Shown one piece after another: positions 1 through 64,000 of a DNA stretch of 64,000 bases (position 1 is the first letter of the stretch; the number at the start of each line of letters is the position of its first letter). The stretch spans positions 66,800 to 130,799 of the forward strand of contig PDPR01000011.1 of NCBI GenBank assembly GCA_002749285.1, read 5' to 3'. Origin of the DNA: Maribacter sp. (GTDB taxonomy: Bacteria; Bacteroidota; Bacteroidia; Flavobacteriales; Flavobacteriaceae). Below the pieces are notes generated by a model. It ran no database searches. It was not told the DNA's origin and saw nothing but the letters and a program-made list of their open reading frames with translations. A program made the position numbers and the translations under genes.

Positions 1-1
1 G

Positions 2-295
2 GGAATGGAAATAGAAAACCGGGAACTGTTCAAGGACCCTAAGCATTTTGAACACTTTGCCGAGACAAAATTCAGGATCCAAGAGAACATTCCCCAGAAC
101 GAACCTATAAACAGTACGGGCTTTATGTTTGAGGGGGATACGTTTTACCTTCCTGAAAACATCGGCTTTACCGATGAGGGATTGGCCCTACTCTATAACC
201 AATATGAAGTGGCATCCTATGCCGATGGACCCATAAGATTGATATTGCCCTTTAATGAGGTTAAAAACTACTTGACCAAGAAAATCGGATTGTAA
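2..295 (+). CDS. DUF3298/DUF4163 (RsiV/PdaC-like) protein, C-terminal part; 5' end outside window
   Basis: Frame open from window start; F-x-LPENIGF...LLYNQYEVASYADG is typical of the DUF3298 C-terminus. Confidence 0.75.
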   Translation, partial: GMEIENRELFKDPKHFEHFAETKFRIQENIPQNEPINSTGFMFEGDTFYLPENIGFTDEGLALLYNQYEVASYADGPIRLILPFNEVKNYLTKKIGL

Positions 296-297
296 AT

Positions 298-764
298 TTA
301 AGCCTTGGCCGATACTATTTTTTCCAACGGTAGGACCACCCCTAAATGCGACCCTTCATGAAAAAGGTTGAAGGCTATGGAATCCTCGACGTTCTTTAAG
401 GTTACATTGACACTAGTGGTATATTCGTTAAAATTCTCGAAAACCCCATTCCCACAATCTTCCTGGATCCATTCAATAGTCGGGGACAGAAATCCTTTGA
501 TTGCATCCAACCCCCCATCGGTAGCCTTGCCATAGGGTACTGTGCCCTTTCCGAACTTGTCGACCAATGCATCGGGGACTTTCATATCCAGCCCGCTTAA
601 CCTACAAACCAATAACTGCCGGATCACAACCACATGTGCAATATTCCTCTAGATATTGTTGCGGTAACCACTGGGAATCTCCAATAACAATTCTTTTGGT
701 GTTTTCTTGAGTACGGAATAACGTATTTTCGGTTCTGTAGTGTAATGTCGAATAAGCTTTCCAA
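298..764 (-). pseudogene. DinB/DUF664-family (DinB_2) protein, disrupted
   Basis: Reconstructed MESLFDITLQNRK/IRYSVLKKTPKELLLEIPSGYRNNI*RNIAHVVVIRQLL...FNLFHEGSHLG; needs a 1-nt frameshift near 725-729 and has an in-frame TAG at 649-651 (family motif NNIWWNIAH). Confidence 0.75.
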
Positions 765-864
765 TGGGTATGATCTATAAAATGGTGGTAAAAATGGAAA
801 GGTTCCAATGGAATTGGGTTTCTTTGTATACCTTATACCGTAAGGAAACCAAAATATCCCAAGT

Positions 865-1218
865 ATGAAAAAAATATACTACCTAAGCAGCTGTGATACC
901 TGTAAAAGGATAATGAACGAATTGAATCCCTTAGACGATTTTCAGTTACAGGATATTAGGACAGAACCCATTACCCCTTCCCAACTGGAGGAAATGGAAA
1001 AATTGGCCGGTAGTTATGAATCCCTTTTTAGCAAAAGGGCCCGACTTTATAAAGAGAAGGGGTTGGCCCAAAAAAACCTTAATGAGGAAGATCACAAAAA
1101 GGCGATCCTTGAACACTATACTTTCTTGAGACGACCCGTAATCATTTTTAATGACAGGATATTCGTGGGAAACAGCAAGAAGGTGGTCAAGGCCGCAAAA
1201 GAAACCATACATCCTTGA
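865..1218 (+). CDS. ArsC/Spx-family (YffB-like) arsenate reductase protein
   Basis: YYLSSCDTCKR CxxC motif and FLRRPV motif. Confidence 0.85.
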   Translation: MKKIYYLSSCDTCKRIMNELNPLDDFQLQDIRTEPITPSQLEEMEKLAGSYESLFSKRARLYKEKGLAQKNLNEEDHKKAILEHYTFLRRPVIIFNDRIFVGNSKKVVKAAKETIHP

Positions 1219-2108
1219 GCAAACGTACTTTAGCCATTTTAGCAGCTATTGGGGCCACCTTTATCTATGGAATAAACCACACTATAGCCAAAGGGGCAAT
1301 GCCCGATTATATTGGGGCCCACGGTTTTGTCGTACTAAGGGTCATCGGTGGTGCTATATTGTTCTGGGGCATCTCGGTGTTTGGCCCCAAAGAGAGGATA
1401 GGAAAGAAGGACTACCTGCGGATCGCTGTCTGTGCGATTTTCGGAATGGGTCTGAACATGCTGGCCTTTTTTAAAGGCTTGTCCCTATCAACACCGATAA
1501 ACAGTGCTGTTTTAATCACCACTACACCTATAATCGTTCTAATCCTATCGGCTGTCCTGATCAAAGAGAAAATATCAGGCAGAAAGGTATTCGGGATATT
1601 TGTCGGACTGATAGGGGCTGTGGGCTTAATACTATTCGGTGCCGAGCTACGGCAAGATGCCCCGAATATCCCACTAGGTAATTTTTTGATTCTGTTGAAT
1701 TCCTTTTTCTATGGCATCTACCTGATACTTGCCAAAATCCTGATATCAAAATACCATCCTTTCACTTTCATGAAATGGATGTTCTCTTTGGGCATACTTA
1801 TCTGCCTGCCATTTGGGTACCATGAACTCATGGCGATAGAATGGTCCCTTTTGCCTTTTGATATTATTTGGCGCATTACCTTTGTGATCATAGGAACCAC
1901 ATTCTGCACTTACCTGTTCAATATCTTTGCACTTACCCAACTAAGAGCATCTACCCTGAGTGCCTTTGTCTATGTACAACCATTGATAGGTATCCTTTTT
2001 AGTATAGCCCTGGGCAAAGATGCCCTGACCACCACAAAGGTTCTGGCGGCATCGTTGGTTTTTCTGGGAGTGTATCTGTCCAGTAGAAGGGCTAGGCCAA
2101 ATCCTTAG
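1215..2108 (+). CDS. DMT/EamA family transporter
   Basis: About 10 hydrophobic helices in two repeats; overlaps the upstream stop by 4 nt. Confidence 0.9.
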   Translation: MSKRTLAILAAIGATFIYGINHTIAKGAMPDYIGAHGFVVLRVIGGAILFWGISVFGPKERIGKKDYLRIAVCAIFGMGLNMLAFFKGLSLSTPINSAVLITTTPIIVLILSAVLIKEKISGRKVFGIFVGLIGAVGLILFGAELRQDAPNIPLGNFLILLNSFFYGIYLILAKILISKYHPFTFMKWMFSLGILICLPFGYHELMAIEWSLLPFDIIWRITFVIIGTTFCTYLFNIFALTQLRASTLSAFVYVQPLIGILFSIALGKDALTTTKVLAASLVFLGVYLSSRRARPNP

Positions 2109-2568
2109 GTTTCTTGGCAAACTTACGGGTATCCTCCTTCGTTAGGGTACGAAAGCCCTCAGGTTTTTCCACTTGTCCAAAACGGACCAACAGCTCTTTG
2201 GAAAGTGGTGCAAGCTGCCTTGTCTCCAAACTGATCCAAGCACCCATCATTTCACAATGGGCAACGTTCCTGCCCTTATGGTCATAAAAATTATGGTGGA
2301 ACTCAAAGAAGCAGCCATCCTCACTCATGCCCATCACCTCCAATGAAACCCTGACCGGCTTGCCGGGAAAGACCTCTTTGAAATAATACATATGCTCATG
2401 AAAAACCACAGGACTTATCTTGTTCCTGACCATATCCTCATAACCAAAGCCGTGTTCCAACAGATAAGCCATACGGGTATGGCTCATAAAATTAATATAG
2501 GCTGAATTGGCCAAATGGCGATTGGCATCCACATCACTCCAACGAATTTCAAACTCTTTTAGAAACAT
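2092..2568 (-). CDS. acyl-CoA thioesterase (4HBT/hot-dog fold)
   Basis: EIRWSDVDANRHLANSAY motif. Confidence 0.9.
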   Translation of the reverse strand: MFLKEFEIRWSDVDANRHLANSAYINFMSHTRMAYLLEHGFGYEDMVRNKISPVVFHEHMYYFKEVFPGKPVRVSLEVMGMSEDGCFFEFHHNFYDHKGRNVAHCEMMGAWISLETRQLAPLSKELLVRFGQVEKPEGFRTLTKEDTRKFAKKPKDLA

Positions 2569-2586
2569 TCTTCTTGAATTATTTTA

Positions 2587-2600
2587 TTATGCATGCATAA
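2587..2600. promoter_or_regulatory. perfect 14-bp palindrome TTATGCATGCATAA, probable repressor operator
   Basis: Lies between divergent thioesterase and nitronate monooxygenase genes, just downstream of a minus-strand TATTTTTG -7 box (2607-2614). Confidence 0.6.
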
Positions 2601-2683
2601 GAGTGACAAAAATACCATAGTTTTGGTAAACTACGGACAACACCCGAAAAAAATCCATCTTTCAAAATAATAAAATCAAAGTT

Positions 2684-3658
2684 ATGAGTACTTCAGCACC
2701 TTTCATCAAAGATCTTTCCCTACCTGTAATTGCAGCCCCGATGTTCCTTATATCAGGGCCGAAATTGGTAATTGAATGTTGTAAGAATGGTATCGTGGGT
2801 ACTTTTCCCGCCTTAAACCAGCGTACCAGTGAAGGTTTTGAGGAATGGTTAATCGAGATAAAGACATCTTTGGAAACCTTTGAGAAAGAAAGTGGGAAAA
2901 AGGCCGCCCCATTTGGGGTCAATCTTATTGTACACCCTACAAACCCTCGCCTTGAAGCCGACATAAAACTTTGTGTAAAGCACAAAGTGCCCTTGATCAT
3001 CACCTCTCTTGGTGCGGTTTCACAAGTAGTGGATGCCATTCACGGTTATGGTGGACTTGTATTCCACGATGTTATCAAAAAAAGACATGCCCAAAAGGCT
3101 GCCAAGGCAGGTGTAGACGGACTCATTTTAGTTGCCGCGGGGGCAGGTGGCCATGCAGGGGTCACAAACCCCATGACCTTGGTAGCCGAAATCAAAAAAT
3201 TCTTTGACAAGACCATTGTTCTTTCTGGTTGTATAAGTACAGGAAGGGATGTTGCCTCAGCCCTCCAAATGGGTGCCGATTTGGCCTATATGGGAACACG
3301 TTTCATCAATGTAGAGGAAAGCAAGGCAACGGATGATTACAAAAAGATGATCATTGAATCCGGGGCCAGCGACGTAGTGTATACTGCCGCGATCTCGGGG
3401 GTACATGCCAACTTCTTGGGAGCCAGCCTTAAAGCTGCGGGCATCACGGAAGAAGATTTGAAAAAAGACCAGAAAATAGATTTTGGAAAAGAAATGGATA
3501 CGGAAGCCAAGGCCTGGAAAACGATATGGTCTGCCGGCCAAGGGGTCGCAACCATAGAAAATGTCCTACCTGTTTCGGAATTGGTCGATAACTTAAAAAC
3601 AACGTTCAAAGCCGCCATAGAGGAACAGATAAAAGTATTGGAGATATTCCCAAAATAA
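2684..3658 (+). CDS. nitronate monooxygenase / 2-nitropropane dioxygenase family flavoprotein
   Basis: PVIAAPMFLIS, GAGGHAG, GADLAYMGTRF and WSAGQG motifs. Confidence 0.9.
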   Translation: MSTSAPFIKDLSLPVIAAPMFLISGPKLVIECCKNGIVGTFPALNQRTSEGFEEWLIEIKTSLETFEKESGKKAAPFGVNLIVHPTNPRLEADIKLCVKHKVPLIITSLGAVSQVVDAIHGYGGLVFHDVIKKRHAQKAAKAGVDGLILVAAGAGGHAGVTNPMTLVAEIKKFFDKTIVLSGCISTGRDVASALQMGADLAYMGTRFINVEESKATDDYKKMIIESGASDVVYTAAISGVHANFLGASLKAAGITEEDLKKDQKIDFGKEMDTEAKAWKTIWSAGQGVATIENVLPVSELVDNLKTTFKAAIEEQIKVLEIFPK

Positions 3659-3671
3659 AAAGTATTGCACC

Positions 3672-4634
3672 ATGCCACTAGTTACTTCGGAATACAACCC
3701 TCCGCTCCTGTTTAAAAATGGGCATTTCTCGACCATTTACTCAGGTCTGATAAGAACGGTTCCGGGAATACACCAGGAACGGGAACGGATATTACTGCAA
3801 GATGGGGACTTTATGGATTTGGATTGGAGCTATGCCCAACGACCCTGCCATAAAGTACTCATCTTATTACATGGTCTAGAAGGTAATGCCCAAAGACCTT
3901 ATATCACTGGTAGTGCAAAATTGGCCAACGCCCAAGGCTATGATGCCTGTGCCGTTAATTTTAGGGGGTGCAGTGGGGAAATGAATACCCTATACCGTTC
4001 CTACCATTCAGGGGATACGAAGGATCTGGACGCTGTTGTACGGCATCTTTTGAAAAAAAACACCTATAATGAGATCTTTATCAAGGGGTTTAGCCTAGGG
4101 GGTAATCTCGCACTAAAATACATTGGCGAGGGGCGGGACGAGCTGCCCAAACAGGTAAAAAAGGTCGTGGCGGTCTCTGTGCCCTGTGACCTACATAGTT
4201 CACTAAAGCAATTATTACTGCCCAAAAATTATCCCTATAGCCAAAATTTCAAAAATCATTTAATCGCCAAGTTGCGGCTGAAGCAAAAGATATTCCCCTT
4301 AAAGATTTCAGATACCGATATTGCCCATATCAAGACCCTAAAGGATTTTGATGATATTTACACGAGCAAGGCACACGGTTTTGAAGATGCACTCGACTAT
4401 TATAAAAAGTGCAGTTCATTACAATTCCTTCCTAAGATCAATATAGCCACACTTATTATAAATGCCAAGAACGATTCTTTCTTGGGTGCCGGGTGTTACC
4501 CATACAAGGAAGCGGAAGAAAACAATTCTGTTTTCCTAGAGGTTCCGGCCTCGGGCGGACATGTTGGTTTCTACGGAGATCGGAATACCACATATACCGA
4601 AAAAAGAACCCTAAGATTCTTTGCGGAACCATGA
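3672..4634 (+). CDS. YheT-family alpha/beta hydrolase
   Basis: LLHGLEG, GFSLGGN nucleophile elbow, GGHVGF. Confidence 0.9.
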   Translation: MPLVTSEYNPPLLFKNGHFSTIYSGLIRTVPGIHQERERILLQDGDFMDLDWSYAQRPCHKVLILLHGLEGNAQRPYITGSAKLANAQGYDACAVNFRGCSGEMNTLYRSYHSGDTKDLDAVVRHLLKKNTYNEIFIKGFSLGGNLALKYIGEGRDELPKQVKKVVAVSVPCDLHSSLKQLLLPKNYPYSQNFKNHLIAKLRLKQKIFPLKISDTDIAHIKTLKDFDDIYTSKAHGFEDALDYYKKCSSLQFLPKINIATLIINAKNDSFLGAGCYPYKEAEENNSVFLEVPASGGHVGFYGDRNTTYTEKRTLRFFAEP

Positions 4635-4983
4635 TCTGATCATCCCTTGATAAAACAATACGACAATCGTTATAGATAATGAAGATAAAGGGATATGGGC
4701 GGTTGCAGGGTGTTACGCTCTCCCCAAATCAGGTTATCCAATGCTGTTGACTTATCGATTATTGTATCCGATACGGGAAACCAGCCGCACGCATTACTTT
4801 CTTCATACACACGGACGATATTTTTTGTAAAGTTATCCTGAACCCTGAAAATTGTAGTCTCCGAGGCTCAAGCATATAAATAATTTGGCAATTAGGTTGC
4901 AGTTCCAGCAGTTCAATAAACCCATTGTCCAAAACACATGACCAATCTTATACAAGACCTTGAGGGCAATACCTTTTTTTCGT

Positions 4984-6561
4984 TTACACCTTATCAACAG
5001 CTACTTTATATGTTGGGTCTTCCAGTACATTCACATCGATAATATCGTTCGCATTTCCCAAAAGTAGGATACAGTCTTTGCTTAAATGCTTTAAATGGAT
5101 CTTCTTTCCCACTTTGGCATAACGCTCGGTAAGTTTGTTCAAGGCCTCGATACCCGACATATCCACAATACGACTCTCCCGAAAATCAATGATCACTTCC
5201 TCGGGATCATTCTGAACATCGAATTTTTCATTGAACAACGTGGTGGAAGCAAAGAATAGCGGTCCATAGATCTCATAATGCTTGACCCCTTGCCCATCAA
5301 TATATTTCCTTGCCCGGATACGTTTCGCATTTTCCCAAGCATAGGCCAAGGCAGAAATGACCACTCCAAATAATACAGCGATGGCCAAATTATGGGTGAT
5401 GGCTGTAATCAAGGTTACCAATACCATTACGATAACATCGGAATTGGGCATTTTCCGAAAGGTCTTGAAACTCGCCCATTCAAAAGTGCCAATAGCTACC
5501 ATAAACATAAGACCCACCAAGGCCGCCATTGGCAAACGCTCAATCAGACTAGATCCAAAGCTTATAAAAACCAATAACATTACCGCTGCGGTAATTCCCG
5601 ACAATCTTGCACGTGCCCCTGATGAAGTATTGATCAAACTCTGGCCGATCATGGCACAACCTCCCATTCCCGATAAAAACCCGGAAAGGATATTCGCCGT
5701 TCCCTGGGCAACACATTCCTTGTTGCCACTACCCCGGGTTTCGGTTATTTCATCGATAATATTGAGGGTAAGTAGACTTTCCGTCAACCCTACGACCGCT
5801 ACGATCAAGGAAAAAGGGAAAATGATCTTCAGGCTTTGCAAGGTAAATGGTATATCAGGAATTGATATTGGCGGAAACCCACCTTGGATGGTCTGTCCTT
5901 CTTTCATGGTATCCGCCACGGTAAGCGTATCAATATCAAAACCAATTACAATCGCTGAAACCACCAAGATGGCCAATAAGGAGGAAGGAATAGCCTTTGT
6001 CAGCTTTGGAAACCCCCAGATGATCAACATGGTCAATAAGGTTAGGCCCAACATGGTATACATGGAAGCCCCGGTCAGGAGCTCATCCGTTCCTTTTTGA
6101 TAAAAATTAGGAAACTGGGCCATAAATATGATTATTGCCAAGCCGTTTACAAACCCGAACATTACGGGGTGGGGTACCAAGCGGATAAATTTACCCAAAC
6201 GCAAAAAACCCGCGATTACCTGTAACAGTCCGGCTAAGATAACCGTTGCAAAAACATAATGTAAAATAGTCTCAGGGCCAATATCTGGAAATGCCTCTTT
6301 AAGTTCTAGGATCAACCCGACAAAAATAACAGCGACAGCCCCAGTGGCACCCGATATCATTCCTGGCCTACCACCAAAGATGGAAGTGATCAAGGCCAGG
6401 ACAAATGCGGCATACAAACCGGTCAAAGGAGAGAATCCAGGGATCAAGGCAAAGGCAATCGCCTCAGGTACCAAGGCCAAGGCCACGGTGATACCTGATA
6501 AGATCTCTGTCTTATAATCTACTTTCTGCTTAAAATCGAATATATTCAAATACTTCTTCAT
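4984..6561 (-). CDS. SulP family inorganic anion transporter with STAS domain
   Basis: ALALVPEAIAFA, FGGRPGMISGATG, GPLFFAS, DMSGIEAL; ATG 6561 follows a TAATTTTG box at 6581-6588. Confidence 0.93.
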   Translation of the reverse strand: MKKYLNIFDFKQKVDYKTEILSGITVALALVPEAIAFALIPGFSPLTGLYAAFVLALITSIFGGRPGMISGATGAVAVIFVGLILELKEAFPDIGPETILHYVFATVILAGLLQVIAGFLRLGKFIRLVPHPVMFGFVNGLAIIIFMAQFPNFYQKGTDELLTGASMYTMLGLTLLTMLIIWGFPKLTKAIPSSLLAILVVSAIVIGFDIDTLTVADTMKEGQTIQGGFPPISIPDIPFTLQSLKIIFPFSLIVAVVGLTESLLTLNIIDEITETRGSGNKECVAQGTANILSGFLSGMGGCAMIGQSLINTSSGARARLSGITAAVMLLVFISFGSSLIERLPMAALVGLMFMVAIGTFEWASFKTFRKMPNSDVIVMVLVTLITAITHNLAIAVLFGVVISALAYAWENAKRIRARKYIDGQGVKHYEIYGPLFFASTTLFNEKFDVQNDPEEVIIDFRESRIVDMSGIEALNKLTERYAKVGKKIHLKHLSKDCILLLGNANDIIDVNVLEDPTYKVAVDKV

Positions 6562-6626
6562 AGCCTGCAATTAAAGGGCGCAAAATTAATACTAATTGTT
6601 GAGTATGACCTTAAAACATACGATTA

Positions 6627-6735
6627 ATCAACAACCCCGGCCCAAGGGTACGGGGTATGCTCCCGAAAAAACTTTTATTGTTTCGAGGCAAGCCTCGGGA
6701 AATCGAACCCTTTTCGGCCATCGCCCCGCGATTAA
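6627..6735 (+). repeat. ~105-bp dispersed triple-hairpin repeat, copy 1 (probable IS200/IS605-derived miniature element)
   Basis: AACCCCGGCCCAAGGGTACGGGGTAT...TTTCGAGGCAAGCCTCGGGAAATC...ATCGCCCCGCGATTAA; homologous copies at 22316, 59628 and 60829. Confidence 0.9.
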
Positions 6736-7251
6736 GGGCTTAACAACATGCCACGGTTTCAATCCCAACAATTCCCCGTCAAATAGGGATACATTAAGGG
6801 TATCGCATTTCCTCTGTTACTGATTCTCCTATGGAGTCCAGCATTGTTTTCTATAGGGGAAAACCATAAATACAATATGTCCTACCTTATCTTAATATTG
6901 GCATCTATTTGAACTATATTGATATATTAGCTGTTTTTATGTTATTCTTAGGGCAATCTTGTTTTATTCCACTATGGAAACCCGATTGAAAACTTTTGAC
7001 CGACCATCCCAAAACCCCTTTCGTCTTTTGCATGGTGGCCCCAATATCCCACATTTGAATTTTGACCACGGAGCGAGCACCCCATACCATATTTCAAAAC
7101 GGATTCTGTTCAGCAAAACCCCAATTGTAATGGAACCCCATGGCCCAACAAAAAACCACCCCAATCACATAGATCAGGGCGGTTCTTAACTAGATAACCA
7201 ACCAAAAGTCCTTATTTGAACAACGCTCTGGACCAAAACGCCGAAATTATA

Positions 7252-8175
7252 TTATTCCCTAATTCGCTTTACCCGCATTACTGGGTTCAATGTCTTCTTT
7301 CTTTTCTTCCTGACCAAGGTCTTACCGGATTTCAAGTATTGGATGTATCCGATTCCCTTAAACCTATACACCGTTCCACTACTGGAGTGATACAACTCAA
7401 TAGTACGATCATTAACAACGTATAACTCAAAGTAATCATTACCCATAAAATCATACCCCAATGTTAACGTTTTAAGCGTTTCGTCGTTTTCCACATCATA
7501 TACACCATAATCCCCTTCAAAATCCCACTGAAGGTTGTTTAGGCCAGTACCTATCGAATCGATGGATGATCTAAAAACATTATCCCCGCCATCCTCGAAA
7601 AACTGTAAGAAATTCTCCTTATCAAAATCATTCAACACCCCTGATTCACTGGTATATATTTTCTCCCACACATCGTATTCCTGTAACAAATACTGTATGT
7701 TGTCATAAAAGACCAAATCAAAATCAAAACTGTTCAACTGATAGCCTCTTAAAAAATAGGACGTATCGGAGTTGGAATCATACAATTCCAAGGTATTGTC
7801 ATTTACCGCATACACATCCAAAAGCCAGCTCCCATCAATATCATGGTCTATTTCCAAAGTTCCGGGAAAGGCATCGAAATAACCTATTTGGATCCCATAC
7901 CCTTGTCCCGTCTTACCAAGACCTACGATATTGTTGTTCGCATACACCTTGCCATTATCAAAGGAAATGGTAAAAGCAGATTGCAGAAAAGGAACCTCCC
8001 CATTTCCTATAGTCTCATTTATGTCCACATACCATAAGTCAAAGGATTGTAATACCTGGGCAGTATTATAACCAGATTCCTCTATGAATGTATCTTCAAG
8101 TATGACCTCGCTGTAACAAGAAGACATTAAGGTTCCTATCAATAATAGTCCAAGGTGAAGTTTTATCGCTCTCAT
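7252..8175 (-). CDS. conserved Flavobacteriaceae lipoprotein of unknown function (often mislabelled nicotinic acid mononucleotide adenyltransferase)
   Basis: Lipobox LMSSC; two-fold internal similarity (VNDNTLELYDS / VNDRTIELYHS); no HIGH motif; next to gpsA. Confidence 0.7.
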   Translation of the reverse strand: MRAIKLHLGLLLIGTLMSSCYSEVILEDTFIEESGYNTAQVLQSFDLWYVDINETIGNGEVPFLQSAFTISFDNGKVYANNNIVGLGKTGQGYGIQIGYFDAFPGTLEIDHDIDGSWLLDVYAVNDNTLELYDSNSDTSYFLRGYQLNSFDFDLVFYDNIQYLLQEYDVWEKIYTSESGVLNDFDKENFLQFFEDGGDNVFRSSIDSIGTGLNNLQWDFEGDYGVYDVENDETLKTLTLGYDFMGNDYFELYVVNDRTIELYHSSSGTVYRFKGIGYIQYLKSGKTLVRKKRKKTLNPVMRVKRIRE

Positions 8176-8353
8176 AAGTTCTTCTTTTTAGTTTAATATA
8201 ATCTGCCACATAACCTTTCGGTGCAAGCCGAAGACCATTTCGGCATATTCCATTTATCTGACCATGTTTCTTCATACTGTACAGGACAATCACCGTGCCA
8301 CAAATTATAACTTGCTGTTTTATAGTGTTTTAGATTATTGTTTTAATTTTATT

Positions 8354-8361
8354 TACATTTG
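8354..8361 (+). promoter_or_regulatory. Bacteroidetes sigma-70 -7 box TACATTTG upstream of gpsA
   Basis: Matches the TAnnTTTG consensus about 20 nt before the ATG. Confidence 0.55.
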
Positions 8362-8380
8362 ATGTCAATTAATATTCTAT

Positions 8381-9382
8381 ATGGGGGAAGATTTTCGATT
8401 TGCAGTATTCGGTGGTGGAAGTTGGGCAACGGCTATTGTCAAAATGCTCACTGAAAACCTACATAAGATCACGTGGTATATGCGGAATGGGAATGCCATA
8501 GCCCATATTGAGGCACAAAAACACAATCCCAATTATCTAAGTTCGGTCGAATTCAATACCGATCAATTGAACCTGACCTCCAATATGGATGCGGCTGTAA
8601 TGGACAATAATGTCCTCATTTTCGCCATACCTTCGGCATTCCTTGATACGGAATTGAAGAAATCGACCGTCTCACTACAGAACAAGATCATATTTTCCGC
8701 AATTAAAGGAATCGTTCCGGAAACGGGTCTAATCGTTGGTGAGCACTTTAACAAGATATACAATATCCCCCTCGATAATATCGGCGTGCTCACAGGGCCT
8801 TGCCATGCCGAGGAAGTTGCCTTGGAACGTCTTTCATACCTTACAATAGCCTGTGTTGACAAAGCGAAAGCCGAGTTGGTTGCCAATTCGCTAAAAAGCG
8901 ATTATATCAAAACCAAGATCTCCGATGATATCATAGGTACGGAGTACGCCGCAATGTTAAAGAACATTTATGCGATTGCTGCCGGTATCTTCCATGGTCT
9001 GGGCTATGGGGACAATTTCCAAAGTGTACTTATGAGCAACAGTATCCGTGAGATGAAACGCTATATCAAACAGGTACATAAAATGAAGCGCAACATTAAT
9101 AATTCCGCCTATCTCGGTGACCTGTTGGTTACGGGGTACTCCACTTTCAGCCGTAACCGAATGTTCGGGAATATGATCGGCAAAGGGTATACCGTAAAAA
9201 GTGCAATGATGGAAATGAACATGGTTGCCGAAGGTTATTATGCCACCAAAAGTACTTATAAACAGAAGGCCAACTTTAAGAACAAGGTGCGTACACCGAT
9301 TATCGATGCGGTATACAATGTACTCTACCTTGGTAAAAATGCCAAAAATACTTTTGCGGCCTTGACCAACAAGATAGATTAG
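8381..9382 (+). CDS. gpsA: NAD(P)H-dependent glycerol-3-phosphate dehydrogenase
   Basis: GGGSWATA, GPCHAEEVA, LKNIYAIAAG, GDLLVTGYS-SRN motifs. Confidence 0.95.
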   Translation: MGEDFRFAVFGGGSWATAIVKMLTENLHKITWYMRNGNAIAHIEAQKHNPNYLSSVEFNTDQLNLTSNMDAAVMDNNVLIFAIPSAFLDTELKKSTVSLQNKIIFSAIKGIVPETGLIVGEHFNKIYNIPLDNIGVLTGPCHAEEVALERLSYLTIACVDKAKAELVANSLKSDYIKTKISDDIIGTEYAAMLKNIYAIAAGIFHGLGYGDNFQSVLMSNSIREMKRYIKQVHKMKRNINNSAYLGDLLVTGYSTFSRNRMFGNMIGKGYTVKSAMMEMNMVAEGYYATKSTYKQKANFKNKVRTPIIDAVYNVLYLGKNAKNTFAALTNKID

Positions 9383-9470
9383 TCTGGCAAACCCTGAAAG
9401 ACCTTATAAATATCGGAAGGGAACATCAAAAGGATAAGAAACCCGATTCCTGGGATTAAAGACCAGGCAC

Positions 9471-11843
9471 TCACTTTATCCAGATATCGATCTTTGCCTC
9501 GCTCCCAAATCCATCAATAGCGGTTATGGTATGTTTCCCTATTGTGGGCACTATGCCCAATTCATGAAAGTTATTGGTTTGGCCTAGGTATTCCTCATCC
9601 AAATACCAATAAACCGCTGTTTCGGGTTTGGTATGTGCCAACTTCAGTATCAGCTCATTCAAATTACCATCAAAATTCCGGGTCAAGCTTATTTGGGTAT
9701 TGTTCTTTGGATAAACGAACTCCATTGAAGGCTCCAATGTGTTTTTGCAATTTTCCTTAAAAGGTGGCAAAACCCTATAAGTAGGGTGGTTTTTTTTATA
9801 ATAGAACGCCATTAAGGGAGGAAGTACGAACCAAGGTTCCCGATGGGCGAGGGATATATCCGCACATGAGGAATTTACCCTATACTGTCTTCGGTGGTCT
9901 AAAAGAACCATCCTATGGTATCTACAGGCCTCAACATAATTGTTCTTTCCAGGAATGGAAATTGTCTTTGTCGGACAGTTTTTGGTGGCTAGGAAGCCAC
10001 TGTTGCTGCATACTTCTATCGATACGAATTCATCCAATGGTTTTCTGAACCATTCAGATTTCGGAAGCACGTCAAAAACATCGAAGAGGATAGGTGCGGC
10101 ACTCGTTACCCCAGTGACATTGGGCCTGCCTTCCCCATCGGCATTACCTACCCAGATACCGACAACATAGTCCTTTGTGGTTCCTATGGCCCATGCATCC
10201 TTGTTGCCGAAACTTGTACCGGTTTTCCAAGCGATTTCCTTGCTACTGTCGAAAAATTTCCAAGATTCATTGCCTTGGGGGCGGTTCACCTCTTTCATCG
10301 CCTCAAATGTAAGGTAGATACTGGCCGCATCAAGAATGGTCTTTTCGATGGTTTTTTTTCCAAAATCAGCCGTATGCCCTTTAATTGGAATCGGGTTTAT
10401 GAACTCCTGATCAAAATACTCGCTCGATGTCGTATTAAAATGATTGACCGTTGACGCCATTGAGGCGTAGGTTTTGCAAAGATCCCATAAACTACTTTCC
10501 GCTCCTCCCAAGATTAATGTAAGGCCATAATGGTCGGCAGGCTTATCGATACCCTTGATATGAAAGGCATTCAATTGATCTCGGAAACGCTCTAGCCCAT
10601 ACTTTTGCAACAATCGGACCGCAGGAATGTTCAAGGAGCGTACCAAGGCTTTTTTTGCCTCAACGGCCCCACTATAATCCTTGTTGAAATTCTCAGGGTT
10701 ATACCCGGCGATCTGTGTGGGCACATCAGGCACCAACATGTCGGGCAACAATTCCCCGGCATCCATCATTACCGCATACAGCAATGGTTTTAGTGTACTC
10801 CCTGTACTTCTAGTAGCCTGAACCATGTCCACATCTTTTTGATGTTCCTTATCTGTTGGTGTGTTTCCCACATAGGCCAATACCTGTCTCGTATGTACAT
10901 CCAATACCAACACAGCGGCATTATGCACTTGGTTCTGTTTTAGATTATCATAGTGGTTTTTTAAAATAGCATTGACATTGGATTGCAGATTCCCGTCGAT
11001 GGTCGAAACTATTCGCTCCCCCTTATGGTTCCTTGCCAAGTAATGCACAAGATGGGATGCGGATTTTGGCAATGGACGTGGTTTTTGTGGTAATTCTTCC
11101 AATAGTGCCAACTCATAGGTCGTACGGTCCAGAATCCCTTTCCGAAATAATTTTTTCAGTAATCGATTTCTTTTTTCAAGCAATTTCCCTTGATTCTTGC
11201 CAGGGTATATAAGACTTGGGGCATTGGGCAAAACTGCCAAAGTAGCCGATTCCGCCCAGGATAATTGATGGGGCTGTAACCCAAAAAAGCGCCAAGCGGC
11301 CACATCGATCCCCACGACATTCCCCCCAAAAGGGGCATGACTTGCATAAAGACCCAAGATCTCCTCCTTGGTATGGCGAAGTTCCAATCGGGTCGCCAGA
11401 ACCAATTCAATAACCTTTTCCCAATAGGTGCGTTTTTTGCCATTTCTGGACAAACGGATGACCTGTTGGGTCAAGGTACTTCCTCCTCGGACAGATTTAC
11501 CTGCCTTTATATTGGTTGCCAAGGCCTTGGCCATGGAAACAGGGTTAAAACCCGGATGCTGGTAAAAATAGGCATCCTCGAACTGGACAATACAGGTCTT
11601 GAACTTTGAGGGCACACTATCAACCTCAGGGAACCGCCATTGCCCATCATCGGCGATTATGGCCCCTAAGAGTTTTCCGTCACTACTTTCAATTACCGTG
11701 GCAGTCGGGTCCACAAAAATATCTTTGGGCAGACAGAAATAATAAACAAGGAGAATAACCGTGAAAACCAATACCCGCTTGGGATGTTTTCCCAACCATA
11801 CCCTTATGGTTCCATCCTTAAAAGAAAATATTCTACCGATCAA
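9471..11843 (-). CDS. pbpC: penicillin-binding protein 1C
   Basis: Transglycosylase motifs (FEDAYFYQHPG, GGSTLTQQ), STLK, SLN and KTGTS, BiPBP_C tail; A2M gene nearby; exact start uncertain. Confidence 0.93.
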   Translation of the reverse strand: MIGRIFSFKDGTIRVWLGKHPKRVLVFTVILLVYYFCLPKDIFVDPTATVIESSDGKLLGAIIADDGQWRFPEVDSVPSKFKTCIVQFEDAYFYQHPGFNPVSMAKALATNIKAGKSVRGGSTLTQQVIRLSRNGKKRTYWEKVIELVLATRLELRHTKEEILGLYASHAPFGGNVVGIDVAAWRFFGLQPHQLSWAESATLAVLPNAPSLIYPGKNQGKLLEKRNRLLKKLFRKGILDRTTYELALLEELPQKPRPLPKSASHLVHYLARNHKGERIVSTIDGNLQSNVNAILKNHYDNLKQNQVHNAAVLVLDVHTRQVLAYVGNTPTDKEHQKDVDMVQATRSTGSTLKPLLYAVMMDAGELLPDMLVPDVPTQIAGYNPENFNKDYSGAVEAKKALVRSLNIPAVRLLQKYGLERFRDQLNAFHIKGIDKPADHYGLTLILGGAESSLWDLCKTYASMASTVNHFNTTSSEYFDQEFINPIPIKGHTADFGKKTIEKTILDAASIYLTFEAMKEVNRPQGNESWKFFDSSKEIAWKTGTSFGNKDAWAIGTTKDYVVGIWVGNADGEGRPNVTGVTSAAPILFDVFDVLPKSEWFRKPLDEFVSIEVCSNSGFLATKNCPTKTISIPGKNNYVEACRYHRMVLLDHRRQYRVNSSCADISLAHREPWFVLPPLMAFYYKKNHPTYRVLPPFKENCKNTLEPSMEFVYPKNNTQISLTRNFDGNLNELILKLAHTKPETAVYWYLDEEYLGQTNNFHELGIVPTIGKHTITAIDGFGSEAKIDIWIK

Positions 11844-12061
11844 GCCTATATTTACGTTCTACCAAACAAATCCCATCCTTATACTACTATGCATAAAACC
11901 GATTACCTTTCCCAAGAGCTTTCAAAATCTAAAGGGCCACCGTATAATAGGGCCTTGCCATCATTCGTTATTATCAAACCGTGAAGGCACGAATTCTAAT
12001 GGTCGATGGATTACGTTATCCATATCAAGTTTATGACCTATACCTGAAAATATGAAAACCA

Positions 12062-12418
12062 TCAATATATATACTCCTTTTCCATAAAATACATTACAAT
12101 GGCCTCTTTCATAAGTATAGATTGCTCACCTGCCTTTAATACCGGTAATTCTTCCTTGACCGTGTAATGGGGCCATCCCTCTTCATCAAAAAAATCAAAT
12201 TCATAATAACCATAAGGTTCCAATAAACGACAGATGGCAATATGCATCAAATCCAATTTATCGTCCTTTTTAAAGGTGTTATGGTATTGACCCAATTCCT
12301 GGACCCCCACCAAATAGATGATAGCGTCCAACTCCAAGATATCCCCATCGGCAAATTGGTCCGAAAGCTTTTTGACCAATTGCTCCCATCGCTCCTTTAA
12401 TTGCAGGTCCCTTGACAT
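12062..12418 (-). CDS. conserved hypothetical protein
   Basis: LVGVQELG...DLMHIAICRLLEPYGYY...GWPH; ATG 12418 follows a TACCTTTG box at 12436-12443. Confidence 0.75.
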   Translation of the reverse strand: MSRDLQLKERWEQLVKKLSDQFADGDILELDAIIYLVGVQELGQYHNTFKKDDKLDLMHIAICRLLEPYGYYEFDFFDEEGWPHYTVKEELPVLKAGEQSILMKEAIVMYFMEKEYIY

Positions 12419-12564
12419 AGATTTGTTTTCTGATCCAAAGGTACAAATCAATGTTTTATATTTGTCCATGAAACTTGTTTTGGCACGTATTGATTCCCTA
12501 TTAGGATAATTGGGTTTCCCCTAGACCACATTTAGGTCCCTGAACTCGTTTAAAAACAATCAAG

Positions 12565-13074
12565 ATGGGAATATTGGATATTATTTTGGGGCTTTTACTG
12601 ATCTACGGACTTTATAAAGGTTTTAAGAACGGTCTATTTATTGAGATTGCCTCGATCATCGCATTGGTGGCCGGACTATATGGTGCCATACATTTTTCTT
12701 ATATAGCAGGTGGCTACCTGTCGGAAAATATGGAATGGAACGAACGCTATATGAACATCACTGCATTTATCATAACTTTTGCCATCATTGTCCTTTCAGT
12801 ACACCTAGCTGGGAAATTCCTGACTAAAATCGCTGATTTCGCTATGCTCGGACTATTGAACAAAATAGCAGGGGGTATTTTTGGCGCCTTGAAAGTGGCT
12901 GTGATCGTCGGTGCCATTTTGGTGTTCTTTGAACGTGCCAATTCTGCGGTTAACTTGGTCAAGAACAAAACGTTGGAAGAATCGGTACTCTACGGGCCCG
13001 TAAAGGAAATAGGTGCATTGGTCTTCTCAAAGGTCTTGAAGGAAAAGAAGGAAAGCAATACCCAAGAAGAATAA
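12565..13074 (+). CDS. CvpA (colicin V production) family membrane protein
   Basis: LDII...GLYKGFKNGL, LLNKIAGGIFG; four TM segments. Confidence 0.9.
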   Translation: MGILDIILGLLLIYGLYKGFKNGLFIEIASIIALVAGLYGAIHFSYIAGGYLSENMEWNERYMNITAFIITFAIIVLSVHLAGKFLTKIADFAMLGLLNKIAGGIFGALKVAVIVGAILVFFERANSAVNLVKNKTLEESVLYGPVKEIGALVFSKVLKEKKESNTQEE

Positions 13075-13357
13075 TCCAACGGTCTTGTTAAGGCGGTTTT
13101 AGGATTGAAATGATGCTGGGGAACTAAGACCATCAAGCCTATATAAGGGCATTATCTACATCGAATGGGGCAAAGACCATTCGTTGGCCCAAACCCTTAG
13201 AGTATCCTATAATCCAGCTCGATAAATCCCGAACACCGAGGTATTTGAACCCAAGGCAAAAAGAGTTTGCGTTTAATTCCTCCTTTCGGTTGGTGTTATC
13301 TTCTTCCTTTTCGTCTTATACCTATTTTCCGGTATACCTATTTCCTTTATCAAATAA

Positions 13358-16300
13358 CTATTGTACCACTTCGACCCACCTACCCTTGGTCCTTACGGCA
13401 TAGTCATTGTCGTACATGGCCTCTGCCTGTACCCCCGGCAAATAATACGTACCCAGATAAGAGGCATTCAATAAAACCCTAAAGGTCTTTGTTTCATTCC
13501 TATCAAGACTGAAATAAAAATTGGCCCTATCATCCCGTATATCGGTATAGTCGACTTGGTTTTGTTCAAATTCGCCAAAATCTGTAAATCGTGTATTTAC
13601 AATTTCCCATCCACTAGGGAAAATTTGTGCCAATGCCACATTCCCGATCTTATTTCCCGTGGTATTGGTCAAGGTAACCTCAGCGACAAAGTCGGTACCC
13701 TGCATAACCTTGGAAATATCGATATGGGAACCGTCCCTTGCCTTAAAGACCGAACTGACCCTAAGGTTTCGCCAGAATTCCTTTTCCTCACCTATCGGTA
13801 GTTTCCCGTTATTTACAATTGAAACGTACAATGTGTTCTGATTCAGGTTTGATATTGCAATGCTATTGCTTCCATCTTTTATCCCCAACCCGTGTTCTGC
13901 GAGGGTCTTTGGCGTATTTATATCTATTGAAGTACCGTTAACGTCCACTTTGGCCTTGATGCCCTTGCCCCCTACCATCTCCGCGAACTTGGCCATTGCC
14001 AAGAGACTATAAGCCGTACTTTGCGTACTCATCCATTGTTTGTCCCCCAATCGTTCGGCTAACTTTTTGGCCAATTCCCTAGCCTTAGATTTATCGCCAA
14101 GCAATACAAATGTTTCCAGGGCCATAGCGTTATTCCTGCTTTCAGAACCATACGTATAATAGTCGTTCCCATAGTCTGTAAAATCCAACTTGGCATTGGA
14201 AACCACCTCTTCCGCAACACGTTTTTGGCCGATCAATGCATAGGTCGCTGCAAGACGGTATTGCGATTCACTGGAAAGACCATGGGTCTCCCTTAAACGG
14301 TTCATCGATGCCATATCCGCATTCCCTGACAAGGCAAGGGTATACAGACGATAGGCCTGTGCCAAATCGGAATTCCCCGAGCCACTTCGCCATTGTCTGG
14401 CAACCTGCTGTTGGTAACTTACCCAACTTGACTTAAACCCAATGGGCAGTACATAACCCTTGTTCTCTGCCTCAATCAAGAAATGTCCTGCAAATGAAGT
14501 GCCCCAATCGTTAACCTTTCCCTGTCCCGGCCAATACGAGAACCCCCCGTTTGGCAATTGGTAGCCTCCCAATTTCTGGATAGCATTCTCTATGTTCTTT
14601 TGTACCTGGTTTTTACGATTTGCATCCAAATCAAAAATATCGGACAGGAACAATTGGGGGAAAGCCGCAGAGGTAGTCTGTTCTACACAACCATGGGGAT
14701 ACCGGATCAGATATTTCATTCGCCCATTGAAGTTCATGGGTGGCAAGGTCGAAAATTCAATTTGGGCCGAATTGCTTCCTGCAATCCCAAAAGTTTGAAG
14801 GTCCAAGGTTTGGCTACCTTGTGCATCAAGAACCAGATCCTGGACCGCAGAAGTCATCGGATTGGGGTTGACCACGTCTATCGGGATTTCAAATGAGGCC
14901 TTTTCGCCATTACCCCTTGCCTCTATCCTTACTTTTCCTATACCCTTGTAATCAGATACATTTAACTTGAAATAGACCATTTTCTCATCGGGCCCTGCGA
15001 ATGGGACGGATTGTGAGGCAGCCCCCTCAATAGTGAATGCCTGGTCCTTTTTTATGGAAATAGTGACATTACGCACATTCTTTTCCATGGCAAATACCGT
15101 AACCGGAAGGGTTACCTTTTCTCCCTGTGTTATTTTTCTGGGCAAGGAGGCCAATACCATCAACGGCTTTCTGACCTTGGAGGTCTTCTCGGCACTACCA
15201 TAAGCCCCATTGGTGTTTTCCCCTGCGACGATCATGGTTCGTACCGAACCTATATATTTCGGTATTTTGATCTCATGTGATCGGGTCTGGCCTTTTTTTA
15301 GTTCAAAAGGACCTAGATGAATTACCATAGGTTCAAACCTGTTCGCCTTTTTATTCTTGGCCCCTGCCAATCCCCCATCACCCCCTATGGCAAACACCTG
15401 GTCTATACGACCGCCGAAAGCCCCAATCACATCATCGTAAACATCCCATGTTTTCACCCCTAGGGCCTCATTGGCATAAAATGTATCCCATGGGTCGGGG
15501 GTTTTGAACCGCGTCAGGTCCAATAGCCCCTCATCTACGATCGCAACGCTATAGGTCATTGCCTTTTTATTTGCCTCACTTACCTTTAAAGTGATACCCT
15601 CCTCTGGTCGCAACACCTCGGGCATTGCAATAACAGGCTGTAATTTGGTGGTTGGGTCCTCTACCGAAATGGGTTTTAGGCCATATAACCGGATAGGGGA
15701 ATCATTCTGTGTTGAGGCATGTGGCTGCAATAATGAAATATGTACGAATACGTTTGGTGTATAAAGATCCTTTATAGGGAGTTCGAACTGCGTATCACCC
15801 TTGGTGGTCCCAACCCAAAGGGACTCCAAGACCTCACTACCGTTCTCGATAGTAACCAGTGCCCTTCCCCCTTCAGAACTAGGGAAGGTCACCTTGGCCG
15901 TTTCCCCTACATTATAAACTTCCTTATCCGTGGAAAAAACCAGCATGGTCGCTGCCGAAGGGTCATTCTTCCTGGATTTGCCGGCCCAACCTGGCCAATC
16001 GATATAAATGGTCTTTCCTGTTGCATGGCCTCCATTGGGATCCTCGACACGTACCAGATAGCGACCCCAATCGGGGTATTTCAACTCAAAATCGAAAGTG
16101 GCGACACCTTTGGTATTGGTGCTTATGGTTTTGGAAAAGACTTTTTCGCGGTAATTGCTGCTGTTAAAATCACTGAGATTATCCGCAGAAGTATCCCACC
16201 ACCATCTCCAATGTACTTTGTGAATGGTGACCTTAAGGTTCTTTGCTGCTTTCGGGTTCCCCTTTTCGTCCACTGATACCACCTCGAAAAGGTGCTTGGT

Positions 16301-18874
16301 ATCTGTCAACAACATTCCCCTGTTCTTGTCCCCTTTGGGGGTATTCAATCCAATGTAGGTTTCATAAGGGGAATAAGGTTTTACAAATACATCGGTGCTG
16401 AAATCCCCACCATTTTCATACACTTTTGTAATAAAAGCGGCATTGAGCATTCCCGGTGCCCTATTCGTCAATTCGGTATCCATGCTGAAATCTACCTTGC
16501 CCTCTTCATTCAACCTCCCATCAAAAACCCGTTGTTCCTCAGGGGTAAAGGCTCTTGTCGGGTCATCAAAAACATAATTCGGAAAGGACTTAAAGCTTGT
16601 TTTCCTTGCATTGAACTTAGCGGTCACATCGGCCTTTAGGTTCTTCGCTATGGCTCCATGAAGCCATTTAACCTCCAAATTACCCGATATTGGCTTAGAC
16701 CCGGAAAGGATCTCCCCATCAAAACTTGATTTGATCTTCAACCGATTGGGCTTAATGGTTTCGATCTTAATGGGTTTGGTAAAGGTTGCCCCACCAACCG
16801 ACACTTTTGCCAACCAATTTCCCGTTGGTGCATTCCCATCGGTTTTGATCATAAAATGATAAAAATTGTTCAGCCCGGAATTTTGGACCTCACGCAAGAC
16901 CACTTTGTTATAAGGGTCGATCAATTCGAGTTTCACAGGGTGGTTGTCGGGTAGTTCATTGGCATTATCATTCAACAGGAATGAAAGGAATATTCGATCT
17001 CCGGGACGCCATACACCACGTTCCCCGAAAATGAAACCTTTAATGCCTTTCTGCAATTGTACCCCGGCCACATTGAATTTGCTCACCGATAGTGAGTTGC
17101 CATCGTTGAGTTTAATATAGGTTTTCTGTCCGTTATGCTCGACAATGGCAAAATAGGCCACTTTTTCGGCGTCGAAGATAGATGTGCCATCAGTATCTGT
17201 AACAACACTGCCTAAAGGTTGTTGTTGAAAATTATAAAAGGTGACCTTTGCTCCAGAAACAGGGTCTGTGTTCAAAATATCATTGACGGCGACAAAGTAA
17301 CTATTGTTCGATCCTTTTTTTACAGTGACCCCCAGATTACTAGCCAAGACATTGATACCGATTTTCTTATCGTAATAATAAGACGTGTGGCAGGGATTGT
17401 CGCGCTCGTACCAGTCATAATCATAATCGTCATAATAATCGGTTTCCATACCATCCCAAGAACTGTCTTCTTCCTCTTCGTCAAAGTTCTCCTCTGTATC
17501 GGTCTCTGTCCCGAAATTGGTGGTGTCGCATTTATAGGAGCTATAAGAAGGTTTAATATCAAACTCCACCCGGTAAATAGCCCCGGGGTCGGGTGTTATC
17601 AATGTTTTAAGATCCAACGCATGGGCCGACCATTTGTCGTCCCTGTGTGACAATTGGGTTTGTAGGTCTATTTTCTTTTTGACGATAGGGCGGGCAACGG
17701 AACGTAGATTGCCATTACCATCGATAGTATTTCCCTGAAGGAATTGAAGGACATTGTTCTCATAGATCTTCAAAACAGATATGTCAACAGCTTTAAGGTT
17801 TACCGTCTCGAAATTTATCTTTAAGTTGCTCGATGACGGCAATATTGTGCCATTGCTCAACAATCGTATTTGGGGTTTGATCTGTTCAAAGGCCAAACGC
17901 TCCTCGAACTTTGACGTTAATTTATACCCATCGATACTTTCAATGCCGTCAAAGACCTCTAAAAACGCCATTCCTTTTATTTCTTGGTTAGGATAAATTC
18001 TTAGAACATTCCCATCTACCACTATCCTTGGATTGGAAGCACCTTCCAAGACCACCAGGCCTTTCAGGTTTTGACCCTTTTTTATGGGATCGGAAAAATT
18101 GACCAAGACCAATTGCTCTTCCCCGTTTTGCACCAAGGCCTCCAAGACAATGAAATTGTTCCTTCCCGGAATCTTTATGGTGTTCTTGCCCGAACTTTCA
18201 ATATTCCGTTTTGTCCCATCCCAAAGTACCTCAAGGGACGAATCCTCCTCAAAGCGTTGTATGCTGTCGATCTTAAAAAAGAACTGGGTGCCTTCCGTCA
18301 CCGAACTTTCAAACTTAAGATTGATATGCCTCCCGTCCTGCCTTGCCGATATAAGTTCTTCCAATTCCTGTAAGGACATGATATCGGAACTTTGTACATG
18401 TCCGGTAATGTATTGTAGCTCTTTGGAATATGACTGCAATGGCCCGGTGTAGACATTGAATTGTTGCTTTTGTGTTTTTACGCCAAAAGCCATGGTCCCC
18501 AGTTCTTCTGGAGTCTCATCTATAATTTCCTTCAGTGCCAGAACAAATGTATAATCCGTATCCTGATCAAGGCTTTTTTCAGGGACAAAAGCTATTGTCC
18601 TATTGTTCAATGCCACTACCTTACCTTTCACCTTGGGGCTTACCATAAGTAGACCATCATCCAATTCATCCCCATTTTCCCAAGATCCAACAGGTTGGTT
18701 CAGCACAACCCGGATATCACTTTTCGCAGAAATAATACCATGGGTTACCTCGGATATATAAGCTTGGTATTTACTAAGGTCATCAAATTGTTCTATTGAC
18801 GTTTCCTTTCTGGAGTTACACCCCAAAAGTATAATCGAAAGAAGGGTCAAATGTATTACGTGGGCAATTTTCAT
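13358..18874 (-). CDS. bacterial alpha-2-macroglobulin (lipoprotein)
   Basis: 1838 aa; lipobox LLGC; RGVWRPGD MG2 motif; thioester motif YPHGCVEQ; C-terminal AEAMYD. Confidence 0.95.
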   Translation of the reverse strand: MKIAHVIHLTLLSIILLGCNSRKETSIEQFDDLSKYQAYISEVTHGIISAKSDIRVVLNQPVGSWENGDELDDGLLMVSPKVKGKVVALNNRTIAFVPEKSLDQDTDYTFVLALKEIIDETPEELGTMAFGVKTQKQQFNVYTGPLQSYSKELQYITGHVQSSDIMSLQELEELISARQDGRHINLKFESSVTEGTQFFFKIDSIQRFEEDSSLEVLWDGTKRNIESSGKNTIKIPGRNNFIVLEALVQNGEEQLVLVNFSDPIKKGQNLKGLVVLEGASNPRIVVDGNVLRIYPNQEIKGMAFLEVFDGIESIDGYKLTSKFEERLAFEQIKPQIRLLSNGTILPSSSNLKINFETVNLKAVDISVLKIYENNVLQFLQGNTIDGNGNLRSVARPIVKKKIDLQTQLSHRDDKWSAHALDLKTLITPDPGAIYRVEFDIKPSYSSYKCDTTNFGTETDTEENFDEEEEDSSWDGMETDYYDDYDYDWYERDNPCHTSYYYDKKIGINVLASNLGVTVKKGSNNSYFVAVNDILNTDPVSGAKVTFYNFQQQPLGSVVTDTDGTSIFDAEKVAYFAIVEHNGQKTYIKLNDGNSLSVSKFNVAGVQLQKGIKGFIFGERGVWRPGDRIFLSFLLNDNANELPDNHPVKLELIDPYNKVVLREVQNSGLNNFYHFMIKTDGNAPTGNWLAKVSVGGATFTKPIKIETIKPNRLKIKSSFDGEILSGSKPISGNLEVKWLHGAIAKNLKADVTAKFNARKTSFKSFPNYVFDDPTRAFTPEEQRVFDGRLNEEGKVDFSMDTELTNRAPGMLNAAFITKVYENGGDFSTDVFVKPYSPYETYIGLNTPKGDKNRGMLLTDTKHLFEVVSVDEKGNPKAAKNLKVTIHKVHWRWWWDTSADNLSDFNSSNYREKVFSKTISTNTKGVATFDFELKYPDWGRYLVRVEDPNGGHATGKTIYIDWPGWAGKSRKNDPSAATMLVFSTDKEVYNVGETAKVTFPSSEGGRALVTIENGSEVLESLWVGTTKGDTQFELPIKDLYTPNVFVHISLLQPHASTQNDSPIRLYGLKPISVEDPTTKLQPVIAMPEVLRPEEGITLKVSEANKKAMTYSVAIVDEGLLDLTRFKTPDPWDTFYANEALGVKTWDVYDDVIGAFGGRIDQVFAIGGDGGLAGAKNKKANRFEPMVIHLGPFELKKGQTRSHEIKIPKYIGSVRTMIVAGENTNGAYGSAEKTSKVRKPLMVLASLPRKITQGEKVTLPVTVFAMEKNVRNVTISIKKDQAFTIEGAASQSVPFAGPDEKMVYFKLNVSDYKGIGKVRIEARGNGEKASFEIPIDVVNPNPMTSAVQDLVLDAQGSQTLDLQTFGIAGSNSAQIEFSTLPPMNFNGRMKYLIRYPHGCVEQTTSAAFPQLFLSDIFDLDANRKNQVQKNIENAIQKLGGYQLPNGGFSYWPGQGKVNDWGTSFAGHFLIEAENKGYVLPIGFKSSWVSYQQQVARQWRSGSGNSDLAQAYRLYTLALSGNADMASMNRLRETHGLSSESQYRLAATYALIGQKRVAEEVVSNAKLDFTDYGNDYYTYGSESRNNAMALETFVLLGDKSKARELAKKLAERLGDKQWMSTQSTAYSLLAMAKFAEMVGGKGIKAKVDVNGTSIDINTPKTLAEHGLGIKDGSNSIAISNLNQNTLYVSIVNNGKLPIGEEKEFWRNLRVSSVFKARDGSHIDISKVMQGTDFVAEVTLTNTTGNKIGNVALAQIFPSGWEIVNTRFTDFGEFEQNQVDYTDIRDDRANFYFSLDRNETKTFRVLLNASYLGTYYLPGVQAEAMYDNDYAVRTKGRWVEVVQ

Positions 18875-19204
18875 AAAACGGATATTTAGTATATTAGTAT
18901 AAAAGTAGTGGGGATTTCACAAAAAAGAAAGATTAAAACCCAATATGTTATTCCTGTAAGAAAAGACCAAGGATTTCCCATTACCCTATATTGAATGATA
19001 AATCGATAAAAAGCAACCTCGTTCAATGACATGTATGGAATCGGGTTGCAGTTCATCAAAAAAACATCTATCGATTAGGTTGTTGTTACAAATTTTTATA
19101 TCATTACGGCAGTTGAAGAACCCCATTCGACTATAGAGTACGAAACCCCATTCCACACCTACTTGCAATGCAAGAATACGCCTACTTACAATTTAGAATA
19201 TTGT

Positions 19205-19681
19205 ATGAAAATGAGATTGTCACAAGCATTCCTCATTATGTTTGTTTTAATTCTAAATTCTTGTTCACAGGAATCGTTGGATAATACAGATATTATTGAG
19301 GCAAAGAATGCCATTGAAGTAGAGAATGAACTTTTGGATATTGTTAACGACTATAGGTTATCTATGGGATATTCCCCAATGGAATTTAGCACCATTGCCT
19401 ATGGGTACGCCAACAAACACAATGACCACATGATAGCGACCGGCAATCTTAGCCACCATGGTTTTAATTCCAGGGCCTCGAGTATCTCCTCTGAGGTCAA
19501 TGCCGAATTGGTTGCTGAAAATATCGCCAAGGACTACACTTCTGCCCATGGGGCGTTTGAGGAATGGCTGGCTAGTGATGAACACAAAAAAACCATCGAG
19601 GGTGATTTTACACATACAGCGGTTAGTGTTAAAAAGGATAGCCAAGGCCATTTATACTTTACACAACTCTTCTATCGGTAG
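19205..19681 (+). CDS. CAP/SCP domain lipoprotein
   Basis: Lipobox LNSC; VNDYR, HNDHM...LSHHGF, AENIA, WLASDEH, YFTQLF. Confidence 0.9.
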   Translation: MKMRLSQAFLIMFVLILNSCSQESLDNTDIIEAKNAIEVENELLDIVNDYRLSMGYSPMEFSTIAYGYANKHNDHMIATGNLSHHGFNSRASSISSEVNAELVAENIAKDYTSAHGAFEEWLASDEHKKTIEGDFTHTAVSVKKDSQGHLYFTQLFYR

Positions 19682-19795
19682 GTAACGAACAAACCTAAAG
19701 TCTGATTTTCTTTTCTTATATTTGAATTACCGACCTGTAAGGGCTTTTGTACGAAATGATACACTGGGCAAGTTATTAATACTCAAATTTCAATT

Positions 19796-20338
19796 ATGGC
19801 TATTCCCCCCCCTTTTAATCTATTAAAGTGGATTGAAGAAAATCGGGATTCATTAAAACCCCCTATAGGGAATAAAAACCTGTATAAGGAATCAGGTGAT
19901 TATATTGTGATGGTCGTTGCTGGGCCAAATGCCCGTAAAGATTACCATTACAATGAGACCGAGGAACTTTTTTTTCAATTGGAAGGCAATATAGAAATCC
20001 ATATTCAAGAAAATGGGGGGAAAAGAACAATGGAACTTGGTCCAGGAGACATGTACCTACATCCGGCGAAAGTGCCCCATTCCCCTGTTCGGCACGAAGA
20101 ATCCATAGGATTGGTCGTTGAACGAAAAAGAACCGATATGGCCATTGATGATGGACTATTATGGTTCTGTGACAATTGCAACCACAAATTATACGAGGCC
20201 TATTTTACCCTGAATGATATTGAAAAGGATTTTTTGGCACATTTTAAACATTTTTATGGTTCCAAGGAATTACGTACCTGCGACAATTGTGGTACGGTAA
20301 TGCCTGTTGATAGGCGTTTTATTTCAGATGACCATTAA
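19796..20338 (+). CDS. nbaC: 3-hydroxyanthranilate 3,4-dioxygenase
   Basis: GPNARKDYH, EELFFQ, VPHSP and two CxxC rubredoxin-like motifs; TATATTTG box at 19717-19724. Confidence 0.95.
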   Translation: MAIPPPFNLLKWIEENRDSLKPPIGNKNLYKESGDYIVMVVAGPNARKDYHYNETEELFFQLEGNIEIHIQENGGKRTMELGPGDMYLHPAKVPHSPVRHEESIGLVVERKRTDMAIDDGLLWFCDNCNHKLYEAYFTLNDIEKDFLAHFKHFYGSKELRTCDNCGTVMPVDRRFISDDH

Positions 20339-20753
20339 ACTATTGACATTCTTTTATGGTCGATTGTGGTGTTACGGATGTTCACACTTGGACAAAACAG
20401 ACCGGTTCAAGGTCGCTTAGCCTTGGTCGCCGCCGCTGATAGGATAAAAGCCGCTGTTTTGGCATTTCTCCCAAAACTTCCAAAATTCTTTCATAATTTG
20501 CCTCTAAGTTGTTCATTTAAAATACTTTGTGGCTAAAATAGATTACTGATTACCAGTAAGATGAACAGCTTTTTTCTTTCAAATCATAATGTACAACGGG
20601 TTTTTTTCAGGTAGTATGCAATCATAAGCATAGCCCTGCTCTTGACCAAATAATCACTGTTGGCCATTCTTATATATCCCTCCCAATGATAAACCGCATG
20701 ATTATTCGTAGCTTTGTCATATATTCAACAATACGCGGTAAAAAAGTTATATT

Positions 20754-22307
20754 ATGTCAAAAATAGCAATGGAATTCGGCATCAATGATGCCCTTAGAAA
20801 ATTAGGCATCCAAGACATCAATGAAGGTACTTCTACAGGATCTGACAATTTTGGGTCCGGCGAAATAATCGCCTCACATTCACCCGTAGATGGCGCCCTT
20901 ATCGGAAAGGTAAAAAGCACCACAAAAACCGACTATGAAAAGGCAATGGATGCCGCTACCCAAGCATTCAAACCTTGGCGTAAAATGCCCGCCCCTCAAC
21001 GTGGTGAGGTTGTTAGACAATTTGGCAATAAGTTACGTGAACTCAAAGAACCCCTGGGAAAATTGGTCTCCTATGAAATGGGGAAAAGCTACCAAGAGGG
21101 CTTAGGGGAGGTTCAGGAAATGATCGATATCTGTGATTTTGCTGTCGGACTCTCAAGGCAGCTCCATGGACTGACCATGCACTCCGAACGTCCCGGTCAC
21201 CGCATGTATGAACAGTACCATCCTCTAGGTGTGGTCGGTATTATATCGGCATTCAACTTCCCTGTTGCCGTATGGGCCTGGAACACAGCCTTGGCTTGGG
21301 TATGTGGGGATGTATGTATATGGAAACCTTCGGAAAAAACACCCCTATGCGGAATCGCATGCCAAAATATTGCAGCCTCGGTACTTAAGGCCAATAGGCT
21401 TCCCGAAGGAATATCATGCTTGATAAACGGTGATTACAAAGTTGGTGGGATGATGACCCAAGACCGTCGTATACCATTGGTCTCCGCAACTGGATCCATA
21501 AGAATGGGTAAGATCGTAGCACAAGCAGTAGCCGCCCGATTGGGCAAATCATTACTTGAGCTTGGTGGCAACAATTCCATCATCGTAACCCCGGATGCTG
21601 ACATAAAAATGACGGTAATAGGAGCCGTCTTTGGAGCTGTTGGCACAGCGGGACAACGCTGTACCTCTACCCGTAGGTTGATCATACATGAGTCTATGTA
21701 CGATACGGTAAAAGAAGCCTTGGTAAAAGCCTACAACCAATTACGGATCGGAAACCCCTTGGATGAAAATAATCACGTAGGTCCTTTAATCGATACGGAT
21801 GCTGTTGCCAATTACCAAAACGCCCTGACCAAGGTCGTGGAAGAAGGCGGGAAATTGATTGTTGAGGGAGGGGTTCTAAAAGGCGAAGGCTATGAGAGTG
21901 GATGCTATGTAAAACCTGCCATTGCCGAGGCCGATAATGATTTCGAGATAGTACAGCATGAGACTTTTGCGCCCGTATTGTATTTACTTAAATATTCAGG
22001 GGATGTCAACAATGCCATAGAAATACAAAACGGGGTGGTCCAAGGTTTATCTTCGGCCATAATGACCAATAATCTGCGTGAAGCCGAAAATTTCCTTTCC
22101 TGTGCCGGCAGTGACTGTGGTATCGCAAACGTGAACATTGGTACTTCCGGTGCTGAGATAGGAGGTGCTTTTGGAGGTGAGAAAGAAACCGGGGGAGGCC
22201 GCGAATCGGGTTCCGATGCGTGGAAAGTATATATGCGAAGACAGACCAATACCATAAATTACACTACCGAGCTGCCTTTGGCACAAGGTATTAAATTTGA
22301 TCTGTAG
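20754..22307 (+). CDS. amaB: aldehyde dehydrogenase family 7 (L-piperideine-6-carboxylate dehydrogenase type)
   Basis: GEVQEMIDICDFAVGLSRQL, LELGGNN, GQRCT, GAEIGGAFGGEKETG; TAGCTTTG box at 20709-20716. Confidence 0.88.
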   Translation: MSKIAMEFGINDALRKLGIQDINEGTSTGSDNFGSGEIIASHSPVDGALIGKVKSTTKTDYEKAMDAATQAFKPWRKMPAPQRGEVVRQFGNKLRELKEPLGKLVSYEMGKSYQEGLGEVQEMIDICDFAVGLSRQLHGLTMHSERPGHRMYEQYHPLGVVGIISAFNFPVAVWAWNTALAWVCGDVCIWKPSEKTPLCGIACQNIAASVLKANRLPEGISCLINGDYKVGGMMTQDRRIPLVSATGSIRMGKIVAQAVAARLGKSLLELGGNNSIIVTPDADIKMTVIGAVFGAVGTAGQRCTSTRRLIIHESMYDTVKEALVKAYNQLRIGNPLDENNHVGPLIDTDAVANYQNALTKVVEEGGKLIVEGGVLKGEGYESGCYVKPAIAEADNDFEIVQHETFAPVLYLLKYSGDVNNAIEIQNGVVQGLSSAIMTNNLREAENFLSCAGSDCGIANVNIGTSGAEIGGAFGGEKETGGGRESGSDAWKVYMRRQTNTINYTTELPLAQGIKFDL

Positions 22308-22315
22308 TCCATAGA

Positions 22316-22419
22316 AAACCTCGCCCCAAGGGTACAGGGTATGCATCCGAAAAGACTCTTGTTATTCCGAGGCAAGCCTCAAGGGATCAGACCCTTATTG
22401 GCTATCACCCTGCGATTAA
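22316..22419 (+). repeat. ~105-bp dispersed triple-hairpin repeat, copy 2
   Basis: AACCTCGCCCCAAGGGTACAGGGTAT...TTCCGAGGCAAGCCTCAAGGGATC...ATCACCCTGCGATTAA, 8 nt after the amaB stop. Confidence 0.9.
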
Positions 22420-22529
22420 AAAACCCGATGGCTGTCCAAGGAATCCATCTTGCCATTGGCTAGACTTTCCTAAAATCGTCATCGGGTTTGAACACTAACT
22501 AAACCAACCAACCCAAATAAATAATAAAA

Positions 22530-23082
22530 GTATAAAGTTCGACCGTTCCGGTCATCGTCCCGTGAATCAGGGTTCCAAATTACGACCCTCGTGCCGCTCC
22601 ACCTTCCAACTACCCCCAACTAAGGTTTGGATGCCAAGGACAACCACCATACAACAAAAGGTGATAATGTTTTTTATTCTTGCTTTCATAATGGATAATA
22701 TATCCTACCCCTATATGCTATTGAATAAATTTACTGGTTCAATCAAAGGGAATCAAGTTTTTATGTGCAGATGGTCATCTTCTTTGTGTGGATGTCCCTT
22801 TTGACCCATTATTCGCACTTGAAGTAGAACGGTATTCCAATTTTATGTAGGGAAATCATTAAAAACATCGTTGCCATTGGATTAATAAACTTTGGCGAAG
22901 CTTGGAAGTGGGATTCCAGGTCGTTTAGGGCGTGATATTTAAAGAAGGACCATACCCTAAACGATCCGGGGGAACCTGCCAGGTCCTGTGTTCCCCTCTG
23001 GGAGTAAATTAGACTCAACTTGTGCGGATATAATTTGTGGACAGGAAAGGAATAACAAACAAAGGAGAATTGAGGATTTCAT
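22530..23082 (-). pseudogene. degraded remnants of one or two secreted-protein genes
   Basis: Signal-peptide-like starts MKSSILLCLLFLSCPQIISAQ (23082) and MKARIKNIITFCCMVVVLGIQ (about 22688), each followed by early stops. Confidence 0.35.
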
Positions 23083-23111
23083 TTTAGTTGGATTTAGGTT
23101 GGTATTATATT

Positions 23112-23702
23112 TTACATGATGTCGAACCCCAACCCTAGTTCATTCCCTCCTTCAACACTGATAGTCTTATCGCCCATTTCCATTATGAAGTCAAGGGACA
23201 CTATCACCCGATAAGAACCTACAGCCAGATATTCGTTGCTTTCGCCCTTACAGACCAGTCCTATTGTTCGGATTCCCTCTTGGAGTACCCAAGGACTACT
23301 AACCACATATGATCCCCCTGGAGGGATTTCCATGTTGGGGTTGCCGACGAACTCGCACGAAACGGACGTATAGGGTTTGCCATGGTTTAGTCCGTCGGCG
23401 ACTCCCTCTACGATCATTACCGATTCCCCGTTCAGATATTCATTCTTGATCTTTATATTTTCTCCAATGTTGTTTTGAAAAGTGAGTGCTATACTGAAAT
23501 TTTCATTTTGAGCGAACTCTGTCTTTGATATCCCATTGGTGTCCAATACGCATAGAGATGCGGTCAGACCTTCCATTTCGGCTTCCATGCAAGCTCCCTG
23601 AGCCGCAATGTTTACTTGATAGATTGTATTTTGGCCATCCTCATTTTCACAGGCCGTGGTAAAAAACAGAATGTTGAGTACGATAAGAAAGGTCTTGTTC
23701 AT
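23112..23702 (-). CDS. hypothetical lipoprotein
   Basis: MNKTFLIVLNILFFTTAC lipobox; beta-rich Ig-like pattern (FSIALTFQNN...EIPPGGSY...GSYRV). Confidence 0.7.
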   Translation of the reverse strand: MNKTFLIVLNILFFTTACENEDGQNTIYQVNIAAQGACMEAEMEGLTASLCVLDTNGISKTEFAQNENFSIALTFQNNIGENIKIKNEYLNGESVMIVEGVADGLNHGKPYTSVSCEFVGNPNMEIPPGGSYVVSSPWVLQEGIRTIGLVCKGESNEYLAVGSYRVIVSLDFIMEMGDKTISVEGGNELGLGFDIM

Positions 23703-23808
23703 ACGTAGGTTTTTAAATGACCTGGTAATTGACTTCTTATTGATACACGATATGCTTTGCTTATATCCCATAATTCTTACTTATCGATGTAAAAAATTAT
23801 AACTGTTA

Positions 23809-24817
23809 ACCTGAGTTCGATTAATATTCAGAGCAATATTATTACGGAAAATATGGCTTTTCAGTAAATTAAAGTGTTGAATTCCAATTTGTCAATCTAA
23901 AAACCCACTTATGATTCCCTATTCTAAAGTTACTGATGTTTTTTGTGTTATTGATTGAATTTTGCCAAGAATACGGCCAAATTGTTGACAAAGCACTACT
24001 TGGCAACCCATCAAAACGTCCAACTACTATCTGTAAGAGCGAGATAATAACGATAACTGTCTTGTTCCCTTTGGGCGGTTTTAGGTGTTTTAAGCATTTT
24101 TATATTCACTATGTTCAAAAACATATGCAAAATGAATTTCCACAAACAGTATCTTATAACAGATTTACCGAACTTATGCAGCGGAATCTTATGCCTATGG
24201 TGTTGTTCTTAAGGACCTGCTGCCTAGGTAAGTGCACTGGTATTTCTTTCATAGATTCCACACCAATTAGAGTTTGCAAAAACAAACGCATTAATGCGAA
24301 CAAAGTGTTTAAAGGTATAGCCAATACAGGAAAGTCCATGGGTTGGTTTCATGGCTTCAAGTTGCACATCATTATAAATGACAAAGGGGAAATCTTGAAT
24401 TTTACCATAACACAAGCAAGTACAGATGATAGGGAACCACTAAAACAAGATCGCTTCTTGGATAAAATATTCGGCAAACTCTATGCCGACAAAGGCTATA
24501 TCGGTAAAGAACTCTCACAATTATTTTTTGTTGATGGTGTTCAACCCATTACAAGTATAAGAAACAACATTAAGAATTGTTTGATGACTGTATCTGACAA
24601 AATACTGCTTGGAAAAAATCTGTTATTGAAACTGTAAACGATGGACTTGAAAATATTTGCCAAATAGAACATTCCCGACATAGAGGTTTTGCCAACTTTT
24701 TAACCAACTTAATATCTGGATTAATTGCTTATAGCTTCTTGCCTAAAAAACCTTCTATTAAATACCAAACCGTAAACAACAACCAAATTTGCCTGTTTTG
24801 ATCAATCGAACTCAGGT
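23809..24817 (+). mobile_element. IS982-family insertion sequence with inactivated transposase
   Basis: Terminal IRs ACCTGAGTTCGA / TCGAACTCAGGT; flanking 5-bp direct repeat TGTTA; transposase motifs IDSTPIRVC, GWFHGFKLH, ADKGY, IETVND. Confidence 0.93.
23911..24801 (+). pseudogene. IS982 transposase, frameshifted
   Basis: Frameshifts near 23955 and near 24615; C-terminus SVIETVNDGLENICQIEHSRHR...PKKPSI continues in another frame. Confidence 0.88.
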
Positions 24818-24875
24818 TGTTAGGAATAATAACTATGTTAAAATCGACAATATGCATTTTTATCGAATTCTTCTT

Positions 24876-25606
24876 ATACCATTTCAACATTGGAAGACAT
24901 TTGAATTTTATGGATCCTGATTAGGATCTTAATGATGGTTTTTAGGTCTTCGGGCAGAACATTGATCTATGGGCTAAATTTTCAGGATAAGGGAATCGGA
25001 CAAAGAACTTGGGGAATTGCCCCATGTGGGCACGACATTGTTCGCCAAGCAGCACGGGGCGACCGGGATGTCTGGTGTGGATCCGGGGCTTCAAGGAACT
25101 TTTGGAACGGTTCAATGCCGAACATGGGTCATCGGTCAATTACCATGCACTGGATATCCATGTCAAAGGGAATCTCGGGGCCTTGGTCAAGACAACAAGG
25201 AAATCGCATGTGGAAAAGGATCCCGAAAAGGTGACCCCCTTTAAAAAAACCTCGGGCGGTACCGCCGCGAGCCGATAGCCTCCAAGGGCGGCCGCTACAA
25301 AAAAGCGGACTTCCACTGCCAGGACAAGGGCCGCCTTCCATAAGGCCAAAAGGCTCAAATTGCCGGACAATGTGGCACTGCTCTTCCTGCCACCGTACTC
25401 TCCCGAACCCAACCCGGCCGAGAGGATATGGTGGCGAATCAAAAATAAGGCAACGAATATCGCTTTCCCATCACAGGAAAAGCACAGGGAGTTCCTCTCC
25501 GGACAGGCCGGAGCACTTACAAAGGAAACGATCATCCCCATCTGTGATTTTCAATACTACAGAAATGCAAACCATCTTTGGTCGATCTTGTAAGTTGAAT
25601 CGGTAT
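24876..25606 (+). mobile_element. IS630-family element, internally deleted remnant
   Basis: Imperfect TIRs ATACCATTTCAAC / GTTGAATCGGTAT; fragments GFKELLERFN..RKSHVEKD, slippery TTTAAAAAAAC (25240-25250), and C-terminal LFLPPYSPEPNPAERIW. Confidence 0.85.
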
Positions 25607-26097
25607 TGGTCCTTTCTTTCAGCTTGTGCGCCAGGAACAATGTCTTGAACGATGTTTTTTCATTTACGCCATACTTTAAAAGAAAAGTGCGTTTAATTGT
25701 AAATCCAGATTTTGTTCTTTAGTTGAAATACGGGCGTAACAGAATACCATATTTAGTGTAATAAAGTGTTATGAAACAAACTATTCGAAGTGGACAAACA
25801 ACGGAATTGGGTGAAAGTTTACAAAAACAGTCGTTTTTTTGACTTTCCCCGGATAGATCCAAAGATCACTGACTTCGTCTAGACAAGGTGGAATCCAACC
25901 TTTATGACCCACTACAACTTGCGGACAATCGAGGCCGATAACCGGGATATTTACACCTATAGTACGGGAAAACATAAGTGTGGACACGGAAGATGAATTC
26001 TACCTTGTTGGTTTTTAAAGGATTTAGTGTGTGTTTTATAAAAAATATTAGATTTTTTTAATACATTGGTGAACTAAACACTAAATCATTATAAATA

Positions 26098-26991
26098 ATG
26101 ACAAAAAAGATTACAAACCTACTAGGAATAATCATTACTATTCTGGCAGGGACGTATTTTTACATTACCTGTTGCAGTGAATGTGGAATGTCGTCTAAAA
26201 AAGAGGTGGTGGCCCCTGTAGCCCATGAGCCTACGTCATATCCTTTTGCTTTTGACAAAAATGGATTTACGTACCGTACGAACAACAATTTTAATTTCAA
26301 TTCTTCTTCCCCTGACATTCTTTTACCAGTTACCCAAGATGTTCAAGACGGTATAGCCCGCTTAAAAACCTTCTTGGCCGAGAATTCGGACAAGGTGGTC
26401 AACATCACTGGATATTATAAAAGTGATGAGGAAAACAACTCTGCATTCCCCAATTTAGGGGTGGCGCGCGCCAATACAGTAAAGAACTATCTTGTTTCGA
26501 AGGGTATTCCCTCCAGATTAATGAGCACTTTTGGGGCCTTGAAGGACGAACTTGTCCCAAAGGAAAATGTCTATTTGGGCCCTTTGGGGTACGACCTTGC
26601 GGATATGCCCGAGGATACTGATGACAAATTGAAGGAATTGCACGACCGAATCAATAGCAGTCCATTAATACTTAATTTCAATACTGCCGAGGCCTCTATA
26701 AACCTCTCTATGGAACAACGTCGGAAAATTGCTGATATATCCACTTATCTAGACAAGGTTGAAGGTTCTACCGTCAATATTGTTGGCCATACCGACAATA
26801 CTGGCCAAAGGGCTAAAAATATTGTATTAGGTCAGGAAAGGGCTGATTTCGCAAAAAACTATTTAATGCGCAATGGAATTCCCGAAAGCAAAATAAGCAC
26901 CTCTTCAAAAGGCTCGGATGAACCTATAGCCAGCAATGAAACGGAAGAAGGAAGGGCACAGAACAGACGAACAATAATCACTTTAAATTAA
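26098..26991 (+). CDS. OmpA-family protein with N-terminal TM anchor and two OmpA-like domains
   Basis: NLGVARANTVKNYL and GHTDNTG..LGQERA..GRAQNRR motifs. Confidence 0.9.
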   Translation: MTKKITNLLGIIITILAGTYFYITCCSECGMSSKKEVVAPVAHEPTSYPFAFDKNGFTYRTNNNFNFNSSSPDILLPVTQDVQDGIARLKTFLAENSDKVVNITGYYKSDEENNSAFPNLGVARANTVKNYLVSKGIPSRLMSTFGALKDELVPKENVYLGPLGYDLADMPEDTDDKLKELHDRINSSPLILNFNTAEASINLSMEQRRKIADISTYLDKVEGSTVNIVGHTDNTGQRAKNIVLGQERADFAKNYLMRNGIPESKISTSSKGSDEPIASNETEEGRAQNRRTIITLN

Positions 26992-27014
26992 ATAACTAAA
27001 CTAAAAATAAAAAA

Positions 27015-27584
27015 ATGGATTTTTCAACTATGAATATTTGGTGCTGGTTAATTCCTCTATTAGTAGGCTTACTATGTGCATATTTTGGATACCTTCTCGG
27101 AAAGGGAAAGACTAAGACCATAGACAATTCCCATGATCTGAAATTACTACAGGATAAAAATGTAAAGCTTAAAGCGGATTTGGATGCCTGTAAAGGAAAA
27201 TTATCGGCTGGGGCCGCAATTGCTGCCGCTGGAGTCGGGGCTGCCGCCTCATTAACCTCGGAAACCGTAAAAGAAAAGCAAATTCCTTTTGATGCGGCAG
27301 CAGCGAAAGCTGCTATGGGAAGAACCATTAAAAAAGATGACCTGAAAATCGTTGAGGGTATAGGCCCAAAAATATCCGGGATGTTCAATGATGCGGGTAT
27401 CAAGACTTGGAAGGAACTTTCTGAGACCACTGTTTCAAATTGTCAACAGATCCTTGATGGCGGGGGTGATCGTTATAAGGTTCACGATCCCGCATCATGG
27501 CCTATGCAAGCCAAAATGTGTTATGAAGGCAAATGGAAGGAACTCGCCAAATGGCAGGATGAACACGATTATGGAAAATTATAG
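27015..27584 (+). CDS. membrane-anchored protein with C-terminal HhH/DUF4332-like domain
   Basis: N-terminal TM, short coiled coil, DDLKIVEGIGPKI...WPMQA motif. Confidence 0.8.
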   Translation: MDFSTMNIWCWLIPLLVGLLCAYFGYLLGKGKTKTIDNSHDLKLLQDKNVKLKADLDACKGKLSAGAAIAAAGVGAAASLTSETVKEKQIPFDAAAAKAAMGRTIKKDDLKIVEGIGPKISGMFNDAGIKTWKELSETTVSNCQQILDGGGDRYKVHDPASWPMQAKMCYEGKWKELAKWQDEHDYGKL

Positions 27585-27627
27585 TATGCGTGGATCGTCC
27601 TAGAATAGGTTGACGTTCTTAATGAAT

Positions 27628-27669
27628 TAACAGAAAACCTTTGAAGTTAGCTTCAAAGGTTTTCTGTTA
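27628..27669. terminator. 19-bp perfect-stem hairpin, likely bidirectional terminator
   Basis: TAACAGAAAACCTTTGAAG-ttag-CTTCAAAGGTTTTCTGTTA. Confidence 0.8.
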
Positions 27670-28068
27670 TATATAAAATCAGGTGTTTCCATATTAAGGC
27701 TCAAATGTGGTCTTCCGTTATTATATATCTATTGATTCTTCTATGGGTTGTTCTGGTCCTTTACCATTCATTTATAGATTAAGGATCCACCTTTTGGTAT
27801 GCCATTGGCTCTCTCCGCCAATGCATTCCGGTAGCAGTCATATCCATCTATCATAGATGGGATAACATTACTGTCCTGGAGTTATTGTCGATATACGGAC
27901 AAACAATACTGTGATCCCCTATCGAGTGTTGTTGGTCAATCTATTGTTATGCGCCATTCTTAACGCCTTGACAACCTGAACCTGTTTCATCAGGTTAGGG
28001 TGTTTTCCCTTGGCTTTTTTACTCGATCTACTAATTGAAAACCAAAATTTACCCAATAGGCCAAAACT

Positions 28069-28096
28069 AAAAAACCGCCTAAATGTTCTTAGACGG
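28069..28096 (-). terminator. intrinsic terminator of the desaturase gene
   Basis: Minus strand CCGTCTAA-gaacat-TTAGGCGG-TTTTTT. Confidence 0.6.
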
Positions 28097-28104
28097 CCTC
28101 TTTT

Positions 28105-29100
28105 CTATAAAGTTCCGTTGGCCTCTACCCATTTAAAATGGTATTGGTCCTTGGGAAATGACATCCTTTCGGAAATACGTTGCAACCTATCTGGCAATTT
28201 CATTAAATAATCACGGGCCTTTTCAGCCTCATCACTCAGGCTCCTGACGGCATCCAACTGCCAATATGAGTTCAATTTCTTGAGAATATCAATATAATCC
28301 TGTGCCGTGTAAACACCCAAACGTTGTGCACAGTTGGAGAAATTCTCAAAGGCCGTACCTATACTCCCCCCGGATTCCCGCAAAAAATGTGCGGGCATGA
28401 CAATTTTCCTCTTCATCATATCGGCAAAGGCCAACATCATTCCCGAAGGGTCTTCCCCAAAGATATTTTTCACAAACTCACGATACGCCAAATGATGTCG
28501 CATTTCATCCCCGGCAATGATGGCACACATCTTACCCAAAAGGGTATTACCCTTCTTCTTCGCCATCTGACCTACCCGTTTGTGCGATATATTCGTCGCC
28601 AACTCCTGAAATGATGTATAGACAAAATTCTTATAGGGATCCCTATCGGTTCCTATATCGAACCCATCGGCTATCAAATGCTGGGTGGTAATTTCCACTT
28701 CACGCATATTAACCCTCCCGGATAAATATAGATACTTGTTCAGGACATCACCATGACGATTCTCTTCCGCAGTCCAGGCCCGCACCCATTTGGACCAACC
28801 ATTTTTTTCCCCGTCATGCTGGTTTACCCCCTCAACATCCATCAACCATGCCTCATAAGTGGGCAAAGCCTCCTCAGTAATGGTATCGGCCACCATGGTT
28901 ACCCAGAAATCATAACCCAATTCCTTGGATTCTTCACGCAACTGTTCAATATCATTCAAAAAACAATCACTTTTAGGGTCGGGGAGAAAATCGGATGGTT
29001 GCCAAATATCATCAATGGCAATCAAAAAAAAATCTATGAATTCCCCCACTTTAGGCTCAATAGCCTGCATTACTTCCAATCTTATATTCTTCTTTATCAT
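28105..29100 (-). CDS. acyl-ACP desaturase (soluble di-iron)
   Basis: ITEEALPTY, WTAEENRHG, FQELAT, DEMRH motifs. Confidence 0.95.
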   Translation of the reverse strand: MIKKNIRLEVMQAIEPKVGEFIDFFLIAIDDIWQPSDFLPDPKSDCFLNDIEQLREESKELGYDFWVTMVADTITEEALPTYEAWLMDVEGVNQHDGEKNGWSKWVRAWTAEENRHGDVLNKYLYLSGRVNMREVEITTQHLIADGFDIGTDRDPYKNFVYTSFQELATNISHKRVGQMAKKKGNTLLGKMCAIIAGDEMRHHLAYREFVKNIFGEDPSGMMLAFADMMKRKIVMPAHFLRESGGSIGTAFENFSNCAQRLGVYTAQDYIDILKKLNSYWQLDAVRSLSDEAEKARDYLMKLPDRLQRISERMSFPKDQYHFKWVEANGTL

Positions 29101-29112
29101 ATTTTATCAATA

Positions 29113-29269
29113 AACTCGTTTAAATTTTTTGGGTTTAAGCGAAAATCACTGGTTTTTTGTTCTGTTGAAGGCTTTTTCAGTTTGCATAGCAGGGCTACGG
29201 AAGTAAGAAAAGACAAGAACAGGGCGGAAAATGGCAATTTTCTGGCAAGCCGAAAAGTTTAAATGAGTT
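29113..29269. mobile_element. ~157-bp palindromic MITE-like element
   Basis: Terminal IR AACTCGTTTAAA / TTTAAATGAGTT; nested pairing arms; central TAGC-agg-GCTA hairpin; no coding capacity. Confidence 0.7.
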
Positions 29270-29361
29270 CCAATATACGATTATATTGGTCTGTATAAGA
29301 ATAGTAAGGGATTAAAATGCATTTACTCTTCGGTTTGCGGTTTGGCACTTAGCCTTATTGT

Positions 29362-30012
29362 TTATCCTTTTAATATTACCTCGATCGCTTTTTCGAGTAA
29401 TTCATCTTTTCCATTTCTTATGCCTTCAATTGTTGACTTGATCTCTATGTCAGGTACTATTCCAATTCGTTGGGTTTCCTCCCCATTTGGGTAATTTACC
29501 CCAATACCTTAAATTATCGTCAAACCAAGCTTCACCCTTTCCCGAAAGTATTCCCGCAATAAAGATATTCTCCGCTGCCTCGGGGCAATCAAGTGTTATG
29601 CTATATTTCTGCCAATCCTTAGTTCCCGTTATTTTTTGATCTTGCATATTATCAAATGCCAAAGAACCTCCATTTCCGTCAACTCGCAACAGCAAACCTG
29701 CAAATCCGTTTCCAACGTTTTTGATTTTCATAAAACCTTCAAGTCTTATTGTTTTCCCCTCATAATTTGCTGGGATCTTATATGCGATACTTCCAAAAGA
29801 ACTTCCGGTCTGGCCTGATGTGATTTTTCCCGATTTTTTTCCCGAATGAGCATTTTCATCTATCGTCAACTCATAGTTTCCCCACTTCAACCATCCGTCA
29901 GAAAGTGATTTTCCCTCTTTTTGATTTTCAAATCCAAGGTTGGATTCCCCAGTTTTTTACCCTTGACAATTTAAAGGGATAATTGTCAATAAGGCAACCA
30001 GTATTTATCCAT
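29362..30012 (-). pseudogene. S41-family peptidase remnant: N-terminal domain joined out of frame to the C-terminal tail
   Basis: N-part ILVALLTIIPLNCQG*KTGESNLGFEN...GKGEAWFDD; junction near 29515; then GIGVNYPNGEETQRIGIVPDIEIKSTIEGIRNGKDELLEKAIE, an S41 C-terminus. Confidence 0.8.
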
Positions 30013-30026
30013 CGTTTTCGTTTTTT

Positions 30027-30109
30027 TAACTTGCACACAACGTTGGGTATATGAAGTGTAGCCTACCGATAGGCGGCTATGATTTCATATACAGTGTTGT
30101 AGCCGGTTA
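30027..30109 (-). other. attC-like imperfect palindromic recombination site
   Basis: Paired arms ACAAC/GTTGT, GTATATGAA/TTCATATAC and TAGCC/GGCTA with asymmetric spacers, directly between a stop codon and the next ATG. Confidence 0.65.
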
Positions 30110-30112
30110 TCC

Positions 30113-30955
30113 TTATGCTTTTTCAAGTTCAAAAATTGTTATTTCGGGTCTAACGTTAAATCTCACTTGCCACAAATGTCCAACTGCTCGATTAACATAT
30201 AAGGTTCTACCGTCATTCAAATCTATTTCTCCTTGTGAATATCTCTTGTTTTTAACAGGTAACATTGGTGCATTTAAAAATGGTGGTTTACATTGTCCTC
30301 CGTGTGTATGTCCAGCTAGAATCCAACCTTTATATCCGTTCCAAACGTCTAAATCACAAACATCAGGGTTGTGACATAACAACAGATTAGCTTTGTTTTG
30401 GTCATAGTTGTCCATCACTTTTCCAGGTGCAAAATTCAATGCCCAATAATCATCAAATCCGATTATGTTCAAACCCGAAATATCCACTTGGTCATTTTTA
30501 AGCACTTCAATTCCTGCATTTGTCAATTGCTCCGAGATTTTATCCGCTACATTTTGTTCAGCCCAATTTTTCCCATAGTTGTGATTGCCAAGTATCCCTA
30601 CAGTTCCTATTTTTCCTTTAACCGTGTATCTCAGTACTTCATCCAATTGCCCAAATTGTTTTTCGTTCTCATAACTTACATAATCTCCTGTGTAGACAAC
30701 AAAATCAGGGTTGAATTCCTGCGCTTTTTTAAATGAGTCAATTATATAATTATAGTCAAATCTATTTCCTATATGTATATCACTAATTTGCATAAGTCTT
30801 TTCCCTATCAGATTATCTGGTAGATTGGCAATTGGCATTTTACGTTTCACAAATTCCAACCAAAAAGGCTCAATTTGCCAAGAGTAAAGTCCAGTCAAAA
30901 ATCCAGCCCCGACTGTTCCCCAAAATGTTCGTTCTATAAATTTTCGTCTGTTCAT
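30113..30955 (-). CDS. YkuE/YaeI-like metallophosphoesterase (probable cassette gene)
   Basis: SDIH, GDYV, GNH, LCHNPD, GHTHGGQ, VRPEIT motifs; Tat-like MNRRKFI start. Confidence 0.9.
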   Translation of the reverse strand: MNRRKFIERTFWGTVGAGFLTGLYSWQIEPFWLEFVKRKMPIANLPDNLIGKRLMQISDIHIGNRFDYNYIIDSFKKAQEFNPDFVVYTGDYVSYENEKQFGQLDEVLRYTVKGKIGTVGILGNHNYGKNWAEQNVADKISEQLTNAGIEVLKNDQVDISGLNIIGFDDYWALNFAPGKVMDNYDQNKANLLLCHNPDVCDLDVWNGYKGWILAGHTHGGQCKPPFLNAPMLPVKNKRYSQGEIDLNDGRTLYVNRAVGHLWQVRFNVRPEITIFELEKA

Positions 30956-31083
30956 TTTTACGTTAGCAACAGTAATCAACCAGCTCGGTAAGATTAGACA
31001 TATTAATTTGTTAATCTAACCTGGATATGCCCATCTGGGGAATTGGCTACGACAATGGCATTTAGATAACGTTTCCCTAAATC

Positions 31084-31809
31084 TTAGTTCCTACCCTTCT
31101 CATTTAGGTAAAAAGTATGTACCGGATCGCTTTGCCAAACCTCCTTGGTGTGTGCATCAATAATCGACAATGGGCCATAAAAAGCCGCCCCTGTATCAAC
31201 ATTCCAGACATTGGCAGCATTTTGTGGTGTGGTTTCCCCTATGCGTGTTACCGGTGTATGCCCAATGAATATCTCGTCATAATGTGTTAACCTCTTTGGG
31301 TAATATGGGTGGTCTTTCCCTAGTGAAGGGTTCAGACAGAGTGCCAATTCCCATAAGGTCCTATCCCAATAAAAAATTTTCGTGAAATATTCGTGTTCAA
31401 CCCCTTTGACATTCGTAAAGCCTGCATGTAAATACATGCGGTTACCCGAATCCAAATGATAGTTGATCAACCGATCAAAGAACCTGATGTGGCCATCTAT
31501 GGTGGACCTACCGGCCTTTGCATAGGATGCCACAGTTGATGCCCCCCCATGTTGCAGCCAGACAGGATTTTCCTCTTCTGTTCGAAGCCAATTAGAACAA
31601 AGTTCATCGTGGTTTCCCCTTAAGAAAATACAATCATGGGTCTGTTCTAGACCGATCAAAAAGTCAATTGTTTCCACGGCATCACTCCACCCATCAACGT
31701 AATCCCCTAAAAAGATCAATCTATCGTTATGCGAAATGCCAGCTCGCAACAATACTTGTTCGAGTGCTTTTACCCCGGAATGAACATCCCCTATCACTAA
31801 AGTTCTCAT
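31084..31809 (-). CDS. calcineurin-like metallophosphoesterase (Ser/Thr phosphatase, PphA/PrpA type)
   Basis: IGDVH, LGDYVDG, RGNHD, HAG, IGHTP, VDTGA. Confidence 0.9.
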   Translation of the reverse strand: MRTLVIGDVHSGVKALEQVLLRAGISHNDRLIFLGDYVDGWSDAVETIDFLIGLEQTHDCIFLRGNHDELCSNWLRTEEENPVWLQHGGASTVASYAKAGRSTIDGHIRFFDRLINYHLDSGNRMYLHAGFTNVKGVEHEYFTKIFYWDRTLWELALCLNPSLGKDHPYYPKRLTHYDEIFIGHTPVTRIGETTPQNAANVWNVDTGAAFYGPLSIIDAHTKEVWQSDPVHTFYLNEKGRN

Positions 31810-32888
31810 TGTGTAAAAATCGCAATAAGTATTATCATTACAAGAATAAATAGTACCAAAAAGAAAATCTTCCAGAACGAATAGGGCCTAGTACCACTCA
31901 AAGTCCCTGTTTGCCCATTGATATAAAAAAGGAACTCCTTTCCGTTATACCGGTATGAACTGACATATACGGGAAGTAATATGTGCTTGAAAGTCTCGTC
32001 GGACAATTTAATATCGGCATGGTTGATGCGCTGTACGTCGCCACCAATATCCCCCCTGATCCAGCTATATGCGATTTCCTTGGCTTTTTGAAAAGACCTA
32101 TGGTGGCCTCCTTTCAATGATATGGTATATTTTTCGGTAATAAAACCCGCCAAATATTTCGAGTTGAACACAACCAGTTCCTTTAGGTTCCAATGGGCGA
32201 TCTTAACGGGTATTTCCCTTCTCTTTTTTTCCGAGGCATTTATAAGAATGTCATCTACGAAACCCTTTACGGTTCCAGATGCCAGCGACCACCTTGTTTT
32301 ACGAACCTGTCGGGTCCGCATACCGTTCTTGGTTCGCACCCTTTGTGTTTCATAATAATAATCCCCACGTTTTCCTTGATATTCCGCAAACAGTTTCGCA
32401 TCAAAGGTCCAATAAGGAATGTATAGCCCACGTATACCCTCGGGATCTAGGGCTGCCCGTTTTAGATTATCGGGGGCAAACCAGATTTGACCTATCCAGT
32501 TCTTAAAGATCGATCGGGCCTTTTTGGTATCCAACTGAAAAGGCACCAATGCCCCTGGCAAGATCCAACCTTCCTTCTCAATATCCTCACGGATCAAGGG
32601 TTCACCACAATAGACACATTCGAGGGATTTATAATTTTCCCCAACATGTTGGTTTGCCCCACAGTTTTTACAGTGTAACAGGTCTATGGTTTCCGTGTAG
32701 GCATTCTCCCCAACTACTTTAAGATAGTGCTGGAGTTCCAACTCCTCAAAACTGCTTTTGGCCTGTTCAATAAATTCCTCATAGCCACAATAGCCACAGG
32801 TAAGCTGGTGCGAACCTGGTTTGAATTTAAGTTCTGCCCCACAATTGGCACAGGATTTATTGGCTTCGGAATTAAGGGTTCTTTCCAT
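31806..32888 (-). CDS. double zinc-ribbon membrane protein (YdjG-like; often labelled PriA/TFIIB zinc ribbon)
   Basis: CANCGA..CGYCG, CKNCGA..CVYCG, LYIPYWTFD, ILLPVY, INGQTG, C-terminal TM. Confidence 0.8.
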   Translation of the reverse strand: MERTLNSEANKSCANCGAELKFKPGSHQLTCGYCGYEEFIEQAKSSFEELELQHYLKVVGENAYTETIDLLHCKNCGANQHVGENYKSLECVYCGEPLIREDIEKEGWILPGALVPFQLDTKKARSIFKNWIGQIWFAPDNLKRAALDPEGIRGLYIPYWTFDAKLFAEYQGKRGDYYYETQRVRTKNGMRTRQVRKTRWSLASGTVKGFVDDILINASEKKRREIPVKIAHWNLKELVVFNSKYLAGFITEKYTISLKGGHHRSFQKAKEIAYSWIRGDIGGDVQRINHADIKLSDETFKHILLPVYVSSYRYNGKEFLFYINGQTGTLSGTRPYSFWKIFFLVLFILVMIILIAIFTQ

Positions 32889-32943
32889 AAACAAATGTTG
32901 CATTTACCACGAATATGTGGAAATTCAATAAATATATGGTTGT

Positions 32944-34083
32944 TTAGACTGTTGGTAATGGTGGTGGTGTATTGCCCCCCAAGAAAACCTTTAATTCCTC
33001 GATATCCTTTAAAGCAGCCCAATTGGCCATCCCCTGTTTCCAGATAAGGGAATCCCTATTGATTGTCCTGCTGGCAAAAAGTTCCTTTAGCTTATCAAAA
33101 GTAACGGGGCCGGCCTGTTGTCCGTTCACTGCATAATGGTATAAAACCTGGGCAGGCATCGGTGGCGGTACTGCCGCAACTTGCTGGGGCTGGCCTCCAA
33201 AAGACTGTTGTGGCGTGGGCTGGCCCATCATACTGCCCATCTGTTGTGCCAATACGAACCCCATTCCCATTCCCATTCCCGCACCTGCGGTACCTCCTTC
33301 GTTCTTGGCAGCGGCCTCCATGGCTTTGGCAGCCTTGAATTGTGAAAGCTTGGTCATGTCAAGTTTATCCAATCTACTGTACTCGAAAATTTCTTTCTTG
33401 AGCTCTTCCGGCATAGAAACATTCTCTATGTAGAATTTCTCCAACTCTATACCCACACGGCCAAATTCGGGCTGCATTACCTCTTGGCAGGTTTCAGAAA
33501 GCTCACTGGTGTTTGCGGCATACATCTCAATAGGTAAATTGGCCTCGCCCACAGTATCGGTAAAACGAGTAACTATTAAGCTTTTCAAATGCTCATTAAC
33601 CTCATAGTTGGTAAAATTACCATCGGTACCAACGACATCGACCACAAATTTACCTGGATCGTTGATCCTAAAACTATAGGTGCCGAAAGCCCTGATCTCG
33701 ACCATACCGAAACGCCCATCACTTAGGATAAAAGGATTTTTGGTCCCCCATTTCTCATCTGTGAACAATCGGGTATTCACAAAATATACTTCAGCCTTGA
33801 AAGGGCTGTCAAACCCGTATTTCCATCCTTTTAATGTTGTCAGTATAGGTAGGTTCCTCGTATTCAAGGTATACGTGCCCGGCGTAAAGACATCGGCCAA
33901 TTGCCCCTCGTTTACGAAAACTGCCGTTTGGCCTTCGCGAACGATTAACTTCGCATTATTCTTTATTTCATTCTGATATCTTTCAAATCGATGTACTATG
34001 GTATCGTTTGTAGAGTCCAACCATTCTATGATATCGATAAATTCGTGACTTAGTTTGTTTTTTATTTCGTCAAATAAGTTCAT
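32944..34083 (-). CDS. SPFH (Band_7_1, YdjI-like) protein with C-terminal GYF_2 domain
   Basis: LIVREGQTAVF..G.Y.L.T.N.P, SPFKAEVYF, KWGT, GAGMGMGMG, NGQQAGP..LIWKQGMANW. Confidence 0.88.
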   Translation of the reverse strand: MNLFDEIKNKLSHEFIDIIEWLDSTNDTIVHRFERYQNEIKNNAKLIVREGQTAVFVNEGQLADVFTPGTYTLNTRNLPILTTLKGWKYGFDSPFKAEVYFVNTRLFTDEKWGTKNPFILSDGRFGMVEIRAFGTYSFRINDPGKFVVDVVGTDGNFTNYEVNEHLKSLIVTRFTDTVGEANLPIEMYAANTSELSETCQEVMQPEFGRVGIELEKFYIENVSMPEELKKEIFEYSRLDKLDMTKLSQFKAAKAMEAAAKNEGGTAGAGMGMGMGFVLAQQMGSMMGQPTPQQSFGGQPQQVAAVPPPMPAQVLYHYAVNGQQAGPVTFDKLKELFASRTINRDSLIWKQGMANWAALKDIEELKVFLGGNTPPPLPTV

Positions 34084-34374
34084 GTTACCAGTGTTTTTTA
34101 TTTTGTTAAAAGGTAAGGAATTCTTTATATGTTCCAAAAGGGAAAACACAATAAATATTTGGAAACACCTACGTTTTATCCAATGCTGTAAAATACAGGC
34201 AATCAAATAAATTTGTCAACTTTTTTTGTTGATAAATTTTTTATAAAACTGATTTACAGTGTTTTAACCATTTTTTCTTGTACACTTTACAATACTTTCC
34301 ATGAATAGATTATTTTCTTTTTATATATTTTTACACTTTCTTAATCCAAGCACTTAAAACCATATTATCCACAA

Positions 34375-36918
34375 ATGCAGTTAAAAACAATCCAATCCAA
34401 CAAGAAAATCTTTTCCCAAGAAGAAGCATACCAATCCAGCTTGGCCTATTTCAAAGGAGATGATCTAGCGGCTCAGGTTTGGGTAAACAAATATGCACTA
34501 AAAGATTCCAAGGGGAACATCTATGAACTTAACCCTGACGATATGCATCACAGAATCGCCAAGGAAATAAGCCGTATCGAAAAAAAATATCCGAATCCCC
34601 TATCTAAAAAGGAGGTCTATGATCTAATCAAGGATTTTAAGTATATCGTTCCCCAAGGTAGTCCTATGGCGGGTATTGGCAATCCTTACCAAGTCGCTTC
34701 CCTATCCAACTGTTTTGTTATAGGTAACGAAGGAAATTCGGATTCCTATGGGGGAATCATGAAGATAGACCAAGAGCAAGTACAATTAATGAAGCGTCGT
34801 GGCGGGGTTGGCCATGACCTTTCACACATTAGGCCCAAAGGTTCAGCTGTTAAGAATTCAGCCTTGACCTCTACAGGACTTGTTCCTTTTATGGAGCGTT
34901 ATTCCAATTCGACAAGGGAAGTGGCCCAAGATGGTCGAAGGGGGGCCTTAATGTTGTCGGCATCTATCAACCATCCCGATTCAGAAGATTTTATCGATGC
35001 GAAGATGGAGCAAGGGAAAGTAACAGGTGCCAACGTTTCGGTAAGGATCGATGATGGCTTCATGAATGCCGTTGTCAATAACACAACCTATACACAAAAA
35101 TTTCCCATATATAGTAGTGAGCCAAGATTCACAAAAGAGATAGAGGCCAATAAATTATGGGATAAAATCGTTCATAATGCATGGAAATCAGCAGAACCGG
35201 GAATTCTTTTCTGGGATACGATCATTAATGAATCGTTACCCGACTGCTATGCGGATCTAGGATATAAAACGGTTTCCACAAACCCATGTGGGGAAATCCC
35301 TTTATGCCCGTATGATTCCTGTAGATTATTGGCCATAAACCTTTTCTCCTATGTAGAGCAACCCTTCACCAAAAAAGCCTCTTTCAATTTCACGCTCTTT
35401 AAAAAACATGTTGCGGCCGCACAACGTATCATGGATGATATCATTGATCTTGAGTTGGAAAAGGTAAATGGCATTCTGGCCAAAATAGCCTCAGACCCTG
35501 AATTGGACGAAACCAAGGCCGTTGAGGTGCGGTTATGGGAAAAGATCAAGGAAAAAGCCGTTGAAGGCCGTAGAACCGGGATCGGTATTACTGCCGAAGG
35601 TGACATGTTGGCTGCCCTAGGAATGCGCTATGGTAGTGAGGAGGCCAATACCTTCTCTGTCGAGGTACACAAAACAATCGCTTTGGAAGCTTATAGGGCC
35701 TCTGTACATACAGCTAAGGAACGAGGGGCCTTTGAGCTTTTTGATGCTGAAAGGGAAAAGGACAACCCTTTTATGTTGCGCCTTAAGGAAGCTGATGAAA
35801 AGTTGTATTATGAAATGTTGGAATACGGTCGTCGCAATATAGCGTTATTGACCATTGCCCCTACAGGGACGACGAGTTTAATGACCCAAACCTCTTCGGG
35901 TATAGAACCCGTCTTCCTTCCTGTTTACAAACGAAGAAGGAAAGTTAATCCCAGTGACAAGAATTCAAAGGTCACCTTCGTTGATGAGGTTGGTGACTCA
36001 TGGGAAGAATATGTAGTATTCCACCATAGGTTCAAGCAATGGATGGAAGCCAATGATATTGAAACCTCTAAATCGTACAGTCAGGCAGAGCTCGATGAGA
36101 TCATAATGAAATCGCCTTACTACAAGGCAACATCAAACGATGTTGATTGGCTGAGCAAGATCCATTTACAAGGTGCCGTGCAAAAATGGGTTGACCACTC
36201 TATCAGTGTCACCATTAACCTGCCCAATGATGCTCCAGAGGAATTGGTGGGCAAATTATATTTGGAAGCATGGAAATCGGGGTGTAAGGGTGTAACCGTT
36301 TACCGCGATGGTTCCCGTTCTGGAGTACTGGTCTCCAATGAACCCGAAACCAAGGAAACCCTAACCCCATTCCCTACCAAACGCCCCCAGGTTTTGGATG
36401 CCGATGTTGTCCGTTTCCAGAACAATAAGGAAAAATGGATAGCCTTCATTGGGCTCATAGACGACAAACCCTATGAGATCTTTACCGGATTGGCCGATGA
36501 TGAAGATGGTATACTGATTCCCCGCTGGGTCGAAAAAGGATTGATCATCAAAAACAGAAAAGAAGATGGTTCTTCCAGATACGATTTTCAATACCAGAAC
36601 AAAAGAGGGTATAAAACCACTATTGAGGGACTTTCACATAAATTCAATCCAGAATTCTGGAACTATGCGAAATTGATCTCCAGCACCCTTCGCCATGGTA
36701 TGCCTATTGAGAAAATCGTTGATTTGATCAATAGCCTACAGTTGGAAGGGGAATCGATAAATACCTGGAAAAATGGTGTGGCCCGTGCCTTAAAACGTTT
36801 TGTTGAAGACGGCACTATAGTAAAAGGCCAAAAATGTGATAATTGTAAATCCACCAATTTAGTATACCAGGAAGGATGCCTAACCTGTACGGACTGTGGC
36901 TCTTCCAAATGTGGATGA
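34375..36918 (+). CDS. nrdJ: adenosylcobalamin-dependent (class II) ribonucleoside-diphosphate reductase
   Basis: LSNCFV, TNPCGEIPL, IAPTGT, KGVTVYRDGSR; C-terminal CxxC..CxxC..C; no beta-subunit gene adjacent. Confidence 0.92.
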   Translation: MQLKTIQSNKKIFSQEEAYQSSLAYFKGDDLAAQVWVNKYALKDSKGNIYELNPDDMHHRIAKEISRIEKKYPNPLSKKEVYDLIKDFKYIVPQGSPMAGIGNPYQVASLSNCFVIGNEGNSDSYGGIMKIDQEQVQLMKRRGGVGHDLSHIRPKGSAVKNSALTSTGLVPFMERYSNSTREVAQDGRRGALMLSASINHPDSEDFIDAKMEQGKVTGANVSVRIDDGFMNAVVNNTTYTQKFPIYSSEPRFTKEIEANKLWDKIVHNAWKSAEPGILFWDTIINESLPDCYADLGYKTVSTNPCGEIPLCPYDSCRLLAINLFSYVEQPFTKKASFNFTLFKKHVAAAQRIMDDIIDLELEKVNGILAKIASDPELDETKAVEVRLWEKIKEKAVEGRRTGIGITAEGDMLAALGMRYGSEEANTFSVEVHKTIALEAYRASVHTAKERGAFELFDAEREKDNPFMLRLKEADEKLYYEMLEYGRRNIALLTIAPTGTTSLMTQTSSGIEPVFLPVYKRRRKVNPSDKNSKVTFVDEVGDSWEEYVVFHHRFKQWMEANDIETSKSYSQAELDEIIMKSPYYKATSNDVDWLSKIHLQGAVQKWVDHSISVTINLPNDAPEELVGKLYLEAWKSGCKGVTVYRDGSRSGVLVSNEPETKETLTPFPTKRPQVLDADVVRFQNNKEKWIAFIGLIDDKPYEIFTGLADDEDGILIPRWVEKGLIIKNRKEDGSSRYDFQYQNKRGYKTTIEGLSHKFNPEFWNYAKLISSTLRHGMPIEKIVDLINSLQLEGESINTWKNGVARALKRFVEDGTIVKGQKCDNCKSTNLVYQEGCLTCTDCGSSKCG

Positions 36919-36940
36919 TAACTGTATTAAACCCTTGTAC

Positions 36941-36973
36941 ATAAAAGCGTATTGTACCCCAATACGCTTTTAT
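36941..36973 (+). terminator. intrinsic terminator after nrdJ
   Basis: ATAAAAGCGTATTG-taccc-CAATACGCTTTTAT. Confidence 0.8.
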
Positions 36974-37202
36974 TTAGTTTAACCATGAAATATATTTATG
37001 CGGTATTATCCCATCTAAAGGACCTTACACGAAAACACCCCTAGGATAGGGGTCAAACCAAACCATGCCATGGACAATACCAGGGTGTAATCCTTTATAA
37101 GGACCAAGGCTTCAAGAAACCACTTCCCCAAAAATCCAGACATTATTTTGGAATAAACCTATTTTTGTAAGTACCTTGGTAGCTATCAGCATCGAATAAT
37201 AT

Positions 37203-38153
37203 ATGAAGAAAATATTCTGTATCGGAGAACTACTCATTGATTTTATTGCCGAAAACCAAGGGAACAATATTGCCAAAGCCGAGATATTCACTAAAAAAGC
37301 AGGAGGGGCACCTGCCAACGTAGCCTGTGCCATCTCCAAACTTGGTGGCTTGAGCAAATTCATCGGTTGTGTTGGGCGCGATCAATTTGGCTCTTTCCTA
37401 TTGGACATTCTAAAGGGCAACCATGTCGATATAAGCCTAGCCCAACGGTCAAGAAACTTTACTACAATTGCCTTTGTCTCTATTGCTGAGGATGGGGAAC
37501 GCGATTTTGTCTTTAGCCGGGGAGCAGACAAGGAACTTAAATATGACTCCAATATCAAAAAATCGTTTCAAGGCAACATGGTTCATTTTGGTGCGGCCAC
37601 TGCATTTCTGGGCGGGGATCTGGAAGCTGCCTATGGACGGTATTTTTTTGATGCCCTTGCGCTAGATGCCTTTATAAGTTTTGACCCTAATTTTCGGGAA
37701 AACCTATGGAAAGGTGAGGAACATATCTTTATAAGAAAATGTACGCCCTACATACAAAAGACCCATTTATGCAAGTTTAGCCTTGAAGAGGCCCAATTGC
37801 TATCGGGAAAGACCGATTTGGACGAATGCTGTACTGTCCTGCACGAGATGGGCGCTAAGGTCATCACCATAACCTTAGGGAAGGAAGGCACCTTGTTAAG
37901 TACTGAAAGATCAAGACATACTATTCCAAGTGTATCTGTAAATACCGTAGATACCACAGGGGCCGGTGACGCCTTTATTGGTTGTCTGTTACACCAGATA
38001 TCAGGTCTACATGACCCCATGGAAATACTTAAGGATATAGAGCCCTTAATAGGAATGGTCAAAATAGCCAATAAAGCCGGAGCATTGACTACAACTAACT
38101 TTGGGGCAATTCCATCCTTGCCAAATCAGGAACAACTCCAAGCAGTCCTATAA
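37203..38153 (+). CDS. PfkB-family carbohydrate kinase (fructokinase-like)
   Basis: GGAPANVA, DPNFRE.LW, DTTGAGDAF. Confidence 0.92.
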   Translation: MKKIFCIGELLIDFIAENQGNNIAKAEIFTKKAGGAPANVACAISKLGGLSKFIGCVGRDQFGSFLLDILKGNHVDISLAQRSRNFTTIAFVSIAEDGERDFVFSRGADKELKYDSNIKKSFQGNMVHFGAATAFLGGDLEAAYGRYFFDALALDAFISFDPNFRENLWKGEEHIFIRKCTPYIQKTHLCKFSLEEAQLLSGKTDLDECCTVLHEMGAKVITITLGKEGTLLSTERSRHTIPSVSVNTVDTTGAGDAFIGCLLHQISGLHDPMEILKDIEPLIGMVKIANKAGALTTTNFGAIPSLPNQEQLQAVL

Positions 38154-38317
38154 ATCGAGCATCCATTTATGGGCGTCTTTTACCATGGCATCCGAAACAA
38201 CCATAGTAAATGATATTGTATTCCTTTTTGGGGAAAGGTCTCCCCCTAACCCCATATTGAACAAAGATCGGTTCTTTCAACCCTATTCGGGGAAAGTCCA
38301 CGAAAATCCCATTTACC

Positions 38318-39454
38318 TTAATTGTACTTCACCTTTCTTAAAATACGCAAAGCCTCTTTTAAGGAACTATAAACAGCCCTATCTGTCTTTTTCAATAGGG
38401 GACGTGCCTTTTCCATTAAGGGTTTGGCTTCTTCGAACCCATTTAGGAAACAGATAAGATAGGTTGATGGCAAACGGGCCAGTTCCTGCTTTTCAGTAGA
38501 TTCCAACATTTGTCCATTCTCCAACTTCATAAGCAAGGCATTGTTGATATCGAAAATATGGCGCAATGTTTTTGTATCGTACTTGGGTGGTTCAAAAATC
38601 ATTTTGCTTTGGATATGATAGGTGCCATTCTCTTCAAAAACGATTCTTACCTCTTCCAAAGGATAGTACTTATGGGACTTATCAAGTCCTAGTTGAACAT
38701 ATTCGGTAATCGTAAAACTATCATCATTATAGTCGACCCTAACCTCATCGAGTTCAGAGTAGAACAATCTTACCTGCTCGTTGATCAGCTCTATATCCAC
38801 CCGTGACAGATAAGTCTTGTTCTTCACTCTTTTGGTATGTCCCGCCCAACAAACCACAAATTGCTCCTTAAATACCTTGTAATTGCTATCCAGATCTTTA
38901 TGTCTATGGTTGATAAAGTCGATGACCCCATCCAAGGTCAACTCAATATTATTCTGTGCATGTAGTTCTATGGTGGCAACAACCTCGGAATTGATTTCTT
39001 TCAATCCAATATCATAGACCCTGGGCATGCTTATACTGCCCTCCCTGAAAAAAACCGAACCACCATGGTATTTCCAGATATTCTTTCTTAATGAACAGAC
39101 CTTCCCACTAGAGCTTATCGTGACCAGACCCACAACCTTGCCTTCGGGAAGGTGTGGAAAGGGAATATTCTCATAGGCAATCAACGGAGGGTTGTCCAAA
39201 TAGGCATTGATCAGGTTCTGTATCTTACTATCATCAAAAAAATCGACCCCAACAATGTCGTTATCAACATCCTCTACCCCAATTACTATAAACGAATGGT
39301 TCGTTGGGTTGCTGTTGGCCAAGGCACATACATGCTTTAGGAATTTGGCCTTCCCTTCCTTGTTGCCAATTGCTATAAAACGCTTTTTGTCATAAAAACT
39401 ATTCTCCCCATTATGGGCGAGAAGGCTTTTTACCAAGAGGCGTTTGTTAATCAT
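38318..39454 (-). CDS. AlbA_2 (Schlafen-like) domain protein with DUF5929-type C-terminus
   Basis: ENSFYDKK...FLKHVCALANS..FIVIGVED AlbA_2 signature. Confidence 0.8.
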   Translation of the reverse strand: MINKRLLVKSLLAHNGENSFYDKKRFIAIGNKEGKAKFLKHVCALANSNPTNHSFIVIGVEDVDNDIVGVDFFDDSKIQNLINAYLDNPPLIAYENIPFPHLPEGKVVGLVTISSSGKVCSLRKNIWKYHGGSVFFREGSISMPRVYDIGLKEINSEVVATIELHAQNNIELTLDGVIDFINHRHKDLDSNYKVFKEQFVVCWAGHTKRVKNKTYLSRVDIELINEQVRLFYSELDEVRVDYNDDSFTITEYVQLGLDKSHKYYPLEEVRIVFEENGTYHIQSKMIFEPPKYDTKTLRHIFDINNALLMKLENGQMLESTEKQELARLPSTYLICFLNGFEEAKPLMEKARPLLKKTDRAVYSSLKEALRILRKVKYN

Positions 39455-39534
39455 GGGAATTGTGTGCTATAGATCCGGGAATCGAAAAATCCAATTACAT
39501 CCCAAACCCTTTCTTTCAACGATCTTGATCCACA

Positions 39535-40290
39535 TTAATTATTCTTGTTTACAATAGTAGCACTGGCCTGTGCGGTCGGCATTACCAATAAATCGGCAAT
39601 ATTCACATGATAAGGCCGGGTGACCATAAAAAGGATGATGTCGGCGATATCCTCTGGCTGTAAGGCTTTCAGGCCCTGATATACCTTGGCCGCCTTATTG
39701 CTATCACCCTTAAAACGCACTTGGCTGAATTCGGTCTCTACCAATCCTGGATTTATGGCCCCTACCCGAATACCATACTGGTTAAGATCGATCCGCATAC
39801 CTTGGTTTATGGCATCAACCGCATATTTACTGGCACAATACACATTACCCCTAGGATATACTTCCTTACCCGCAATAGAACCGATATTTATGATATGCCC
39901 CCCTTTTTTGGCTATCATTTTTGGCAAAACCGCTTTCGACACATAGAGCAAACCTTTTACATTGATATCGATCATGGCATCCCAGTCATCCAGACTACCT
40001 TCCCCGATGGGATCCAAACCATGGGCATTGCCCGCATTGTTGACCAAAATACCGAGATCGGAAAATTCCAGGGGCAAAGTATTGATCTGCCGGGCAACCT
40101 GCTCCCTGTCCCGAACATCAAAATTAAGTGTATGTACATCGGTCAAACCCCCCAGTTCTTTCTGTAGTTCATGTAAACAGGCTTGTCGTCTTCCACAAAT
40201 GACCAATCTAAAATTGTTTGCCGCGAAAAGCCTTGCTGTCGCACGCCCTATTCCACTAGTAGCACCTGTTATCAAAGCTGTTTTATCCAT
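39535..40290 (-). CDS. SDR oxidoreductase (YdfG-like)
   Basis: TGATSGIG, NNAG, YCASK, PGLVETEFS. Confidence 0.92.
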   Translation of the reverse strand: MDKTALITGATSGIGRATARLFAANNFRLVICGRRQACLHELQKELGGLTDVHTLNFDVRDREQVARQINTLPLEFSDLGILVNNAGNAHGLDPIGEGSLDDWDAMIDINVKGLLYVSKAVLPKMIAKKGGHIINIGSIAGKEVYPRGNVYCASKYAVDAINQGMRIDLNQYGIRVGAINPGLVETEFSQVRFKGDSNKAAKVYQGLKALQPEDIADIILFMVTRPYHVNIADLLVMPTAQASATIVNKNN

Positions 40291-40518
40291 TTGTCCTTTT
40301 TTATGGTAAAAGATACCCATGGCTATGGTTTTCGGAAATTTGCCAATGTTTGCCATAGGGGTGTGAAATTAAAAAGAAATCACTTAAAAACTTCATAAAA
40401 ATAAGGGCTTTCATGAATTTTTAACCATACATTAACAGCGTTACTATGAATAAATTTTCAATTTGCACCACTGAATCAAAATCAACTTGAACCAATACCC
40501 AAAAATGCAATAGAATAT

Positions 40519-41520
40519 ATGGAAGAAAATACTTCAGTGGACATTAGCGCAGTAAATGAGAAAATTGCCCAAGAAAGCGCTTTTATAGACTTATTGATGT
40601 TGGAAATGAACAAAGTGATCGTAGGCCAGAAATATATGGTCGAAAGGTTGCTCATAGGTCTATTGGGGCAAGGACATATTTTATTGGAAGGTGTTCCCGG
40701 ATTGGCAAAGACCCTTGCCATAAACACCTTGGCCAAAGCGGTAAAAGGCAGCTTTAGCAGAATACAGTTTACCCCCGACCTCTTACCTGCCGATGTGATA
40801 GGTACCTTGATATACAATATAAAGGAAAATGATTTTTCAATTAAAAAAGGGCCCATCTTCGCAAATTTCGTCCTGACGGATGAAATAAACAGGGCCCCTG
40901 CAAAAGTACAGTCGGCACTATTGGAGGCCATGCAGGAAAAACAGGTGACCATTGGGGAGGAAACCTTTGTTCTTGACAAGCCATTTCTGGTTATGGCAAC
41001 CCAAAACCCGGTAGAGCAAGAAGGCACCTATCCGTTACCCGAGGCACAGGTAGACCGTTTTATGTTGAAGACCGTAATCGACTACCCTAAAATGAACGAG
41101 GAACAACTGATCATGCGCCAAAATCTATTAGGCGATTATGAGAAAATCAATCCCGTGATTACCACCCAACAGATCTTAAGTGCCCAAAAAGCGGTAAGGG
41201 AGGTATATATGGATGAAAAAATCGAAAAATATATTTTGGATATCGTTTTCGCAACCCGTTATCCTGAAAAATACAATCTTGGGGACCTCAAACCCTTGAT
41301 CAGTTTTGGAGCCTCCCCCCGAGGGAGTATCAACCTCGGTATTGCCGCCAAATGTTATGCGTTTATCAAACGTAGGGGCTATGTAGTCCCCGAGGATGTA
41401 AGGGCTGTGGTACATGACGTCCTTAGGCATAGGATTGGCCTGACCTATGAGGCCGAGGCTGAGAATATCACTTCTGAGGAAATAATCAACAAGATTGTCA
41501 ATGAGGTTGAAGTACCTTAA
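40519..41520 (+). CDS. moxR: MoxR-family AAA+ ATPase
   Basis: GVPGLAKT, RIQFTPDLLPAD, DEINRAPAKVQSALLEAM, QNPVEQEGTYPLPEAQ.DRF. Confidence 0.95.
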   Translation: MEENTSVDISAVNEKIAQESAFIDLLMLEMNKVIVGQKYMVERLLIGLLGQGHILLEGVPGLAKTLAINTLAKAVKGSFSRIQFTPDLLPADVIGTLIYNIKENDFSIKKGPIFANFVLTDEINRAPAKVQSALLEAMQEKQVTIGEETFVLDKPFLVMATQNPVEQEGTYPLPEAQVDRFMLKTVIDYPKMNEEQLIMRQNLLGDYEKINPVITTQQILSAQKAVREVYMDEKIEKYILDIVFATRYPEKYNLGDLKPLISFGASPRGSINLGIAAKCYAFIKRRGYVVPEDVRAVVHDVLRHRIGLTYEAEAENITSEEIINKIVNEVEVP

Positions 41521-41613
41521 AGCAGTATTACAGTAAATACAGTAGCACATATCGTTCCTCCGGACATTGGCTACATTCGGTTATTGAATACTTATTACTG
41601 TTTGTTATAAAAG

Positions 41614-42480
41614 ATGGATACCAAAGATTTACTAAAAAAAGTTCGTAAGATCGAGATCAAGACACGTCGTCTTTCCGATCATATTTTTGGAGGGGAATAC
41701 CATTCCACTTTCAAAGGACGCGGTATGACCTTTAGTGAGGTACGGCAATACCAGTTCGGGGATGATGTACGTAATATCGACTGGAATGTAACTGCCAGAT
41801 ACAACGAACCCTACATAAAAGTCTTTGAGGAAGAACGGGAACTTACCATGATGTTAATGGTAGATGTAAGTAGGTCGGAATTTTTTGGCACCACCAATCG
41901 ATTCAAAAAGGAAATAATCACCGAGATATCAGCGACGTTGGCATTCTCGGCCATGCAGAACAATGACAAGGTAGGGCTGTTATTGTTCTCGGATGGGGTT
42001 GAACTTTATATCCCACCCAAAAAAGGAAGATCACATGTACTACGTATCATTAGGGAATTACTTGAGTTTACACCTAAGAGCAATAAGACGAATATTGCCG
42101 AAGCCTTAAAGTACCTGACCAATGTAATGAAAAAGAAGGCCATTGTCTTTGTACTTTCCGATTTCATTGATGATGACTATGTAAAGACCCTTAAGATCAC
42201 CGGAAACAAACATGATGTAACCGGTATTCGCATCTATGACGAACGTGAGGAGAGCATTCCAAACCTGGGTATGGTCCAAATGGAGGATTCGGAAACCGGC
42301 AAACTACAATTGGTCAATACCCAATCAAAGAGCGTTCGTATGGCCTATGGGGAACATCATCGTCAAAGGGTCAACTATTTTAAAGAATCTTTTGCCAAAT
42401 CGGGATGTGGCGTGTTGAATTGTAGAGTTGATGAAAGTTACGTTAAAAAGCTACTAGGCTATTTTAAAAAAAGAGGTTGA
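41614..42480 (+). CDS. DUF58 domain protein
   Basis: FKGRGMTFSEVRQYQFGDDVRNIDWNVTAR. Confidence 0.93.
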   Translation: MDTKDLLKKVRKIEIKTRRLSDHIFGGEYHSTFKGRGMTFSEVRQYQFGDDVRNIDWNVTARYNEPYIKVFEEERELTMMLMVDVSRSEFFGTTNRFKKEIITEISATLAFSAMQNNDKVGLLLFSDGVELYIPPKKGRSHVLRIIRELLEFTPKSNKTNIAEALKYLTNVMKKKAIVFVLSDFIDDDYVKTLKITGNKHDVTGIRIYDEREESIPNLGMVQMEDSETGKLQLVNTQSKSVRMAYGEHHRQRVNYFKESFAKSGCGVLNCRVDESYVKKLLGYFKKRG

Positions 42481-44141
42481 TGGGAGTCAAAAATTATCGA
42501 TTACGAATTTGGGTCCTGCGTACTATTTTAGCACGCTGCCATTTCCTATGTTTATTATTGTCCTGTAGTCTTGGGCTCGCCCAAACAACACCAAGTATCT
42601 CCTCAGGGGTCGATACTACCTTTATCAAGATCGGTGACCAACTAAAATTCAGGGTAACTGTTGAGGTCGACTCTACCGATATGGTCATCTTTCCAGAGGG
42701 GCAGACATTCTCACCCTTGGAAACCGTTGAGGCATTTACAACCGACACTACCCGAAAAAAAGATAGGGTCACCCTATCGAAAACCTATGCCCTGACACAA
42801 TTTGACTCCGGTTCGTACAAATTGCCCGCCCAACGTATCGACATCAATGGGGAAGGATATTTTACCGACTCATTACGAATAAACGTGGCCACTGTCCCCG
42901 TGGACACCATGGCGCAGAAAATGTACGATATCAAACCCCTGATCCAAGTAGAAAAAACCAATCCGGGATGGTGGAAGGTCATTTTGGTGGTCTTAGCGTT
43001 ATTGGCCTTGGCCGGTGCTCTTCTATATTGGTTCGTATTCCGCGAAAAACCTTTGACCGATACGGAAAAAGAAGCGCTATTGCCCCCATACGACCGTGCA
43101 CTGTTGGAACTAAGGAAGCTGGACAACTCCAAATACCTTATCCAGGATGAATACAAACAATACTATTCCGAACTAACGGATATCGTACGTTCCTACCTTG
43201 AGGAAGATGTGAATGTATCGGCTATGGAAAGTACCACGGATGAATTGATCAACAAATTGGAGTTGCTAAAGGATGCCGGGGAACTTGAACTCGAAAAGGA
43301 TACCATCAATCAGTTCAAGAATATTCTAAAGACCGCCGATCTGGTAAAATTCGCCAAATCAAAACCACCGACCAATGTAGCCCTGCAAGACAGGAAGGTA
43401 GTTGAGCATATTGTGGTAAAAACACATGAGGCCATTCCAGAACCAACTTTGGAGGAATTAATGGCACAAGAAGAATATCAAAATGAACTGGCCCGCAAAC
43501 GAAAAAAGAAAAAATGGATGATTGCCGGGATAACCGCCTTAGGCCTGCTTTTGATAGCGGGCATTGCCACAATCATTCTTTACGGCCCTGTCAAGGCTTG
43601 GGATACGATCACAGGACACCCATCCAAACTTCTATTAAATAGCGAGTGGGTTGCAAGCTCATACGGGTATCCACCAATAAGCCTCGAATCCCCAAAGGTA
43701 TTGGTGCGCCAAGAAGTGAAAATACCCTCTGAGGCAAAAGCCAACATAAAAGACCTTCAGACATTCATGTTCAGGGAAGACAGATCCCTGTTGGCCTTGG
43801 CAACAACATCGACTACTTTTACCCAACCGGTAGAACCTGATTTTGAAAAGACCATAGATCAACTCCTACGTAATTTTGAGGCAAAAGGAGCCAAGAATAT
43901 AATCACAAAACAAGAGGAATTCGTAACGGTCTCTGGGGTCAAAGGAATAAAGACCTATGGCAGTGCTGAATTCAAGGCACTAGGTTCCGAAGAACTGGTC
44001 AAGGGAAAATATGCGATTCTGAGTTTTGGTGGAAAAGGGTTTCAACAACAGGTCCTGCTGACCTGGAAAGAGGGGGACACCTATGCAGATGAAATCATTA
44101 ATCGGGTATTAAGTACTGTGGAAGTTAAAACCGACGTTTAA
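42480..44141 (+). CDS. Bat-operon membrane protein (BatD-like N-terminus, DUF4381-like)
   Basis: Position in the bat operon; YYSELTDIVRSYLE..AMESTT..ADLVKFAK motifs; two TM segments. Confidence 0.8.
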   Translation: MGVKNYRLRIWVLRTILARCHFLCLLLSCSLGLAQTTPSISSGVDTTFIKIGDQLKFRVTVEVDSTDMVIFPEGQTFSPLETVEAFTTDTTRKKDRVTLSKTYALTQFDSGSYKLPAQRIDINGEGYFTDSLRINVATVPVDTMAQKMYDIKPLIQVEKTNPGWWKVILVVLALLALAGALLYWFVFREKPLTDTEKEALLPPYDRALLELRKLDNSKYLIQDEYKQYYSELTDIVRSYLEEDVNVSAMESTTDELINKLELLKDAGELELEKDTINQFKNILKTADLVKFAKSKPPTNVALQDRKVVEHIVVKTHEAIPEPTLEELMAQEEYQNELARKRKKKKWMIAGITALGLLLIAGIATIILYGPVKAWDTITGHPSKLLLNSEWVASSYGYPPISLESPKVLVRQEVKIPSEAKANIKDLQTFMFREDRSLLALATTSTTFTQPVEPDFEKTIDQLLRNFEAKGAKNIITKQEEFVTVSGVKGIKTYGSAEFKALGSEELVKGKYAILSFGGKGFQQQVLLTWKEGDTYADEIINRVLSTVEVKTDV

Positions 44142-45140
44142 ATGTTAAAGAACATATCATTCGCAAATCCAGAATTCTTTTGGTTGCTTTTATTGCTGCC
44201 ACTGGCAATCCTATGGTATTTTTTAAAGCACAGGGAATTAACCGCCTCCCTTAGGATTTCGAGTATTAAAGGGTTTTCAAACAACGGTCTGCTACCAAAA
44301 TTGAAACCGCTATTGTTTATGTTCAGGTTATTGGCCTTGGCCGCCATTATTATTGCAATGGCCCGACCACAGACCGAGGACATCTCGACCCGTACCAAGA
44401 CCACCAAGGGCATCGATATTATAATGGCAATTGATGTCTCTTCGAGCATGTTGGCCAGGGACCTGAAACCCAATCGATTATCCGCACTCAAAGAGGTGGC
44501 CTCAGATTTTATAAAAGAACGGCCCAATGATAGGATAGGTCTCGTCGCCTATGCAGGGGAAGCCTACACCAAGACCCCTATCACAAGTGACAAATCCATT
44601 GTTCTGAACGCACTACGCGAAATTACATATGGCCAATTGGACGATGGTACGGCCATTGGCATGGGGCTGGCAACATCAGTCAACCGACTAAAGGAAAGTA
44701 AGGCCATAAGTAAAGTAATCATCCTATTGACCGATGGTGTCAATAACTCAGGGTTTATAGAACCACAAACGGCCGCCGACCTAGCTGTGGAATACGGTAT
44801 CAAAACATACACGATCGGCTTGGGGACAAATGGCAATGCTCTTTCACCCATAGCCTACAATATAGATGGGTCTTTCAGATATGGCATGCGCCAGGTAGAG
44901 ATTGACGAACAGCTACTCAAAGATATTGCAAAGGCAACAGGAGGACAATACTTTAGGGCTACCGATAATGAGAAATTGGAGGCTATCTATGAAGAAATCA
45001 ATAAATTGGAAAAAACCGAGATAGAAGAATTCAAGTATTACAAATACGATGAAAAATTTCGTTTTTGGATATTCTTGGCAGGGGCTTTACTATTGTTCGA
45101 ATGGTTGCTGCAAAACACCTTATTCAGAAGTTTTATATAG
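44142..45140 (+). CDS. batA: vWA domain protein BatA
   Basis: FANPEFFWLL, DVSSSM MIDAS, GTAIG, LLTDG, YFRA. Confidence 0.92.
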   Translation: MLKNISFANPEFFWLLLLLPLAILWYFLKHRELTASLRISSIKGFSNNGLLPKLKPLLFMFRLLALAAIIIAMARPQTEDISTRTKTTKGIDIIMAIDVSSSMLARDLKPNRLSALKEVASDFIKERPNDRIGLVAYAGEAYTKTPITSDKSIVLNALREITYGQLDDGTAIGMGLATSVNRLKESKAISKVIILLTDGVNNSGFIEPQTAADLAVEYGIKTYTIGLGTNGNALSPIAYNIDGSFRYGMRQVEIDEQLLKDIAKATGGQYFRATDNEKLEAIYEEINKLEKTEIEEFKYYKYDEKFRFWIFLAGALLLFEWLLQNTLFRSFI

Positions 45141-45143
45141 ATT

Positions 45144-46184
45144 ATGATCCAATTCGACGAAAAAACATATTTCTACCTTCTAGCGATAATCCCGGTTATC
45201 GTGGTACTGTTCATATTCCTGCAACTATGGAAAAAACGGACCCAGAAGAAATTTGCGGAAACCAACCTGCTTAAAAGATTGACTCCGGAAAAATCGAACT
45301 TTAAATCCATCCTGAAGTTATTCTTCTTCCTTCTGGGAATTACTTTCTTAACCTTGGCATTGGTGAACCCTAAAATCGGGACAAAATTGGAAACCGTAAA
45401 ACGTGAAGGGGTAGACATCGTATTTGCCGTAGATGTTTCCAAGAGTATGTTGGCCGAGGACATTGCCCCTAACCGTTTGGAGAAGGCCAAACGTTTGGTT
45501 TCGGAAATCATCAACCAATTGGCCAGCGACCGCATTGGGATAATCGCCTATGCGGGACAAGCATTTCCCCAATTACCCATTACAACGGATTACGGTGCCG
45601 CAAAAATGTTCTTGCAGAATATGAACACCAATATGCTTACTTCGCAAGGTACGGCCATAAATGAGGCCTTGGAATTGGCCACCACCTATTATGATGATGA
45701 AGAACAGACCAATCGGGTGCTGTTCATTGTTTCCGATGGGGAGGACCATTCGGAAGGCACCACCTCAAAAGCGGTTGACGATGCCGTTGAGGCAGGTATT
45801 CTTGTTTATACCATTGGTGTAGGCAAAAGCAAGGGGGCACCCATTCCCATCAAGAAAAAGGGAGTCGTCGAAAGCCTTAAAAAAGATTCCCAAGGTGAGG
45901 TCGTAATCACTAAATTAAATGAAACCGTCTTACAGGAAATAGCAAATGATGGCAATGGGGAGTATATCGATGGAACCAATACCTCAAAGGCTGTTGGACG
46001 AATCAAGGATATTCTTTTGGAAATGGACAAGACCGAGTTCGAGGCCAAACAATTTTCCGAATACAAAGATCAGTTCCAATGGTTTTTGGGAGGAGCGCTC
46101 CTATTCCTGTTTTTAGATATTTTTGTGTTGGACAAAAAAACCAAGTGGCTTCAGAAATTGAACCTTTTCAATGAAAATGCATAA
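45144..46184 (+). CDS. batB: vWA domain protein BatB
   Basis: DVSKSMLAEDIAPNRL, QGTAI, SDGEDH. Confidence 0.92.
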   Translation: MIQFDEKTYFYLLAIIPVIVVLFIFLQLWKKRTQKKFAETNLLKRLTPEKSNFKSILKLFFFLLGITFLTLALVNPKIGTKLETVKREGVDIVFAVDVSKSMLAEDIAPNRLEKAKRLVSEIINQLASDRIGIIAYAGQAFPQLPITTDYGAAKMFLQNMNTNMLTSQGTAINEALELATTYYDDEEQTNRVLFIVSDGEDHSEGTTSKAVDDAVEAGILVYTIGVGKSKGAPIPIKKKGVVESLKKDSQGEVVITKLNETVLQEIANDGNGEYIDGTNTSKAVGRIKDILLEMDKTEFEAKQFSEYKDQFQWFLGGALLFLFLDIFVLDKKTKWLQKLNLFNENA

Positions 46185-47034
46185 GATGAGAAAAATCGTA
46201 CCCATATTGTTCTTTGCGGCCTTTGTATCTTTTGCACAAGAAGGACAAGGGGAAAAACCAAAAGAGAAGGCCTATATAGAATCTGCCAACCTTACTTGGA
46301 AGGCGAACAAGGATCTTTCCGAGGGTGACTTTATAGCTGCCGAAGCGGGTTACCGAAAAGCCATATCAAAAAGCGGCGAGAATACCGTTGCGCCCTATAA
46401 TCTAGGCAATGCCTATTACAACAAAGAAAGTTATGCTGAAGCTTTTGGGCGTTTTAAACAAGCTGGGGACAAGGCAATGACCAAGGAAAACAAGCACAAG
46501 GCCTATCATAATATGGGAAATGTATTTATGAAGCAGAAAGAATACAGAAAGGCCGTTGAGGCATACAAGGAGGCCCTACGGAACAACCCCAAGGATGAGG
46601 AGACCCGGTATAACCTGGCCTTGGCGAAAGAGCTTCTGAAAAAACAACAGGACGAACAGGACAAAAACGACGAAAACAAGGACAACCAAGACCAGAAAGA
46701 TCAGAAGGACCAGAAGGACAAAGACCAGAAAAACGACGGGGACAATAAAAAGGAAGACCAAAAGGACAAGGGCGATAGTGACAAGAAAGACAAAGATGAC
46801 GAAGGGGATAAAGGAGACGAAAAGAAAGAAGACAAAAAGAACGGGGAACAGGAAAAACCCGAACAAGGAGATAAGCCCCAAGGGCAACAACAGCAACCAA
46901 GACCCAACCAACTCTCCAAACAGCAGATCCAAAATCTCTTAGAGGCCATGCAGAACGAGGAAAATAAAGTACAGGAAAAGATTGATGCCAAAAAAGTCAA
47001 AGGGGTAAAAGTTAAAAACGAAAAAGATTGGTAA
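46171..47034 (+). CDS. batC: TPR protein BatC with D/K/Q-rich linker
   Basis: YNLGNAYY, HNMGN, RYNLALAK, low-complexity linker, C-terminal EKDW. Confidence 0.9.
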   Translation: MKMHKMRKIVPILFFAAFVSFAQEGQGEKPKEKAYIESANLTWKANKDLSEGDFIAAEAGYRKAISKSGENTVAPYNLGNAYYNKESYAEAFGRFKQAGDKAMTKENKHKAYHNMGNVFMKQKEYRKAVEAYKEALRNNPKDEETRYNLALAKELLKKQQDEQDKNDENKDNQDQKDQKDQKDKDQKNDGDNKKEDQKDKGDSDKKDKDDEGDKGDEKKEDKKNGEQEKPEQGDKPQGQQQQPRPNQLSKQQIQNLLEAMQNEENKVQEKIDAKKVKGVKVKNEKDW

Positions 47035-48809
47035 TGCACAGCTATTTTAAACATTTCATATCGTTGCCTCTTTTGTTCATAGCTTTTGTTATGAACGCCC
47101 AAGATGATACCGTTACCTTCGAAATGAACCTGAGCAAGGAAAAACTCGGTATCAACGAAAGGTTACGTGTCGAATTTGCCATGAACAAGGATGGTGATGA
47201 TTTCTCGCCACCGGATTTTAACGGATTTAGGGTACTAATGGGCCCTTCACAGGCCATAAGTTCCTCCTGGATCAATGGTGTACGGTCATACTCAAAAACC
47301 TATTCCTATACCTTGGCCCCTACAAAACGAGGCAAGTTCACCATTAAACAGGCTTCGATCGTAATTGATGATAAGGTTTATAAATCCTTGGCCAAAACCG
47401 TTGAGGTCACTGCAGCAGTGGAAAAGCCCAACGAGACGAATATCGATGATTATGCCGATGACAACCTTCATCTCGTTGCGGAAGTATCAAAAACAAATCC
47501 GTATTTGAACGAGGCCATTACCGTGGTCTATAAACTTTATGTAAGCCCATCTATCAATGTATCGAATTACCGTCCATTGGACAACCCCAAGTACAATAAT
47601 TTCTGGAGTCATGATATTCCCGTAAAACGATTGAGTACGAAAAATGGAACCTATAAAGGCAAAGCCTATCGTTATGTAGTTTTAAAACGGGTCATACTCT
47701 ATCCCCAAAAATCGGGGAAACTTGATATCGAGCCTCTATCTTTGGATGTTACGGTAGATGTACCTACCAATAAACGTGATTTTTTCGGCAGAAAGGTATA
47801 TGCCCAAACAAATAAAACAGTATCAGCCGGTAATCGAACCATAAACGTAAAAGCATTGCCCACGGCTGGGAAGCCTACAAATTTCGGTGGCGCTGTCGGT
47901 GACTTCGATTTCTCGGTCACCACGAGTAAGACCAATTTGAACGCATCGGAATCACTACAGGCCATTATCAAGGTCAGTGGTAAGGGAAATTTGAGGTTAT
48001 TCCAATTGCCCACCCCCGAACTACCCAGTTCACTTGAAGTCTATGACCCTGAGCACAATGAGGACATCCGAACTACTTTAGCCGGGAATCGGGGTGAGAT
48101 AAGTGATAGTTATACCATTGTGCCTTCCTTTAAGGGCAAGTATCCCATCCCCAGTATCTCCTTCAGTTATTTCGATCCAAACACCGCATCGTACCATACA
48201 GTCGATTCCAAGGAAATATTGATCAATGTACTTGAAGGGCCCACCAACTCCCAAGGAACCGCAAATACCAACCCGGCAAATACCAAACATTCTGTCGTAA
48301 CCACTGGGAACCAGTTCAATTTCATTAAACTCAATCCCAATCTTACGGCAAAAGAAACCAGTTACTTTTTTGGTTCCAGGGCTTTTTACCTTTGGCTGTT
48401 ACTCCCCTTGATATTGATACCGTTGTCCATTGTATTCCATAAAAAGCGCGATGCCATAGCGAGTGACGTTGAAGGCAATAAAATCAGAAAGGCCAATAAG
48501 TTGGCCCGGAAATATCTGTCTGAAGCCAAGAAGACCTTAGGACAAAAGGATACTTTCTTTATTGCCATGGAAAAAGCATTGCACAATTACCTAAAGGCCA
48601 AATTAAAAATCGAGACCTCTGAATTCAGCAAAGACAAGATCTCGACCCTGTTGACCGAAAAAGATGTTGATGTAGAAACCATTGATGGCTTTATCGGGTT
48701 ATTGGAAAATTGTGAAATGGCACGGTACAGTCCATTTTCACAAGTACAGATGCAACAGGATTATGACAGGGCCAGTAAAGTAATCGCTAATCTGGACAAA
48801 CAACTATAG
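47034..48809 (+). CDS. batD: BatD protein
   Basis: SSSWING, LYPQKSG, GAVG.F, G.GNL, FSYFDP; operon position. Confidence 0.9.
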   Translation: MHSYFKHFISLPLLFIAFVMNAQDDTVTFEMNLSKEKLGINERLRVEFAMNKDGDDFSPPDFNGFRVLMGPSQAISSSWINGVRSYSKTYSYTLAPTKRGKFTIKQASIVIDDKVYKSLAKTVEVTAAVEKPNETNIDDYADDNLHLVAEVSKTNPYLNEAITVVYKLYVSPSINVSNYRPLDNPKYNNFWSHDIPVKRLSTKNGTYKGKAYRYVVLKRVILYPQKSGKLDIEPLSLDVTVDVPTNKRDFFGRKVYAQTNKTVSAGNRTINVKALPTAGKPTNFGGAVGDFDFSVTTSKTNLNASESLQAIIKVSGKGNLRLFQLPTPELPSSLEVYDPEHNEDIRTTLAGNRGEISDSYTIVPSFKGKYPIPSISFSYFDPNTASYHTVDSKEILINVLEGPTNSQGTANTNPANTKHSVVTTGNQFNFIKLNPNLTAKETSYFFGSRAFYLWLLLPLILIPLSIVFHKKRDAIASDVEGNKIRKANKLARKYLSEAKKTLGQKDTFFIAMEKALHNYLKAKLKIETSEFSKDKISTLLTEKDVDVETIDGFIGLLENCEMARYSPFSQVQMQQDYDRASKVIANLDKQL

Positions 48810-48812
48810 ACA

Positions 48813-49571
48813 ATGAAGAAATTAACTTACATCATTGTAGTATTGGTCAGCTTCATTGGGACCGCCCAAAATGATACCTTATTCAATAAGGCCACCGATT
48901 CATATAATAACGGCGACTACCAAAAAGCCATTGATTATTACAATGGGATTCTGGATAATGGCCAGCATTCGGCAGAACTTTACTTCAATCTGGGCAACGC
49001 CTATTATAAATTGGACCAGATCGCACCAAGTATTTACAATTATGAAAAGGCACTCTTACTCTCCCCCAATGACCGGGAGATCAAGAACAACCTCGACTAT
49101 GCACAGAATATGACCCTTGATGCCATTGAGGTAATACCGGAAACAGGTCTTTCGAAAATATACAGGACACTGACAGGTTTTCTTTCCTTTGACCAATGGA
49201 GCTATGTTACGGTTATATCCATGATGTTTTTTGTATTGTTTTGTATTGCATTCTACTATTTTAAATATGCCATGCACAAACGAATCGCATTCATCCTTGG
49301 TATTGTTTCATTGCTCATATCGATAATGACCGTGGTGCTCGCCTATATCCAATACAATGATTTCATGGCCGACCAACCTGCTATCGTATTCGATAGTGAG
49401 GTTCGTATAAAATCGGAACCCAACAAAGGGAGCCAACCTATATTTGTCCTACATGAAGGAACAAAAGTGAATGTCCTTGATGAATTGAACGGATGGAAAA
49501 AAATAAAAATAGCCGATGGCAAAACAGGGTGGATACCCTCGAAAAGTATAAAATTGCTGAAAGATTTTTAA
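48813..49571 (+). CDS. batE: TPR-SH3 protein BatE
   Basis: LYFNLGNAYYK, two TM segments, LHEGTKV..W.KI..GKTGW SH3 domain. Confidence 0.9.
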   Translation: MKKLTYIIVVLVSFIGTAQNDTLFNKATDSYNNGDYQKAIDYYNGILDNGQHSAELYFNLGNAYYKLDQIAPSIYNYEKALLLSPNDREIKNNLDYAQNMTLDAIEVIPETGLSKIYRTLTGFLSFDQWSYVTVISMMFFVLFCIAFYYFKYAMHKRIAFILGIVSLLISIMTVVLAYIQYNDFMADQPAIVFDSEVRIKSEPNKGSQPIFVLHEGTKVNVLDELNGWKKIKIADGKTGWIPSKSIKLLKDF

Positions 49572-49629
49572 TGTTTACTTAACCAACTATAATAGTAATA
49601 CCATTATATTTGTGCAAAATCGATTTTGA

Positions 49630-49929
49630 ATGGTTAGACAGAATATCCTTATTACCTTACTTTCTATATGGATATTCGCTATACTGGCTCCTCCTGTCAT
49701 CTCTCTCTTGAGTGATGATGCAAGGATCATCCAAATTAACATAACAGAAGAAGAGCAGCAGGAGCAAGGGGAGAAGAACCTTGGTGAAAAACTGATTTTG
49801 GAGAATAATGCACCGGATGTCTCCCTTCTTTCACTTTTACAGGATCTCGGATCCCATGATTTTTATCTGTTAGGCCACTACGACCTTGATTCCGAGATTG
49901 TTCTCCCACCACCGGAACCAATATGCTAG
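49630..49929 (+). CDS. small protein with N-terminal hydrophobic segment and C-terminal LPPPE motif
   Basis: Own TATATTTG box at 49605-49612; TM/signal segment, acidic stretch, EIVLPPPEPIC. Confidence 0.65.
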   Translation: MVRQNILITLLSIWIFAILAPPVISLLSDDARIIQINITEEEQQEQGEKNLGEKLILENNAPDVSLLSLLQDLGSHDFYLLGHYDLDSEIVLPPPEPIC

Positions 49930-50110
49930 TTGTTTTTGTTCTTGGCACCATATCCTTGTCCCAAGAATTCATCGCTAGACCCTATATATCCCTGATTTAA
50001 TCATAATATCATCCATTTGGTTTGGCAAAAAAAACCTAATTTCATGGGTCGTTACAACAACTTATCCTACCTCTTGTAGGATTATTACTCTAATCTATAA
50101 AAAAACTAAT

Positions 50111-50737
50111 ATGCAAGTAGATAATGTATTTAAGAACAATGAGAAATGGATCAAAGAAAAATTAGCGGTTGATACCGATTTCTTTAGCGAACTGGGCAAA
50201 GGTCAGAGCCCTGAATTACTCTATATCGGTTGTTCCGATAGTAGGGTTACCGCAGAGGACCTAATGGGAATGGGCCCCGGTGAAGTGTTCGTACACCGTA
50301 ATATTGCCAATATGGTCATCAGTATCGACCTTAACGTAATGTCCGTAGTCAATTATGCGGTTGACCACTTAAAGGTAAACCATGTAGTGGTATGTGGCCA
50401 TTACGGTTGTGGGGGGGTCAAAGCTGCCATGCAATCTGCCGATCTCGGTATCTTAAACCCTTGGCTTCGCAACATTCGTGACGTATATCGTATTCATAAA
50501 GATGAATTGAACAAGATAGAGGATGAAGATAAAAAGTATAATCGTCTGGTTGAACTCAATGTACAGGAACAATGTGTGAACCTTATCAAGACCGCTGCCG
50601 TTCAGAGAGCATACCGCGATAGGAACCTAAAAGTATATGGCTGGGTATTTGACATACATACTGGGAAATTGATAGATTTGAAAATAGACTTTGAAGGAAT
50701 TCTCAATAATATTATAGAAATCTACCATCTAGACTAA
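50111..50737 (+). CDS. can: beta-class carbonic anhydrase
   Basis: GCSDSRV, FVHRNIAN, CGHYGCGGV. Confidence 0.95.
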   Translation: MQVDNVFKNNEKWIKEKLAVDTDFFSELGKGQSPELLYIGCSDSRVTAEDLMGMGPGEVFVHRNIANMVISIDLNVMSVVNYAVDHLKVNHVVVCGHYGCGGVKAAMQSADLGILNPWLRNIRDVYRIHKDELNKIEDEDKKYNRLVELNVQEQCVNLIKTAAVQRAYRDRNLKVYGWVFDIHTGKLIDLKIDFEGILNNIIEIYHLD

Positions 50738-50872
50738 ATCGAACCATTTTTACTTTGAAGAACTTCCTTAGGGCTGTTCTTAAACCAAGAAAATAATCTT
50801 ATTTAGGGCCATGGGGAGTCTTGTCCAACCGGAAAAGGCCTACGGCCCAAATAACATTTTAAAATTTATTTT

Positions 50873-52738
50873 ATGAAAAATTTCTTTTCAAATTTCAAAG
50901 GTGATCTTTTAGGAGGGGTTACCGCAGGGATAGTTGCCCTACCCTTGGCCTTGGCATTTGGGGTAAGTTCCGGTCTAGGCCCCAGTGCGGGACTCTATGG
51001 GGCTATTTTTATAAGCTTTTTTGCAGCGCTTTTTGGAGGCACCAATACGCAGATATCAGGCCCTACCGCCCCAATGACCGCTGTTAGTATGGTGGTCATT
51101 GCCGGAATTATCGCCACTTATGACGGAAGTGTGGAAAAAGCCCTTCCGGCCATCTTAACCATTTTTCTCCTTGCCGGTCTAATGCAAATAGGTCTGGGAT
51201 TCCTGGGAATAGGAAAGTATATCAGATATATACCCTACCCCGTTGTCTCGGGTTTTATGACCGCCATTGGCCTTATTATCCTGATTACACAGATTTTACC
51301 TGTCTTAGGGTATTATCCCAAAGAGGATGAATCATGGGTAGAACCCTTTAAGCCACAAGCCGAGGAATTGATTCTCGAGAACATACTTAGGGAAGAGGCA
51401 GCAGAGGGCATCTTGGTATTGGAAGACTTTAAGGAAACCATTGCCCGTTCCCATGAAGTAACCGATAAGACCATTCTCGAAGAGGCCAAGACCTTAGCGG
51501 CCAAAAATGCGTCCGGCGTTATCGGTGCATTAAAGGTGTTTCCCAATGCATTAAAGAATATCAACTGGCTGGAACTTGGTCTTGCCCTAGCCACCATTTT
51601 CATTATTTTTGGGTTTAAGCGCATAACCACCGCCGTCCCCAGCACCTTGGTGGCATTACTATTGGTTTCGGGAGTCGCCTATGGCCTAGGACTTGAATAT
51701 AGGACCATAGAAAAGATTCCCGAAGGGTTTCCCATGCCCAATCTTGAAATTTTCACAGCATTCGAGATCGGGGCCATATCACCCTATATTTTTACTGCTT
51801 TGACCTTGGCCTTGTTAGGGGCAATCGACTCCCTATTGACTTCCGTAGTGGCAGACAATATGACCAAGACCAAACATCAACCAAACAAGGAACTGGTAGG
51901 ACAGGGAATCGGAAATACGATAGCAGCCATATTTGGTGGTATACCAGGGGCAGGTGCAACGATCCGTACCGTGGTAAATATCAATTCCGGAGGTAAGACC
52001 AAACTCTCAGGGATGATAGCCGGTATATTATTATTGGTCATTTTACTTGTAATGGGACCCATAGCTTCCCAAATCCCAGCTGCTGTCCTTGCCGGTATCC
52101 TTATAACCGTGGGAATCTCGGTGATGGATTACAAGGGACTCAAAGCTATTCCCAACCTTCCAAAAGACATTAAACTAGGCCCCTTAAAACTAAGCTCGGA
52201 AGTTATGGTGATGCTTGTTGTCCTAGTACTGTCAACCGTATGGAATCTGGTTTATGCCGTAGGTATAGGCTTGATCATCGCCTCTTTGATGTTCATGAAA
52301 AAAATCGGGGACCTTACCGGGGAACGATCGGATGTCAAGTCCTTGGACGAGGAAAAAGAATGGTCGGATGAAGCAATCTTTCCAAAAGAACTTAAGGAGG
52401 AGGTCTTCATCAAACACATTAAAGGGCCCTTGTTCTTTGGTACAACCAGCGATTTCCAGATACTTGCGAACCAAATCCCCAAAACAGCCTCATATGCCAT
52501 TATCCGTTTAGATCGAATGCAATACATAGACCAATCCGGGCTATATGCCATAGAGGATGTCCTTCAGGAATTGAACAAAAACAATGTAACGGTTCTCTTT
52601 ACAGATTTACAAAGACAGCCCAGATATATGATGGAACGTATTGATATCATTCCTGATTTCATTCCGGAAGAGCATATTTTCGAAGATTTTGACCACTGTA
52701 CCCATTGGATCAAAAACAATGTAAAAGACGAGTATTAG
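50873..52738 (+). CDS. SulP family transporter (BicA-like, probable bicarbonate) with STAS domain
   Basis: ALPLALAFG, QISGPTAPM, GAGATIRT, GPLFFG, IDQSG; downstream of can. Confidence 0.9.
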   Translation: MKNFFSNFKGDLLGGVTAGIVALPLALAFGVSSGLGPSAGLYGAIFISFFAALFGGTNTQISGPTAPMTAVSMVVIAGIIATYDGSVEKALPAILTIFLLAGLMQIGLGFLGIGKYIRYIPYPVVSGFMTAIGLIILITQILPVLGYYPKEDESWVEPFKPQAEELILENILREEAAEGILVLEDFKETIARSHEVTDKTILEEAKTLAAKNASGVIGALKVFPNALKNINWLELGLALATIFIIFGFKRITTAVPSTLVALLLVSGVAYGLGLEYRTIEKIPEGFPMPNLEIFTAFEIGAISPYIFTALTLALLGAIDSLLTSVVADNMTKTKHQPNKELVGQGIGNTIAAIFGGIPGAGATIRTVVNINSGGKTKLSGMIAGILLLVILLVMGPIASQIPAAVLAGILITVGISVMDYKGLKAIPNLPKDIKLGPLKLSSEVMVMLVVLVLSTVWNLVYAVGIGLIIASLMFMKKIGDLTGERSDVKSLDEEKEWSDEAIFPKELKEEVFIKHIKGPLFFGTTSDFQILANQIPKTASYAIIRLDRMQYIDQSGLYAIEDVLQELNKNNVTVLFTDLQRQPRYMMERIDIIPDFIPEEHIFEDFDHCTHWIKNNVKDEY

Positions 52739-52752
52739 GACACCCTGATACC

Positions 52753-52795
52753 CCAATAAGACCGTGCTTTCAATAAAGGCACGGTTTTTTATTGG
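52753..52795 (+). terminator. intrinsic terminator after sulP
   Basis: ACCGTGCTTT-caat-AAAGGCACGGTTTTTT. Confidence 0.75.
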
Positions 52796-52851
52796 ATTAA
52801 TTTCCCCTCCTCTTCGTAGAATATTTTAAATTTGTCCCTCACTTGGATACC

Positions 52852-53871
52852 ATGATCGATAAAATAAAGGAACATATTACAGAAGTCGAAAAATTCGATG
52901 CGGACACCGTGGAGGCTATCGAAGCTTTCCGTATTGCGTATTTAGGCAAAAAAGGATTGCTAAATGGGTTTTTCGCAGAGTTTAAGAATATACCCAATGA
53001 CCAAAAGAAAGCATTTGGCCAAGCCATTAATACACTAAAAACAGCGGCCAATGAAAAAGTCAACTCGCTCAAGGAGGCCTTGGACAACCAAACCGAGGAA
53101 GTTGGCAAATATGGTGATCTGACCAGACCCGGGGAAGCTATGGCCCTAGGGGCAAGACATCCTATCTCCATTGTGAAAAACCATATTATCGATATTTTTT
53201 CAAGAATCGGGTTCAATGTATCGGAAGGTCCCGAGATTGAGGATGACTGGCATAACTTTACAGCTTTGAACCTTCCCGAATACCATCCTGCCAGGGACAT
53301 GCAGGACACCTTCTTTATACAGACCGATCCCGATATCCTATTGCGTACCCATACCTCATCCGTACAAGTACGTTATATGGAAAACAACAAGCCCCCTATC
53401 AGAACGATATCGCCAGGAAGGGTTTATCGCAACGAGGCCATTTCTGCCCGTTCACATTGCTTTTTCCATCAAGTTGAAGGGCTTTATATCGACAAGGATG
53501 TTTCATTCGCCGACTTAAAGCAAACCTTACAGATCTTTACTACGGAGCTTTTTGGAAAATCAGAGATCAGGTTGCGCCCTTCCTATTTCCCATTTACCGA
53601 ACCAAGTGCCGAGGTCGATGTTTATTGGGGCCTAAAGACCGAATCGGACCATAAGATCACAAAAGGCACAGGCTGGCTGGAAATCGGTGGCTGTGGCATG
53701 GTCGACCCAAATGTTTTGGTGAACTGTGGTATTGATCCTGAAACATATTCTGGTTTCGCATTCGGTGTTGGTATTGATCGTATTGCCATGCTGCTACATC
53801 AAATTACCGATATTCGATTATTGAGTGGGAATGATGTCCGTTTCTTAGGCCAATTCAAAAGCACCCTTTAA
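52852..53871 (+). CDS. pheS: phenylalanine--tRNA ligase alpha subunit
   Basis: HPARDMQDTF, LRTHTS, FHQVEG, YFPFTEPS, GFAFG.G.DR; TAAATTTG box at 52827-52834. Confidence 0.97.
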   Translation: MIDKIKEHITEVEKFDADTVEAIEAFRIAYLGKKGLLNGFFAEFKNIPNDQKKAFGQAINTLKTAANEKVNSLKEALDNQTEEVGKYGDLTRPGEAMALGARHPISIVKNHIIDIFSRIGFNVSEGPEIEDDWHNFTALNLPEYHPARDMQDTFFIQTDPDILLRTHTSSVQVRYMENNKPPIRTISPGRVYRNEAISARSHCFFHQVEGLYIDKDVSFADLKQTLQIFTTELFGKSEIRLRPSYFPFTEPSAEVDVYWGLKTESDHKITKGTGWLEIGGCGMVDPNVLVNCGIDPETYSGFAFGVGIDRIAMLLHQITDIRLLSGNDVRFLGQFKSTL

Positions 53872-53881
53872 TTCCTCCCTT

Positions 53882-54277
53882 TTGAAAAAGGATATAGAAA
53901 TACCCATTGTCAAGGACGTATATATCGCGCTCACACAGGAATGGAACGATGATTTCCTGGAAAAGAAATGGAATGCCCACATCATAAACGACCGGGACAC
54001 CCCCATTGATATGGTCCTTGTTGTCTCAAAAGGATATGATGAAAATCGGGAAACCTCGACAATGAGACATTCCATTGCCATAATGGCCACAAAATCATAC
54101 GCCAAAATAGAACTCGTACAAGATGATGTCATCGAATTGGACAATGAGTTTTTTGTCACTTTTTTTGCCGATGGCAAATTATACGAAAGAAAATTCATTT
54201 TTAGTAAAAATTCCATTACCGAAGAGAATCTGGTCGACATCCCCCTTATCCACAAACCGGGTATATTGGCCAAATAG
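53882..54277 (+). CDS. conserved hypothetical protein
   Basis: MKKDIEIP..W...IN..VLVVSKGY..TSTMRH; TTG start. Confidence 0.75.
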   Translation: MKKDIEIPIVKDVYIALTQEWNDDFLEKKWNAHIINDRDTPIDMVLVVSKGYDENRETSTMRHSIAIMATKSYAKIELVQDDVIELDNEFFVTFFADGKLYERKFIFSKNSITEENLVDIPLIHKPGILAK

Positions 54278-54383
54278 ACAGTATCCTAACCTGGTCCATT
54301 TGGAATCTATCCTGATCGGCCGACAAATCCAAAATTGTAAAAGGGTAGGACTGAATGGGGGGAAGTAACGTACAAAAAAACCA

Positions 54384-54851
54384 CTACCATTCAGTAAAAG
54401 GGTTCTTGCCCAACTGTGGATTATAATACCTCATATCACCTGTCACTTCCTCCCCAAGCCATTCTGGCCGTTCAAAAACGTCTTTTTCATCTTCCAATTC
54501 AATTTCAGCAATGGTCAACCCTTCATTGGCTCCATGAAATTCATCCACTTCGAACAGATACTTCCCATTTGGGACCTCATATCTTGTCTTATCGATTACC
54601 AAAGGCTCACAAAGTTGAAGTAAATCCTCCGCTTCCCCAACCTTAATACGGGTTTCCCATTCAAATCTTGTCGTACCTGTTGCATTGGAAATACCCTTAA
54701 CGGTCAAGAAACCCCCATCTACCTTTATCCGTAAACGTACAATCCGTTCGGGATGGGTATTGATGAATCCCTGTATTATCCTATTTTGGGAGATAGCCCC
54801 TTGTCGATAGGAATCGTCCTTAACCAAATATTTACGTTCTATTTCCATCAT
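54384..54851 (-). CDS. CYTH domain protein
   Basis: EIERKYLV, K.RY, EVDEF, AEIEL, WLGEEVTGD. Confidence 0.92.
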   Translation of the reverse strand: MMEIERKYLVKDDSYRQGAISQNRIIQGFINTHPERIVRLRIKVDGGFLTVKGISNATGTTRFEWETRIKVGEAEDLLQLCEPLVIDKTRYEVPNGKYLFEVDEFHGANEGLTIAEIELEDEKDVFERPEWLGEEVTGDMRYYNPQLGKNPFTEW

Positions 54852-54890
54852 AATCAAAAAATCCTGAACTAAAAGTATATAAATGAAAGC

Positions 54891-54921
54891 AAGAATCCCC
54901 ATAAATAATATGGGGATTCTT
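54891..54921. terminator. hairpin terminator after the MFS gene
   Basis: AAGAATCCCCATA-aataa-TATGGGGATTCTT. Confidence 0.75.
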
Positions 54922-54948
54922 AAATTATAAAAACGATCCTATCTTAAT

Positions 54949-56112
54949 CTAGGCCTTTTCTACCTTCTGTTTTGCAATAAATGGTATGGTCAGCATATAT
55001 ACAAAACATAGTACAAGTACAACAAGGCTACCTATGATTCCCAAGGTTGAGGTTACAAAGCCCATTATTGGTGGAATTACCGCCCCTCCCACAATAGCCA
55101 TTATCAATAGGCCGGATATTTCATTGGATCTGGATGGCATTTTATCTATTGCAATGGAAAAAACCAATGGGAAAAGATTACCGGCACCAAGACCTACAAT
55201 GAAAATAGCGATATAAGCCATCATTTCGGTCATAGAGAACATAATCATCAGTACTCCTAAAATGGCCAGGACAGTGGTGGTCACCAAAAAGAACACAGGC
55301 TTTAAAAACTGTAATAAAATAGCCCCTACAAACCTACTGATCATCAGTGCCGTAAAATAAACACTAATACCGTAAGAGGCATTTTCCAAGGTAAGGCCAT
55401 GAAGTTTCATCAAAAATCCTTGAATATTCGAATTCATTCCCACATCGGCACCGACGATAAGGAAAATAGCGATGACCATTGTAAGTACAAATTTATTGGT
55501 CAATAATTTCATACAGGAGCTGAAGGTAGCCGGCACGTCCGATTTTATTTCCTCTTCGATCTTCGTGGAGGAAAGCCAAAGTAGGTTTACGACCGAAATA
55601 ATCGCATAGACCACAAATACCAAGGCCCAATTCCCATATGCAATTGCCAAATAAGTGGCGATAATCGGGCCTGTTAAAGACGTAATCGCCTTTATAAACT
55701 GTGAAAGGCTTAAAAAACTGGATAGTTTATTTTTTGGGGTAACCTCCTGTAACAAAGGATTTGCGGCTACCTGTACAATGGTATTCCCGATTCCGATAAA
55801 CACAAAGGCGACCAACACCACTTCAAAAGAATAATAAGCGATAGGAATCAGTAAGCCTACGATTGTAGTGATGATTCCAAGATTCATCATTTTCTTTTTG
55901 CCGATCTTATCCTGAAGTACCCCAACAGGAATCGAAAAGACAAAAAACCATATAAACACCATGGATGGGAGAAATTGTGCCATTGAATCGGAAAGACCAA
56001 AATCTTTCTGGACATATCCGGTTGAAACACCTACGATATCGACAAACCCCATGATTATAAATGTCAGGAATACCGGGAATAACTTATTGAATTGAATTTT
56101 ATTGGAAGTCAT
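54949..56112 (-). CDS. MFS sugar transporter (FucP/GluP-like)
   Basis: 12 TM pattern; QVAANPL, GLLIMAIVGGAVIP. Confidence 0.88.
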   Translation of the reverse strand: MTSNKIQFNKLFPVFLTFIIMGFVDIVGVSTGYVQKDFGLSDSMAQFLPSMVFIWFFVFSIPVGVLQDKIGKKKMMNLGIITTIVGLLIPIAYYSFEVVLVAFVFIGIGNTIVQVAANPLLQEVTPKNKLSSFLSLSQFIKAITSLTGPIIATYLAIAYGNWALVFVVYAIISVVNLLWLSSTKIEEEIKSDVPATFSSCMKLLTNKFVLTMVIAIFLIVGADVGMNSNIQGFLMKLHGLTLENASYGISVYFTALMISRFVGAILLQFLKPVFFLVTTTVLAILGVLMIMFSMTEMMAYIAIFIVGLGAGNLFPLVFSIAIDKMPSRSNEISGLLIMAIVGGAVIPPIMGFVTSTLGIIGSLVVLVLCFVYMLTIPFIAKQKVEKA

Positions 56113-56123
56113 AATATTATAAT

Positions 56124-57053
56124 TTAAATTTCAGGAAGTTCATTTTTCACCATGTTCCAAAAGTCGTTCACAAAAAGTTTGGCACTACCGATTATGGCGG
56201 CATCTTCCATCAATGGCGACACCTCAAACCCCAATTGTAATCCCTTCTTTTGTAAATCACTTTTCAGTTTGGGCAGGAAAAGGTCACTGGCCTTTGAGAT
56301 GTTTCCTCCCATAACTATAATCTCTGCTTGGAACTTTTTAAGAAAAGGCGCCATGAATTCTGCCATATTAGCCCCGAATTCATTGAAAACCATTCTTGAA
56401 TCATCTGTATCCACCGCCGCAATATCCTTTACCCCTTTTATACGTTCTGATGTTATCTCATAATACCGTTCAATACACCAACGCGTTGAGAAATAGTCAT
56501 CACTTATCCCTTTTTTATAAGGTTTGTCCCACAGACAACCGTCTTGGGGAACATCATCCGAATTCACTTGGGGAATACCATTGTTGATGAAGGCGGAACC
56601 AAAACCTGTTCCCAAGGTCACTACAACAACCTTTTGGCATTCTTTTGCCTTTCCCTGGGTCGAGACCCCGACACCAAAAGCCGTGGCATCGTTCAAAAAC
56701 CTGAGGTTCGCTTTTCCACTATCGATGAACTTGGGCAGTTCTTCGGGTATTGAAATATTGTGAAGATTTTCATACTTGTCATTTTCCCCCTCGAACAAGG
56801 CCATCCCTGTCCTGTAATTGAACGGACCCGGCATTGCAAACCCGATATTCGCCGTGGTTTGCATTGAAACACTCCCAATAGTGCCGTTAATGGCTTTGCT
56901 CCAGTCCTTCAAAATGACATCCTTAGGTGCCTTATTATCTATTTTTGCGGAAAACGTCGTGTTTTCAAGAATTCCAAACGTTCTTAAATCAACAGCCGCA
57001 CTCGTAATATGGCTTCCCCCAATATCTACTCCAATTGCTATCTGATCAGTCAT
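56124..57053 (-). CDS. ROK family sugar kinase
   Basis: GVDIGGSH, AMPGPF, NDA, TLGTGFGS, GGNI, AAIIG. Confidence 0.9.
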   Translation of the reverse strand: MTDQIAIGVDIGGSHITSAAVDLRTFGILENTTFSAKIDNKAPKDVILKDWSKAINGTIGSVSMQTTANIGFAMPGPFNYRTGMALFEGENDKYENLHNISIPEELPKFIDSGKANLRFLNDATAFGVGVSTQGKAKECQKVVVVTLGTGFGSAFINNGIPQVNSDDVPQDGCLWDKPYKKGISDDYFSTRWCIERYYEITSERIKGVKDIAAVDTDDSRMVFNEFGANMAEFMAPFLKKFQAEIIVMGGNISKASDLFLPKLKSDLQKKGLQLGFEVSPLMEDAAIIGSAKLFVNDFWNMVKNELPEI

Positions 57054-57081
57054 ATAAAATTTATTTAAGTTCTCTTTTTAA

Positions 57082-57356
57082 AATGAACTACCTCGACGCA
57101 GAGCGTACAAGGTATCAAAACAAACGTAATTGATTCCCGTGAACCTTTTTGTATTTCGACTCATTTATTCCTTGATTTTGTGAATATTTCCTTATTACTT
57201 CTGCCAAAACATCTCTCCTATATTTGATAGGAAAAACAAAATGGTACAATAGCAAACTTTCATTATGGCTCTTAAAAATATGTTCGCCCATATTTTCAAA
57301 AATAAATATCTTTACGCTACACCCGACGCTCTGCGCCAGGGAATCCCATTGGTTAA
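57082..57356 (-). mobile_element. internally deleted IS200/IS605-family element
   Basis: Subterminal hairpins CCTCGACGCAGAGCGTACAAGG and CCCGACGCTCTGCGCCAGGG flank a tnpA remnant. Confidence 0.8.
57115..57291 (-). pseudogene. tnpA: 58-aa in-frame N/C-terminal fusion of IS200 TnpA (Y1 transposase)
   Basis: MGEHIFKSHNESLLLYHFVFPIKYRRDVL-AEVIRKYSQNQGINESKYKKVHGNQLRLF; YH.VF..KYRR and YxxxQ retained, HUH core absent. Confidence 0.8.
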
Positions 57357-57366
57357 AATAATCACT

Positions 57367-57720
57367 TTACCCCAGACTTGTCCTAAAACCGAAAATTGGA
57401 TCATCCCCTCCCAAAAAAGTATCTACCAATGACCTTGACTCCCCTTCCGGTTTTAAAAAGACACTGATATTTTGAATCGATGTAGTCAGGCCCATTTTTT
57501 GAAATGCCGCATTCAATAAAGCAACTACCTTATCCCAATCAACACCTATATAACCATCCAAAACCAGCGTATCTGTCTTGGCCAATTCCATGGCCAGGGT
57601 AACATGCCCTATCCTTATCGTTCCACTTTCAAGAGGAAACGAGGGATAGATGTTATGGGACAGGTCATCTTGTTTTCCTCTTCCTACAGGAACCAAAAAT
57701 AGGGATGTCCTTCTTCTCAT
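57367..57720 (-). pseudogene. N-terminal fragment of a Bacteroidetes class I mannose-6-phosphate-isomerase-like protein
   Basis: YPSF..VLDGYIGVDW..FLGGDDPIFG N-terminal motifs recalled from the long family; ends next to the IS200 remnant; ROK and MFS genes downstream. Confidence 0.6.
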
Positions 57721-57769
57721 AACACCTGTTTATGGATAAGGAACATACAAATGTAAAATTAATATCTCC

Positions 57770-57785
57770 ATATGTCCATACATAT
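57770..57785. promoter_or_regulatory. inverted repeat ATATGT-N4-ACATAT, candidate GntR-type operator of the sugar operon
   Basis: Lies about 15 nt upstream of a minus-strand TACATTTG box (57748-57755). Confidence 0.4.
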
Positions 57786-57828
57786 TAAATTTATCGACAA
57801 AATATTCCCTCCTTTACTTGAATAAAGT

Positions 57829-58488
57829 TTATTGTCGTTGGGCTATCCCTTGAATGGTATCGGACGGTACCCTATTCCCTTCAAGATCATTATTGGCCAA
57901 CCAAACCATCGCTTTTGCAATGGCTCCAGGATCAATCGTCCTGTATTTTTTCAAGAATCCGGCCATTAATGGACTGGCGACCTTCATCAATTGTTTAAAA
58001 ATCCATTCACCAACCCTCCTTTCCTTGCGTTTGCCCCCTATCAATGAAGGTTGTAGGATGTAGGTCCTGGGAATATTCGCTTGCAGGACCGCTTCTTCCA
58101 TTTGACCCTTGATCCTATTATAGAAAATAGAGCTGTTCACATTCGCCCCTAATGCCGAGATGACGATAAAGGTGTTTATTCCGTTCGCTTTTGAGAGCAA
58201 CGCTGCACTTTTGGGAATGCCAAAGTCTATTTTTTATAGGATTCCTTATTGGGGGTCTTCGCTTTTGTCGTCCCCGATACAGCAAAACACCTCATCGCCC
58301 TTGAAATCATCCCCATAGTCCTCCAGATTGGTCATATCACTAGGATATTCCTGTATTTTAGGATTCGTTATGCCAACAGAACTCCTAGAGAACAGCTTTA
58401 TATTGGTATACCTGGGGTCATTCAACAAGAGTTCCAACAACCTGCCCCCTGTCAGTCCTGTTGCCCCTAGGATTATTGCTGTCTTCAC
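57829..58488 (-). pseudogene. NAD(P)-binding atypical SDR (YraR/TIP30-like), split by a +1 frameshift
   Basis: GATGLTG N-terminus; FCCIG/TTKAKTP..IDFGIP continues in another frame across a C4 run at 58272-58275; could be a sequencing error. Confidence 0.75.
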
Positions 58489-58527
58489 GATTACTGAATT
58501 ACTTGAAAGTTATTATAAATTTACAAT

Positions 58528-59628
58528 ATGAAAACGGATTTCCACTTACGGAAAATCATACATGTGGATATGGATGCCTTCTACGCATCGGTTGAGGAAA
58601 TGGACAATCCCGATTTAATGGGAAAGCCCTTGGCCGTTGGGGGCAATGAAAAAAGAGGAGTGGTTTCCGCCGCCAATTATGAGGCTCGAAAATTTGGTGT
58701 GCACAGTGCCATGAGCGGGTATTTGGCAAAGAGGAATTGCCCGCACCTCACTTTTGTAAAGCCACGTTTCGCCCGATACAAGGAAATATCAGGGCAGATA
58801 CGCAAAATATTTTTCGACTATACCGACTTGGTGGAGCCCCTTTCTTTGGATGAGGCCTATTTGGATGTTACCACCAACAAAAAAGGGAATCCCTCGGCAA
58901 CCCTAATAGCCCAAGAGATCCGGAAGCGCATTCTTGATGAAGTAGGGCTAAAAGCCTCGGCCGGGATCTCGATAAACAAGTTCATTGCCAAGATCGCAAG
59001 TGATTTCAATAAACCTAATGGACAGAAGACCGTAAACCCTGAGGAAGTACTCCAATTTTTGGAAGATCTGGAAATCCGGAAATTTTATGGCGTGGGCAAG
59101 GTCACCGCCGAGAAAATGTACACGCTAGGTATCTTCACAGGGAAGGACCTAAAGCAAAAACCTCTTGATTTTCTGGAAAAGCATTTTGGGAAAAGCGGTT
59201 CCCATTATTTTCATGTTGTCAGGGGCATCCATAACAGTGAAGTAAAGCCACATCGAATTCCCAAATCAGTCGGGGCAGAACGCACTTTCAGTGAAAACCT
59301 GAGTAGCGAGGTCTTTATGCTCGAACGTTTGGGCCATATTGCGAAAGAACTGGAAAAACGACTGAAAAAATCAAAAATAGCGGGTAAGACGATTACCTTA
59401 AAAATCAAGTATAGCGATTTTACATTACAAACACGTAGTAAGACCCTTCCCTATTTTATAACCGATAAGTCGCTTATCCTAGAAACCGCCAAAGAATTGC
59501 TCTACCAGGAAAGAATGGAAAACTCGGTACGTTTATTGGGTATTTCCCTTACCAACCTAAATACCGGCAAAAATAAGGCCGAGACCAAAAAAGACTCGGT
59601 CTTGGTACAGTTACAGTTCGACTTTTGA
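58528..59628 (+). CDS. dinB: DNA polymerase IV
   Basis: HVDMDAFYASVE, YEARKFGV.SAM, SLDEAYLD, KIASD..KPNG, VRLLG. Confidence 0.96.
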   Translation: MKTDFHLRKIIHVDMDAFYASVEEMDNPDLMGKPLAVGGNEKRGVVSAANYEARKFGVHSAMSGYLAKRNCPHLTFVKPRFARYKEISGQIRKIFFDYTDLVEPLSLDEAYLDVTTNKKGNPSATLIAQEIRKRILDEVGLKASAGISINKFIAKIASDFNKPNGQKTVNPEEVLQFLEDLEIRKFYGVGKVTAEKMYTLGIFTGKDLKQKPLDFLEKHFGKSGSHYFHVVRGIHNSEVKPHRIPKSVGAERTFSENLSSEVFMLERLGHIAKELEKRLKKSKIAGKTITLKIKYSDFTLQTRSKTLPYFITDKSLILETAKELLYQERMENSVRLLGISLTNLNTGKNKAETKKDSVLVQLQFDF

Positions 59629-59729
59629 CCTCGACCCAAGGGTACGGGGCATGGTTCCGAAACAACTTTTATCATTTCGGGGCAGGCCCCGGGGAATCAA
59701 GCCCTTTTTGGCTATCGCACTGCGATCAA
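59628..59729 (+). repeat. ~105-bp dispersed triple-hairpin repeat, copy 3
   Basis: ACCTCGACCCAAGGGTACGGGGCAT...TTTCGGGGCAGGCCCCGGGGAATC...ATCGCACTGCGATCAA. Confidence 0.9.
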
Positions 59730-60229
59730 AGTCCGTCACCTGAACCCCCATCCCTTTTTTTATCAAACTCGGACCGGTACCTTTCCAAAAACCTGCGCTG
59801 CATATTTTCCATTTGTTCACGAACACGGTCTATCTCCATAAAGTCCTGACCAAAATCACTATCAAAAAAATCATCGTTGAAAAACTGTTTGGCAAACAAT
59901 GAATCATTGGAAAACAGCTCAGGGAATCCTTCATCGTCAAAATTTGAAAAACCATTATAAAACCTGGACTGCATTGAACTTAAAATACTGTCCCTATCCA
60001 TGGTGGCCATTTTATCAAGGTCGGTACCCGAAGACCATGAATAAATCGAGTCGTATCGGATTAGGTTCCCGTCCTCATCAAACTCCCTATTGACTTTCCA
60101 GCTACCTTTAGGGGCCTCGGCAATCCGGGCCTTATCCCCATCTTGGGAACTGTCCTTGTTTTTCTTCTCCTGGCTATTGCAGCTTAATGTTAAAAAGGCA
60201 GAAACAACCAATAGTACATACTTTTTCAT
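59726..60229 (-). CDS. hypothetical lipoprotein
   Basis: Lipobox TLSC; PKGSWKVNREFDEDGNLIRYDSIYSWS; F/D-rich tail. Confidence 0.8.
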   Translation of the reverse strand: MKKYVLLVVSAFLTLSCNSQEKKNKDSSQDGDKARIAEAPKGSWKVNREFDEDGNLIRYDSIYSWSSGTDLDKMATMDRDSILSSMQSRFYNGFSNFDDEGFPELFSNDSLFAKQFFNDDFFDSDFGQDFMEIDRVREQMENMQRRFLERYRSEFDKKRDGGSGDGL

Positions 60230-60828
60230 GATACAATCATTTTAAGGTTAACAACTTTATCTTGTTTATCTTGAATGTTCTTACGTTCCGTATCCTGCAT
60301 TTTATATACGCCCCCGTTTACCGGTTTTCCGATAAATGGTCTTGGCCTATTATTTTCCTATCTCTTTTCCAAACTTCCATTTATTACTGTTACTAGATTA
60401 CCCATAACAACAGAAACCTTAGGTTGTAAAATCTGGAAATCGATTAAGTATGGGCAAATCGGATGCCAGACCTGAAAAATAGGGCCTAGGGGGTAATAGT
60501 TTTAAAACTATTTAAGAAAATCATCCGCCAATTATTAAAGTAGTATTAAAAAAAAGTGTCATAATGGCATTTGGAAAATGCCACTCTTTCATTGAGGGTC
60601 AATGGGACAACAATTGGATGATACCCAAATGGATAAGGGTTTTCCATAACGTATGTCCCGAAACTTTCGTAAAGTATTGCCCGTTTACCACTAGCGTATT
60701 GTCTGTTGCAATAAGGTTCAAAAGGGCAGATCATACATGCCTTTCTTGTGCCGATCCAACAGTTCTGTTTTGGTAATACAATAAGATATCGGTCTTGCCC
60801 TATTTGAAAAGAACTCCAAGCCTACCTA

Positions 60829-60937
60829 ATCAACAACCTCGACCCAAGGGTACGGGGCCTATTCCCGAAAGAACTTTTATCATTTCGGGTCGGGTCTTGG
60901 GGAATCAAACCCTTTTTGGCTATCGCAGTGCGATCAA
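60829..60937 (+). repeat. ~105-bp dispersed triple-hairpin repeat, copy 4
   Basis: ATCAACAACCTCGACCCAAGGGTACGGGGC...GGGGAATCAAACCCTTTTTGGCTATCGCAGTGCGATCAA. Confidence 0.9.
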
Positions 60938-60940
60938 AAC

Positions 60941-60970
60941 AAAAAGCCCGGACACGCTTGTGTCCGGGCC
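60941..60970 (-). terminator. intrinsic terminator of pyk
   Basis: GCCCGGACAC-gctt-GTGTCCGGGC stem with a minus-strand U-tract. Confidence 0.75.
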
Positions 60971-60991
60971 TCGACCATCAATAAGGTCTAT

Positions 60992-62437
60992 TTATTGGTA
61001 ATTACACGTCTTTATCTCGGTCACCCTTAAGGTGTTCACCATTCCCTTGTCCTTTATGGGCATCGCGGCCAAACTGATAAGCATGTCACCCTCTTCCAGA
61101 AACCCTTTTTTACAGGCAATGACATTCACATCCTCGATAGTCTCATCGGTCGAGACATATTTATCATAGTAAAAGGCCTTGACGCCCCAAAGTAGGTTCA
61201 ATTGGGTAAGGATCCTTCTATTGGAAGTGAACACCAAAATATAGGCACTAGGCCTCCATGCCGAAATTTGAAAAGCCGTATACCCACTATTGGTCAAGGT
61301 GGATATGGCTTTTGCCTTGATCTCATTCGACATGGTCGCGGCGTGATAACAGACCGATTTTGTAATATATCTATTGGTCCTGATATGTGGTGGCTCTTGG
61401 GGTACGACAATCAATTCCGAACTCTCGACACTTGACAGAATACTCGACATCCTCTGTATGACTTCGACTGGGTAATTGCCCACGGAGGTCTCTCCGGAAA
61501 GCATTACGGCATCGGCCCCGTCCATAACGGAGTTTGCCACATCATTGACCTCTGCCCTCGTGGGCGTAAGGCTGGTGATCATGGTCTCCATCATCTGTGT
61601 TGCGATTATAACAGGAATCCTGGCCCTTTTGGCCCTAAGCACTAATTTTTTTTGGATCAAGGGCACTTCATGTGCAGGAACCTCAACACCCAAATCACCA
61701 CGGGCAACCATTAGACCATCGCAATACGATACGATCTTATCGATATTTTCAACTGCTTCAGGTTTTTCGATCTTGGCAATGATCGGAATCTTATGTTGGC
61801 CGTGTTCCTTGATGATATTCTGTAGGTCGATGATATCCTGGCTATGTCTCACGAAGGACAATGCGATCCAATCAACATCCAATGAAATAGCAAAAATGGC
61901 ATCTTTCACATCCTTTTCGGTAAGTGCTGGTAGGGAAATGTCCGTATTCGGGAGATTGACCCCTTTTTTGGACTTTAAGGGACCCCCTTGGATCACCCTG
62001 GCACGTACCTTATCCTTATTATTGGTAGATATTACTTCGAACATCAGCTTGCCATCGTCCAATAAAATATGTTCCCCTGGGTTTACGTCCCTTGGGAAGG
62101 CTGCATAGTTCATGTATACCTTTTTGGAATTTCCCTCGAAAGGCTTCCCGGTAATAAAGTCAATCTCATCCCCTGGGGCGACAACTACCTCCTCGGCCAT
62201 TACACCTACCCGCAATTTAGGGCCTTGTAAATCGCCTAAAACAGCAATATTGGTCTCCATCTCCTCATTGACTTCACGAATCATTTTCACACGCTCCTTT
62301 ACATCTTCGTAATCGGCATGTGAAAAATTGATCCTAAATACATCAACCCCGGCCTTTATCATGTCGATAATCACTTCCTTTGTACTGGTAGCAGGACCTA
62401 AGGTTGCAACTATTTTCGTCTTTTTTGTCTTTGGCAT
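60992..62437 (-). CDS. pyk: pyruvate kinase
   Basis: TKIVATLGPA, RINFSH, DLQGPKLR, AKIE, MVARGDLGVE, PTRAEVND, MLSGET. Confidence 0.97.
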   Translation of the reverse strand: MPKTKKTKIVATLGPATSTKEVIIDMIKAGVDVFRINFSHADYEDVKERVKMIREVNEEMETNIAVLGDLQGPKLRVGVMAEEVVVAPGDEIDFITGKPFEGNSKKVYMNYAAFPRDVNPGEHILLDDGKLMFEVISTNNKDKVRARVIQGGPLKSKKGVNLPNTDISLPALTEKDVKDAIFAISLDVDWIALSFVRHSQDIIDLQNIIKEHGQHKIPIIAKIEKPEAVENIDKIVSYCDGLMVARGDLGVEVPAHEVPLIQKKLVLRAKRARIPVIIATQMMETMITSLTPTRAEVNDVANSVMDGADAVMLSGETSVGNYPVEVIQRMSSILSSVESSELIVVPQEPPHIRTNRYITKSVCYHAATMSNEIKAKAISTLTNSGYTAFQISAWRPSAYILVFTSNRRILTQLNLLWGVKAFYYDKYVSTDETIEDVNVIACKKGFLEEGDMLISLAAMPIKDKGMVNTLRVTEIKTCNYQ

Positions 62438-62440
62438 TAA

Positions 62441-62905
62441 TTAAAAAATTAAGTTGTTTCTTGATTTCAATATATCTGCATCCAAACTATATGCAGTGAT
62501 TATCTTAGGAACGGTCAATAAGTCTTTTACCAGAAAGGATGTGCTTAAATCATCATCGTGTCCGATCTTGATAAAATAATCGACCTCTTTATATTCTGGC
62601 ACTAAATGGTGTTCCGCAAATGAAGGATCATCTTGAAAAAGGCCATCCCGCGCCAAAAGTTCTTTCTTTATGCTCTTATTGGCAATCAATGTCCAATACC
62701 GATCATGTTGGTCGTCTTGCCATTCAAAAAAAGGAAATGACTTATATTCGGACAGTTCCAAATCTTTTGACGCCCTTACAAACGATGAACCGAGTACCAT
62801 ATTCAAGGCGTACACAATGGAATAGTCCCGCAGGGAACTATGTAATGCTATTAGGGTAAAGGATTCCTCATAGAAATCACCACTAATTTTATGCACTGTT
62901 GCCAT
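62441..62905 (-). CDS. IPExxxVDY family protein
   Basis: LVPEYKEVDYF motif; lies between rnc and pyk. Confidence 0.88.
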   Translation of the reverse strand: MATVHKISGDFYEESFTLIALHSSLRDYSIVYALNMVLGSSFVRASKDLELSEYKSFPFFEWQDDQHDRYWTLIANKSIKKELLARDGLFQDDPSFAEHHLVPEYKEVDYFIKIGHDDDLSTSFLVKDLLTVPKIITAYSLDADILKSRNNLIF

Positions 62906-63020
62906 ATGCGTACAAAGTGTAAATATATAATTAATAAAATATACAGCCTAAGCGACCATAACAACCTAAAGCTATTTTTATCAGAACAACAACGGTATAT
63001 TTTCAATATAATGTGCAATA

Positions 63021-63752
63021 TTAACCTATCCTATCCTGAAGCGCAAAAAATGCACGTTTTGAAGCGATCTCCTCAGCTTTCTTTTTAGATGTTGCCCGTG
63101 CTTTCCCGACAACTTTGTTCCCTATAGACAACTTTACGGCAAAATGTTTCAATTCATTCTTGCCAGTATCTTCATATACGTTGTAATCAAAGGATTTTTT
63201 TTGTTTCTGGCACCATTCTATAATCAAACTCTTATAGCTAATGACCTTACCTTCAAGTTGTTCTATATCAACATAAGGCCCAATTACCTTATCATGGATA
63301 AATTTCTCGCAATATCCATATCCCCGGTCCAGATAAATGGCCCCTACCAAAGCCTCAAAGACATTACCATGGATATTATCACCAAAATGGGTTTTGGGAA
63401 TCCTACTTTCTACAAGTCTGATCAAATCCAGATCCTTCCCAAGTTCGTTCAGATGCTTCCTGCTTACAATTTTAGAGCGCATTTTGGTCAAGTATCCCTC
63501 ATCACCTTCGGGCACTTCATTATATAAATGTCTTGAAATTATGGTCCCCAACATACTATCCCCTAAAAATTCGAGGCGTTCATAATTCATCGGGTTGCCT
63601 TTTTTATCCCTTCTATTTACAGATCGATGTAAAAAGGCCTTTTTATAAATTCCCAGTTTCTTCGGCTTGAAACCTAGAATATTCGTGATACCCAAAAAAA
63701 AATCCCCATCCTGTTTAGGATGGGAATTAAATATATTGAATGGGAAATCCAT
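63021..63752 (-). CDS. rnc: ribonuclease III
   Basis: NYERLEFLGDS, FEALVGAIYLD, dsRBD SKKKAEE. Confidence 0.96.
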   Translation of the reverse strand: MDFPFNIFNSHPKQDGDFFLGITNILGFKPKKLGIYKKAFLHRSVNRRDKKGNPMNYERLEFLGDSMLGTIISRHLYNEVPEGDEGYLTKMRSKIVSRKHLNELGKDLDLIRLVESRIPKTHFGDNIHGNVFEALVGAIYLDRGYGYCEKFIHDKVIGPYVDIEQLEGKVISYKSLIIEWCQKQKKSFDYNVYEDTGKNELKHFAVKLSIGNKVVGKARATSKKKAEEIASKRAFFALQDRIG

Positions 63753-63759
63753 GATATTA

Positions 63760-63999
63760 TTAACTGATTTTCTTAAAAACAATACATGCATTATGGCCAC
63801 CAAACCCGAAGGTATTGCTCATGGCAACATTCACTTCCCTTTTTTGCGCCTTGTTCAATGTGAGGTTAAGGCTTGGGTCAATATTCACATCGACCGTTGT
63901 ATGGTTTATCGTAGGTGGTACGATTCCGTGTTCTATTGACAATATCGAGGCAATTGCCTCGATAGCACCGGCTGCACCCAACAAATGCCCGGTCATTGA
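63760..63999 (-). CDS. fabF: beta-ketoacyl-ACP synthase II, C-terminal part (gene starts beyond window)
   Basis: [25 protein letters not shown]. Confidence 0.93.
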
Positions 64000-64000
64000 T

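Follow-up and report, generated by a model that had tools for sequence, protein, structure and literature searches.

A stretch of 64,000 nucleotides from Maribacter sp. (assembly GCA_002749285.1, contig PDPR01000011.1, positions 66,800 to 130,799 of the forward strand), referred to here as the window, carries a two-cassette insertion on its minus strand (31052-29287), between the host gene MPE2 and a desaturase gene. The insert of approximately 1.77 kb contains a gene for a YaeI-like metallophosphoesterase with an intact attC-like site, followed by the remnant of an S41 peptidase gene. The insertion and its boundaries are established by the evidence below. As to its origin, the insert most probably comprises two cassettes of an integron-like gene-capture system of Bacteroidota, orphaned and decaying, at a G|AT secondary site.

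The left flank of the insertion is MPE2 (31084..31809, minus strand), a 241-aa metallophosphoesterase/Ser-Thr phosphatase-like gene (Pfam Metallophos) that is the final gene of an SPFH / Zn-ribbon / MPE2 unit. The right flank is a gene encoding an acyl-ACP-type fatty acid desaturase (28105..29100, minus strand; Pfam FA_desaturase_2). The named organisms with the nearest relatives of MPE2 are Maribacter. Orthologues of MPE2 with 68-86% identity are found in 17 of 18 genomes of the same genus, and orthologues of the desaturase (88-95% identical) in all 18, immediately after MPE2 in 16 of them. The two host genes are 64-75 bp apart in 16 of the 18 genomes, while here the insert of approximately 1.77 kb lies between them. 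Similarity to the nearest relatives breaks off at 31060 and returns at 29105, and both parts of the host intergenic spacer could be located. The left part (31053..31083, minus strand), ending in CCATTG, aligns with the relatives' spacer TAAAATTTAGGACAACTTTATCTAAATATTATTG|ATATAATTG, and its last G (31053) supplies the first base of the G|AT target. The right part, ATATAATCGTATATT (29272..29286, minus strand), matches ATATAATTGTACATT of the relatives at 13 of 15 positions. The spacer is interrupted, with ...ATTG| on one side and |ATATAATCGTATATT on the other. The target within the 64-bp spacer reads TTG|ATA, and G|AT agrees with 5'-GWT-3', the consensus of the attG sites used by classical integrases (bioRxiv 10.1101/2022.09.11.507474). 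The G+C content of the insert is 0.371, compared to 0.43-0.436 for the flanking genes and 0.419 for the genome.

The leftover spacer before the desaturase start also holds a MITE-like repeat of approximately 163 bp with terminal inverted repeats (29108..29270, minus strand), which is unrelated to the cassettes and is present in at least 20 copies with 84-94% identity on 13 contigs of the genome. A 1.95-kb insertion having ATTG direct repeats as its ends and reaching the desaturase start was considered and dropped, since the terminal 163 bp proved to be this separate MITE and since host spacer was located at 29286-29272. No clear target-site duplication was found at the insert; of the two ATTG copies near its ends, the right-hand one is on the far side of the MITE.

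Cassette 1 contains an intact ORF (30113..30955, minus strand; ATG at 30955, stop at 30115-30113) encoding the 280-aa YaeI-like metallophosphoesterase (Pfam PF00149, Metallophos), which has an RR-containing N-terminal hydrophobic segment and scored 157 bits with the YaeI model NF008460, under the cut-off of 188. More than 100 homologues share 84-96% identity with this protein, and no orthologue above 35% identity was found among 40 relatives. The 5' boundary of the cassette, at which GTCGTAGCCAATT is located (31053-31041, minus strand), reads (G)TC GTAGCCAATT (31041..31052) and is homologous to (G)TT GTAGCCAATT ahead of the phosphoesterase ORF in other genomes. This boundary pairs with the cassette's own outer arm, AACCGGCTAC-AAC. 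The two are complementary at 10 of 13 positions, the sole match of 9 or more within the 130 nt upstream of the ATG, and a match of this quality was attained in 0.9% of shuffles of that stretch. If the bottom strand pairs, all three mismatches become G.T wobbles (13/13). A unique leader of approximately 82 nt (30959..31040, minus strand) runs from the boundary box to the ATG, whereas elsewhere the cassette has AGA-ATG immediately after the box; no further copy of the leader was found in the same genome or in the fetched loci. This unexplained leader, and a left boundary reading GTC and not GTT, are points against our preferred explanation. We also considered CTGTTGCTAACG, right before the ATG, as the true 5' boundary, and dropped it on the evidence of metagenome copies, which show GTTGTAGCCAATT to be the conserved box.

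The attC-like folded site of cassette 1 (30030..30106, minus strand), identified by folding and by a score of 89.6 bits with the covariance model R2 described below, reads AACCGGCTACAAC-ACT-GTATATGAA-...-TTCATATAC-CCAAC-GTTGT. Its 5' half consists of the outer box AAC (30098-30096), the spacer ACT, and the inner arm GTATATGAA (30092-30084), and its 3' half of the inner arm TTCATATAC (30055-30047), the spacer CCAAC, and the outer box GTT (30041-30039); the variable tip between the inner arms has a TAGCC/GGCTA stem. The crossover, G|TT, is inferred to fall between 30041 and 30040. The hairpin folds at -28.7 kcal/mol as RNA (z = -4.2, with none of 200 shuffles equally good) and at -11.7 kcal/mol as DNA (z = -2.1). 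The site is homologous to those at two other loci, L053 and L124, across the whole hairpin, and divergence starts at GTT. Its core boxes are CTACAAC / GTTGTGT, and outside AAC/GTT the RYYYAAC/GTTRRRY purine/pyrimidine pattern is only partly kept. No Rfam match was obtained at gathering thresholds over the whole window. A BLAST search of the genome with the hairpin returned only itself plus one chance 24-nt match, and the covariance model found no second site in the genome, whose assembly is 68% complete. By both methods the hairpin is single-copy, unlike a dispersed repeat of the REP or MITE type.

Such a hairpin could be a mere transcription terminator, or an mRNA-stabilizing stem-loop, of an ordinary accessory gene, with the match to the 5' end arising by chance. 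Its position 6 nt past the stop codon and its good RNA fold would be in keeping with this. Against it, the hairpin is followed by an A-run, not a T-run, and the terminator scan listed no intrinsic terminator there; evidence from other sites, given below, all but excludes this reading.

Cassette 2 (body at 29362..30040, minus strand) is the remnant of a gene encoding a 735-aa S41 family peptidase, as judged from its reading frames and its DNA homology to loci L219 and L220. The 5' boundary is TT GTGTGCAAGTT, the start is broken, and an internal deletion of approximately 1.55 kb lies at 29520-29516; the stop (29364-29362) is retained together with the last 48 codons before it. The similarity to L219 and L220 sets in at 30041, leaves out L219:1503-3053, and goes no further than the stop, and the product is 84-87% identical to 735-aa S41 peptidases. 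A Pfam search with the 48-aa C-terminal fragment gave no match, and its identification therefore comes from the DNA homology. Beyond the stop is a degenerate 3' half-site, ...TTCTTATACA-GACC-A| (29287..29336, minus strand), which is 82% identical to L035:2265-2314; both sequences diverge right after ACCA, with the right end of the insert at 29287|29286. The half-site was not detected by model R2, and the outer arm of cassette 2 has no complementarity to its own 5' boundary, so that the right junction rests on the 50-nt similarity to L035 and the 13/15 spacer match. A CALIN is defined by at least two attC sites within 4 kb without an integrase close by; the insert as a whole has the one intact site and, 0.7 kb away, the one degenerate half-site, and no recombinase was found in the assembly.

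A first-pass annotation of the window, made from sequence alone, had described the hairpin, the 10/13 match, and their coordinates on the minus strand, all of which held. Its impression by eye that the region is AT-richer than its flanks was also borne out (G+C 0.371 versus 0.43-0.436). Two of its points need correction. The next ATG after the hairpin, which it mentioned, opens a frame of only 8 codons that is the broken start of the S41 peptidase remnant, and the mobile stretch is not limited at 30027 but extends to approximately 29287, with a second, decayed cassette.

Both cassettes have relatives at other places. The phosphoesterase cassette was found at 28 loci in several Bacteroidota orders, with 77-93% DNA identity and the same boundaries, in 25 distinct upstream and 23 distinct downstream contexts. 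At these 28 loci the DNA homology starts at the ATG or the boundary box and ends within or at the end of the hairpin. The homologues with 84-96% protein identity occur in Flavobacteriales, Cytophagales, and Saprospiraceae. The S41 cassette behaves likewise, as its homology to Gillisia and Maribacter copies begins exactly at GTT. Comparison of the relatives' genomes showed that the phosphoesterase gene is not part of their syntenic core. In a plasmid collection the sole match, at 69%, was with a metallophosphoesterase gene of a Fulvitalea megaplasmid, and a phage collection returned no match. No sequencing runs that contain the stretch were listed.

It might be argued that the ancestor of the genus already had the segment and that the other lineages have since lost it, with no insertion event at this locus. 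Precise site-specific excision would restore the empty site, and absence in relatives alone therefore cannot give the polarity. We nonetheless consider this very unlikely. The site is empty in all 16 genomes of the genus that could be assessed, including the closest ones (86-95% flanking protein identity), both cassettes have far closer relatives (84-96%) in other orders than any in the genus, and the G+C content of the insert is below that of the host. Even if ancestral, the segment would still be a pair of mobile cassettes.

The site of cassette 1 belongs to a large family. Covariance models R1 and R2 identified 55 sites from 17 sources, on one strand only within each locus, and where ORFs were mapped (L034 and L209) the sites directly follow ORF stops. 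Sites occur in 12 of the 18 genomes of the genus, and the recombinase considered below in 10, so that the family is common there. A crude regex and stem finder had caught few sites and missed most, and was replaced by the covariance models. When 11 sites were aligned with MAFFT (A1), the 5' halves came out of register, and a further alignment (A2) mixed two registers; therefore, the models were seeded from four homologous sites (A3) and extended by model-guided alignment (A4, A6). Because the sites were aligned by fitting them to the model, the pairing counts are inflated. Over the 55 sites, 88% of cells were paired, compared to 70% in shuffles and 24-39% in slid controls, and double changes were found in 186 cells versus 58 in shuffles.

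The anatomy of the site is ...YAAC, a 3-nt spacer, an inner arm, a variable tip, the second inner arm, a 5-6-nt spacer, and GTTR.... The AAC/GTT boxes are invariant in 54-55 of the 55 sites, and the adjacent position covaries as C-G or T-A. The inner stem is 9 bp, with 90% of its cells paired and double changes at 8 of the 9 pairs, and its consensus has no conserved single-base bulge. The outer stem of approximately 13 nt includes a second AAC/ATT box and a conserved C.A mismatch, which is G.T on the bottom strand. Tip length varies between a few nt and approximately 85 nt, and the sites fall into size classes of approximately 60, 75, and 140 nt. At position 23/223, 21 of 47 sites have A.C, and on the coding strand A.C mispairs (59) outnumber G.T mispairs (29); both the A.C mispairs and the conserved C.A become G.T on the bottom strand. 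This bias points to folding of the bottom strand, with strand asymmetry provided by mispairs and not by bulges. That conclusion is an inference, and recombination of a single strand has not been shown.

Across 37 adjacent site pairs, the outer arm scored 4.43/8 with the 5' boundary of its own cassette, 2.57/8 with the far arm of the same hairpin, and 2.35/8 at random, an own-cassette excess with p = 0.001 (Wilcoxon) and p = 3.5e-9 (Mann-Whitney). Seventeen of the 37 pairs scored below 6/8, which is likely to reflect missed sites or decay, a point left unchecked. The site family, its structure, and the own-cassette complementarity are thus demonstrated. They also weigh against the terminator or stem-loop reading: the AAC/GTT boxes, spacers, and inner arms are kept at 55 sites behind unrelated genes, the outer arm follows the cassette's own 5' end over the 37 pairs, and the homology of gene copies stops exactly at GTT.

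Another possibility is a one-gene transposon-like or MITE-like element with 13-bp terminal inverted repeats (GTTGTAGCCAATT ... AACTGGCTACAAC), moved by a transposase in trans. The ends of each cassette are indeed mutually inverted repeats, and the genome is rich in MITEs. However, the repeat is different for every cassette and only AAC/GTT is common, which leaves no shared end for a transposase to bind. The conserved unit goes beyond the repeat, through the hairpin to GTT; units are arranged head-to-tail, sharing one site per junction, with a tyrosine recombinase adjoining; and the insert lacks a clear target-site duplication. We regard this explanation as very improbable.

In four related genomes (loci L209, L206, L211 of genome G012, and L212) a tyrosine recombinase is encoded co-directionally upstream of an array, which begins approximately 30-60 nt past the recombinase stop codon, and in three of the four an attI-like GTT is followed by sequence that matches the site of the first cassette itself. 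In G012 the recombinase gene spans 2,616,756-2,617,853, with the array downstream. The linkage of array and recombinase is therefore shown. The array-linked enzyme matches NF040815 at 213-225 bits and stays below the TIGR02249 cut-off of 265, the best scores with that model being 195-210 bits; it does not qualify as an IntI with the additional domain (I2 helix region). It has 32 aa where VchIntIA (2A3V) has 74, and its best PDB match is XerA (4A8E). We conclude that the recombinase is XerA/IntI-like without the IntI-specific insertion. Homologues in the genus are 37-51% identical to the L206 enzyme; none was found in the genome studied here, of which the assembly is only 68% complete. That this recombinase catalyzes cassette recombination is inferred, without biochemical or genetic evidence.

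The insert might instead consist of classical integron cassettes, a small CALIN derived from an IntI-type integron, with the Xer-like enzyme beside the arrays a coincidence. The cassettes do have the architecture of the classical system, with its AAC...GTT cores, its boundary at G|TT, the pairing of the outer arm with the cassette's own end, and a GWT target (bioRxiv 10.1101/2022.09.11.507474), and insertion at secondary sites can create CALINs (Cury et al. 2016, PMC4889954). However, no protein at the TIGR02249 cut-off was found in this genome or in five cassette-carrying genomes, and four arrays start directly after the non-IntI recombinase, three of them with the attI-like continuation noted above. 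The family is also common across the genus, in sites (12/18 genomes) and recombinase (10/18) alike, and RefSeq surveys find almost no integrons in Bacteroidetes (bioRxiv 10.1101/2022.02.28.482270). A classical origin is thus very unlikely.

The central proposal of the first-pass annotation, a Bacteroidota cassette with an attC-like folded site that pairs with its own 5' end and lies away from its recombinase, is supported. The checks it had suggested gave a large family of sites in co-oriented arrays with covariance models, a statistically clear own-cassette complementarity over 37 independent site pairs, and homologues at different loci in 25 distinct upstream contexts with the same boundaries. 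Of the outcomes it had named as refuting, a syntenic core gene was not observed, and the hairpin is without a terminator tail. Its non-canonical GTTGT/ACAAC cores held in part, as the invariant is AAC/GTT as in classical attC and ACAAC/GTTGT is one variant. The absence of an integrase holds for this assembly, where none was found, but relatives do have the XerA/IntI-like recombinase without the IntI insertion. Recombination of single-stranded DNA hairpins remains inferred and not shown. The claim of an undescribed system was upheld only partly, the rAID-1 arrays of gut Bacteroidales being a published analogue (bioRxiv 10.1101/471110).

The unit of the system is one ORF followed by an imperfect palindrome, and in related genomes such units form co-oriented arrays downstream of the XerA/IntI-like recombinase. 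We propose that the enzyme cuts G|TT in a folded, probably bottom-strand, site. Cassettes would be excised as circles, the outer arm pairing over approximately 13 nt with the cassette's own first bases, and would be re-inserted at the head of an array or, in rare cases, elsewhere in the genome at G|WT. At the present locus, TTG|ATA in the 64-bp spacer would have received the cassettes of the phosphoesterase and the S41 peptidase in this way. Both cassettes have the orientation of the two flanking genes, and read-through from the upstream operon could therefore express them. Single-strand folding, circles, and read-through expression are all inferred. Signs of decay are seen in the internal deletion in the peptidase gene, the degenerate site of cassette 2, and the change of GTT to GTC at the left end.

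A bolder reading, which we find as easy to doubt as to accept, is that of a widespread Bacteroidota sister lineage of integrons. An Xer/XerA-like enzyme without the IntI domain would recombine folded single-stranded sites, the choice of strand would depend on G.T/A.C asymmetry and on a long outer stem specific to each cassette instead of on extrahelical bases, and the present locus would be a natural attG-type off-platform insertion. If this is true, cassettes can recombine through folded sites without the IntI insertion, and gene capture of the integron type either predates the IntI family or is more widely distributed than it. Integrons are taken to depend on the extra domain of IntI and to be nearly absent from Bacteroidota. 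Here integron-type cassette logic is seen without that domain, in a system by which nearly identical genes (84-96% at the protein level) pass from one order of marine Bacteroidota to another. The locus is a clean before-and-after case, with an empty site in 16 relatives, both junctions readable, and a target that fits the G|WT rule. As a natural record of a barely described system moving genes much as classical integrons do, it bears on the need for the IntI insertion and on how accessory genes travel in an ecologically dominant marine phylum.

Of the systems already known, integrons come closest, above all the sedentary chromosomal ones with an 'inverted integrase', together with CALINs (PMC4889954; Neron et al. 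2022, bioRxiv 10.1101/2022.02.28.482270). Shared with these are a single, mostly promoterless ORF per cassette; an imperfect palindrome in which AAC...GTT inverse cores are combined with inner arms, an unpaired spacer, and a variable tip; the G|TT boundary; an outer arm complementary to the cassette's own first bases; co-oriented arrays running from an attI-like site beside a tyrosine recombinase; orphan cassettes off the platform; and a mispair bias suggestive of bottom-strand folding. Unlike in integrons, the recombinase lacks approximately 42 aa of the IntI-specific insertion, is nearest to XerA, and is co-directional with the array in all four arrays examined. The sites differ as well, in an outer stem of approximately 13 nt with the second AAC/ATT box and conserved C.A mismatch, in spacers of 3 nt and 5-6 nt, in the lack of evident extrahelical bases in the consensus inner stem, and in their three size classes, and the host phylum is one regarded as almost integron-free.

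The recombinase-associated acquired interbacterial defence clusters (rAID-1) of gut Bacteroidales (Ross et al. 2019, bioRxiv 10.1101/471110) are defined by a 5' XerD-like recombinase >44% identical to BF9343_RS08045 (bioRxiv 10.1101/471110). They share with our system a Bacteroidota host and repetitive intergenic sequences, which their authors termed 'reminiscent of integrons', and L209, L211, and L212 likewise have at least two co-directional downstream genes, low G+C, and repetitive intergenic sequences. The window itself has no recombinase, and the G+C of its insert is 0.371 versus 0.419 for the genome. In contrast to the immunity genes of the gut clusters, the cargo is a phosphoesterase and a protease. 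The rAID-1 description does not include folded-site anatomy, a crossover point, own-cassette pairing, or secondary-site insertion (bioRxiv 10.1101/471110). Insertion of integron cassettes at attG or secondary sites has been described by Loot et al. (bioRxiv 10.1101/2022.09.11.507474) and in earlier work of Recchia and Hall cited in PMC4889954. The insertion described here likewise did not use an att site but a 5'-G|WT-3' position in the genome, where a host promoter upstream could express the cassettes; unlike that work, done with IntI1-3 in E. coli, it is a natural event in a flavobacterium, with two cassettes and a recombinase that is presumably not IntI. Finally, insertion-less relatives of IntI are known as sequences from the 'integron-like' subgroup of simple tyrosine recombinases (Smyshlyaev et al. 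2021, PMC8138268), and the passages of that study bearing on the insertion-less members tie no cassette arrays or sites to them.

The locus is very likely an orphan, decaying insertion of two cassettes whose junctions can both still be read. On the minus strand, an SPFH gene is followed by a zinc-ribbon gene, the gene for a 241-aa metallophosphoesterase (MPE2, 31809-31084), that for a 280-aa metallophosphoesterase (MPE1, 30955-30113), a 77-nt hairpin (30106-30030), broken reading frames (30040-29362), and a fatty-acid desaturase gene (29100-28105). Across the genus, both MPE2 and the desaturase show strong conservation, and the flanking genes have Maribacter species as their closest named relatives. 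The spacing between the two genes is 64-75 bp in 16 of the 18 genus genomes; the remaining two assemblies were too fragmented for it to be judged. No orthologue of MPE1 above 35% identity was found among 40 related genomes. BLAST homology with the closest relatives ends at 31060 and picks up again at 29105. The spacer of the relatives, ...TCTAAATATTATTG|ATATAATTGTACATT...ATG, is split at a left junction reading ...TCTAAATGCCATTG|TCGTAGCCAATT... and a right junction reading ...TTATACAGACCA|ATATAATCGTATATT..., and the last ~163 bp before the desaturase start are a separate MITE-like repeat rather than part of the insert; the inserted stretch is therefore 31052-29287. Its G+C content is 0.371, below that of the flanks (0.43) and of the genome as a whole (0.419). 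The MITE-like repeat (29108-29270; terminal inverted repeats ACTCATTTAAAC... and ...GTTTAAACGAGT) is present in at least 20 copies of 84-94% identity on 13 contigs of the 2.07-Mb assembly, and the copy in the window occupies the promoter region of the desaturase gene.

The first-pass annotation had described MPE1 as an integron-like cassette, inferred its cores to be GTTGT/ACAAC, and regarded it as a candidate for an undescribed system. Every sequence string it quoted at MPE1 and the hairpin is present, and the observation held; the cassette reading is supported too, once its extent, its cores, and its claim to novelty are corrected. The hairpin has computed folding energies of -28.7 kcal/mol for RNA (z = -4.2) and -11.7 kcal/mol for DNA (z = -2.1). 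Its outer arm, the stretch ending in AAC, matches GTCGTAGCCAATT at 10 of 13 positions, the sole match of at least 9 within the 130 nt before the MPE1 ATG and a score attained by 0.9% of shuffles.

More than 100 homologues of MPE1 at 84-96% identity were found, among them ones in Reichenbachiella (Cytophagales), Winogradskyella, and Saprospiraceae that lie in unrelated neighborhoods. Across 28 loci, set in 25 different upstream and 23 different downstream contexts, DNA homology runs from the ATG to the inside or the end of the hairpin. The other copies carry the box (G)TTGTAGCCAATTAGA immediately 5' of the ATG; the sequence upstream of it varies and often ends in ...TCATACAC-AAGACC, which is the 3' half of another site. 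The GTCGTAGCCAATT of the window is this same box, separated from the MPE1 ATG by a unique 82-nt leader (30959-31040) that is absent from all other cassette copies and has no second copy in the genome. The window hairpin is homologous over its full length to those of two loci in other genomes, L053 and L124, and diverges from them at the GTT (GTT|GTGTGC versus GTT|CTCTCC).

Phosphoesterase homologues of 62-74% identity (L050, L058-L061, L063, L065, L067, L070, L071, L076, L099, L107, and L112), from Polaribacter, Tenacibaculum, and other Flavobacteriaceae, resemble ordinary chromosomal genes, lack an attC-like site, and always have the same response-regulator-like ORF next downstream. It is possible that the cassette was recruited from a gene of this type. 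The sole plasmid match was a 69%-identical metallophosphoesterase gene on a 554-kb plasmid of Fulvitalea axinellae (NZ_AP025315.1:18062-18892), and there was no phage match.

The second unit holds what remains of a gene for a 735-aa S41 peptidase, a protein that is spread over many Bacteroidota genera at 76-87% identity. Homology to the copies of Gillisia and Maribacter sp. X9 begins exactly at the GTT (30041) and stops at the stop codon, with 1.55 kb missing at 29520-29516. The 3' site of this cassette is degenerate and similar to a half-site at L035, a locus from another genome, the two parting directly after ...ACCA. Just past the broken start of the S41 remnant lies a perfect 9-bp inverted repeat, TTGACAATT...AATTGTCAA (29960-29995, minus strand). 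In Gillisia sp. CAL575 (L219:1-803), the full-length S41 cassette adjoins an IS110-family transposase gene at the end of a contig.

Covariance models, seeded with four homologous hairpins and extended through model-guided alignments, recovered 55 sites from 17 sources. Within every locus the sites share one strand, and where ORFs were mapped (L034 and L209) they lie directly behind stop codons. The consensus is C.....YAAC-AAT-GTRTATR...TCATAYAC-(N)AAC-C-GTTRY, with invariant AAC/GTT boxes, and lengths in the 55-site alignment A6 fall at 59-62, 71-86, and 137-142 nt (classes of ~60, 75, and 140 nt). Sites of the long class share a conserved ~80-85-nt tip. Pairing is seen in 88% of cells, compared with 70% for shuffles and 24-39% for slid controls, and double-sided changes occupy 186 cells versus 58 expected. 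As the alignment had been fitted to the model, both counts are biased towards structure.

Within one hairpin the outer arms do not pair past the fourth pair. Complementarity is seen instead between the 8 nt in front of AAC and the 8 nt that follow GTT in the preceding site; the latter are the first bases of the same cassette. The first-pass annotation had called for a check of whether each downstream arm complements the upstream boundary of its own gene, and this check was positive over 37 pairs: mean complementarity was 4.43/8, with 20 of the 37 reaching at least 6, against 2.57/8 within the same hairpin and 2.35/8 for random pairs (Wilcoxon p = 0.001; Mann-Whitney p = 3.5e-9). At position 8 a C.A mismatch is conserved (...CAATT versus ...CAGTT); read on the bottom strand it is G.T, and so are all three mismatches of the window's own outer-arm pair. 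Mispairs in the hairpins number 59 A.C versus 29 G.T. The inference from this pattern is that the bottom strand is the one that folds.

No protein from the window's genome or from five cassette-carrying genomes reaches the 265-bit cut-off of TIGR02249 (integron integrase). The best proteins below it are 400-570 aa long, score 213-225 bits against NF040815 (XerA / integron integrase), and carry Phage_int_SAM_4 and Phage_integrase domains. In four genomes such a recombinase lies directly upstream of an array on the same strand: a Saprospiraceae MAG (L209, at least seven sites), a Flavobacteriaceae MAG (L206), and the related genomes G012 (L211) and G002 (L212). The L209 enzyme, whose best solved relative is XerA, aligns with VchIntIA (2A3V) on either side of the IntI-specific region, where it has 32 residues versus 74 in IntI. 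Some 30-60 nt past the recombinase stop is a GTT in the pattern ...(A/T)A-GTT-N7-ATT (L209:10737-10800; L206 about 9860; L211 about 16700; L212 about 19030). In three of the four arrays this N7 agrees with the outer arm of the site that belongs to the first cassette, which marks an attI-like junction. Sites were found in 12 and the recombinase in 10 of the 18 genus genomes; the window's assembly, 68% complete, yielded one site and no recombinase.

We propose that the recombinase would act at G|TT of consecutive folded sites, releasing cassettes in circular form, and then re-insert them. Here they would have landed at TTG|ATA, jointly or successively, which cannot be distinguished. The landing site fits the 5'-GWT-3' rule that classical integrases were found to follow when they insert off-platform (bioRxiv 10.1101/2022.09.11.507474). 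Both cassettes point the same way as the upstream operon, and a terminator scan found no terminator-like site in between; expression of MPE1 by read-through is thus a plausible possibility, although inferred. Subsequent decay would explain why part of the S41 gene is deleted, why the second site is degenerate, and why GTC replaces GTT.

The anatomy and logic of these sites and cassettes are those of integrons. The defining IntI insertion, however, was tested for and is lacking in the array-linked recombinase, and we therefore do not classify the system as a classical integron. Surveys with IntegronFinder have found Bacteroidetes to be almost free of integrons (bioRxiv 10.1101/2022.02.28.482270), and the IntI insertion is not conserved throughout the 'integron-like' recombinase subgroup (Smyshlyaev et al., PMC8138268). 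The nearest published Bacteroidota system is rAID-1 (bioRxiv 10.1101/471110), described from gut Bacteroidales and without site anatomy. Its recombinase is XerD-like, its low-G+C arrays are co-directional, and the repeats between its genes are called 'reminiscent of integrons'.
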